This document shows positions 1 to 32,000 of a DNA stretch of 32,000 nt, piece by piece. The notes under the pieces were generated by a model. That model saw only the letters and a program-made list of their open reading frames with translations, had not been told where the DNA came from and ran no database searches. Source of the DNA: Ferroglobus placidus DSM 10642 (lineage in GTDB: Archaea > Halobacteriota > Archaeoglobi > Archaeoglobales > Archaeoglobaceae); the NCBI RefSeq assembly GCF_000025505.1, contig NC_013849.1, forward strand, positions 1,080,001 to 1,112,000, read 5' to 3'. Numbering within the stretch: the stretch's first letter is position 1; the number at the start of each line of letters is the position of its first letter. A program made the position numbers and the translations under genes.

Positions 1-116
1 TTGTAACTCCCCGGATCAATTATTATCGTGGAATCTCCTTTGATAATGTAGGCATTGGAGCAGTCGCTGAAAGCAGAACCCCACACGTAAGCGTAAACAC
101 CTTTGAATATCTCCAT
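1..116 (-). CDS. Partial CDS (N-terminus only; the gene runs off the left edge); possible MBL-fold metallo-hydrolase
   Basis: Minus-strand ATG at 116-114 opens a stop-free frame to position 1: MEIFKGVYAYVWGSAFSDCSNAYIIKGDSTIIIDPGSY... The G-x-Y ... N-x-Y-I-I ... I-I-D-P-G pattern resembles the first beta-strands of metallo-beta-lactamase-fold hydrolases. It is too short to appear in the ORF track. It is preferred over the overlapping 16..288 minus ORF. Confidence 0.35.
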   Translation of the reverse strand, partial: MEIFKGVYAYVWGSAFSDCSNAYIIKGDSTIIIDPGSY

Positions 117-166
117 CGTAAGAAGCAGAGTTGAAGAGAATAAAACGTTTACCCCAAAAAAGAAAG

Positions 167-175
167 TTATTTTTA
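167..175 (+). promoter_or_regulatory. Candidate archaeal TATA box for the ArsR-family gene (leaderless geometry)
   Basis: TTATTTTTA is centred about 29 nt upstream of ATG 200. No Shine-Dalgarno motif lies between it and the ATG. Confidence 0.3.
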
Positions 176-199
176 CCTAACGTAAGTAAGAGTACTTGA

Positions 200-586
200 A
201 TGTACGAGACTCTAAACGTTTCGATATTCAAAGTCCTGAGCGATCCAACGAGGGTCAGAATTCTACTCGCTTTAATGGAGAGAAGCATGTCCGTACTTGA
301 ATTGGCAGATCTACTGAATTTAGATCAGCCCCTCGTTTCTTACCATCTCAAGCACCTGAAAAAGTACGGAATCGTAGACGTTAAAAGAGTGGATAAGTAC
401 CACATATACTCCGTAAATTCCGAGAAGAAGAGAGTAATAAACCTGCTGCTAAAAACCTGCAAAGAGGGAGATGTTGTCGAGGACATACTTTCCGAACTTA
501 GAAATGAGCTGTCAAAATACGTGGGAGACAGGATGGCAAACACGCTTATTGAAAACTTCAAAAAGAGACTGCAGGAAAAACTATGA
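200..586 (+). CDS. ArsR/SmtB-family winged-helix transcriptional regulator
   Basis: LSDPTRVRILLALMERSMSVLELADLLNLDQPLVSYHLKHLKKYGIVDVKRVDKYHIYSVN matches the ArsR HTH signature (DPTR-x-RIL ... VS-x-HL-x-L). The alpha3 ELCVCD-type metal-binding cysteines are absent (RSMSVLEL). Confidence 0.85.
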   Translation: MYETLNVSIFKVLSDPTRVRILLALMERSMSVLELADLLNLDQPLVSYHLKHLKKYGIVDVKRVDKYHIYSVNSEKKRVINLLLKTCKEGDVVEDILSELRNELSKYVGDRMANTLIENFKKRLQEKL

Positions 587-1419
587 AATTAATACTGCTT
601 TTTGGTGCACTTATTTTTCTTTTAGCGTCTTTTTTGTTAACGAATTCGGACATTTATTTTGAGGGAGGTACGATCAAAAATCAAATCGGTGAACATTACG
701 GATTAAACGAGATATACGTTCACTACTACTCAGGTTTTTTTAACTTCCTAATTTGTACAACCTCAGCGCTCATAATCGTTATTGCCGAAAGGAGAGCAGA
801 AATAGGAGGTTGGAATTACGTCGCTTCTGGAATATTTTTTAATGGTCTCGTCGGATTTGGCGAGGTTGCAGAGCACTTCTTTAAACCCTTTTTGCACGAC
901 TTCTTCCACTACTTCCACATTTATTCCGGATTTTTTAGCCTACTTCTTCTATACTTGGGAGTAAAACTAATTCTCTCCTCGATAGTTGGAAACAACATTT
1001 CCGAAAGAAAATCGATTATCGCCGCAAGCCTAATACTCCTACTCTTTTTATCTCTCCTAACCTCAGTAAAAACAACCGAAAAGTGGGATCCTCGATTTGA
1101 AATTCCTGTGATGTCAATTCTTTTGATTCCCACAATTCTCCTGACGATCCTTTTAGTTTACGACGCCTACAAAATTTTTCAGGAATCCGGCTTTGTAATG
1201 GTAACTCTAACGTCTTTTGCAGTGTTCGCCATGCTTTTACAGCTCGTAATAATTCTCGGGAGAATTTCGGATATAATGGGAAACGCTTACTTTTACACGA
1301 TAACGCACTCGATACAAGATCTCCTCCACGTAGCCTCTGCAACAAATGCCCTCATATTTGCCGTAACTTTAAACATGACATTTAAAAAGATAAAAAGCGT
1401 CGAAGAGATTATACTTTAA
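583..1419 (+). CDS. Polytopic membrane protein (about 8 TM) with a His-rich helix; function unknown
   Basis: ATGA overlap with the ArsR stop (583-586). There are eight hydrophobic segments. A His cluster reads FGEVAEHFFKPFLHDFFHYFHIY. I recognise no family. Confidence 0.7.
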   Translation: MKLILLFGALIFLLASFLLTNSDIYFEGGTIKNQIGEHYGLNEIYVHYYSGFFNFLICTTSALIIVIAERRAEIGGWNYVASGIFFNGLVGFGEVAEHFFKPFLHDFFHYFHIYSGFFSLLLLYLGVKLILSSIVGNNISERKSIIAASLILLLFLSLLTSVKTTEKWDPRFEIPVMSILLIPTILLTILLVYDAYKIFQESGFVMVTLTSFAVFAMLLQLVIILGRISDIMGNAYFYTITHSIQDLLHVASATNALIFAVTLNMTFKKIKSVEEIIL

Positions 1420-2077
1420 CTTCTTCGAGTAGCTTTTCCAAATTTTCTGCGTCCAACTCCACAAATCTCTTCGTCAGCCTTGCAACTCCGACATAGAAAG
1501 GCTCTTTCGATTCAGCTTCAACAACTTGACAGAATTTTGGTACCCACTGCAATATGTGTTCTCGCAAAAATCTCATCTCCAGTTCCAAAAATTCTCTCGC
1601 TTTTTCAGAATCTTTTCCCCACGCTTCCATTTCCTTGTAGCAAAGGAGTGACATGAACTTCAACTCCACTCCTATGTAATCCTGCGGACCCTCCTCTTCC
1701 TCAATTATTCCAAATCCGGCTTCGCTGTAAAATTTCATAACCGCCAACGTCGTCTCTCCCATAACCCTTTCTTCTCCTCTGTAAACGGATTCGTAAGGCG
1801 GAGGGGGACTGTAACCTTTTTTAATACCCCTGAAGAGCCTCGTAAATTCTACTGCCAGCCTTTCAGATAGATCATCGAGGTCGTCATCAAGGCTACTCTT
1901 AATTAACTCGATCGCATCGGAAAACTCTTCTACATTCTCAGGAAGCTTTTGCTTTAATTCTTTAAGAAACTTCTTATCAGGTTTTTTCAAGTAAAAATCG
2001 CTCAGCAACCAGTAAACCTTACTCCTCATTTCCGCAAGGCTCTTAAGAAAATTCGAGTCCATAAGGTACCGCCCCAA
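1409..2077 (-). CDS. TorD/DmsD/NarJ-family molybdoenzyme maturation chaperone
   Basis: The protein is 222 aa. It has the family-typical E-F-T-R-L-F-R-G motif, an acidic helical composition, and the last position in a molybdopterin oxidoreductase operon. Confidence 0.75.
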   Translation of the reverse strand: MGRYLMDSNFLKSLAEMRSKVYWLLSDFYLKKPDKKFLKELKQKLPENVEEFSDAIELIKSSLDDDLDDLSERLAVEFTRLFRGIKKGYSPPPPYESVYRGEERVMGETTLAVMKFYSEAGFGIIEEEEGPQDYIGVELKFMSLLCYKEMEAWGKDSEKAREFLELEMRFLREHILQWVPKFCQVVEAESKEPFYVGVARLTKRFVELDAENLEKLLEEVKV

Positions 2078-2090
2078 AAATAAAAAAGAG

Positions 2091-2522
2091 TTATTCTGAA
2101 GCTTGCCCGTACCAAGGCGTCGCTATTCCTCCTTCTTTGTGGCAGCCAAGGCAAACTCCTCTGTCAACGACTCCTGGCGCCCCTTCTGGTTTCTTGTACT
2201 TCCTCTCGTAGAGGACGTCTTTGGCGTAATCCGGAATGTGGCAAGCCGTGCAATCTAAGCCAAGAACTTTAGCGTGTATTTTGTGGAATCTCCCCTCCAA
2301 AGTCATGTCGTAGTTGTTGCCAACGTCGATCTCTCCGCTTCTTATTTTTTCAGCTATCTCCTTCAAGCTTGCATATCTTGTCATTTGTTCCGTAGGTGTT
2401 GCTTCGGATGTCGGCGTTTTTTCTGGAGTGGGCGTTTGCTTGACCTCTTTCCCAGTTTGAGCGCATCCGGCAATTACCAATGCGATTGCTAAAAGCATTA
2501 ACGCCAGCAGCTTCATTCTCAT
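2091..2522 (-). CDS. Lipoprotein dihaem c-type cytochrome
   Basis: The signal peptide with lipobox is MRMKLLALMLLAIALVIAG-C20. A Thr/Pro/Glu-rich linker follows (TPTPEKTPTSEATPTEQ). There are two CxxCH motifs (CTACH, CLGCH). Its start overlaps the upstream stop (TGATG). Confidence 0.8.
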   Translation of the reverse strand: MRMKLLALMLLAIALVIAGCAQTGKEVKQTPTPEKTPTSEATPTEQMTRYASLKEIAEKIRSGEIDVGNNYDMTLEGRFHKIHAKVLGLDCTACHIPDYAKDVLYERKYKKPEGAPGVVDRGVCLGCHKEGGIATPWYGQASE

Positions 2523-3208
2523 CAGTAATCACCTCCCTCCAAGACGTAGTAGACTTGAGGTCTCGTTCCGTACTCTTTCTTGAGTTGCGTCGCTTTCTTC
2601 TTCGCTATTATCTTCGAAACCTCGCTGTTCGGATCGTTTATATCTCCAAAGTGCCTCGCTCTAACTGGGCAGACAACGTCGCATGCTGGAGTGTACTCGG
2701 GATCTTTGCCGATTAAGTGAGTTTTTCCCTCTTCAATGGCTTTTTCTATACGGTGCCAGCAGAACGTGCATTTTTCCACTGTATTTTCCTTCTTCCTGTG
2801 AGTCCAGTGCCTGTTCTCGTAGGGAATGTTCTCGTAAGGTGTTTTACCTCTGCCGGGGAAGAGATTCTTAATTTCCTTTATGTACTGGGGAGCTCCGTAA
2901 GGACAGACAGCTATGCAATACTTGCAGCCTATGCACTTTTCGTAGTCGATTAAAACTACACCGTATTCATTTTTCGTTATCGCTCCTACTCCAATAGCAT
3001 CGCAGGCTCTCTTACATGGCGGATCTTCGCAGTGCATGCAGTTCATCGGAACGAATACTCTCCTGACGTTGGGGAACTTACCGACTTCATATTCTATGAC
3101 GAAGTTCCAAGGGTTTCCGGGAACGTAGAAGTTTTCGTTCATGCAAGCTGCGACACAAGCTCTGCAACCAATACACTTTGTCGTGTCGATAACTCTCACG
3201 AGCTTCAT
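2522..3208 (-). CDS. Molybdopterin oxidoreductase 4Fe-4S (four-cluster, DmsB/PsrB/ArrB-type) electron-transfer subunit
   Basis: Four cysteine groups are present: CIGCRACVAAC, CMHCEDPPCKRAC, CIGCKYCIAVCP and CTFCWHR...CDVVCP. The protein is 228 aa with no signal peptide of its own. A GGTGGT SD lies 3 nt upstream of the ATG. Confidence 0.9.
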   Translation of the reverse strand: MKLVRVIDTTKCIGCRACVAACMNENFYVPGNPWNFVIEYEVGKFPNVRRVFVPMNCMHCEDPPCKRACDAIGVGAITKNEYGVVLIDYEKCIGCKYCIAVCPYGAPQYIKEIKNLFPGRGKTPYENIPYENRHWTHRKKENTVEKCTFCWHRIEKAIEEGKTHLIGKDPEYTPACDVVCPVRARHFGDINDPNSEVSKIIAKKKATQLKKEYGTRPQVYYVLEGGDY

Positions 3209-3217
3209 ACTACCACC

Positions 3218-5698
3218 TCACGCCTTGTAAATCCTAACCTTGGTGTCGTTGAAGCTGTTCATCCCCGAAACCATGTCAGGATGGTATTCCAGTATCTTGT
3301 TCACCCAGCTTCCCTTCCTTGCCCATTCCGGATATCCCGGACTCCAGTGACCGTAGTGGTAGGAGATAGCTACAGTGTCGGGACGAATCGCTTCGGTTAC
3401 TCTCGCTATCGCCACGAGTTTCCCGACTCTCGATTCAACCACAACTTTGTCCCCGTCGTCAATTTTCAGCTTTCTTGCAGTTTCTGGGTGAATCCAGACG
3501 TCGTTGTAATCGGAGTCGTGAGATACCTGATTCAAAATCGGATTTACGTTGCAGTAGCCGCTCTGATTTCTGTACATTCTCTTGAACGTTATCAGGTAGA
3601 GCGGGTAGTCTTTCGCTTTCTTATGCGGAGTTGGATAAGCGTGCTCTTTCCTTGGAATAGGTGAAAGCCTTATCTTCACTTCCTCCTCGACATTTTCCGT
3701 TTCGTACCACTCCTCGAAAACCTTCCTTATGTTCTCGTGTTTGTTCATCAACTCGATTACTTTTTCAGCGGAGTGAATCAGCTCCTCGCAGTATAAGTGC
3801 ATCTTCGGTTTGTTAGGACCTTTGAACTTCTCCTCAGCTCCGTGCAAGTACCTCTCTTCCACGCTAACGAACTTTCCGTAGAACCCGTCTCTCATTCCTT
3901 GCTCTATCGGCTGTCCGGTTTTGTTCCTCCAGAGGATGTCGAAAGCGGCTTTTGCGTCATAGTCTTTACCCTTTTCGAACTTCGGATTCTTGAACTTGAA
4001 CTTCTCGTTGATCTTTTCCAAGAACTCGTCGTAGAAGCCAGCTCTTTTCGCAAGTTCAAACATTATCTCAAGGTTCTGGTAGGGTATGTTGAACACGTTG
4101 ACTATCGGATAGTGTAAAGTGTGGTGTCTTGCATGCGGCGTCCATCTTCCGCCGTAGTAGCCGAAAGCTTCGAGGTAGGTTTTGTCTGGAAAGACTACGT
4201 CAGCGTACCAAGCAGTTTCTGTCATCGTTATATCAATCACGACGTTGAAAGTTTTTGCAAGAGCTTCGAACTGCTTTTCCGCATTTGATGTCGAGAAAGG
4301 TCTGTTGGTTGCGAAGAATATCTGCATTTCCGGCTTGTAATCGAAACCGTACTTTTCCGGATCGAGCATGCTGAACATGGCTTGCTGCGCAACATCATGA
4401 GTTGCGTGTGGCAAGAAGACGCTCTTCTTTAAGTCTATCCTGCTCGGCGGGTATTCGCATTTCGAAGGCTTCATGTACTTTTCGCTTCCCGGCTTGTGAA
4501 GCAGGAAGCCACCAACTGCATCTATAGCTCCCACGAGTTGCATTACAATTAAGGCTGCTCTCCAGTTCTGAGTACCATGCTCTTTTGCAGAAAGTCCTCT
4601 GAATGTATAGATTGCCACAGGTCTATATCTCAACTCTTTTCCGTCTATGACAATTGTAGAGCCAATTCTTGCGTTTTCTCCAAACTCTTTAGCAATTCTC
4701 CTTATCTGCTCAGCAGGAACTCCGCACTCTTCAGCGACGCTTTCTGGTGTTATGTCTTTAACGTAGTCCGCAAATACCTGAAATGCCGTTCTGTACTTCT
4801 TTCCATCTATCTCGTATTCTCCTTCGAGAGCCGGGACAACTCCCTCAACGTAGGGCTTTGCTGAGTTGGTTACCGTGTCCCAAACGAGAGGATTGCCGTT
4901 TTCGTCCCTCAAGAACTTGCCGTCTTCACCTACAAGAAATGGAGCGTTCGTGTAGTTTACCAGGAAATCTCTGTCGACGTACCCCTCGCTTATCAGCACG
5001 TTAGCCATCGCAAGCAGAAAGAGAACGTCTTTTCCGGGTCTGATTGGAACCCACTCGTCAGCTTTAGCTGCCAGATTGCTGAGCCTCGGCTCAACAACCA
5101 CGAGCTTCATTCCCCTCTCCTTCGCTTCAATGGTCGCATGGTCAAGCCATCTCGCCCATTGATCAGCTTCGAAGTAGTTTCCACCCATGTTTATCAGGTA
5201 GTTGCAGTATTCCAAGTCTGGCAATGCCCCGTGACCTCCCCATGTTATCTCATCAGCAACGTGCCTTGAAGCCTCACATGTTGTGGTTCTGTGAATCATG
5301 TTCGGCGTGCCGAAAGCTGCAGTAAATGCTTTCATCCACTCGTCGTCAAGCAGATACTTTCCGTGTCCGTGGTGCCATACGAGCTTCCTCGGGTCGCTTT
5401 CCCTTATCTGCTTGAGCTTTTCAGCTACTATGTTAAAAGCCTCTTCCCAGCTTATCTCCACCCAGCCCGGATCCTCGTTCGGTCCTTTCTTAGGATTCGT
5501 TCTCTTCAGAGGTCTCTTAAGCCTGTAAGGGTTGTAGGTGTTCCACATTCCAGATACTCCCTTCGGACAGTTGCCCCAGTTGAAGTATGGTGCTCTCTTC
5601 TCATCCGGATATATCGCCCTAATAACTCCGTTCTGCACCTTCACTTTAATTCCGCAGAAGTTCACGCACATCTTGCAGGTCGATTTGTAGTACTTCAC
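3218..5698 (-). CDS. Molybdopterin (bis-MGD) oxidoreductase catalytic subunit, Psr/Phs/Ttr/Arr-like clade (mature part as called; see the Tat leader feature)
   Basis: The N-terminal FS0 motif is C-x2-C-x3-C-x28-C (CKMCVNFC...NCPKG). A candidate Mo-ligand Cys sits in FGTPNMIHRTTTCEASRH. The C-terminal MGD-binding beta-barrel reads VWIHPETARKLKIDDGDKVVVESRVGKL. The ORF is 826 aa and is called from GTG 5698. Confidence 0.93.
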   Translation of the reverse strand: MKYYKSTCKMCVNFCGIKVKVQNGVIRAIYPDEKRAPYFNWGNCPKGVSGMWNTYNPYRLKRPLKRTNPKKGPNEDPGWVEISWEEAFNIVAEKLKQIRESDPRKLVWHHGHGKYLLDDEWMKAFTAAFGTPNMIHRTTTCEASRHVADEITWGGHGALPDLEYCNYLINMGGNYFEADQWARWLDHATIEAKERGMKLVVVEPRLSNLAAKADEWVPIRPGKDVLFLLAMANVLISEGYVDRDFLVNYTNAPFLVGEDGKFLRDENGNPLVWDTVTNSAKPYVEGVVPALEGEYEIDGKKYRTAFQVFADYVKDITPESVAEECGVPAEQIRRIAKEFGENARIGSTIVIDGKELRYRPVAIYTFRGLSAKEHGTQNWRAALIVMQLVGAIDAVGGFLLHKPGSEKYMKPSKCEYPPSRIDLKKSVFLPHATHDVAQQAMFSMLDPEKYGFDYKPEMQIFFATNRPFSTSNAEKQFEALAKTFNVVIDITMTETAWYADVVFPDKTYLEAFGYYGGRWTPHARHHTLHYPIVNVFNIPYQNLEIMFELAKRAGFYDEFLEKINEKFKFKNPKFEKGKDYDAKAAFDILWRNKTGQPIEQGMRDGFYGKFVSVEERYLHGAEEKFKGPNKPKMHLYCEELIHSAEKVIELMNKHENIRKVFEEWYETENVEEEVKIRLSPIPRKEHAYPTPHKKAKDYPLYLITFKRMYRNQSGYCNVNPILNQVSHDSDYNDVWIHPETARKLKIDDGDKVVVESRVGKLVAIARVTEAIRPDTVAISYHYGHWSPGYPEWARKGSWVNKILEYHPDMVSGMNSFNDTKVRIYKA

Positions 5699-5820
5699 TT
5701 CTCCCTCGTTGAAAGGCTTGGAGCTCTCGACAGCTTTTGCGATCTTCGAGATGTCGGTGAAAACGCCAAAGCGGATAGCGCTCCTATTCCCCTTAAAAAT
5801 TCTCTTCTCGTTACTCCCAC
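5695..5820 (-). other. Twin-arginine (Tat) signal-peptide coding segment, shifted by one frame relative to the catalytic-subunit ORF
   Basis: GTG 5820 gives VGVTRREFLRGIGALSALAFSPTS...REK*, which contains the TRREFLRG Tat consensus and an h-region. The stop TGA 5697-5695 overlaps GTG 5698 of the 826-aa ORF. The 826-aa frame stays open upstream to 5821. Confidence 0.75.
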
Positions 5821-5825
5821 ATTAA

Positions 5826-5832
5826 CCCCTCC
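5826..5832 (-). promoter_or_regulatory. Shine-Dalgarno site for the Tat-leader start codon
   Basis: Minus-strand GGAGGGG lies 5 nt upstream of GTG 5820. Confidence 0.55.
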
Positions 5833-6097
5833 GAAGTCGTATCAATGAACTTTTATACGAGAAACCAGTTATAAAGTTTACGAAAATTAAAAGCGTTCTT
5901 ACTCTTCTAATTTACTGCATTCATCTTCCCTTTTGAAATTATTAATTCTGATATTTCGAGACAAAACTTCCGAAAATCTCCAGTCTACTTCTTCCTGTTG
6001 GCTCAGCTTCTGCACATTTAAGGAAAAATTTCAAAGCTACATGATAGTTTTTTAATCAACCGCAAGAGTTAAGTGTTTTATTTGAGCTAAGTAAGCT

Positions 6098-7258
6098 GTG
6101 AAGTACGCAGCTTCAAAAGCCGTTAGCGCTGCAGTATTTCTTCTTTTAGTCGGAGTTGTATTGATAATTCCCGAGTTCGTCTTAGCCGCATTAGTTCCAC
6201 TCACCCCCCTCTTAGTTCCGCCGGTTGCCAGAATAAAAGTGGATAAAGTTGAGTTCGAAAAACCGGAGTACATTGGAGAAGAGTTTAGAGTGTCAATTCC
6301 TCTAAAATTTTACGGAATCGGAATTGCAAAGATCTACCACGAGATTGAGGAAGGAATAGAAATAATTGATGGTAAAAATTATTCCACAGCCTTCATCTTC
6401 GGATTTGGAAAAAGCACTATCAGGTACAGAGGGAGAGTTAGAAGGATCGGAAAGCACGACTTATCGAAGCTGAAGGTTGTGGTAGAAAATCTTTCCCTCT
6501 CTTCTGAGAGAATGTACGAAATCGATCTCGATCTTGAGATCGAAGCGAAGAGCAGAATTTTCGGTAGGAGGTTGAAAGAACTTAGAGCTAAGGCGAAGAG
6601 CGTAATGGTGGACATCGACAGAGCGAAGATAGGCGTTCCGGGAACGGATTTTAAAGAGATTAGAGAGTACAACTTCTCCGACCCTCTAAAATTCATAAAC
6701 TGGAAAGCTTCAGCAAGACTCGGAAAGCTCATGGTTAACGAGTTCGAAAAGGAGGGGAAGAAAGCGGTGTGGATAGTGCTTGACGCAAACGACTACATGG
6801 AAGGATTCTTCGACAAAGCTTTGGAAGTGTGCTCCTTCCTCGTAAGTTACTACGCAACGAGGGGAAACAAAGTCGGACTTTACGCCCTCGGAAAAGGCAA
6901 CTTAATTTATCCGGACTTCGGGAAAAAGCAGGTGAAGAAGATATTCGATTACATAACAAGCTTGGAAGCCGATGGAAGCGAAAGTTTGGAGGAATCTTAC
7001 GAAAAGATGAAAAAAATGCTTTACATCTACGAACCTCTGATATACATAATTACGAGAGCGGAAAAGGCGAATTTGAAAAAATTCATCCGAAAGGTTTCGA
7101 AGTTTAAAGTCGTGGTGATTTCGATAAAGAGAGATGGCGAAAGCTTAGGAGAGCTCGCTCTAATGCTCGCAAGAAGAAGGGCTCTTAAAGGCATAGAACA
7201 CAGGCTTGAGATTGACGTCGAAGATAGGGTCGAAAAGCTCGCAAAGGTGGTAGCGTGA
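6098..7258 (+). CDS. DUF58 (vWA-like) family protein, membrane-anchored
   Basis: There is an N-terminal hydrophobic hairpin. The DUF58 signature region reads FKEIREYNFSDPLKFINWKASARLGKLMVNEFEKEGKKAVWIVLDAN. The gene starts at GTG, and the frame is closed by TAA immediately upstream. Confidence 0.85.
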   Translation: MKYAASKAVSAAVFLLLVGVVLIIPEFVLAALVPLTPLLVPPVARIKVDKVEFEKPEYIGEEFRVSIPLKFYGIGIAKIYHEIEEGIEIIDGKNYSTAFIFGFGKSTIRYRGRVRRIGKHDLSKLKVVVENLSLSSERMYEIDLDLEIEAKSRIFGRRLKELRAKAKSVMVDIDRAKIGVPGTDFKEIREYNFSDPLKFINWKASARLGKLMVNEFEKEGKKAVWIVLDANDYMEGFFDKALEVCSFLVSYYATRGNKVGLYALGKGNLIYPDFGKKQVKKIFDYITSLEADGSESLEESYEKMKKMLYIYEPLIYIITRAEKANLKKFIRKVSKFKVVVISIKRDGESLGELALMLARRRALKGIEHRLEIDVEDRVEKLAKVVA

Positions 7259-7797
7259 TAAACCTGCTGTTTGCCGAACTATCTGTCGTAGTCACTTATT
7301 TCTCCCTAAAGCAGTCGGAGATTTCCATGATAGTCGATCCCGATTACTTCCTTCTCCTCCTTTTAATTCCCCTGCTACTGTTCTCAGCTAAGAGAAACCC
7401 CTACCCCTTCGGATTTTTCGTTCTCCTTTCCATTCTTACAGTATTTCACTACCTCCCGAACTCGGAGCTTTTCCATTCTTCTCTCGACCTCGCATACTTC
7501 TTAACCGGAAGTGAGAACGCGAAAATTTTGGAAAAGATCGTATCGTCAAGAGGTGTCGATCCTATCTACTTAATGCTGATCTCAGCTTTCTACGTCTCCT
7601 CAGAAGTTTACGAGTCCGCTTCGAGGAAAAAGAAGACTTACGAAAACTTTCCGGAGTTGCAGGCTTCGCTGCTTTCACTCTTCCTCTCGCTGCTTCCAGT
7701 TTTATTCTACAAGCTCATTCCAACCTATCCCGAGGCTTTTTACGTAGGAATAGCTGGGGTCATCTTAATTCTTATTTACTCGGTGGTGAGAAGATGA
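7255..7797 (+). CDS. Polytopic membrane protein of the MoxR/DUF58/transglutaminase module; function unknown
   Basis: GTGA overlap with the DUF58 stop, with an AGGTGGT SD upstream. The protein is 180 aa with several hydrophobic helices. Confidence 0.65.
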   Translation: MINLLFAELSVVVTYFSLKQSEISMIVDPDYFLLLLLIPLLLFSAKRNPYPFGFFVLLSILTVFHYLPNSELFHSSLDLAYFLTGSENAKILEKIVSSRGVDPIYLMLISAFYVSSEVYESASRKKKTYENFPELQASLLSLFLSLLPVLFYKLIPTYPEAFYVGIAGVILILIYSVVRR

Positions 7798-10160
7798 GAG
7801 AGGCGATTTTACTTCTAAGCGTTGTTCTTCTTTTCATATTCATTTCATCCCTCGACTTCAGCAACACCCAGATGGGTGGTTTGAGAGGTTTCAAACTAAT
7901 CGAAAACATAACCGGTGGAGCGGAAGGCTCTGAAAGTTTCGAAAAACTCGCTGACCTTAATTCCTTCTCGAATCAAGCAAGAAAGCCGCTTTTTTACGTG
8001 GAAGGGCTTGATGCTGAACATCACCTCTTGAGGACTGCTGTCAGCACAACGTACGAAAATGGAGTTTGGATAAACGACAGGAGTTACAAAGATACGGCGA
8101 GGAGGAGTTTAAGCGACAGAGCCTTCAAGGTAACTCCCATAGTTCCCCTCGACTTCGTTCCAGTAACGAAGGATACAATTTTCGTGACCCTCCAAGCCGA
8201 ATTCAACTCCTCCGGAGGTGTTTTCAGAGGAAAAGTCAGAGAGAGTTACTACGGTTTTATCGGAGAAAGAGAAGGGAGAGAGGAGAGAACTAAAATAACG
8301 ATGAGCGATTACGAGTTTGAAAAAATAAAGGATTTGGCGGAAGAGGTAACCAGAGGGGCGAAGAACGATTACGAGAAGCTGAAAAAGATAGAAGAATTTC
8401 TCGAAAGAAACTACGAGTACTCCCACCTCTACTCTGCCGGAAAGGAAGATCCAGTTTATAGGTTTCTCTTCGTTGATAGAAAAGGAGTCTGCAAGCACTT
8501 CGCTTCAGCTTTCGTGATTATGGCTGAGAGCGTAGGTATTCCGGCGAGAGCCGTTTTCGGATTCTCAGTGGTAGGAACTCCAAGAAACCAGACAGTCTTT
8601 TCGGATCAGGCTCACATGTGGGCTGAAGCTTTCGTAAATGGCGAATGGATCGAATTCGATCCGACGCCGGCTGCGAGAGAAAAGCTTCCCACCGAAACGA
8701 GGATAACAGCTTTGAGCGAAGAAGTTAGGAGTGGTGGGGAGTTGGAAATAAGCGGCGTCGTTATTTCGGAAAGAGCTGTTAGCGGCTTCGTCGAAATTTA
8801 CATCGGGAAGGAAAAGAAGCCCGAAATTTTGCTCGGGTTGCTGGAAGTGAGGGACGGAAAGTTTGAAGGGAGGCTGAAAGTTCCGGAAATTAAAGGAGAA
8901 TACCACGTCTTAGCCCACTTCACCGGAACTTTCGCTTTTGAGGAATCTTGGAGCGATCCAATCGTTAAAATCTACGAGGTTCCGGAAATGTCCGTTTCCT
9001 CACCAAAATTCGTCCCGAAAAACTACGTTTTTGAGGGAAGGATTAGCGTTGATAACGCAACGATATCAGTCTACGTTGACGGAAAATTCGTGAAGGAGGT
9101 AGTAGCGAAGAACGGAACTTTCGAAGTTCCTCTCAACCTAACTGAGGGGGAACACGAAATAAAATTCTACTACCCCGGTGAGGAATTTATTAAGCCGGCT
9201 GAGGCTAAAATCAAAGTTTACTCCGGGGATTTTGTTATCGAAAGCGAAGTGGCTGAGGTTGGGAAAGGATTTAACCTCAGCGTTAAAGTCGGTGGAGCGA
9301 ATTACACCGGAGAAATTCTCGTCAACGGAAGAAAGCTTTTCGTCGAAAGCGGTAGAGTTTTCGTTCCAGTATCTTTCGAAAAAGCCGGTTATTATAATCT
9401 CAACGTTTCCGTTGGAGAGTTCAAAACGAAAGTAAAGGTTAAGGTTATGGACAGAATTTACGTGGAGCTCGAAAACGATAAGCTCAGGGTTTTCGACAGC
9501 TCTTCAGGTTACAACGGAGAGATAATCGTGAATGGAAAAAGAGTTAGAGTTGAAAACGGCTACGCTAACGTAAACTTCTCTTGGGAGTACCACGTTGTTT
9601 TTGAAGGCGACGAGTTTCACCATCCGGCGGAGTTCAAAATAAAAAGGTCTCTGCCTTGGTATTTTCTCTTACTCCCCTTTTTGAGCCTCCTCGTTTTGTT
9701 CAAAAAACCGAATTTCGGAATCGAGTTCGTTAAAGAAGAAAAGGACTTGCCGAACGTTTGGAAAGTCGGCGAAGAGATTTCATTCGTTACGATAAACTGT
9801 AACGCATTGATGAGTGGCAGAGTTGTTGCTTCACCGCTAACATTCGATAAAGCCGGGAGATACGAAGTGGTCGCTTTGAAAAAAAGAGGGTTTGTGAGCT
9901 TTAAAAAAAGCTACGAAGTCGAAATCGTCGAAGATTACGGAGAAGCTGTCGTGAAGTTGCTCGAAAAACTGGAAAATTCTCTTAAAAGTCAGGGACACAA
10001 AACGGAGTGGATGACAGCAAGGGAAATTGCGAAGCTAATTGATTTGAAGGACGAAGAATTCATAAAGATATTCGAAGACTACAGGTACGGGAAGAGGAAA
10101 GGATACAAAAGAGAAGACTTCGTTAGGGTTTGGAGGAATCTAAGAGGTGTTATAAGTTGA
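7794..10160 (+). CDS. Transglutaminase-like membrane protein (TgpA-like): N-terminal TM, extracellular transglutaminase core plus four beta-sandwich repeats, a second TM, and a cytoplasmic DUF4129-like tail
   Basis: The Cys-His-Asp core reads GVCKHFASAF ... HMWAEAFVNGEWIEFDPT. About four ~80-aa repeats carry 7 N-x-S/T sequons. The second TM is LPWYFLLLPFLSLLVLF. The C-terminal region ...FEDYRYGKRKGYKREDF... resembles DUF4129. ATGA overlap with the upstream gene. Confidence 0.9.
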   Translation: MREAILLLSVVLLFIFISSLDFSNTQMGGLRGFKLIENITGGAEGSESFEKLADLNSFSNQARKPLFYVEGLDAEHHLLRTAVSTTYENGVWINDRSYKDTARRSLSDRAFKVTPIVPLDFVPVTKDTIFVTLQAEFNSSGGVFRGKVRESYYGFIGEREGREERTKITMSDYEFEKIKDLAEEVTRGAKNDYEKLKKIEEFLERNYEYSHLYSAGKEDPVYRFLFVDRKGVCKHFASAFVIMAESVGIPARAVFGFSVVGTPRNQTVFSDQAHMWAEAFVNGEWIEFDPTPAAREKLPTETRITALSEEVRSGGELEISGVVISERAVSGFVEIYIGKEKKPEILLGLLEVRDGKFEGRLKVPEIKGEYHVLAHFTGTFAFEESWSDPIVKIYEVPEMSVSSPKFVPKNYVFEGRISVDNATISVYVDGKFVKEVVAKNGTFEVPLNLTEGEHEIKFYYPGEEFIKPAEAKIKVYSGDFVIESEVAEVGKGFNLSVKVGGANYTGEILVNGRKLFVESGRVFVPVSFEKAGYYNLNVSVGEFKTKVKVKVMDRIYVELENDKLRVFDSSSGYNGEIIVNGKRVRVENGYANVNFSWEYHVVFEGDEFHHPAEFKIKRSLPWYFLLLPFLSLLVLFKKPNFGIEFVKEEKDLPNVWKVGEEISFVTINCNALMSGRVVASPLTFDKAGRYEVVALKKRGFVSFKKSYEVEIVEDYGEAVVKLLEKLENSLKSQGHKTEWMTAREIAKLIDLKDEEFIKIFEDYRYGKRKGYKREDFVRVWRNLRGVIS

Positions 10161-11050
10161 TAAGAGCTCTGATAGTAGCTGCGATATACGCTTTAGCCTA
10201 CTACTACCTCAAATGGAACGAGCTGCTCGTTGCGATGGTATTTTCGATTTCGTACTTCGCAATAAAAAGAAGCTTCCGCCACATCTTCATGCCTCCAGCG
10301 GTTTACTTCCTTCTCGCCCCAGTTGCTAAGCAGCTCAACTTCCCCCTGCCAGAAGAAATAATACTTCTCCTGTTTTCTTTTGCGCTCCTCAGAGTCGATT
10401 TCGGAAAGTATCAGAGCTTTTCAACCGCTGCTTCAGTAATCCTTCTCATTCTCTCCGGATTCTTGCTTAAAGATAAGTTACCCTTCGGAAATTACTTCTT
10501 TTTGCTGATCGTAGCTTTAACAGCTGTAATCTTCTTTACCGTTCTCCTCCCGGAGTTGAGCGGAAAACTTGAGTTCCTGAGGAACTTGAGGGGAACGATA
10601 CTTCTCCTCTCCTTCGCCGTAGTAATTTACTCGTCTATAAGGGAATTAATCCCCCTTCCGCCAATGAGAGATTTTGCCGACTGGATAGTAGTTTCACTGC
10701 TCGTCCTAAAAACCGTCTCGGCTATAAGAAGCGAAATCGTAGAGGAAGAATTGATTAAAGAGGTTAGAAGATTCGAGAGAGAGGTTGAGAGAATAAACAA
10801 CGCGGAAAAGCTTTTTATCGATTTCGGCGTTAAAGATAAGCTGATATTCAGTCTTTCGGAAGTTCTATTCAAGTCTGGCTTTAAATCCGAAGAGGTGGCT
10901 GAAATTCTCAGACCGCTGATTTATTACTCGGATAGAAAAATTCCGAAGTACGCTTTCTCCTGGGAGAAGAGAAGAATTGAAAAAGCAAATAGGAGGAGGA
11001 GAGAGGAGGTAATTAACGAAATTAGGAGGAAGATGGAGGAGGTTAGATGA
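10157..11050 (+). CDS. Polytopic membrane protein with a charged, helical cytoplasmic C-terminal domain; function unknown
   Basis: The ORF track starts at TTG 10130. I prefer TTG 10157 because it has a TTGA overlap with the transglutaminase stop and a GAGGTG SD at 10144-10149. There are about 6 TM segments, followed by a basic/acidic tail (EKRRIEKANRRRREEVINEIRRKMEE). Confidence 0.6.
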   Translation: MIRALIVAAIYALAYYYLKWNELLVAMVFSISYFAIKRSFRHIFMPPAVYFLLAPVAKQLNFPLPEEIILLLFSFALLRVDFGKYQSFSTAASVILLILSGFLLKDKLPFGNYFFLLIVALTAVIFFTVLLPELSGKLEFLRNLRGTILLLSFAVVIYSSIRELIPLPPMRDFADWIVVSLLVLKTVSAIRSEIVEEELIKEVRRFEREVERINNAEKLFIDFGVKDKLIFSLSEVLFKSGFKSEEVAEILRPLIYYSDRKIPKYAFSWEKRRIEKANRRRREEVINEIRRKMEEVR

Positions 11051-11991
11051 TTAGAGATGTTTGCGAAAAAATAGTTGAGGAAGTTAAGAAAATCTTCGTT
11101 TCGAGCGGTGACGTCGTTGAAAAAACTCTCGCAGCAGCACTGTGCAACGGTAACGTTCTCTTCGAAGACTACCCCGGTTTAGGGAAAACATTACTTGCCA
11201 AAGCCTTCGCAAGGGTTATTGGGGCGGAATACAAAAGAATCCAGTTCACTCCAGATTTGCTGCCAGCTGACATAACCGGAACAAAGGTTTTCAGGAATGG
11301 AAGGTTCGAGCTCGTAAAAGGACCGATTTTCACGAACGTTCTCTTAGCCGATGAGATAAACAGAAGTCCACCAAAAACCCAGGCTGCTCTGCTTGAGGCT
11401 ATGGAAGAGAGGCAGGTAACTATAGAAGGCGAGACGCTAAAGCTTCCAGAACCTTTCTTCGTCATAGCGACTCAAAATCCAATAGAGCAGGAAGGGACGT
11501 ATCCTCTTCCAGAGGCTCAGCTCGACAGGTTTCTGATAAGGTTGAAGCCCGGTTATCCGAAGAGTGTTGAAGAGGAGATGGAAATACTCAGAAGGAGAAT
11601 CTCGTGGAAGAAGGATGATCCGACGGACGAAATAACTCCGGTAGTTTCCCTCGAAGAATTTAGGAGTATGCAGAAGTTCGTCGAAGAGATCTTCGTTCAC
11701 GAGGACATACTGAGGTACATAGCGGAGATAGTTAGAAAGACGAGGGAGCACGAAATTGTTGAAATAGGCGCGAGTCCGAGAGGTGCCTTAGCTTTGATGA
11801 AAATGTCGAGAGCGATAGCGGCGATAAACGGGAGAGACTACGTAATTCCAGACGACGTCAAGCTCGTGGCTAAGGAAGTCCTTTCCCACAGAATAATTCT
11901 CAAAATAGAGTACGCCGTAGAAGGTTACAGCGGAGAAGATGTTATAGAAGACGCTTTAAGAGAGGTTGAGGTGCCGAAGGTGGTTAGATGA
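11047..11991 (+). CDS. MoxR-family AAA+ ATPase
   Basis: Walker A is YPGLGKTLLAKAFA. Walker B plus the MoxR signature is LLADEINRSPPKTQAALLEAMEERQVTIEG. The length of 314 aa is typical. ATGA overlap with the upstream gene and a GGAGGAGGT SD. Confidence 0.95.
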   Translation: MIRDVCEKIVEEVKKIFVSSGDVVEKTLAAALCNGNVLFEDYPGLGKTLLAKAFARVIGAEYKRIQFTPDLLPADITGTKVFRNGRFELVKGPIFTNVLLADEINRSPPKTQAALLEAMEERQVTIEGETLKLPEPFFVIATQNPIEQEGTYPLPEAQLDRFLIRLKPGYPKSVEEEMEILRRRISWKKDDPTDEITPVVSLEEFRSMQKFVEEIFVHEDILRYIAEIVRKTREHEIVEIGASPRGALALMKMSRAIAAINGRDYVIPDDVKLVAKEVLSHRIILKIEYAVEGYSGEDVIEDALREVEVPKVVR

Positions 11992-12653
11992 AGTTCGCTA
12001 TAGTCAGCGTGGGAAACGAGCTGCTCAGAGGAGATATCGTCAACGATAACGCAAAGTACATAGCTCAAAAGCTCGCAGCTCTCGGGCACAGCGTTGAGAG
12101 AATAGTTGTCGTGCCAGATAGAGTCGACGACATCGTCGAAGAGCTTAGAAGACTTTTGAAGTACGATTTTATCTTCGTAACCGGAGGATTGGGGGCTACG
12201 CACGACGACGTTACTGCTGAAGCGATTGCTAAGGCTTTGAACAGATCCCTCGTTCTCGATGAGAAGGCAGTGAAGCAGGTGAAGAGGTGGACAGACAAGA
12301 AAGAGGTCGTAGAGAAGGTTGCGAAGATTCCAGCAGAGAGCGAAGTTATTCAGAACGATGTCGGAGTTGCTCCGGCATTCATAACTGGTAAGATAGCAGC
12401 TTTACCGGGAGTTCCCGCTGAGATGAGGGATACCTTCGAAAAGATCGTAAAAAGGTTCGAAAAGCTGGAAGTCTACGAAGAAGATGTCATTGTCGAGGGT
12501 AAAGAAGAGGATTTCCTCGAAAAGCTGAACAGCGTTGTTAGAAAGTTTCCGGACGTTGAAATCGGCTCGTATCCAAAGCCGGGATACGTTGTTTTGAAGT
12601 TTAGAGGAAAAAAGGAGAGAGTACTCGAAGCTAAAAGGGAGTTCCTCTCATGA
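11988..12653 (+). CDS. CinA-like molybdopterin-binding (MoCF_BD) domain protein
   Basis: MKFAIVSVGNELLRGDIVNDNAKYIAQKL...FIFVTGGLGATHDDVTAEAIAKAL matches the CinA N-terminal / MoaB-MogA fold signature. ATGA overlap with moxR. Confidence 0.8.
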   Translation: MKFAIVSVGNELLRGDIVNDNAKYIAQKLAALGHSVERIVVVPDRVDDIVEELRRLLKYDFIFVTGGLGATHDDVTAEAIAKALNRSLVLDEKAVKQVKRWTDKKEVVEKVAKIPAESEVIQNDVGVAPAFITGKIAALPGVPAEMRDTFEKIVKRFEKLEVYEEDVIVEGKEEDFLEKLNSVVRKFPDVEIGSYPKPGYVVLKFRGKKERVLEAKREFLS

Positions 12654-13327
12654 AGCCCTTCGTTTTCGTTAACGTTGCCGCGAGCGTCGACGGAAAAATA
12701 AGTAACGAAAGGAGAGTTCAGCTGAGAATTTCGTCAAAAGAGGACATGGAAAGGGTGGATAAGCTTAGAGCTGAGAGCGACGCAATAATGGTCGGGATAG
12801 GAACGGTTTTAGCTGACAATCCAAAACTGACCGTGAAAAGTGATGAGTTGAGAAAAAAGAGAGTTCTTGAAGGCAAGCCTGAAAATCCCCTAAGGGTTGT
12901 CGTAGACAGTAAAGCGAGAATTCCGGAAGACGCTTTGATTTTGAACGACGAAGCCGAAACTCTTTTGGCTGTTTCTAAAAAAGCTGATCTCGAAAAATTG
13001 AAAAAGCTTCAGGAAAAGGCTATGATTTTCGTAGCTGGGGAGGAGAGAGTCGATTTGAGCGAGCTCATGGAATTTCTCTACCACATAGGAGTGAGAAAGC
13101 TAATGGTCGAGGGTGGAGGAGAGCTGATAGCTTCTCTCTTCAGGGAGGGATTGGTTGACGAAATCTACGTTTACTACGGAAACGTGATAATAGCAGGAAA
13201 AAATTCGCCAACTATAGCGGATGGAAAGAGCTTAGACGAGCCAGCTGAACTCGAATTACTCGAATTTAAAAAGCTCGGAGGCGGAATCCTTACGAGATGG
13301 AGGGTAAAAAGGAAAAGATTTAATTGA
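12650..13327 (+). CDS. 2,5-diamino-6-ribosylamino-4(3H)-pyrimidinone 5'-phosphate reductase (archaeal riboflavin pathway, RibD C-terminal-domain type)
   Basis: The sequence is collinear with the archaeal enzyme as I recall it: ...SVDGKIS..., MVGIGTVLADNPKLTV, NPLRVVVDSK, VDLSELMEFLYHIGVRKLMVEGGGELIASLFREGLVDEIYVY. The protein is 225 aa. Confidence 0.85.
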   Translation: MKPFVFVNVAASVDGKISNERRVQLRISSKEDMERVDKLRAESDAIMVGIGTVLADNPKLTVKSDELRKKRVLEGKPENPLRVVVDSKARIPEDALILNDEAETLLAVSKKADLEKLKKLQEKAMIFVAGEERVDLSELMEFLYHIGVRKLMVEGGGELIASLFREGLVDEIYVYYGNVIIAGKNSPTIADGKSLDEPAELELLEFKKLGGGILTRWRVKRKRFN

Positions 13328-14299
13328 ATGATCGATCATTTCCTTCCCATGAAAGTGTACGTTGTAGGGCACATGAATCCCGACACAGATTCCGTCTGCT
13401 CCGCAATAGTATTCTCGTACCTTCTGAACAAGTGGAAGGAAAAGGACGGGCTTATTAAGATAGATGGAGAGGCTGTTCCGGTAATTCAGGGCGAACCGAA
13501 TCCGGAAACGAAGTTCGTTCTTGAAAAGTTTGGCGTGGAAAAACCGGAGATTATAGAAGACGTCGAAGGAAAAACCATAGCTTTAGTCGATTTCAGCGAA
13601 AAAGCGCAGGCTCCGAAGAACATAGAAAAGGCAGAGATAATCGCCATAGTCGACCACCACAAAATAGGAGACATAACAACACCAAACCCGATCCTCTTCG
13701 TGAACTTGCCAGTGGGGTGCACAGCCACAGTCCTCAAAAAGCTCTTCGACTGGAGTGGAGTGGAAATTCCCAAAGAGCTTGCCGGATTGATGCTCGCGTC
13801 AATTTTAAGCGACACAGTCATTTTCAAATCTGCTACAACAACGGAGCTTGACAAAGAGGCTGCAAAAGAGCTTGCAAAGATTGCGGGAATAGAGAACATC
13901 GAGGAGTTTGGTATAGAAGTGAAGGCGAAGCTTTCTGCTGTAGACGAGCTATCAGCGAGAGACATAATTTTGAGAGACTTCAAAGACTTCGACATGAGCG
14001 GAAACAAAGTGGGAATAGGGCAGATAGAACTCGTGGACTTGAAGCTAATCGAAGGAAGAAAGGAGGAAATTCTGGAAGAGCTCAAGAAGATGAAAGAGGA
14101 AGGAGGCTACCACACGGTAGCGCTAATGCTCACGGATATAATAAAGGAAGGGACCGAGCTGCTCGTCGTTACCGACGATGCAAGCGTTATCGAGAAAGCT
14201 TTCGGTAAGAAGCTCGAAGGAAATTCAGTTTGGCTCGAAGGAGTGATGAGCAGAAAGAAGCAAGTCGTTCCACCTCTTGAGAACGCATTTTCTTCGTAA
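13328..14299 (+). CDS. ppaC: Manganese-dependent inorganic pyrophosphatase (family II, DHH/DHHA2)
   Basis: Supporting motifs are VVGHMNPDTDSVCSAI, VDHHK, PVGCTATVL, ASILSDTVIFKS and the C-terminal GVMSRKKQVVPPL. The true start may be the internal ATG at 13349 (MKVYVVGH). Confidence 0.9.
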   Translation: MIDHFLPMKVYVVGHMNPDTDSVCSAIVFSYLLNKWKEKDGLIKIDGEAVPVIQGEPNPETKFVLEKFGVEKPEIIEDVEGKTIALVDFSEKAQAPKNIEKAEIIAIVDHHKIGDITTPNPILFVNLPVGCTATVLKKLFDWSGVEIPKELAGLMLASILSDTVIFKSATTTELDKEAAKELAKIAGIENIEEFGIEVKAKLSAVDELSARDIILRDFKDFDMSGNKVGIGQIELVDLKLIEGRKEEILEELKKMKEEGGYHTVALMLTDIIKEGTELLVVTDDASVIEKAFGKKLEGNSVWLEGVMSRKKQVVPPLENAFSS

Positions 14300-14312
14300 T
14301 TTTTTATTTATT
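14300..14312 (+). terminator. Oligo-T tract, candidate archaeal intrinsic terminator of the eight-gene operon
   Basis: TTTTTTATTTATT lies immediately after the ppaC stop (TAA 14297-14299) and is followed by 210 nt of AT-rich non-coding DNA. Confidence 0.35.
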
Positions 14313-14479
14313 GGTCGTTATTTTTAACTAAAAGTCACGTATTTTAGAAAACCTAAGTTTGCTTTACATTTCTTGTAAAACAATTGGAGTTGCCTTTTCA
14401 ATTAATATTGGAAAGGTAAATGGCGTAAAAACTAATCGTCTAAAAGTGTAAATTCATTATAGAAATACCGTTTTATCTA

Positions 14480-14487
14480 TTTATATG
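14480..14487 (+). promoter_or_regulatory. Candidate TATA box for the cytochrome/NrfCD-like operon (a strong SD follows at 14510-14520)
   Basis: TTTATATG lies 44 nt upstream of ATG 14524. GGGGGTGATGG (complementary to the 16S 3' end) lies 3-13 nt upstream of the ATG. Confidence 0.45.
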
Positions 14488-14523
14488 CGAAGTTACATAG
14501 ATATTAATTGGGGGTGATGGGAA

Positions 14524-14817
14524 ATGGCAGACGTAGTTACGTTGTTTGTAATTCTCGGGGTGCTCGGAGGTATAGTTAACTTGCTGCTGGCGTACATTAA
14601 AAAGTGGGAAGTGCTCGGAGTTTTAACCTTAGCGGCTGCATTCCCCATAATCGGCGTTACTCTCCTTGACGCAATATACGGAAACATGGGGTTCTTTGCA
14701 GCAGTAATTGCCTTCGCCGGAATCGTGACGATACTCGTGATGACTGTGGCGGCGCTCAGCATCGCAGGAATACAGGCGATACTCGGAGTCGAAGAGAAGG
14801 AAGAAGTTTCCTCTTAA
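14524..14817 (+). CDS. Small hydrophobic membrane protein (97 aa, 3-4 TM); first gene of the cytochrome operon
   Basis: A strong SD precedes the start. The sequence is Gly/Ala/Ile/Leu/Val-rich (VILGVLGGIVNLLLAY, LTLAAAFPIIGVTLL, FFAAVIAFAGIVTILVMTVAALSIAGI). I recognise no family. Confidence 0.6.
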   Translation: MADVVTLFVILGVLGGIVNLLLAYIKKWEVLGVLTLAAAFPIIGVTLLDAIYGNMGFFAAVIAFAGIVTILVMTVAALSIAGIQAILGVEEKEEVSS

Positions 14818-14844
14818 ATTTTCTAATTTTTTGGAGGTTGATAA

Positions 14845-15309
14845 ATGAAACACGTAACAAGAGCCCTACTTTTGTTTGTCTTTATAGTTCTCGTTTTTAT
14901 CTCTGCTATTTTCACTTTGCGAGCACTGGGAGAAGAATACTACCCCGGGATTCCAGACAGTCTTCTTGGCATCAAAGGACTTTACGGATACGACAGAAAC
15001 GAAAAGGAAATAATTAGAAACGAGCCAGATTTTCTGGGGAAAGAATACTGCAAGAACTGTCACGGGGAAATTTACGAAAAAAGTTTGAAGGGTAAGCACA
15101 ACTTCGAGTGCGAAACCTGTCACGGAGCTGGGAAGGGGCATCCAGATAAGGATTTGAGCGTTGAAAATACGAGAGAATTCTGCCTGAACTGCCACAAGCC
15201 CGTGATAGCGAGACCGGACTTCAGCTTGGTTTACGACTGGGAAACGCATGGATATCCGGATAAGCCTTGTACGGTTTGTCACGACGCCCACTATCCGTGG
15301 TTCGGGTGA
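14845..15309 (+). CDS. Membrane-anchored tetrahaem c-type cytochrome (NrfB-like position in the operon)
   Basis: An N-terminal signal anchor is present (ALLLFVFIVLVFISAIF). There are four CxxCH motifs: CKNCH, CETCH, CLNCH and CTVCH. A GGAGGT SD lies at 14833-14838. Confidence 0.85.
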   Translation: MKHVTRALLLFVFIVLVFISAIFTLRALGEEYYPGIPDSLLGIKGLYGYDRNEKEIIRNEPDFLGKEYCKNCHGEIYEKSLKGKHNFECETCHGAGKGHPDKDLSVENTREFCLNCHKPVIARPDFSLVYDWETHGYPDKPCTVCHDAHYPWFG

Positions 15310-15314
15310 TAAGC

Positions 15315-16022
15315 ATGATTTCCCGAAGGGAGTTTCTGAAGAGCGGGATAAAGCTTGCGATAATTTTAACGTTGCCAGTTTCTTCAGCTAAGAGCGAGAA
15401 GTACGTTTACGTGATAGACTCATCCCGCTGCATAGGTTGTGGAAGCTGCGTTAGAGCTTGCAGAGAGGAGAACAAAGTGCCTGAAGGGAAGTACAGAACG
15501 TGGGTGGAGAGGTACGTTGTTTACATGAACGAGGGGATAGAGGAGGTTTACGTCGAATCTCCAGAAGGGGGAGAGCACGGATTCGAAGATTTGGATTTCA
15601 ACGATAAAGAGGTGCTAAGAGCTTACTTCGTTCCCAAGCTGTGCATGCACTGCGAAAAACCTCCTTGCGTTAAGGTTTGCCCGGTCAACGCAACCTGGCT
15701 AACTGATGACGGTTTCGTTTTAATCGACGAGGATCACTGCATTGGCTGTAAGTACTGCATCCAAGCATGCCCCTACGGAGCGAGGTACTTCCACGAGGAG
15801 AAGCACGTCGTTGATAAGTGCACGTGGTGTTACCACAGAGTTAAGAGAGGAATGAAGCCAGCATGCGTCCACGTTTGCCCGACTAAGGCGAGAATTTTCG
15901 GAAAAATAAGCGACAAGGAGATAGAGGAAAGGCTGAGAGATCCGACGATAAAAATCCTGAAGCCCGAGCTGAACACGAGACCAAAAGTGTTCTACCAGAA
16001 AGTTGGTTGGGAGGTGTGGTAA
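15315..16022 (+). CDS. Tat-dependent 4Fe-4S ferredoxin-type subunit (NrfC/PsrB/HybA-like)
   Basis: I trimmed the start to ATG 15315, which gives MISRREFLKSGIKLAIILTLPVSSA, a Tat motif (SRREFLK) with an h-region. The four Cys groups are CIGCGSCVRAC, CMHCEKPPCVKVCP, CIGCKYCIQACP and CTWCYHR...CVHVCP. Confidence 0.9.
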   Translation: MISRREFLKSGIKLAIILTLPVSSAKSEKYVYVIDSSRCIGCGSCVRACREENKVPEGKYRTWVERYVVYMNEGIEEVYVESPEGGEHGFEDLDFNDKEVLRAYFVPKLCMHCEKPPCVKVCPVNATWLTDDGFVLIDEDHCIGCKYCIQACPYGARYFHEEKHVVDKCTWCYHRVKRGMKPACVHVCPTKARIFGKISDKEIEERLRDPTIKILKPELNTRPKVFYQKVGWEVW

Positions 16023-17198
16023 ATGAGCGAAGCTTTCGGCTACGTTTATCCGAACCACGAGGTCTTCTGGGGAATACTCATCGTAATCTATCCGTACTTC
16101 GTTAGCATAATCACCGGAATGGTTACGATTTACGCTATAAGCGAATTCTGGAGGAAAGAGCTAAAACCTCTGGAGAAAATGATCCTCGTGGGAACTTTTC
16201 CGTTCGTGCTTTCCGCTCTACTTCCTTTGCTTTTAGACCTCGGACAGCCTCAGAGAGCTTTTGAAATCTACGTAACCCCCAATTTCTCCTCGGTGATGGC
16301 AGTTTTCGGTATCGTTTACTTGACGGAGCTGTTCGCCATACTCGGAGAGCTGTGGTTCGTTTACAGAGTTGACTTCATCTGGTGGTCTCAGACTGAGAGA
16401 AATCCGATAAAAAAGTTGATTTACAAAATACTCACCCTCGGAGTTTACGATATAAGCAGGAAAGCGATAGAAGTTGATCACAAAATCATAAAGGTTCTTA
16501 CGTTCGTCGAGCTTATAGCTGCGTGGTGTCTCAGCTACGTTTCGTTCCTCTTCGGAGTTGTTAAGTCAAATCCATGGTGGAACACAACGATTTTACCAGT
16601 CAGTTTCGTCTTCGGAGGATTGGCTGCAGGAGGAGCTATGGTTCTCATACTCTACTTGATATTCTCCAGCCACTACGGAAAGAGAGTGGACGAGAAAATC
16701 ATCGATATAATATCTAACTACGTCTTCTTCTTCCTCCTCGCAGCGTTTGCTTTGGAGATGATCAACACGATTCTCTACGCCTACAAAGAAGACGTCGCAT
16801 GGGCTGTGATTAGAATCACCTCTACCGAGCTTGCAGTCCCAATGGCTATAGCCGTTATCGGCTCCCTCGAAGCTTTGCTCTTCCTCAGGTACTCAAGGAT
16901 GGTTAGCGGAGCTCTCAAACAGATAATGGTCGGCATAGCAAGCGTATCCGTGCTGATAGCAGTTTTCGCTCTGAGATGGAACATGGTAATCGGAGCGCAG
17001 CTTGTGGATTACAGTCTGAGAGGTTACGTCTCCTACACTCCGCCACTCTTCGGAAAAGAGGGAGTCTTAGCGGCACTTCTCGTTTTAGCAGCACCCTTCG
17101 TATTAATGGCAATCGTAAACTACTTCTTACCGCCATACGAAAAAGAGGTTAAGGAAACTGAAATTTCGAGACCGACGACTTCAGTGAGCGAGGCATGA
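16023..17198 (+). CDS. NrfD/PsrC-family integral membrane quinol-interacting subunit
   Basis: The protein is 391 aa with about 8-10 TM. It lies immediately after an NrfC-like subunit (TAA then ATG with no gap). The N-terminal HEVFWGILIVIYPYF segment is typical of the family, as recalled. Confidence 0.8.
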   Translation: MSEAFGYVYPNHEVFWGILIVIYPYFVSIITGMVTIYAISEFWRKELKPLEKMILVGTFPFVLSALLPLLLDLGQPQRAFEIYVTPNFSSVMAVFGIVYLTELFAILGELWFVYRVDFIWWSQTERNPIKKLIYKILTLGVYDISRKAIEVDHKIIKVLTFVELIAAWCLSYVSFLFGVVKSNPWWNTTILPVSFVFGGLAAGGAMVLILYLIFSSHYGKRVDEKIIDIISNYVFFFLLAAFALEMINTILYAYKEDVAWAVIRITSTELAVPMAIAVIGSLEALLFLRYSRMVSGALKQIMVGIASVSVLIAVFALRWNMVIGAQLVDYSLRGYVSYTPPLFGKEGVLAALLVLAAPFVLMAIVNYFLPPYEKEVKETEISRPTTSVSEA

Positions 17199-18229
17199 AG
17201 TGGAAGTGTCCGTTTTGCGGCTACGAAAACGAATCGGAAAAGCTCGTATGCGAGGTATGCGGAAAGCAGTTCAAGTGGAGAAAGGGGAAGCTCGTAGAGG
17301 TTAAAAAACGTCCTCCGGAGTTCTGGATTTCAATTTTTATTTTAACCTTTGCAATAATATTTAACGCAATTTTGATAGGAGTCGAGTACGCAAGCGACCC
17401 AAAGATCTGCACGAGCTGTCACGAGATGGAGAAGTACTTCGAAAGCTGGAACGAATCAACGCATAAGGGAATAAAGTGCTACGAGTGCCACTACGGCAGA
17501 GGAGTTCTGAACTTTTTGCGCGGCACGTATCACTCGCTATCAGTTCTTCAGCCAAAAGTGCCTCCCTACGTTAACCTTCCGGCGAACATTTCCAGCGAAA
17601 ATTGCCTGAGTTGTCATGGAGATATTGAAAAGGTAAAGTACGTACACTACGGAGAGATAAACTTCAGCCACGTCAACCACTTAAACGGCTACAAGAGAGG
17701 TTTTCTAAAGTTGGAGTGCGTGAGCTGTCACAGAGAAATAGTTATCGGCAGCCACATTGCTGTGAAAAATTCCACGTGCTTCGTCTGCCATTTCTACGAA
17801 ACTCCGGAAGGAGTCCCCATTAGCGGCTGTCCCTCATGCCACAACTACCACGATATAGAATTCGTCGTCGGAAACAGAACTTTCAAGCATTCGGTTCACG
17901 TGGAGAGGGGAATAAAGTGCATATTCTGCCACGAGAAGACGTACGTGCTTATAGGAAATATGGAAGTTAAGTGCAAAAAATGCCACGTTAGAGAGATGAA
18001 CGCCACGCTGCCAGACTTAACTATGCACGGCATACACGTCAACAAGTTTAAACTCGATTGCTTGCAGTGCCATCCAGACATCGTGCACAAGCCGATAGTT
18101 AGCGAAGAGAAATGCAAAACGTGCCATCCAGACATAAAATACGAAAAGAAGGAAGAGGAAAAGAAAAAGGAGGAAGAAGGAGTGGTGAAAGAAGAGGAGA
18201 AGGGTGAAGGCGTTACTATAATTCCATGA
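17195..18229 (+). CDS. Zinc-ribbon / TM-anchored decahaem c-type cytochrome with a NapC/NirT/NrfH-like first haem motif
   Basis: ATGA overlap with the nrfD-like stop. The zinc ribbon is CPFC-x13-CEVC, followed by a basic stretch and the TM FWISIFILTFAIIFNAILIGV. The first haem context is CTSCHEMEKYFESWNESTH (NapC/NirT style). There are 10 CxxCH motifs in total. The C-terminal tail is K/E-rich. Confidence 0.9.
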   Translation: MKWKCPFCGYENESEKLVCEVCGKQFKWRKGKLVEVKKRPPEFWISIFILTFAIIFNAILIGVEYASDPKICTSCHEMEKYFESWNESTHKGIKCYECHYGRGVLNFLRGTYHSLSVLQPKVPPYVNLPANISSENCLSCHGDIEKVKYVHYGEINFSHVNHLNGYKRGFLKLECVSCHREIVIGSHIAVKNSTCFVCHFYETPEGVPISGCPSCHNYHDIEFVVGNRTFKHSVHVERGIKCIFCHEKTYVLIGNMEVKCKKCHVREMNATLPDLTMHGIHVNKFKLDCLQCHPDIVHKPIVSEEKCKTCHPDIKYEKKEEEKKKEEEGVVKEEEKGEGVTIIP

Positions 18230-18233
18230 TAAA

Positions 18234-18246
18234 TTTTGATTTTTTT
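18234..18246 (+). terminator. Oligo-T tracts, candidate terminator of the cytochrome operon
   Basis: TTTTGATTTTTTT starts 5 nt after the TGA stop at 18227-18229. Confidence 0.35.
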
Positions 18247-18347
18247 ACGCGAAAGATTTATAATCTATCTCACCATCACAAGATTTAAATTCCCAGAATC
18301 AGTTTTCCCGATTGCTCCTCAAATAAAAACCAAACTGTTGTGAGACT

Positions 18348-19208
18348 ATGATGCTGGAGAAACTTGAAGAGAGAAAAGAGCAACTCGAAAAGGAGCTCCA
18401 AAGTTATATAGCAAAGAGGGACGAGCTAAACAAGTTGTCCAAGGAGTACGCCCAGAAGAGAGACGAACTGAATTCGCAGGTTAGAGAGCTTTTATCTAAG
18501 GTTAGGGAGTTGAAGCAGAAGAGAGACGAGTTCAACAGCAAGGCGAAAGAAATAAGGGCGAAGAGGAAGGAGCTATACAACGAGATAGACAGACTCTACA
18601 AAGAGCTCGACAGAGTAAGGAGAAGCATAGACAAAGGAGGAAGACCTCTGGGAGAAATAGAGAAAGAGATTAGAAGGTTGGAATTCAGGCAGCAGACGGC
18701 TGTTTTAACGATAGAAAGGGAAAGAGCTTTGGTTGAAAGGATTGCCAGATTAAAGAAAGAGCTTGAAGAGAGAAAGCAGCAGCTGGAAAGGCACGAAGAG
18801 TTCAGAAAGCTCATTGCGAAAATTAGAGAACTAAAGGAGGAAGTTAGAAAACTTACCGAGGAAATGAACAGCTACGTAAGCGAAGCAGACAAATACCACG
18901 CTGAGATCGTGGAAATTCTCCAGAAAGTGGAAGAGCTGAGAAAGAATGCCGATGAGATGCACAAGAAGTTCGTGGAAAGCAAGAAGGAAGCTGACAGGTG
19001 TCACGCGGAAGTCGTGAGGATCAGAAAGGACATAAAAGACCTCGACAAAGTCATAAAAGCCTTAAAAGCGAAGCAAGCGAAATCGAAGGAGGATCTGGAG
19101 AGAGAAGAACTTATGAGAAGAGCCAGAGAGATCTACGAGATGTTCAAGAGAGGAGAGAAGATCGAAACTGAGGATTTGTTAATACTTCAGAGAGCAGGAT
19201 TTATTTAA
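18348..19208 (+). CDS. Archaeal coiled-coil protein (COG1340-like)
   Basis: The protein is 286 aa with almost continuous heptad-like K/E/R/L composition. Repeated KRDE-L/F-N-S units are present (AQKRDELNSQVRELLSKVRELKQKRDEFNSKAKEIRAKRKELYNEI). Confidence 0.7.
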   Translation: MMLEKLEERKEQLEKELQSYIAKRDELNKLSKEYAQKRDELNSQVRELLSKVRELKQKRDEFNSKAKEIRAKRKELYNEIDRLYKELDRVRRSIDKGGRPLGEIEKEIRRLEFRQQTAVLTIERERALVERIARLKKELEERKQQLERHEEFRKLIAKIRELKEEVRKLTEEMNSYVSEADKYHAEIVEILQKVEELRKNADEMHKKFVESKKEADRCHAEVVRIRKDIKDLDKVIKALKAKQAKSKEDLEREELMRRAREIYEMFKRGEKIETEDLLILQRAGFI

Positions 19209-19219
19209 ACCAAAAAATA

Positions 19220-19227
19220 TTTATAAT
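19220..19227 (+). promoter_or_regulatory. Candidate TATA box (with an A-rich BRE-like tract upstream) for a leaderless grx-like/FTR-like transcript
   Basis: CAAAAAATATTTATAAT: TTTATAAT ends 19 nt before ATG 19247. No SD is present. Confidence 0.5.
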
Positions 19228-19246
19228 TTGAATTTTACTTAACCTC

Positions 19247-19498
19247 ATGGTAAAGGTTTACGCTCTGACCACTTGCCCTTACTGCAAGAAGACGAAAAAG
19301 TTTCTCGAAGAAAACGGAGTCGATTTTGAAATAATTTACATAGACAAACTGAGCGGCGAGGAGAGGAAGAAAGTTGTGGAGGAAGTTCACAAACTAACTG
19401 GAATGTACGCAGTACCAGTTACCGTTCACGGGGATAAAGTAATAGTCGGTTACAAAGAAGATGAGCTCAAAAAACTCGTGGAGGAGTTGAAAAAATGA
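19247..19498 (+). CDS. Glutaredoxin-like small redox protein (CPYC active site)
   Basis: The protein is 83 aa. MVKVYALTTCPYCKKTKKFLEENGVDFEIIYID has thioredoxin-fold glutaredoxin/NrdH-like topology, and VPVTVHGDKVIVG contains the cis-Pro region. Confidence 0.85.
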   Translation: MVKVYALTTCPYCKKTKKFLEENGVDFEIIYIDKLSGEERKKVVEEVHKLTGMYAVPVTVHGDKVIVGYKEDELKKLVEELKK

Positions 19499-19830
19499 CG
19501 CCTGAAGAGTACGTGAAACTTCTCGAAAAAGTTGCGGAAAGAAAAGGATGGAAGCTGAACAAAGACGAGGAGCTCGTTCTTGAGTTCGCAAAAGGGCTCC
19601 TCGAAAACAAGAAAAGGTACGGCTTCGCTTACTGTCCTTGCAGGTTTCCTATAGGAGATAAAGAAATAGACAGGAGAATCATCTGTCCGTGCGTTTACGC
19701 AAAGGAGGATATCGAAAAGTACGGTAGATGTTACTGCGGGCTTTTTGTTAGTAAGGAGGTTTACGAGGGAAAAAAGAAGGCTGCCGAAGTGGTTCCAGAC
19801 AGGCATGCGGAGTTCATCTTGAAGAAATGA
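19495..19830 (+). CDS. Ferredoxin:thioredoxin reductase catalytic-subunit-like protein (FTRc/FDR-like)
   Basis: ATGA overlap with the grx-like gene. The Cys pattern is CPC-x14-CPC-x12-CYC in YGFAYCPCRFPIGDKEIDRRIICPCVYAKEDIEKYGRCYCGLF. This corresponds to the FTRc CPC...CPC...CHC cluster/disulfide motif, with Tyr in place of His. Confidence 0.8.
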   Translation: MTPEEYVKLLEKVAERKGWKLNKDEELVLEFAKGLLENKKRYGFAYCPCRFPIGDKEIDRRIICPCVYAKEDIEKYGRCYCGLFVSKEVYEGKKKAAEVVPDRHAEFILKK

Positions 19831-20200
19831 GGCTAAGCAAGACGAAGGAAATTATCGTAGCAAATCCTATTCCGAAGAGCGTAACGTCTAAATTCGGGAA
19901 CCCGTTTTTCACTATCCACAGAGCTCCGTTGTAAACGCTCACGAGGATGAACGTAACTACTCCAGAAATTATAGCCCCTCCAAGAATGTAGTTGGGGAAT
20001 TCAGCTCCCCTACTTTCCACGAACTTGGAAGCGAGAACCAAAATTATCGCAAACACAAAGAAGACAACCGAATGCCTCACTGAGAAAATTCCGAGGAATA
20101 AGGCAGAGTAAACTCCGTAACCGCAGAGGAAGAGGATAAAACCCAAAGCGAGAGAGACTGCGAGAGGGTAAAATATCTTCGACTTCTCAATTTTATCCAT
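19814..20200 (-). CDS. Small membrane protein (128 aa, 4 TM); function unknown
   Basis: Four hydrophobic helices are present. The 3' end overlaps the convergent FTR-like gene by 17 nt. Confidence 0.6.
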   Translation of the reverse strand: MDKIEKSKIFYPLAVSLALGFILFLCGYGVYSALFLGIFSVRHSVVFFVFAIILVLASKFVESRGAEFPNYILGGAIISGVVTFILVSVYNGALWIVKNGFPNLDVTLFGIGFATIISFVLLSLISSR

Positions 20201-20229
20201 GTTTGACGTAAAACAAACTATGGTATTTA

Positions 20230-20661
20230 TTACTTTTCCACAATTACAAGCATTTCGATGATAGTTTTTCTATCCTTCAAAAGTTCCACGAATTCCCTGC
20301 TTAGATCTCTCGCAGCTTTGCTCGCTCTGATCAGCAAGGTTCTTCCGCAAACAAAATCGCTCTTCCTAACAACCACATCGTTCTCGTCTTCAAAACTCAT
20401 CTTTTTCGAACCGAAGCCGAACAGCCTTTCTTCGAGACCGTAATCTGGAAGTCTCAAAACTACTTCAACTCTTTCCGCATTTCTCAAAATCTGCTTAAGC
20501 TCTTCGTTTACATCTCTAATGGACTTGTCAGCTCTAACGCCAATTATACAATCTCCCCTCGGAGTGAGTTCCTTTTCCTTGGTTATTTCAAAAGTAGTTT
20601 TGTGAGTGGCTTTGATGTTCTCGTGACCGTAAGCAGAAATAACTTCAAGAATTTTTCCCAT
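20230..20661 (-). CDS. Conserved archaeal protein, DUF371-like (recalled, not verified)
   Basis: The protein is 143 aa. It contains AYGHENIKATHKTTFEITKEKELTPRGDCIIGVRADK. It lies 3 nt downstream of rps15. Confidence 0.5.
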   Translation of the reverse strand: MGKILEVISAYGHENIKATHKTTFEITKEKELTPRGDCIIGVRADKSIRDVNEELKQILRNAERVEVVLRLPDYGLEERLFGFGSKKMSFEDENDVVVRKSDFVCGRTLLIRASKAARDLSREFVELLKDRKTIIEMLVIVEK

Positions 20662-20664
20662 TCG

Positions 20665-21123
20665 TCACTTCGAAAGCTCGATCTCAAGTCTCTGCGGATC
20701 GTACTTCCAGTCCTTCGGAAGGACCCCCTTCTCTTTATAGTATTCGCTAAGCCTCCATATCTTCGCTTCAATTAGCTGCAAACCTCTTCTGTTGTGGATG
20801 TCTTTCTTGTGAACTTCCAAGTGCTTTCTCAAATTGATGGCTTTCTTTATCAAAGCCTTGAGGTCTTCGGGAATCTTTATCTCAATTCCGTGCTCCTTCA
20901 AAATTTTCGTGATCTTCTTTCCAGTTACCTGCTTAACTGAAGGAATTCCGTATCTGTCTCTGAGGATCATTCCGATCATGCTCGGCTCGTATCCTTCCTT
21001 GTAAAGCTCCACAACCTTCTTTTCCACTTCCTCCGGACTCATGTCGACCCACGGAGGCTTACCTTCCCTGTAAACTCTTTTAGACCCTGACTTCCCTCTT
21101 CTTCTCGCATGCATTCGTGCCAT
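20665..21123 (-). CDS. rps15: 30S ribosomal protein S15 (uS15, archaeal type)
   Basis: I trimmed the start to ATG 21123, which has a GGTGAT SD 3 nt upstream. The N-terminus is [17 protein letters not shown]..., followed by [34 protein letters not shown] and [25 protein letters not shown]. Confidence 0.92.
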
Positions 21124-21148
21124 AGCATCACCAGATTTGGAGGAAGAT

Positions 21149-21694
21149 TTAAAAATTTTTTGTGAGCCACTCGAAGAAGCTTTGGAAAGCTTTTCTTCTG
21201 TGACTAACCTTATTCTTTTCCTCCCCCATCTCCGCAAAAGTTTTTCCTTGGTACTCGAAAATTGGATCGAAGCCGAATCCGTGAGTGCCCCTAATTTCCT
21301 CCGCTATCCTCCCCTCCACCTCGCCCTTGAAGATGTGAAACTCGGAGCCGTCGTAAAAAACCACTACAGCCACAAATTTTGCTTTTCTGTTCTCAACGCC
21401 CTCCATCAGTTTTAAAATTCCCTCGTTACCTATCGTTTTGAAGACGTAAGAGGAGTAAACTCCGGGAAAACCCTTCAAAGCCTCCACGAAAAGTCCGCTG
21501 TCCTCTATCACGAACATTGGTTCTATCCTATTAGCCAAATACTTCGCACTTTTCAAAGCTACTTCTTCCAAACTTTCTCCCTGAAACTCGTCGTAGCGGT
21601 AATTCAACCAAGAAACTTCTATTCCGTACTCCTCCGCTATTCCCCTAACTTCCCGATACTTCCCCTCATTTGTCGTAACGAAGTTCAACTTCAT
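21149..21694 (-). CDS. Non-canonical purine NTP pyrophosphatase (HAM1/RdgB/ITPase family)
   Basis: Supporting motifs are [43 protein letters not shown] and [11 protein letters not shown]. Confidence 0.9.
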
Positions 21695-22595
21695 TTTTAA
21701 CAGCCTCCATAAACCCTCTCAAAGCGAGATGGAAGTAGCTTTCGGCAAACCTCGACTTTTTCAACCACTCCCAGAGAAACTTATAGTCTTCGTCAACCTC
21801 AAGCAACTTCTCATGCATCCCCTCAACGCTTTCGCAAGAGAAAGCAAGTTTTTTCCACTCGAAAAGCTTCTCCTCTATCTTATCGAGCATGTCTTTCTCT
21901 CCAACTCCGAAGTGCGTGTATGCGATCTTCTCGACGTTCAGCTTCCTCATTTTTCTTATCGACTCGACAGCCTTTTCGAAATTGAAAACTGGAGGAGTCG
22001 TGGGAATCACGTGCCCATCCTTGTAAACTCCAGCAGAGTCTCCGGGAAAGAGGATTTTATCTATAACGAAGGACTGGTGGTGAGGAGCGTGCCCCGGAGT
22101 GTGGACGACCTTTATCTTACTCTCACCCAAAGAATATTCCGAGTTGTCTTCGGAAACGATTATTCTGCTCTCATCAATCGGTAAAGGCTTTCCGTAAACT
22201 TCCGCTACTTCGTTTAAAACGCTCTTTGAAGCCCTCCAAAGCCTTTCTGGATTTACCAAATGCTCAGCACCCCTCGGATGCACCACGACCTTCGCTTTTT
22301 CGCAAATCCTCACGAGGCTTCCAGCCGCTCCGCTGTGATCGAGATGGACGTGAGTGACAGCAATATATTTAACCCTTTCCGGATTTATACCGAGCTCCTC
22401 GAAAACTTCAGAGAAAATTCCAGAAGTGCTTTCCGCTCCCGTCTCAACTATCGCCACCTCACCCCTATCGACGATGAATGAGAAGACGATGCCTTTCTCT
22501 CCGCCTACTTCAGTGTCAATCGCATATATTCCGTCTGCAACCTCCGAAATCATCATAGCCCTACAGAACTCCATTAGATAAATAAACTTACTCAA
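21666..22595 (-). CDS. MBL-fold metallo-hydrolase
   Basis: [12 protein letters not shown] contains the HxHxDH motif, HTPGHAPHH is also present, and the N-terminus is DGIYAIDT. The start is uncertain: TTG 22595 (TTGA overlap with the upstream gene) or ATG 22556 ([11 protein letters not shown]). Confidence 0.85.
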
Positions 22596-23323
22596 CTGAA
22601 AAGCTTCCTCATCTTAAATATGCTCCTTCGATAAAGCTCCCCAGAGATTATGAAAACAGCTATCGAAAAAGCTTCGAGAAGGTTGTATTCATCCATATAT
22701 CCATTAACACCCATGAAAACAGCCAGTGAAAAAATGCAAGAGGCTAAAGGAATCCCCACGAGCTTATCAACCGAATCTAAGGGTAGCTGCACTATCGCAT
22801 GCTCTATCCTCTTCTCTTTCAACGTGAAGTAGAAAAGTAAGAGAAGTATCGGAAAGGAGATAACGTATACAAATTCCGACAGCAGCACGACAACCTCAAC
22901 GAAAGGAGCGTGCTCGGGCAATTCAGCCGCTAAAAGCCAGAAAGCGAATAAGTAAAGCAATAACAATCCAGCTCTGTTTAAATCAAAATCCTCTATATTA
23001 AATTCCATAATTTTTATAAAATTAATTATAACAAAAACGTGAGCAACAATCAGAACTGGAAGAGCAATGGAAATGTAAATGAACATGTTTAGCAGGCTAA
23101 AACCTAATTTTTTTCCGGTTATATCCGACATTAGTTCAAAAAACTCCACTACAGAGATAATGAGGAATGAAATACAGATTAAGAGCAAGTAAGAGGTTAT
23201 ATAAGACCAAAGATGGCTTTCCAACGTTTTTATCCTCGAGAAGTTTAATAACATTATTCCAAACGTTAGGGACAATATTAGGCAAATAATTGAAATTCCC
23301 GTGCCTATAAATGTTAAGTTCAT
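22592..23323 (-). CDS. Polytopic membrane protein (243 aa, about 7 TM); function unknown, visibly AT-rich
   Basis: The sequence is continuously hydrophobic and rich in Ile/Phe/Leu/Asn. I recognise no family. It is coupled to the MBL-hydrolase gene. Confidence 0.55.
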   Translation of the reverse strand: MNLTFIGTGISIICLILSLTFGIMLLNFSRIKTLESHLWSYITSYLLLICISFLIISVVEFFELMSDITGKKLGFSLLNMFIYISIALPVLIVAHVFVIINFIKIMEFNIEDFDLNRAGLLLLYLFAFWLLAAELPEHAPFVEVVVLLSEFVYVISFPILLLLFYFTLKEKRIEHAIVQLPLDSVDKLVGIPLASCIFSLAVFMGVNGYMDEYNLLEAFSIAVFIISGELYRRSIFKMRKLFS

Positions 23324-23402
23324 TAAGCTCTCTATTCCACCTTACACTTAAATTATTTTTCCATTTCACTTTTTAATTTACAAAACTGTAACACAGCAAA
23401 AG

Positions 23403-23410
23403 TTAAATAA
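23403..23410 (+). promoter_or_regulatory. Candidate TATA box for a leaderless rps17e-dapA transcript
   Basis: TTAAATAA, preceded by GCAAAAG, is centred about 27 nt upstream of ATG 23434. No SD is present. Confidence 0.45.
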
Positions 23411-23433
23411 TCGCCGAGCTTCAATTCCTATCT

Positions 23434-23631
23434 ATGGGGACGGTAAAGCCCGCTTACATTAAAAACATAGCGATGGAACTCCTTAAAAAGTACGGTGAAC
23501 TGTTCACCGGAGACTTCGATCACAACAAGAAGCTCGTAGCTGAGCTGACAAACATAAAGAGTAAGAGAGTAAGGAACAGAGTCGCCGGGTATATAACGAG
23601 AAAGATCAACAGAGGGTGGGTAAATGTTTGA
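23434..23631 (+). CDS. rps17e: 30S ribosomal protein S17e (eS17)
   Basis: MGTVKPAYIKNIAMELLKKYGELFTGDFDHNKKLVAELTNIKSKRVRNRVAGYITRK matches the S17e family pattern. The protein is 65 aa. Confidence 0.92.
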   Translation: MGTVKPAYIKNIAMELLKKYGELFTGDFDHNKKLVAELTNIKSKRVRNRVAGYITRKINRGWVNV

Positions 23632-24490
23632 GGGGGTAATTCCAGCTCTGGTAACCCCCTTTAAGGAGAACTTCGAAGTGGACTTTGAAGGGATAGCAAA
23701 GAACCTCGATTACCTTGAGAAGTACGTCGACGCGGTAGTTCCTGCTGGAACTACTGGAGAAGCGGCAACGTTGAGCCACGAAGAACACGTTGAGGTAATA
23801 AAATACGTATGCGAAGTAGCTAAAAAGCCGGTTATAGCCGGAGCCGGATCCAACTCTACAAGAGAAGCTCTATTCTTGGCTAAAGAGGCTGAAAAAGCTG
23901 GAGCAGAAGCTGTTATGCTCGTAACTCCATACTACAACAAGCCCAACGCTGAGGGGTTGTATAAGCATTACAAAGCTGTAGCTGAGGAGATATCAATTCC
24001 GATTCTCGTTTACAACGTTCCAAGCAGAACCGGAATAAACACGACTCCAGACGTTGTCGAGAGACTTGCGAGTATAGAAAGGGTTGTGGGAATTAAAGAA
24101 GCGAGCGGGAACTTGAAGCAGGTGGCTGAGATAATAAGAAGACTCGGAGACGAGTTCATCGTCTTATCCGGAGACGACTTCATGACTTTGCCGATACTTT
24201 TGCTCGGAGGAAAGGGAGTTATAAGCGTCGCTGCAAACGTCGCTCCAAAGCTTATGAAGGAGATGTACGAGGCTTTCAAGTCCGGAAACGTTGAAAAAGC
24301 AAGAGAACTGCACTACAAACTCATGCCACTGTTTGAGGCTCTTTTCATCGACACGAATCCTATTCCGGTGAAAAAAGCCCTCGAGCTTATGGGGCTTCCG
24401 GCAGGGAAGCCGAGGCTGCCTCTTGTCGAATTAAGCGAAGAAAAGACTGAAAAACTCAAAAAAGTTCTTGAAAGCTTGCAGCTAATCTAA
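23624..24490 (+). CDS. dapA: 4-hydroxy-tetrahydrodipicolinate synthase
   Basis: Supporting motifs are GVIPALVTPF, VPAGTTGEAATLSHEEH, GAGSNSTREA, VTPYYNKP, YNVPSRTG and IVGIKEASGN (active-site Lys). The gene overlaps the rps17e stop by 8 nt. Confidence 0.93.
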   Translation: MFEGVIPALVTPFKENFEVDFEGIAKNLDYLEKYVDAVVPAGTTGEAATLSHEEHVEVIKYVCEVAKKPVIAGAGSNSTREALFLAKEAEKAGAEAVMLVTPYYNKPNAEGLYKHYKAVAEEISIPILVYNVPSRTGINTTPDVVERLASIERVVGIKEASGNLKQVAEIIRRLGDEFIVLSGDDFMTLPILLLGGKGVISVAANVAPKLMKEMYEAFKSGNVEKARELHYKLMPLFEALFIDTNPIPVKKALELMGLPAGKPRLPLVELSEEKTEKLKKVLESLQLI

Positions 24491-25417
24491 CAAGCTTCTA
24501 TCAATCTCTCTAACGGATTTCGACCCCGTCAAAATCATAATTCTCCTAAGCTCCTCCCTTATAACGCTTAGAAGCTTTTTTACGCCGCTTTCTATCGCTA
24601 AAGCGTAAACTACGGGTCTGCCAATTAGAACGAAATCCGCCCCGTAGGCGAGAGCTTTGAAAACGTCAGTTCCGTACCTAAATCCGCTGTCAACTCCCGT
24701 TGTCACCATCTTCTCTATATCATCGAGGACTTCGAGGGGAGAAACAGCCGAATCCAGAACTCTTCCTCCGTGGTTCGAAATAACGACGACGTCGCTGAAA
24801 TTTGCAGCCAAATAATAGTCTTTTTCGCTGAGAACGCCTTTGACGACGAAGGGTAGCTTAGTTGTCGAAGCCAGATCCTCAAGCTCCCTTCTGCTCAACG
24901 GCTTAGTTCCACCGTAGGAGAGGACATTGTGCTTAACTTTAACCCCCGCAGCCGAGTCGATGTCTACCCCAACTGCGAGAGCTTTAGTCTTTTCCGCCCT
25001 CTCTATTTCCTCGTATATCTTTTTTCTATTCTCCAGGGGTTTGATTATCCACACGAAAGGTTTCTCAAATTTCTCAACCTCATCCTGTATCGGATAGCCT
25101 ATCCACGGAACGACTCCGGCTTCCCAAGACTCGTTTATTATCCTCTCAAAGCACCTTTCATCAACAGCTTTTACCAGCCCGGAAAGCGGAGCGGGCATTA
25201 CGGGAAGAGAAATTTTTCTTCCGAGAAACACCGTCTCAAGCTCAACACTCTCTACATCGTTTATCGCATTCATCCTAATTCCTATAGAGTCCAGAAACTC
25301 CCTGTTTCTCTTTACTGTCAACCCCCTCTCAGTTCCTCCTTCCAAAACGTCTAAGTTTATTTTCCTCCTTCTGAGTACTTTCTTGGCTTCGGAAATTATT
25401 TCGTCCACGCTCTTCAT
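24482..25417 (-). CDS. FMN-dependent alpha-hydroxy-acid dehydrogenase/oxidase family protein (short form)
   Basis: FVVKGVLSEKDYYLAANFSDVVVISNHGGRVLD matches the family KG(V/I)...SNHGGRQLD catalytic segment. GADFVLIGRP is also present. At 311 aa the protein is shorter than the roughly 380 aa typical of the family. Confidence 0.72.
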   Translation of the reverse strand: MKSVDEIISEAKKVLRRRKINLDVLEGGTERGLTVKRNREFLDSIGIRMNAINDVESVELETVFLGRKISLPVMPAPLSGLVKAVDERCFERIINESWEAGVVPWIGYPIQDEVEKFEKPFVWIIKPLENRKKIYEEIERAEKTKALAVGVDIDSAAGVKVKHNVLSYGGTKPLSRRELEDLASTTKLPFVVKGVLSEKDYYLAANFSDVVVISNHGGRVLDSAVSPLEVLDDIEKMVTTGVDSGFRYGTDVFKALAYGADFVLIGRPVVYALAIESGVKKLLSVIREELRRIMILTGSKSVREIDRSLLD

Positions 25418-25487
25418 CGGGAGTAAACAAGATCGAAAGTACTAAAGGTTAACCCCAAAATTTAACATCCTTCCAATTCCTCATAAA

Positions 25488-26408
25488 ATGGGGATGGAAG
25501 TGATTAACCCAAAGATTTTGCTCGAATTCGCAACGGCGAACATGAGAAAAAGCGGAACTCCGGTGGGTTTGTTGAAAGAAGAGGTGAACAGCTGGTGGGA
25601 GGGATTCGAGATTAAAAGAGAAGGTGAGTGGTTTTTCTTCACCGGACTACTTTACCAGCTGACTCCGTATATTGAAAAAACTGTGGAAAAGATCGAAATT
25701 CTCGAGAAATTGAAAATGGATGGCTTGATTCGATTTTCAAAGTTCGCACCGAGCAAAATCTTGAAATTTTTCGCGTCTCCAAAGAAGGAAAGGATTGCCG
25801 AAACAAAAAACATCGTAAGGAGCATTTACAAACTCCTTGAGAGAGCCGGGATAAATGTTTGGTACGATCCAGAACTTGATTTCTACAGCGGAGTGCTCCT
25901 CTACGAGTTGGGTGAAGAAGAGAAATTCGAAAAACATGCCAAGCTCGTGATTGAAAGTCTCGAAAAAGCTGGAGTGAAAAAGATAGTCACAATCGACCCC
26001 CACACAACTTATGCGTTAAAGCACCTCTATCCCGAGAACACCTTTGAAGTTGCAAGCTACATAGAACTCGTGAAAGATTTGAAGGGAAATGTTAAAGAAG
26101 AGGTCGTTATCCACGACCCCTGCTACTACTCGAGGTATTTAAAGCTTTACGAGGACGTAAGGGAGATTCTGAGCAACTTCGGAATTGCTTATCGCGATGT
26201 GAGAAATTCGAAAGAGCTCACTTCCTGCTGCGGAGGTCCCGTAGAAGGGTTGTCTGCAAGAGTGGCTAAAGAAGTTGCTAAGCTTAGAGTTAACGAGCTC
26301 GGAAGGGAAAAAATAGTTACCTCATGCCCCATTTGCGTGTCAAATCTGAGAAGAGCAGGAGGAAACGTTGTCGATTTAGCTCAGCTAATCTCTAAAGAAA
26401 ACTTTTGA
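25488..26408 (+). CDS. Cysteine-rich CCG-domain Fe-S protein (HdrD/GlpC/LutA-like)
   Basis: The C-terminal Cys pattern is HDPCYYSRY ... TSCCGGPVEG ... VTSCPICVSNLR (CxnCCGxnCxxC). The gene is divergent from the FMN-dependent dehydrogenase gene. Confidence 0.7.
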   Translation: MGMEVINPKILLEFATANMRKSGTPVGLLKEEVNSWWEGFEIKREGEWFFFTGLLYQLTPYIEKTVEKIEILEKLKMDGLIRFSKFAPSKILKFFASPKKERIAETKNIVRSIYKLLERAGINVWYDPELDFYSGVLLYELGEEEKFEKHAKLVIESLEKAGVKKIVTIDPHTTYALKHLYPENTFEVASYIELVKDLKGNVKEEVVIHDPCYYSRYLKLYEDVREILSNFGIAYRDVRNSKELTSCCGGPVEGLSARVAKEVAKLRVNELGREKIVTSCPICVSNLRRAGGNVVDLAQLISKENF

Positions 26409-27159
26409 GGACTTCGTAATCGAAAATTACGTCTTCCTTACTTAAATCGTTTTTCTCCGAATCTCTCCAAAACGTTTCGATGGTGTAGTGTTCGGCTTTG
26501 AGGTGGCTAAAAATAAACTGGAAATCCAACTTTCCTCTCTTCAGAGAGATGTGATCCACCCTCTTTTCAGGCTCACAGTCGTGGACGTGGCAGACGAGAA
26601 TTCTATCTCCGAATTCGGCAACGAACTTTCTAAGCTCGTCCTCGAAATTCTTTTTGTTTGCCAAGGCGAAGTGTCCTATATCGAAGCAAATTCTCAGACC
26701 GTCAACCAGAAATTTTTCGTCGAAATTCCTGTCGTATTCAAGGCATGCGTGGAATCCGTACTCCTCGGACTTGCTTAAGATGAATTCGCAAGCTTTTCTG
26801 CCATTCTCCAGAATTTTCCTCTTCACTCTATCGAACTCCCTCGTCGGAGAGAAATAGGTGACGTGGAAGTTGTAGTAGAGGGTTTCGAATTTCGACGCAA
26901 AATCCAAACACCTCTCCACAACTTTCAGACTCACCTCGAAAATTTCATCCCTCGGCTGAGCTATGAATACATCGAGGGGCGAATGAAAAGAGATGTTCAT
27001 TTCGTAAGAGGAGAGCAAATCTTTCAGCGCTTTCGAATTTAGCTCATCCGGGAACGGATAGTCCAAAGAGAGTTCCACGTACTCGTACCCCACTTCTCTT
27101 AAAAGTTCGAGTTTCCTGTTCAAAGGAAAATCACCGTACCACACGAGCCTCCCTATCAC
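26392..27159 (-). CDS. Xylose-isomerase-like TIM-barrel protein (sugar phosphate isomerase/epimerase, AP endonuclease 2 superfamily)
   Basis: The spacing of conserved segments is YVELSLD, ISFHSPL, YYNFHV, ACLEYD, ICFDIGHF and VCHVHDC. This is consistent with the E/D/H/E metal-ligand pattern of the fold. Confidence 0.65.
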   Translation of the reverse strand: MIGRLVWYGDFPLNRKLELLREVGYEYVELSLDYPFPDELNSKALKDLLSSYEMNISFHSPLDVFIAQPRDEIFEVSLKVVERCLDFASKFETLYYNFHVTYFSPTREFDRVKRKILENGRKACEFILSKSEEYGFHACLEYDRNFDEKFLVDGLRICFDIGHFALANKKNFEDELRKFVAEFGDRILVCHVHDCEPEKRVDHISLKRGKLDFQFIFSHLKAEHYTIETFWRDSEKNDLSKEDVIFDYEVLKSFL

Positions 27160-27231
27160 GAAAGATCAATTTCCCTACGAAATTAATCTTTTCCGTTAAT
27201 TTATTATACGCCAGATGAAAAATAAAATTGG

Positions 27232-27681
27232 ATGAGTTTGACAAAGAAGCTTGCAATACTTGCGGTAATTTTAGGAATTTTATTCGTTCTGACGAACTTA
27301 AAGAGTGACGAGGAGTTAAAACTCGTGAACTCCATCGAAGGGGAAAAAGCTGTCGAGTTAATCAAAAGAATTCACGAAGGAGAGTTCGAAATCGTAAGTG
27401 GGAGAATTCTCGAATACGAAGGGAAAGGAAAGGTAAGAGTTTGGATCGCTGAAGTTGAATCGGAGGCTCTCGCAGAAAAGTACGTCGAAGAAATGGCTTC
27501 AAAAGTTTCCAAGTACTTCAGCAAACCGGTTTATTTGGAAAACTTAAAAGCTTACAGAGTTTACGGGATGGGCAGAGTGCACTACTTTTTCTCCGCCAAT
27601 TCTTCCGTCGTATGGGTTGAGTTCGAAAATCGAGATGAGAAGTACCACTTCGAAGTTTTGAAAAAGCTGTTCTTCAGCTAA
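27232..27681 (+). CDS. N-terminally anchored or secreted protein (149 aa); function unknown
   Basis: A TTTATTATA box (27200-27208) is centred about 28 nt upstream of the ATG, giving leaderless geometry. The signal anchor is LAILAVILGILFVL. I recognise no family. Confidence 0.55.
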   Translation: MSLTKKLAILAVILGILFVLTNLKSDEELKLVNSIEGEKAVELIKRIHEGEFEIVSGRILEYEGKGKVRVWIAEVESEALAEKYVEEMASKVSKYFSKPVYLENLKAYRVYGMGRVHYFFSANSSVVWVEFENRDEKYHFEVLKKLFFS

Positions 27682-28186
27682 CATCCCTCTTCAACCAGTC
27701 ACTCAGATAAATCCTGTAGGTTTTTCCGAATCTCTCTCTGTAGATAAGATTTTTTTCTTCAAGCTTTTTCACGATCATCGACACCTTCGAAGGCGAGAAA
27801 CCCGTTCTAAAGTGTAGCGAGTCCTGAGTTACGCCCTCATTTTCTCTTATTATCTTAAAAACTTCGAGTTCGTCTCCTTCAAGAAGTTTTTCGACGACGC
27901 TCATCTTGTCATCTTCACACTTCTCTTCAATTTCCGATTTTTCTTCAGATCTCTTAGCTTCAAAGATGCGGAATGCTGAGAACAGTATGAGGACTATTCC
28001 GACTATCGTAAAAATCAAAGGAATCACGGCAAGATAGTAAGGACCCATCATCATGTAGTGGTGGGAGGAGGGAGCGAAAATGAAAGCGACTGCTATTAAA
28101 GCCACTCCGACGATTAGCGTTAATTCCCTTTCCATCAAATTCAGGAGATTTTCAACGTATTTAAGATTTCGCATTAAAAACGACAC
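27674..28186 (-). CDS. Membrane-tethered winged-helix (MarR/ArsR-like) DNA-binding protein
   Basis: Two N-terminal TM helices are present (LTLIVGVALIAVAFIF and YYLAVIPLIFTIVGIVLILF). An acidic linker follows, then the wHTH LEVFKIIRENEGVTQDSLHFRTGFSPSKVSMIVKKLEEKNLIYRERFGKTYRIYL. The start is GTG 28186 or ATG 28174. Confidence 0.7.
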   Translation of the reverse strand: MSFLMRNLKYVENLLNLMERELTLIVGVALIAVAFIFAPSSHHYMMMGPYYLAVIPLIFTIVGIVLILFSAFRIFEAKRSEEKSEIEEKCEDDKMSVVEKLLEGDELEVFKIIRENEGVTQDSLHFRTGFSPSKVSMIVKKLEEKNLIYRERFGKTYRIYLSDWLKRDVS

Positions 28187-28253
28187 AATTTTTAATGAAG
28201 TTTTCGAATAATTTAGGGAGAATAAATATCAGAGTCGGAGAGAAGAATTCAAC

Positions 28254-29204
28254 ATGGGTGTAAGGATTAAACTTAGAAGAGTCGTACAGCTCTCGTTCTT
28301 TTTGTTCTCGATTTACACTTGGTGGAGGTTCTACCTTTTCGTCAAGCATTTTGATGAGGGAACCGAATTCGTTCCCCGCCCCGTTTCCATAGAGGCTTAC
28401 CTTCCGATTGGTGGGCTCGTTTCGATAAAAAACACGCTGCTCAACGGATACATCGATCCCATCCACCCGGCGGCAATGGTCATTCTCTCCGCAATCATAG
28501 TTTCGGCTATATTTCTTAAAAGAGGATTTTGCGGCTGGATATGTCCGGTTGGAACGCTATCCGAAGCTGTCTCGTTTGTAGGAGAGAAGATTCTTCCCCG
28601 AATACGAGTTCCAGAGTTCGTAAAAGTGATAAAGTACGGTCTCATGGCTTTCTTTTTACTTACGGTTTTGATGATGGACAGATACGAAGTCGCTGCCTTC
28701 CTTCAAACGCCCTACTGGGCAATTGCTGATGTTAAACTTCTGGACTTCTGGTTGAATCCGGGAACGCTGACGATAATCGTGACTTCGCTAATAGTTCTCC
28801 TAACCCTTTTTACGAGAAACCTCTGGTGTCGGTACCTGTGTCCTTACGGAGCATTTTTAGCAATTTTCTCTTTCCTTTCAGCATTCAAAATAAGGAAAAC
28901 CAACTGCGTAAATTGTAAAGCCTGCGATAACGTTTGTCCAGCGGGAATCAAGATTAGCGAGAAAAAAGAAGTTAGCTCCCCCGAGTGCATCGCCTGTTAC
29001 GATTGCATAGAGGTTTGCAAAACTAAAGGCTTGTACATGGACTTCCTCGACAAACGGGTGAGAAAAGAGGTTTACGTGGCTGTTTTGCTTGCGATATTAT
29101 TCGGATTCGTTATTGTAGCAAAAGTTACTGGAAACTGGGACTCGGCGTTAACTTACGAGGACTACGAGAGGTTGATGAAGATCAGGAAGTTTGTAACGCA
29201 CTGA
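28254..29204 (+). CDS. NapH/MauN/NosR-type membrane-bound polyferredoxin (4Fe-4S binding protein)
   Basis: The TM-flanking CxxCP motifs are FCGWICPVGT and WCRYLCPYGA. The C-terminal ferredoxin motifs are CVNCKACDNVCP and CIACYDCIEVC. Confidence 0.8.
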   Translation: MGVRIKLRRVVQLSFFLFSIYTWWRFYLFVKHFDEGTEFVPRPVSIEAYLPIGGLVSIKNTLLNGYIDPIHPAAMVILSAIIVSAIFLKRGFCGWICPVGTLSEAVSFVGEKILPRIRVPEFVKVIKYGLMAFFLLTVLMMDRYEVAAFLQTPYWAIADVKLLDFWLNPGTLTIIVTSLIVLLTLFTRNLWCRYLCPYGAFLAIFSFLSAFKIRKTNCVNCKACDNVCPAGIKISEKKEVSSPECIACYDCIEVCKTKGLYMDFLDKRVRKEVYVAVLLAILFGFVIVAKVTGNWDSALTYEDYERLMKIRKFVTH

Positions 29205-29220
29205 GCACGAGGCACCCAGA

Positions 29221-30480
29221 TCATCTAAAGACGTGAAAGTCTTCTTTAAACCCTTCTCTAACGAGGGGTTTGCTGAGGTGCCTTCTTGCAGAGGGAGGAA
29301 CTTCGTAAAACCCCTCTTCGATGTCCCTCTCAACTTCTTTAAGTACTCTGTAGTTCACGACCTTCTTGCACCTCTTGCATCTGAAGCCTTTGCCTCTTCC
29401 TGCACTTTCCATTCTCTTCCCGCACTCGCAGATGGGGTTTTCCTCTATGAAAACCCTTGCCACCTTAACAACTCTGATCTTTTCAAGATTTAGCGTTGCG
29501 TTTTTGTAAGAGCCGTAAACTTCTACCACGTCACCGGGCATAAGCTTTCTCACGACTTTCCTGAACTGCTTAGTAGGTTCAAACGCAGCACACTCAACCT
29601 CGCCAAAGGTTGTTTCTATCTTAAAGAAGACGTGACCTCCCTCTATCTCCCAAGGAAACTCGATTACCTTACCCGTGAGCTTATAGGACCTGAACTCTTT
29701 AAGCTCCCTCACGTCTCCCTCGTCGATTATATGCATGTCCGTTCCCTGATTCGTTATGAAAATTTGATAAAAGTCGTAATCTTCAGCTTCAACGTATCTA
29801 AAAGCTTCAAGGATCTTCTCCAAGCTATCCCCTCTAATTCCAAAGAGGACCGGATCAGGAGAGTTCGGAGCGGCAACGACGACGTTATTTCCCCAGTCGA
29901 CCGTGTCCCAAGTGAAGGGGTAGGTCATTAAATCGGCTAAGAAGAAGCTTTCCTCCACGATTTCCCTTTCCTTTCCAAACCTTTCTCTTTTTCTGTAAAC
30001 GAGAAGTTCCAAAGTTCTGTCCTCCAAAGGCAACCCCACAGAGGCTAAAGCACCTATTAGCCCTCTTCCCTTCTTGTACTTCAAATGAGGGATTAGGTAT
30101 TTCCCGATTATAAATAGAGCTTCATCCAAGCTTACAACGTCCCTCAAAGCTTTAAAAGAAAAATTTTGAAGTTTATCCACCAAATCCTCCCGCACAAAAA
30201 CAACTCCCGGATGGGTGTTTTCGTCATCCAACTCCGCATACTCCTCCACGATTTCCCTGACTATTTCCACAGCTTCCCCGATCTCTCCGTCGACCAGTAT
30301 AGACACTGCCCCATTTCCCCTCGTTTTGTAGGGGATGGTGGGGTTCAACCTTATGAGCCTCGGAAATCCAATGGTTTTCATCCCGGCTTTCTCAAGTTCT
30401 TTGATCACCAAGCTGGCTATGTAAGTCGTGCACATTCCCTTTCTTGAGTCCGTGTCGTCTATCCCAATCCAGAACCTCAT
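29221..30480 (-). CDS. tiaS: tRNA(Ile2) 2-agmatinylcytidine synthetase
   Basis: The N-terminus MRFWIGIDDTDSRKGMCTTYIA is diagnostic of TiaS as recalled. The length is 419 aa. A C-terminal zinc ribbon is present (CECGKRMESAGRGKGFRCKRCKK). Confidence 0.88.
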   Translation of the reverse strand: MRFWIGIDDTDSRKGMCTTYIASLVIKELEKAGMKTIGFPRLIRLNPTIPYKTRGNGAVSILVDGEIGEAVEIVREIVEEYAELDDENTHPGVVFVREDLVDKLQNFSFKALRDVVSLDEALFIIGKYLIPHLKYKKGRGLIGALASVGLPLEDRTLELLVYRKRERFGKEREIVEESFFLADLMTYPFTWDTVDWGNNVVVAAPNSPDPVLFGIRGDSLEKILEAFRYVEAEDYDFYQIFITNQGTDMHIIDEGDVRELKEFRSYKLTGKVIEFPWEIEGGHVFFKIETTFGEVECAAFEPTKQFRKVVRKLMPGDVVEVYGSYKNATLNLEKIRVVKVARVFIEENPICECGKRMESAGRGKGFRCKRCKKVVNYRVLKEVERDIEEGFYEVPPSARRHLSKPLVREGFKEDFHVFR

Positions 30481-31226
30481 GGATGCGGGGACTTTCCGTG
30501 GTAGAGTACGTGAACTAAAGCCTCCGGCAATTCGTACTCTTTTATCCTGTCTTCAACAAGTTTGAAGTCGAAAGAAAACTCTTCAATCCAAACGTCAAGG
30601 TTTCTCGTGTCGATAACCGCAAACGTCGGATCGTCTTCCCTCGAATTCCTTACTCCAGCATTTCCCGGACAAACGACCTTTCCGTGCTGGGTGACTTTTA
30701 TGAAAGGCTCTTTTCCTCCGATTATCTTTATATCCGCTCTTTCGAACTCTTCGATCACCTTATCGTAGTACTCCTCGCTTTTCCAGTGATCCGCTTCCTC
30801 CCCAGTCGGATCGAAGTACGAAACGGAAACCCTCGTATCTCCGAACTTTTCCACAACGTGAAATTCCACTTCGTTCCTTAACCACTTCCTTCCCTCGTGT
30901 CCGAGCATCTCCCAGTTGAATTCGAGCATTTTGTATTCGTACTCAGGTAAATCGTTCTTGATTGCTTCTCTCTCCTCTTCGCTGAGCTCTCCAAACTTTA
31001 TTAGCATTCTGTCGAAGTATCCTCCAACGGGCGTTATCAAATCCGAGTTCTTTATAGCCTTGTAAACTTCCTTTGGGTAGGGCATGTAGCCGAATATCCC
31101 GACTATGTATATCCTCTGCACGTCTCTTCCCTCTTCTCTGTATTTTTCCCTCAGATTTTCGACTCTCGACAACAATTCAGCCAGCGCTTCCATGTTTCCG
31201 TTTAAATTCGAGGCTGCAATTATCAT
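30477..31226 (-). CDS. Metallophosphoesterase-fold (YfcE/MJ0936-like) protein with degenerate metal-binding motifs
   Basis: A GGAGGTG SD lies 5 nt upstream of ATG 31226. MIIAASNLNGNMEALAELL compares with the canonical ..ISD-x-HGN-x-x-AL... The C-terminal VVCPGNAGVRNSREDDPTFAVID compares with the canonical (I/V)NPGS...PR......(Y/F)A(I/V)(L/I). ATGA overlap with the tiaS start. Confidence 0.55.
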   Translation of the reverse strand: MIIAASNLNGNMEALAELLSRVENLREKYREEGRDVQRIYIVGIFGYMPYPKEVYKAIKNSDLITPVGGYFDRMLIKFGELSEEEREAIKNDLPEYEYKMLEFNWEMLGHEGRKWLRNEVEFHVVEKFGDTRVSVSYFDPTGEEADHWKSEEYYDKVIEEFERADIKIIGGKEPFIKVTQHGKVVCPGNAGVRNSREDDPTFAVIDTRNLDVWIEEFSFDFKLVEDRIKEYELPEALVHVLYHGKSPHP

Positions 31227-31302
31227 TCCAACACCTCCAAGGAGATTTTAGATTCGTATTTTAGGGTAAGTATTATATATTTTAGCCTACGAAGCTGCTG
31301 TG

Positions 31303-31863
31303 ATGTATGATGAAAAGTGGTTCAACAACTGGATCGAGAGAATCAAGAGCGAAGAGATCGACTTGGATAACGTCGATACTCTCGAAGTTTTCGATAAGTT
31401 TCTTGAGGATGTCGTAGTAGCGTGCTACAATTTGCTGAGAGCGGTTAAAGAGAGAGAACTGAAAAAGAAGGAAGCCGAAGAAGAGTTAAAGAAAGTGAAG
31501 GAAATGCTGGAAAGGGAAATCGATCTCGGAGACGAGATCAAGAACGACCTATTTACGATGACAAAGGAGAGCGCAAAGCTCGTCGTTAGGGCAGCTGAAA
31601 TTGCTTTGAGCGGAAAAGTGAGCAAGAAGAGCTTTGAAAAGTTGCTCGAAGAAGCTTTAAGGAAGGAAAAAGAAGGGAAAATTGAGGAGGCTTTTGAAAT
31701 TATTGCGATGATGGGGGCGAAAATATTCAGAAACGAGAAGCTTCCGGAAATGGAGTTTCCCGAAGAGTCGGAGCTCTTGGAGTATTTCGACGGTCTCGAT
31801 GCTATAAACACGGTTATTCTCTTAAGCGAGATCGATGCTGGAGAGAGTGAGGAAGAAGGCTAA
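31303..31863 (+). CDS. Acidic helical hypothetical protein (about 186 aa)
   Basis: The ORF track starts at GTG 31300. The adjacent ATG 31303 lies 22 nt downstream of the TATA-like TTATATAT (31273-31280), giving leaderless geometry. The composition is Glu/Lys-rich and helical with an acidic tail. I cannot recognise a family with confidence. Confidence 0.55.
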   Translation: MYDEKWFNNWIERIKSEEIDLDNVDTLEVFDKFLEDVVVACYNLLRAVKERELKKKEAEEELKKVKEMLEREIDLGDEIKNDLFTMTKESAKLVVRAAEIALSGKVSKKSFEKLLEEALRKEKEGKIEEAFEIIAMMGAKIFRNEKLPEMEFPEESELLEYFDGLDAINTVILLSEIDAGESEEEG

Positions 31864-32000
31864 GGAATTTGGATTTACCTACGATTTGTACAAATACCTA
31901 CTTTTCACCTTCGGTAAGAGGGGAGAGAAGGCTTTTCTCTACGTTAAAGAGGGGAGAGTTAAAAAGTACAAGGACTTTTTCGTCGTAGTTGGTAGAGAGG
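31847..32000 (+). CDS. Partial CDS (N-terminus only; runs off the right edge); function unknown
   Basis: GTG 31847 opens a stop-free frame to the window end: (M)RKKAKEFGFTYDLYKYLLFTFGKRGEKAFLYVKEGRVKKYKDFFVVVGRE. It overlaps the preceding gene by 17 nt. The function is not assignable from 51 codons. Confidence 0.3.
   Translation, partial: MRKKAKEFGFTYDLYKYLLFTFGKRGEKAFLYVKEGRVKKYKDFFVVVGRE

Follow-up and report, generated by a model that had tools for sequence, protein, structure and literature searches.

A one-base deficit separates the twin-arginine leader from the molybdoenzyme that it should export in Ferroglobus placidus, most likely through a strain-specific gene break

In the sequenced chromosome of Ferroglobus placidus DSM 10642, a twin-arginine (Tat) leader and the molybdoenzyme catalytic subunit that it would be expected to export are encoded in different reading frames, which raises the question of whether the gene is broken, recoded during expression, naturally split in two, or incorrectly sequenced. 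The locus is located in the window analyzed here, a stretch of 32,000 nucleotides (contig NC_013849.1, forward-strand positions 1,080,001 to 1,112,000); coordinates are those of the window, and all of the features described are on its minus strand. Comparison with relatives and with assemblies of sequencing runs points to an ordinary strain-specific gene break as the most likely answer, rather than programmed frameshifting or an error of sequencing.

The catalytic α subunit (3218..5698, GTG start at 5698) has 826 residues and belongs to the Psr/Phs/Arr clade of Mo-bisPGD enzymes. Three Pfam domains score above their gathering thresholds (Molybdop_Fe4S4, PF04879, 29.9 bits; Molybdopterin, PF00384, 105.8 bits; Molydop_binding, PF01568, 83.2 bits), and by these domains the protein is a catalytic subunit of the Mo-bisPGD (DMSO reductase) superfamily. 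Its best NCBIfam match is PhsA (NF012032) with 290.2 bits against an equivalog cut-off of 694, and the ArrA model gives 186 bits against a cut-off of 1600; identity as PhsA, PsrA or ArrA is rejected because the scores are below the curated cut-offs. The closest solved structures are those of ArrA (6cz7) and Thermus PsrA (2vpw). Downstream are a four-cluster Fe-S β subunit of 228 residues (2522..3208), recognized by Pfam and NCBIfam profiles, and a 143-residue dihaem protein (2091..2522) whose translation contains a signal peptide, a lipobox-like ...IAGC and the CxxCH motifs CTACH and CLGCH, with weak matches to paired-CXXCH profiles. The last gene encodes a maturation chaperone of the TorD/NarJ family (222 residues, 1409..2077; Pfam Nitrate_red_del, E 4.6e-30), for which all NCBIfam TorD/DmsD-type matches are below cut-off. 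Between 1409 and 5832 there is no gene for an NrfD/PsrC-type membrane anchor, the third gene being that of the dihaem lipoprotein. The locus is a four-gene operon for an exported molybdoenzyme, comprising α, Fe-S β, a small dihaem lipoprotein cytochrome c and a TorD-like chaperone. The genome encodes no second member of the α family, the best paralogue being 33% identical, although it does encode other molybdoenzymes, as well as two TatC and two TatA proteins.

The leader begins behind a Shine-Dalgarno-like GGAGGGG (5832-5826), with the 5 nt TTAAT separating this element from GTG 5820; the counterpart of GGAGGGG in the same-genus orthologue is a conserved GGAGGGA in the DNA alignment. From GTG 5820 the leader ORF (5820..5695) runs for 41 codons, VGVTRREFLRGIGALSALAFSPTSRRSQKLSRAPSLSTREK, to the stop TGA 5697-5695. 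Residues 4 to 10, T-R-R-E-F-L-R, match the Tat consensus (S/T)-R-R-x-F-L-K, and the Pfam TAT_signal model aligns with residues 3 to 19 at a sub-threshold 16.7 bits (E 0.007, cut-off 22.7 bits). Codons 1 to 19 (5764..5820, VGVTRREFLRGIGALSALA) keep to the frame of the ancestral gene and encode the twin-arginine motif and the beginning of the h-region. After ...ALSALAF this frame leaves the h-region and continues as SPTSRRSQK..., and the out-of-frame tail with its stop codon (5695..5763, FSPTSRRSQKLSRAPSLSTREK) has no similarity to the sequence of any relative.

The remainder of the export signal is found in the other frame. GTG 5698 of the catalytic ORF shares bases with the leader stop in a GTGA overlap, and the catalytic frame is open upstream to 5821, where it is bounded by TAA 5824-5822, and reads ...NRSAIRFGVFTDISKIAKAVESSKPFNEGE(V)KYYKSTCKMC. 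Its 22 codons at 5699..5764 (VFTDISKIAKAVESSKPFNEGE) complete the h-region and add an A-K-A cleavage site and the N-terminus of the mature protein, and in F. placidus they no longer have a start codon in their own frame. Reading on from the leader into the enzyme requires a −1 shift, equivalent to a deficit of 1 nt. A complete h-region, an A-x-A site and the cargo do not occur in one frame in F. placidus; the full set of Tat precursor features is seen only in relatives and in a conceptual composite of the two frames, whose junction would read ...ALSALAVFTDISK. All of the positions given in the original prediction (the Shine-Dalgarno element, GTG 5820, the 41 codons, TGA 5697-5695, GTG 5698 and the openness to 5821) hold on re-reading, and its claim that leader and enzyme differ in frame by a 1-nt deficit is borne out by both ORF reading and DNA alignment.

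Alignment with orthologues from Archaeoglobales, which had been proposed as a check, places the leader in frame with the enzyme. The orthologue from a sister Ferroglobus (WP_290902406.1, molybdopterin-dependent oxidoreductase [Ferroglobus sp.]) is a single ORF of 867 residues that begins VGVTRREFLRGISALSALAVFSDISKIARA and has 93% amino-acid identity to α over 826 residues, and a genome of the same order has an intact orthologue of 869 residues. Four more environmental assemblies from the sister lineage have the gene intact, as do three relatives in which it encodes 872 residues. The sister locus shares with F. placidus the GTG start, the Shine-Dalgarno element, the conserved upstream region and 18 of the 19 leader residues, and, in a comparison that covered these two genes, the β subunit and cytochrome downstream. 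It differs in that leader and enzyme form one frame, whereas F. placidus is one base short where Ala-19 meets Val-20. The twin-arginine peptide had been regarded as possibly fortuitous should orthologues lack the motif; in fact, an in-frame RR motif is present in 111 of the 120 best homologues, and the remaining nine appear to be gene calls that were cut short. As 18 of the 19 leader residues are shared with the in-frame orthologue from the same genus, the match is one of homology and not of chance. Eleven of the 19 leader codons differ from those of the sister, ten synonymously and one non-synonymously, and this predominance of synonymous differences indicates formerly coding sequence that was under purifying selection in the leader frame. 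The ancestral gene is shown by these alignments to have been a single ORF of 867 codons.

The same comparisons argue against a truly split arrangement with a separate 41-residue Tat-like peptide, one of the earlier suggestions, in that the relatives are in frame and the synonymous pattern extends across the junction. When the whole genome was scanned for a systematic split-leader arrangement, the ORF at 5820 was the only short one whose Tat leader was credible; a 28-residue ORF containing SKRREFIRG at genome position 1769289 was rejected as a chance occurrence, having nothing homologous downstream.

DNA alignments and codon-by-codon comparison with the sister place the deficit at GC^GTT, between 5765 and 5764, inside the interval 5757-5775 to which the frame switch had been assigned. 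G 5764 serves twice, ending the Ala-19 codon when read in the leader frame and opening the Val codon when read in the enzyme frame. The DNA alignment contains a single 1-nt gap in the F. placidus sequence, the codons beyond the junction align in the enzyme frame, and VFTDISKIAKAVESSKPFNEGE corresponds to VFSDISKIARAAENSKPFNEGE in the sister species. The lengths agree as well, since 19, 22 and 826 residues add up to 867, exactly the length of the sister orthologue. The locus has the form of a frameshift pseudogene, uninterrupted in close orthologues and broken by a simple indel. The suggestion that one extra T in a T run would restore a seamless ...ALAFFTD is possible as a repair, although the sister (ALAVFSD, GCT GTT TTC) favors instead the loss of the third base from codon Ala-19, GC[N]GTT, which is located just 5′ of the T4 run and outside the homopolymer.

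Whether the base is missing from the chromosome or only from the sequence depends on the reproducibility of the site, which was judged at the level of assembled contigs (Logan) from three runs. The de novo assemblies of SRR3923786, SRR019237 and SRR019238 are all identical to the reference at the site, as expected for a lesion in the DNA itself. The assemblies of SRR019237 and SRR019238 each contain one private indel elsewhere and are therefore independent of the reference, and that of SRR3923786 shows no difference from the reference over 8,454 bp in a contig of 90 kb; the error-free match and contig size only suggest that this run consists of deep short-read data. An exact 817-residue gene call from run assemblies is found on five contigs, and there is no record of the exact 41-residue peptide in the assemblies. 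Metagenome and genome contigs were also scanned for an intact or a broken wild allele, using the F. placidus flanks set 9 or 10 bases apart, and neither pattern had a match. An artefact would mean that the true chromosome has one more base and encodes an ordinary, intact Tat precursor of 867 codons, and there are reasons to consider this: the genome dates from 2010 and was built partly from 454 data, a technology that can miscount in contexts such as the adjoining T4 run; apparent single-base frameshifts are unusually numerous in the genome, with 87 annotated pseudogenes; and SRR019237 and SRR019238, judging from their accession numbers, are probably runs of the original project and so not fully independent of the reference. 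Nevertheless, the agreement of three de novo assemblies, two of them with indel errors of their own elsewhere, the perfect match of the third, the 245x Illumina coverage incorporated with 47x 454 coverage into a finished and GenePRIMP-curated sequence, and the position of the most parsimonious missing base outside the homopolymer make the homopolymer error that had been proposed distinctly unlikely. A genuine inactivating frameshift is accordingly favored among the four explanations first offered, given the single ORF of the relatives and the run assemblies. The lesion is most likely a real and recent 1-nt deletion within the Tat h-region in the chromosome of the sequenced type-strain culture, with a smaller probability left for a systematic error common to the runs or for heterogeneity within the culture.

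Slippage was also among those explanations. Programmed −1 ribosomal frameshifting or transcriptional slippage could restore the full-length Tat precursor at a useful rate; the required shift is indeed −1, the downstream ORF is fully intact, and the fucA1 α-fucosidase gene of Saccharolobus solfataricus provides an archaeal precedent for programmed −1 frameshifting. The region around 5757-5775 (GCU UUG GCG UUU UCA), however, lacks an X XXY YYZ heptamer (U UUG GCG comes closest but fails at the second triplet), and the longest T run, T4, is far below known transcriptional-slippage tracts. The 106 nt downstream fold no better than shuffled sequences (MFE −22.6 kcal/mol; mean of the shuffles −23.6; z 0.32), and the shift is found in no relative examined, including the 93%-identical sister, so that there is no conserved recoding signal. 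Recoding of either kind thus appears very improbable.

If the deletion is real, ribosomes initiating at GTG 5820 would produce a 41-residue peptide, 19 genuine leader residues followed by 22 of nonsense, ending at TGA 5697-5695. Since this stop overlaps GTG 5698 behind GGGAG, some ribosomes may re-initiate there and produce a leaderless α subunit of 826 residues. Sequence analysis found no signal peptide in the β subunit, consistent with the earlier suggestion that it is carried along by α; lacking the twin-arginine leader, α and the dependent β would not be exported by the Tat system, and the α-β unit is probably unable to use this route, while the cytochrome partner would still be exported. 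With α and β non-exportable and the cytochrome outside, the operon would be a respiratory loss-of-function allele, probably a null.

Substitution patterns show no decay of the coding sequence. Relative to the sister, dN/dS is 0.027 for α and 0.018 for β (95% identical), values that indicate the absence of visible relaxation and yield no age, dS being saturated (1.4-2.0). No further stops or shifts occur in the 2.5 kb, nor is there any other lesion in the rest of the operon; neither dN/dS nor the search for second lesions detected relaxed selection or further decay. From the strongly purifying character of the substitutions since the split from the sister and the lack of a second lesion, we infer that the event is recent. 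The absence of decay fits a very recent event and is not proof of loss of function; an intact ORF of 826 codons would also fit if a leaderless enzyme were still under selection, or if some mechanism compensated for the shift.

A leaderless enzyme under selection would imply relocalization, in which termination and re-initiation at a fortuitous GTGA yield an α subunit that acquires its cofactor, pairs with β and is selected for an intracellular reaction. The arrangement has what this requires, in that the stop of the 41-codon ORF overlaps GTG 5698 with GGGAG 4 nt upstream, the 826-residue product keeps a complete Fe4S4 motif and the two molybdopterin domains, falling just 14 residues short of the predicted mature protein, and additional lesions are lacking. 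Yet the GTGA and the Shine-Dalgarno-like GGAG belong to the ancestral coding sequence (N-E-G-E-V) and already occur in the intact sister gene, and so did not arise as an adaptation. Because the cytochrome partner retains its export signal, the path of electrons would be interrupted; a very recent mutation explains the intact ORF equally well; and, truncated gene calls aside, the 120 best homologues include no natural member without a Tat leader. We therefore regard relocalization as unlikely and retain a recent inactivating deletion as the preferred reading.

In the literature searched, nothing was found on locus tags Ferp_1255-1260 or on the run accessions, nor any expression, proteomic or phenotype data on the operon, and the operon does not figure in papers on Geoglobus, A. 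neptunius and P. delaneyi. Public records list the 41-residue peptide and the 826-residue (or 841-residue) "molybdopterin oxidoreductase" as two separate proteins, which, from their alignment with the intact orthologues, are the halves of one broken Tat precursor. A metabolic reconstruction of F. placidus invokes "several molybdopterin oxidoreductases" for thiosulfate respiration (PMC4600277), and in such reconstructions this operon should not be counted unchecked as a working exported reductase. If the substrate is among those that the species was described as using, the sequenced culture, whose genome encodes no other member of the α family, may differ phenotypically from the original isolate. 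Beyond annotation and physiology, this is an ordinary mutation that opens no larger question.

Among known systems, the S. solfataricus fucA1 locus resembles the F. placidus locus in having two overlapping ORFs with a −1 offset that jointly encode one protein. It differs in that fucA1 has the slippery heptamer A AAA AAT, whereas the F. placidus site has no slippery site, stimulatory structure or conservation. With PsrA/PhsA and ArrA (2vpw, 6cz7), the F. placidus enzyme shares the domain order Fe4S4, molybdopterin and dinucleotide-binding, a four-cluster Fe-S partner, a TorD-type chaperone and, in its relatives, the Tat leader. It departs from them in that α scores far below the equivalog cut-offs, and in that its third subunit is a small dihaem lipoprotein rather than an NrfD/PsrC anchor.

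On the minus strand, the Shine-Dalgarno sequence GGAGGGG (5832–5826) lies five bases before GTG 5820, where a 41-codon leader ORF with a twin-arginine motif, VGVTRREFLRGIGALSALAFSPTSRRSQKLSRAPSLSTREK, begins; it ends at TGA 5697–5695. The 826-aa catalytic (alpha) ORF of the molybdoenzyme (5698..3218, minus strand) starts at a GTG that overlaps this stop as GTGA, and upstream of that GTG the same frame stays open as far as 5821, the limit being TAA 5824–5822. All of these positions agree with the original prediction, and the sequence itself bears out the offset proposed there, in that a −1 shift is needed to reach the enzyme's frame from that of the leader. We consider it likely that a real, recent 1-nt deletion has cut the Tat leader off from the enzyme.

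The catalytic Mo-bisPGD subunit (Pfam Molybdop_Fe4S4, Molybdopterin, and Molydop_binding domains) is the first gene of a minus-strand operon, followed by a four-cluster Fe-S subunit (beta, 228 aa) without signal peptide, a 143-aa dihaem cytochrome (2091–2522) with a signal-like N-terminus that includes a lipobox-like ...VIAGC, a linker rich in Pro, Thr, and Glu, and haem motifs CTACH and CLGCH, and a TorD/NarJ-type chaperone. Alpha is a member of the Psr/Phs/Arr clade, and the nearest solved structures are 6cz7 and 2vpw. It reaches no curated equivalog cut-off, scoring 290 bits as PhsA (cut-off 694) and 186 bits as ArrA (cut-off 1600). The F. placidus genome has genes for the Tat machinery (two for TatC, two for TatA) and no close alpha paralogue, the best match having 33% identity over the N-terminal quarter only. 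A cassette of alpha, Fe-S beta, a 110–140-aa small protein, and a TorD-like chaperone is common to Archaeoglobi and Beta-/Gammaproteobacteria, and its conservation between them at 56–60% alpha identity suggests horizontal transfer. In Sulfuricystis multivorans (AP018718.1, 24086–38665) its neighbours are flavocytochrome c sulfide dehydrogenase, TusA, ArsR, LMW phosphatase/ArsC-like, and Acr3-like (SBF) genes, a neighbourhood that may point to a substrate containing sulfur or arsenic.

The original prediction had left it to orthologous operons to reveal whether the leader is in frame, and in the relatives examined it is, as part of a single ORF with an RR leader. The orthologue from a same-genus Ferroglobus genome (the sister gene) is 93% identical and forms one 867-codon ORF beginning VGVTRREFLRGISALSALAVFSDISKIARAAENSKPFNEGEVKYFKSTCKMC; the ORF in a same-order genome spans 869 codons and likewise includes an RR leader, and within the 90% cluster containing the window protein the gene is intact in four assemblies of the sister lineage (867 aa) and in three relatives of 872 aa. 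The RR motif is in frame in 111 of the 120 best homologues (56–88% identity, a range including Beta- and Gammaproteobacteria); the remaining nine, which begin inside the h-region or beyond it, have the appearance of truncated gene calls.

DNA alignment with the sister gene has one 1-nt gap, located in the window sequence. Codon-by-codon comparison of leader codons 1–19 reveals 11 differences, of which 10 are synonymous and one is Gly/Ser, a pattern characteristic of a reading frame long held under purifying selection. From GTT (5764–5762) on, the enzyme frame matches the sister's VFSDISKIARAAENSKPFNEGE, with nine post-junction codons differing, five synonymously and four non-synonymously. Because G 5764 is shared by two codons, closing Ala-19 (GCG) and opening Val (GTT), and the sister codons here are GCT GTT TTC, the alignment is most simply read as a deletion at the third position of the Ala codon, GC[N]GTT, between 5765 and 5764. 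The reconstructed length of 19 + 22 + 826 = 867 residues equals the sister's exactly. The repair suggested in the original prediction, an extra T in the T4 run, restores the same length, but the resulting Ala-Phe-Phe has Phe at a position occupied by Val, Ala, or Ser in relatives.

A missing base could also be a sequencing or assembly error, and assembled run-level Logan contigs were therefore compared with the window sequence. Five such contigs carry a gene call of 817 aa that starts at the ATG of MCVNFCG and in all other respects equals the window protein. The three compared in full, from SRR3923786 (a 90-kb contig), SRR019237, and SRR019238, match the window exactly across 5640–5900, junction included; SRR3923786, a run known here from its contig alone, has zero differences over 8,454 bp. 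Each of the other two has one private indel that splits a gene in that assembly, the Fe-S gene in SRR019237 (contig L010 position 5695, ∼window 2977) and a transglutaminase gene in SRR019238 (contig L011 position 352, ∼window 8320). These indels look like run-specific errors rather than variants and mark the two as independent de novo assemblies, which agree at the junction despite their own errors elsewhere. Both runs probably derive from the original genome project, which weakens that independence, and contigs hide minority variants. Nevertheless, the published sequence of F. placidus AEDII12DO (= DSM 10642), a single contig of 2,196,266 bp in which the window occupies 1,080,001–1,112,000, is described as "finished" on the basis of 245x Illumina plus 47x 454 coverage with GenePRIMP curation (PMC3236036), and taken with the three concordant contigs this makes an artefact improbable. 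Pseudogenes number 87 in that genome, 3.4% of genes (PMC3236036).

Programmed frameshifting across the junction, which would leave the split gene functional, is less probable still and would be surprising. No X XXY YYZ heptamer occurs near 5757–5775, the T4 run is too short for transcriptional slippage, and the 106-nt downstream stretch is no more stably folded than shuffled sequence (z 0.32), as is likewise true of the intact sister sequence (z 0.41). Moreover, the frame shift is found in no relative examined. A genome-wide scan gave no second short ORF that encodes a true Tat leader, and thus a split leader is not the organism's general style. A 28-codon ORF with a Tat-like motif, ...SKRREFIRGYSTVSAC (G000:C1:1769289 of the F. 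placidus genome, minus strand), was dismissed as chance, having no enzyme homologue after it in any frame.

Given the deletion, translation from GTG 5820 would yield a peptide of 41 residues whose h-region is cut short and gives way to a basic nonsense tail, and alpha could be made only via a downstream start. Termination-reinitiation at GTG 5698 is plausible because the GTGA overlap sits behind GGGAG. The same stretch is ancestral coding sequence (N-E-G-E-V), present also in the intact sister gene, so the overlap is a coincidence rather than an adaptation. Leaderless alpha would still have both cofactor domains and an entire Fe4S4 motif and, assuming cleavage after A-K-A, would lack 14 residues of the predicted mature protein. 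It would not be exportable, nor would signal-less beta, which is obliged to travel with it, while the cytochrome partner retains an export signal of its own. The most likely outcome is therefore an operon null for external respiration. Low dN/dS relative to the sister (alpha 0.027, beta 0.018, with dS saturated) and the lack of a second lesion indicate that the deletion is probably young compared with the species split. The cytochrome is only 76% identical to its sister counterpart (dN/dS 0.083), compared with 93–95% for alpha and beta. The published genome was sequenced from DNA of a DSMZ culture supplied with acetate and Fe(III) citrate, growth conditions under which the molybdoenzyme may be dispensable.

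Public records list the 41-aa peptide and two truncated versions of the enzyme as separate proteins. The 826-aa record starts at GTG 5698, and the 841-aa record, beginning MAKAVESS..., starts 15 codons farther upstream, at an ATC (Ile; 5741–5743, minus strand) of the enzyme frame; none of the three annotated starts (841, 826, and the 817 aa of the Logan calls) recognises the broken leader. In practice, the result corrects an annotation and counsels caution in metabolic modelling of F. placidus. The split leader/enzyme gene is a strain-specific frameshift allele, an already known type of event.

Follow-up and report, generated by a model that had tools for sequence, protein, structure and literature searches.

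The window analysed here, a stretch of 32,000 nucleotides from Ferroglobus placidus DSM 10642, contains five + strand genes at 14524-18229, all of which are confirmed in the ORF list. They form the Ferp_1266-1270 operon of this iron-respiring archaeon, the tags Ferp_1266-1269 being deduced from Ferp_1270 and the consecutive accession numbers (PMC4683180). The features of the locus, together with a second cluster in the window, are as follows.

1409-5820, − strand: PhsA/ArrA-like molybdopterin enzyme cluster, 8.8 kb upstream of the operon
14480-14487, + strand: TATA-box-like element TTTATATG, within the AT-rich 225-bp stretch of intergenic DNA that precedes ORF1
14510-14520, + strand: Shine-Dalgarno-like sequence GGGGGTGATGG ahead of ORF1, containing GGTGAT, 4 nt before the ATG at 14524
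14524-14817, + strand: ORF1 (Ferp_1266), 97 aa, about three transmembrane or hydrophobic segments, no Cys or His
14845-15309, + strand: ORF2 (Ferp_1267), 154 aa, tetrahaem cytochrome c with 4 CxxCH
15315-16022, + strand: ORF3 (Ferp_1268), 235 aa, Tat-exported NrfC/PsrB-type protein with four [4Fe-4S] clusters
16023-17198, + strand: ORF4 (Ferp_1269, ADC65423.1), 391 aa, NrfD family (Pfam PF03916 at 6.7e-29)
17195-18229, + strand: ORF5 (Ferp_1270, ADC65424.1), 344 aa, exactly 10 CxxCH
18234-18246, + strand: oligo-T tract TTTTGATTTTTTT, 5 nt past the ORF5 stop codon

The first-pass annotation had described a five-gene organisation running from the 14480 element to the oligo-T tract, and we recovered the ORFs, both of these elements and the Shine-Dalgarno sequence at the same coordinates. 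The TATA-box-like element lies 44 nt upstream of the ORF1 ATG, a position that would be compatible with an archaeal promoter followed by a short leader, and the oligo-T tract downstream of the ORF5 stop (TGA at 18227-18229) is a candidate archaeal terminator. The genes had been described as tightly joined, which is correct for two of the four junctions: TAAATG at 16020-16025 joins ORF3 to ORF4 without a gap and ATGA at 17195-17198 overlaps ORF4 with ORF5, whereas ORF1 and ORF2 are separated by 27 nt and ORF2 and ORF3 by 5 nt, ORF3 having its own GGGTGAT Shine-Dalgarno sequence. Judged by this spacing, ORF1-5 may be co-transcribed from one promoter.

ORF1 yielded no match in the Pfam search. 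It opens the cluster in each of the seven other Archaeoglobi loci used for comparison, 14 of its residues being invariant, and may be either an assembly factor or a small membrane subunit. The four CxxCH motifs of ORF2 and its single N-terminal hydrophobic segment, a signal anchor at residues 1-31, bear out the earlier description of a signal-anchored tetrahaem cytochrome c. Four non-motif histidines (H85, H99, H135 and H149) do not vary among 11 members of the family, consistent with bis-His ligation of all four haems. Known cytochromes are matched only generically, and the label "NrfB-like" that it had received is weak: ORF2 scores 20.6 bits on the NrfB equivalog (cut-off 166.6), matches NrfB in the PDB at E = 0.013, has four haems instead of five and is membrane-anchored. 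We consider that assignment unsupported.

The twin-arginine signal of ORF3 (MISRREFLK), its 16 Cys in four ferredoxin-type groups and its Pfam match to Fer4_11 at 1.8e-28 agree with the four-cluster Fe-S protein with its own Tat signal that had been proposed. The ORF list also gives an earlier TTG start at 15267; the ATG used here is the one chosen by gene callers on independent assemblies. The best solved relative of ORF3 is PsrB (2vpw_B, 1e-45), to which it is closer than to ActB of Alternative Complex III (ACIII; 1e-17), and on the QrcC model it reaches 3.4e-28, far below the cut-off of that model.

ORF4 is an NrfD-family membrane subunit whose nearest relatives, in sequence and in fold, are of the ActC type of ACIII. 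Its AF2 model (pLDDT 80.9, pTM 0.85) returned the ActC chains 8k9e_C, 6lod_C and 6btm_C as the top Foldseek matches at TM 0.72-0.73, compared to a TMq of 0.39 for PsrC. The 391-aa subunit had been called NrfD/PsrC-like; membership in the NrfD family stands, while the fold is closer to ActC than to PsrC. ORF4 is also a candidate menaquinol site, as D72 and S90 align with the ActC Q-site positions His139 and Ser164 (PMC8076601), S90 being invariant and corresponding to the conserved Q-site Ser, and D72 to the acid/His position in TMH2. Only two of the four ActC quinol-site residues have such counterparts, Asp169 being replaced by F95 and Asp253 by Leu.

ORF5 has one transmembrane segment (residues 41-67) in addition to its 10 CxxCH motifs, confirming a membrane-anchored decahaem cytochrome. 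It matches PF03264 NapC/NirT at 2.9e-12 (47.1 bits, cut-off 24.1); with this, the NrfD, Fer4_11 and NapC/NirT families suggested for a profile check were all matched. Against the PDB, the ORF5 profile finds NrfH (2j7a_C, 7e-10) at residues 52-106 and ActA (6lod_A, 2e-8; 8k9e_A, 1e-7; 6f0k_A, 3e-6) at residues 218-314. The motif of haem 1 is CTSCHEM (CxxCHxM) with M78 invariant, and nine distal (non-motif) His are invariant for 10 haems. The NrfH-like head, the invariant CxxCHxM and the presence of only nine distal His fit a high-spin, quinol-reactive haem 1. The sequence predicts a cytoplasmic zinc ribbon, one transmembrane helix, an NrfH-like head with haems 1-4 and an ActA/c7-like tail; the AF2 model is poor (pLDDT 57) and the geometry of the haem chain is not readable from it. 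ORF5 is itself a candidate quinol dehydrogenase of the NapC/NirT/NrfH type, so the operon would contain two possible quinol entry points. This character had been overlooked in the first-pass annotation, as had the N-terminal zinc ribbon (CPFC...CEVC), for which zinc-ribbon matches are weak and under the Pfam cut-offs.

With NrfH, CymA and NapC, ORF5 shares the N-in transmembrane helix, the CxxCHxM haem 1 and PF03264, and its residues 47-182 are covered by the NrfH model. It differs in having 10 haems compared to 4, in the added zinc ribbon, in scoring under the NrfH equivalog cut-off (49.5 vs 134.2 bits) and in its gene partners, which are of the NrfC/NrfD type and not NrfA as for NrfH.

The same five genes are found in the same order at six other Archaeoglobi loci, with decahaem identities of 47-96 %, arguing that the arrangement is not due to chance. 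The unit is kept in Ferroglobus, Geoglobus, JdFR-37 and uncultured Archaeoglobi and is rearranged in JdFR-42. In those Ferroglobus and Geoglobus loci that have the gene order of the window, the NrfD gene runs 4 nt into the decahaem gene; in JdFR-37 this overlap, as called, is 23 nt. A related cluster in Ca. Methanoperedens encodes a 4-haem cytochrome, an Fe-S protein, NrfD and then a NapC-like 12-haem cytochrome.

The five-gene operon (14524-18229) encodes no catalytic subunit, as had been claimed; the claim does not extend to the window, which holds the molybdopterin cluster at 1409-5820. That cluster comprises a molybdopterin A subunit, an Fe-S B subunit, a dihaem cytochrome c and a TorD-type chaperone, with no NrfD-type anchor seen among its genes, and eight unrelated genes separate it from the operon. 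A frameshift separates the Tat leader of the enzyme from its mature domain, and it is seen again in another sequencing run, assembled separately, with DNA that matches the window. We looked for a constant catalytic neighbour of the orthologous operons in Geoglobus acetivorans, Geoglobus MAGs, JdFR-37, JdFR-42 and the related Methanoperedens clusters, and found neither a molybdopterin subunit nor a catalytic haem subunit in flanks of up to 8-10 kb, as far as each contig runs (several contigs are short). Flanks differ between the Archaeoglobi loci and consist of unrelated housekeeping genes, and the Methanoperedens clusters hold only cytochromes besides Fe-S and NrfD. The reading of a module without its own catalytic subunit therefore stands.

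The closest known clusters are those of Geoglobus acetivorans (GACE_1341-1344) and G. ahangari (GAH_01253-01256), with the same genes and order and identities of 61 % for the decahaem protein and 72-73 % for NrfD. They differ in their flanking genes; the published tag ranges cover four genes, the small first gene apparently lying outside. They are already proposed as electron-transfer clusters for Fe(III) reduction and as a NapC/NirT-type quinol dehydrogenase (PMC4683180, PMC4600277, PMC8280799). The Ca. Methanoperedens clusters (Leu et al. 2020; ANME2D_00599-00604, a range taken from tag order) are of the NrfD-type menaquinone:cytochrome c oxidoreductase kind. They share the core order and the lack of a catalytic subunit, and the 4-haem, Tat Fe-S, NrfD and NapC-like multihaem proteins are 31-37 % identical. 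The differences are two extra pentahaem cytochromes with C-terminal anchors, a 12-haem NapC-like protein without the zinc ribbon of ORF5, and His instead of the ORF4 Asp at the TMH2 Q-site position of NrfD; no ORF1-like small protein was seen in these clusters.

By architecture, the operon also resembles Cbc4 (CbcSTU) of Geobacter sulfurreducens, which combines an anchored tetrahaem cytochrome, a four-[4Fe-4S] protein and an integral membrane subunit and is proposed to act in extracellular electron transfer as a quinol:cytochrome c oxidoreductase (bioRxiv 10.1101/2025.04.14.648717). Cbc4 has neither a decahaem NapC-like partner nor ORF1, and there the tetrahaem CbcS, whose haems are all bis-His, contains the NapC/NirT-like haem core, whereas in F. 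placidus the NrfH-like CxxCHxM signature is in the decahaem protein. Among the matches of the ORF2 family, none was named as a Geobacter protein. The likeness to ACIII (ActABCDEF), a menaquinol:cytochrome c oxidoreductase, lies in ORF4 with ActC, the C-terminal third of ORF5 with the pentahaem ActA, and ORF3 with the Fe-S half of ActB; the operon has no molybdopterin-fold B1 domain, no ActF (the second NrfD-like subunit), no ActD and no ActE, and has 14 haems compared to 6. The E. coli-type NrfABCD nitrite reductase likewise has a Tat NrfC-family Fe-S protein, an NrfD-family subunit and a small multihaem cytochrome. All three operon subunits fall far below the Nrf equivalog cut-offs, the operon cytochrome is 4-haem and anchored, and NrfA is missing.

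Synteny, closest structures and independent literature support the core of the earlier reading, a quinol:cytochrome electron-export module. We conclude that the operon probably encodes a menaquinol:cytochrome c oxidoreductase exporting electrons towards extracellular Fe(III) reduction. Its proteins would assemble into a complex that passes electrons from the membrane quinol pool, via 14 haems, to the outer face of the cytoplasmic membrane. Menaquinol would be oxidised at an outer-side pocket of the ActC-type ORF4 with release of protons outside and, possibly, proton pumping. Electrons would next be taken by ORF3, exported by Tat and docked on ORF4, and from there reach the anchored ORF2 and ORF5, while the NrfH/CymA-type hallmarks of ORF5 may provide a second, direct quinol entry. 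Other multihaem cytochromes would then carry the electrons to Fe(III).

This export role is not new: Smith 2015 and Mardanov 2015 (both as cited by others), Manzella 2015 and Leu 2020 proposed it for the gene, its orthologues or its relatives, and a role in Fe(III) respiration has stood as a proposal since 2015. According to PMC13104607, which summarises Smith 2015, the F. placidus complexes are called Cbc4, three putative Cbc4-like menaquinol:ferricytochrome c oxidoreductases are encoded, and Ferp_1267 is one of three multihaem cytochromes termed "essential for Fe(III) reduction" on a proteomic and transcriptomic basis. Similarly, gace_1341-1344 were proposed for Fe(III) reduction (Mardanov 2015, as cited in PMC4683180) and GAH_01256 as a quinol dehydrogenase (PMC4600277, PMC8280799), and the Methanoperedens clusters are described as MK:cytochrome c oxidoreductases expressed in Mn(IV)-dependent methane oxidation (PMC7327174, PMC7082337). 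These homologues are well expressed under nitrate reduction too (PMC4683180), so the module may have a role wider than Fe(III) reduction.

It is conceivable that the complex runs in reverse, as a Qrc-like cytochrome c:menaquinone oxidoreductase: when F. placidus oxidises Fe(II) with nitrate, electrons released from Fe(II) outside the cell would enter the quinone pool. The species was isolated as an Fe(II)-oxidising anaerobe (PMC8280799), menaquinone reduction by a cytochrome/Fe-S/NrfD complex has been shown by Qrc (PMC13059093), and the QrcC match of ORF3, though far below cut-off, points the same way. We regard this as highly improbable: profile searches found no QrcB-like molybdopterin-fold subunit in the operon, transfer from Fe(II) to menaquinone would be uphill and need energy input, Ferp_1267 is linked to Fe(III) reduction in the work cited above, and the operon is retained by Geoglobus species, which are obligate Fe(III) reducers (PMC4600277). 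The dependence of Geoglobus on Fe(III) alone also counts against the module being a general hub, a quinol dehydrogenase that mainly serves some soluble, outward-facing reductase with its gene elsewhere. Candidate clients would be the PhsA/ArrA-like enzyme with its dihaem cytochrome c, a cluster in which no NrfD-type anchor was seen, or the F. placidus reductases for nitrogen oxides. A parallel is CymA of Shewanella, a NapC/NirT cytochrome that supplies soluble ArrAB along with many other reductases, and the expression of the Methanoperedens homologues under nitrate reduction would also suit a hub. Nevertheless, the distance, opposite strand and intervening genes of the molybdopterin cluster, its frameshift, and the lack of a molybdopterin subunit homologue near any orthologous operon make the hub quite doubtful.

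Alternatively, two machines may be co-transcribed, ORF1-4 as a Cbc4-like NrfD/Fe-S/tetrahaem quinol oxidase and ORF5 as an independent CymA/ImcH-like quinol dehydrogenase. Both would do the same overall job of electron export by parallel routes, perhaps tuned to acceptor potential as in Geobacter, which uses several parallel quinol oxidases (PMC13591261). ORF5 has its own transmembrane anchor and an NrfH-type haem 1 motif, and ORF5-type cytochromes occur without a nearby NrfD or Fe-S gene in bacteria (15-20 haems, about 510-780 aa) and as second Methanoperedens copies, so that co-assembly is not obligatory. We nonetheless consider this arrangement unlikely and favour the single exporting oxidoreductase: the overlaps of the NrfD and decahaem genes suggest coupled synthesis, and towards its C-terminus ORF5 resembles ActA, which in ACIII is the cytochrome docked on the ActB/ActC core.

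The five plus-strand genes of the cytochrome operon (ORF1 to ORF5) read out of the window as the first-pass annotation had described them, and a TATA-like box, a Shine-Dalgarno sequence and an oligo-T tract were found where it had placed them. The tight junctions it reported hold for two gene boundaries (TAAATG and ATGA); at the remaining two, 27 nt and 5 nt separate the genes.

Genes of the cytochrome operon (window positions)
14524-14817, plus strand: ORF1, 97 aa, without Cys or His, about three hydrophobic segments
14845-15309, plus strand: ORF2, 154 aa, four CxxCH motifs, single N-terminal hydrophobic segment
15315-16022, plus strand: ORF3, 235 aa, twin-arginine leader MISRREFLK, 16 Cys in four ferredoxin-type groups
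16023-17198, plus strand: ORF4, 391 aa, NrfD family
17195-18229, plus strand: ORF5, 344 aa, ten CxxCH motifs, single TM segment at residues 41-67

Pfam matches were obtained for ORF3 (Fer4_11, 1.8e-28), ORF4 (NrfD, 6.7e-29) and ORF5 (NapC/NirT, 2.9e-12). By exact-sequence match, the 391-aa product is ADC65423.1, annotated "Polysulphide reductase NrfD", and the 344-aa product is ADC65424.1, annotated "NapC/NirT cytochrome c domain protein". In a published table, the best match in F. placidus to a 12-haem Methanoperedens cytochrome is Ferp_1270, with 34% identity over 90% of the protein (PMC4683180). Judged by tag order, the ANME2D homologue of that cytochrome, ANME2D_00604, would be the 12-haem ORF5 homologue found here, and on these two grounds we equate ORF5 with Ferp_1270; consecutive numbering would then make ORF1 to ORF4 Ferp_1266 to Ferp_1269. 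The F. placidus genome paper does not mention the cytochrome cluster (PMC3236036).

The membrane subunit ORF4 belongs to the NrfD/PsrC superfamily (PF03916, 101.9 bits vs a cut-off of 25.8), a group of polytopic, cofactor-less membrane proteins with an NrfD profile match and two four-helix bundles. As a single-sequence query against the PDB it returned nothing useful and a 12-sequence profile was needed. This profile matched, over the full length, the ActC subunit of three Alternative Complex III (ACIII) structures (6f0k_C at 2.5e-8, 8k9e_C at 3.3e-6), with no PsrC match at E ≤ 1. An AF2 model built from a 35-sequence alignment is all-helical (pLDDT 80.9, pTM 0.85), and the top three Foldseek hits with this model are ActC chains (TM 0.72-0.73); the second NrfD-like subunit of ACIII, ActF, scores about 0.52 and PsrC scores lower than ActC too (TMq 0.39, TMt 0.55). 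ORF4 thus has the features of an ActC-type NrfD subunit.

The putative quinone pocket shares two positions with ActC. In the HMMER alignment S90, invariant in 35 sequences, falls on ActC Ser164 and D72 falls on ActC His139, the latter position being His in the Methanoperedens and second-cluster (paralogous) copies. A Ser and a TMH2 acid or His at these two positions are common to quinone-reactive NrfD-like subunits (Calisto and Pereira 2021, PMC8076601), and ORF4 has both. The ActC-specific residues Asp169 and Asp253 have no counterpart in ORF4 in the alignment to ActC. Alignment and predicted fold together identify ORF4 as a putative ActC-type NrfD subunit with a D72/S90 pocket.

The Fe-S protein ORF3 is closest to PsrB (1e-45) and ArrB (4.7e-33), with ActB at 1e-17. 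Its 235 residues comprise Fe-S domains only, without a molybdopterin-fold B1 domain, and it scores 151.4 on the NrfC equivalog model TIGR03149 vs a cut-off of 377.6 and 98.9 bits on the QrcC model vs a cut-off of 400.

The decahaem cytochrome ORF5 has the N-terminal TM helix and the PF03264 match (47.1 bits vs a cut-off of 24.1, residues 48-105) of the NapC/NirT/NrfH family. Its profile finds NrfH (2j7a_C, 7e-10) over the TM helix and haems 1-2, and, over residues 218-314, the ActA subunit from three ACIII structures (2e-8 to 3e-6). The NCBIfam NrfH model, TIGR03153, aligns to residues 47-182 below its cut-off (49.5 vs 134.2 bits). NrfH equivalogs are tetrahaem proteins of about 140-160 aa partnered with NrfA, whereas ORF5 has 10 haems in 344 aa. 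The haem 1 motif, CTSCHEM, is of the NrfH type CxxCHxM, with M78 conserved throughout 13 sequences. Outside the motifs, nine His are invariant against 10 haems, the number expected if haem 1 has no distal His. ORF5 would therefore be, as far as profiles and motifs can tell, a fusion of an NrfH head and an ActA tail with a CxxCHxM haem 1. Its AF2 model (13-sequence alignment; pLDDT 57, pTM 0.41) is confident only for the TM helix and for an N-terminal zinc ribbon.

This zinc ribbon (CPFC...CEVC; window 17195-17290, residues 1-32) had been overlooked in the first-pass annotation. It is followed by a positively charged stretch and then by the TM helix, so that it should face the cytoplasm. The ribbon resembles the zinc finger of Sulfolobus ArnA (5a8i_A, E = 0.0017) and is found in 10/10 Archaeoglobi orthologues, while it is absent from the two relatives at 31-34% identity (P0011 and P0012) and from the Methanoperedens copies read. 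At the other end, a Lys/Glu-rich low-complexity tail (window 18140-18226, KKEEEKKKEEEGVVKEEEKGEG) occurs in Ferroglobus copies only; the other orthologues stop shortly after the tenth haem motif.

The label "NrfB-like" earlier given to ORF2 finds no support. NrfB is a soluble pentahaem protein, whereas ORF2 has four CxxCH motifs and an N-terminal hydrophobic anchor; it scores 20.6 bits on the NrfB model TIGR03146 vs a cut-off of 166.6 and finds PDB NrfB (2ozy) at E = 0.013. Four distal His are invariant, and its likeness to known cytochromes is generic only (the octahaem nitrite reductase N-terminal domain, MccA, c554 and MtrA). The small membrane protein ORF1 heads every Archaeoglobi cluster compared and has no family assignment.

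Because defining subunits are missing or below cut-offs, the operon, judged by its gene content, falls outside strict membership of Nrf, ACIII or Qrc. For Nrf, the NrfC and NrfD equivalogs are both below threshold (ORF4 scores 37.5 on TIGR03148 vs a cut-off of 347.6) and no NrfA-like gene turned up among the scanned ORFs of the window, in the operon itself or at the orthologous loci. ACIII has an ActB with a fused molybdopterin-fold B1 domain, a second NrfD-like subunit (ActF) and ActD/ActE; the operon, in contrast, has a single NrfD gene and no B1 domain, ActE, or monohaem or ActD-like gene. Similarly, Qrc (QrcABCD) has the molybdopterin-fold QrcB, whereas the operon has no molybdopterin-fold gene. 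The architecture that it does share is that of Geobacter Cbc4 (CbcSTU), whose three-part core (bioRxiv 10.1101/2025.04.14.648717) consists of an anchored tetrahaem cytochrome, a 4x[4Fe-4S] protein and a membrane subunit, corresponding to ORF2, ORF3 and ORF4, with no catalytic subunit. No Geobacter protein is among the few named ORF2-family matches (94 matches in 5.8 billion proteins, most without a name) or the few named NrfD matches among the 120 of 329 matches listed, most again without a name.

Close relatives of ORF5 are few, with 12 matches at E ≤ 1e-5 among 5.8 billion proteins, from Ferroglobus, Geoglobus and JdFR lineages plus the relatives at 31-34% identity; more distant homologues occur in Ca. 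Methanoperedens and diverse bacteria. Using phmmer and synteny across 30+ loci, we found homologous NrfD-like, 4Fe-4S and multihaem cytochrome genes co-located in Archaeoglobi and Methanoperedenaceae, as in archaeal NrfD-type menaquinone (MK):cytochrome c oxidoreductase clusters. In a scan of one genome per species, an identical five-gene order is present in a Ferroglobus MAG, a 79%-identical MAG, two JdFR-37-type MAGs and two Geoglobus MAGs, and in G. acetivorans the five-gene unit lies amid housekeeping genes unrelated to the F. placidus flanks. An extra 12-haem gene follows the decahaem gene in JdFR-37, JdFR-42 and Geoglobus UBA235 (loci L006 4696-5574, L007 3983-4855, L009 9175-10032 and L008 5173-8616), and UBA235 has a complete second 4-haem/Fe-S/NrfD/12-haem cluster 1.4 kb downstream. 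The F. placidus locus has neither the extra 12-haem gene nor a second cluster.

The order is rearranged in JdFR-42 (small protein, NrfD, Fe-S, 4-haem, 10-haem, 12-haem), where the cluster adjoins another 4-haem/Fe-S/NrfD set as well as a Rieske/cytochrome b cluster that includes two more c-type cytochromes (L086 / L087 12751-19123), all forming an island of three putative quinol:cytochrome c oxidoreductases. The related M. nitroreducens cluster encodes a 5-haem protein, a 4-haem protein (first site CX4CH), a Tat Fe-S protein, NrfD, a 5-haem protein and a NapC-like 12-haem cytochrome. Directly downstream of the F. placidus operon lies a gene for a DUF7121 coiled-coil protein (window 18348-19208, plus strand), syntenic only in two Ferroglobus-like MAGs and probably unrelated to the operon.

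The first-pass annotation had stated that no catalytic subunit is encoded. This is true of the operon, but the window also holds, unmentioned there, the genes of a molybdopterin enzyme (Mo cluster, 1409-5820, minus strand).

Genes of the Mo cluster (window positions)
3218-5698, minus strand: A subunit, PhsA/ArrA-like, 826 aa
2522-3208, minus strand: Fe-S B subunit
2091-2522, minus strand: dihaem cytochrome c, 143 aa, lipoprotein-like leader
1409-2077, minus strand: TorD-type chaperone

No NrfD-type anchor was seen in this cluster. The ORF of the catalytic subunit lacks a Tat signal. A perfect leader (GVTRREFLRGIGALSALAF) does begin at a GTG at 5820, but in a different frame (window 5695-5820, minus strand); a one-base shift at a T-run (TTTT, 5760-5763) stands between it and the mature domain, and the TGA of the leader ORF overlaps the GTG start at 5698. 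The sequence at the frameshift is identical in Logan SRR3923786, a separately assembled run with DNA matching the window; the leader could reflect a pseudogene, a split gene or a recoding site. Between the Mo cluster and the cytochrome operon, which is on the opposite strand, there are 8.8 kb and eight unrelated genes, and no homologue of its catalytic subunit is found near any orthologous operon. Given the distance, the strand, the frameshifted Tat leader and the absence beside orthologous operons, we rank the Mo enzyme (3218-5698, minus strand) as a low-probability candidate for the missing catalytic partner. More generally, no molybdopterin or catalytic haem enzyme stands beside the unit at any locus compared, so the constant catalytic neighbour that would have spoken against an orphan module was not seen.

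Converging on the chaperone gene of the Mo cluster is a plus-strand pair (window 200-1419) consisting of an ArsR/HTH_5-type regulator (200-586) and a His-rich membrane protein of 278 aa and about 6 TM segments (583-1419), for which no family match was found. The pair could be the regulator and anchor of the Mo cluster.

A menaquinol:cytochrome c oxidoreductase is indicated by the parts of the operon, by its predicted export signals (a Tat leader for ORF3, signal anchors for both ORF2 and ORF5) and by the solved structures most closely related to it. Together with the orthologous loci free of a catalytic enzyme, they support the quinol:cytochrome electron export proposed at first pass. The NrfD/Fe-S core would pass electrons to 14 haems at the outer face of the membrane, and the NrfH-like head of ORF5 may form a second, direct quinol site. 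The module could run backwards during Fe(II) oxidation; we infer the quinol-oxidising direction because Geoglobus, which are obligate Fe(III) reducers (PMC4600277), keep the operon and because cited work links Ferp_1267 to Fe(III) reduction (PMC13104607). Ten haems would probably not suffice to cross the S-layer, so that other large cytochromes would be needed.

Alternatively, the NrfCD/tetrahaem unit and the decahaem cytochrome could be two machines working independently. ORF5-type proteins without NrfCD, in bacteria and as second Methanoperedens copies, favour this view. One such copy (Ca. Methanoperedens L029, 6897-10920) is a second pair of 5-haem and NapC-like 12-haem genes with no NrfD or Fe-S genes nearby; the genes on which it converges encode a multihaem cytochrome and a membrane protein resembling cytochrome b, so the NapC-like cytochrome may have more than one kind of membrane module as partner. 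The module could also be a general hub that serves soluble reductases encoded elsewhere. We further hypothesize, as an improbable variant of the menaquinol:cytochrome c oxidoreductase, that the five proteins form one hybrid complex. It would have two chemically different menaquinol-oxidising sites, an ActC-type NrfD pocket acting via four Fe-S clusters and an NrfH-type high-spin haem at the membrane surface, with a common 14-haem output and the Archaeoglobi-specific cytoplasmic zinc ribbon as a regulatory or assembly handle. If true, this would be a respiratory architecture unlike any solved system, and a single complex could let the cell adjust energy conservation to the potential of the acceptor.

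This operon is among the principal candidates in print for the first step in the transfer of quinol-pool electrons to insoluble Fe(III) by archaea that have no outer membrane. According to a passage of PMC13104607 citing Smith 2015, F. placidus has genes for three putative Cbc4-like menaquinol:ferricytochrome c oxidoreductases and Ferp_1267 is one of three cytochromes tied to Fe(III) reduction; a passage of PMC4683180 citing Mardanov 2015 gives gace_1341-1344 as one of four clusters proposed for Fe(III) reduction. GAH_01256 has been termed a decahaem NapC/NirT quinol dehydrogenase (PMC4600277, PMC8280799) and the Methanoperedens NrfD/Fe-S/multihaem clusters have been named MK:cytochrome c oxidoreductases (PMC7327174, PMC7082337). 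Earlier publications have thus already put forward the locus and its orthologues for precisely this function, by inference from genomes. Our analysis disposes of the "NrfB" label and of the concern that a catalytic partner might be concealed, and uncovers no new kind of system. It adds residue- and fold-level detail (the putative ActC-type D72/S90 pocket, the predicted NrfH-head/ActA-tail decahaem and the conserved fifth small subunit) that makes the hypothesis easier to test.

Another possible quinol-linked electron-transfer protein is encoded elsewhere in the window (28254-29204, plus strand): a ferredoxin-type membrane protein resembling NapH/MauN (TIGR02163 at 4.8e-27, below the cut-off), for which the neighbouring genes offer no obvious partner.
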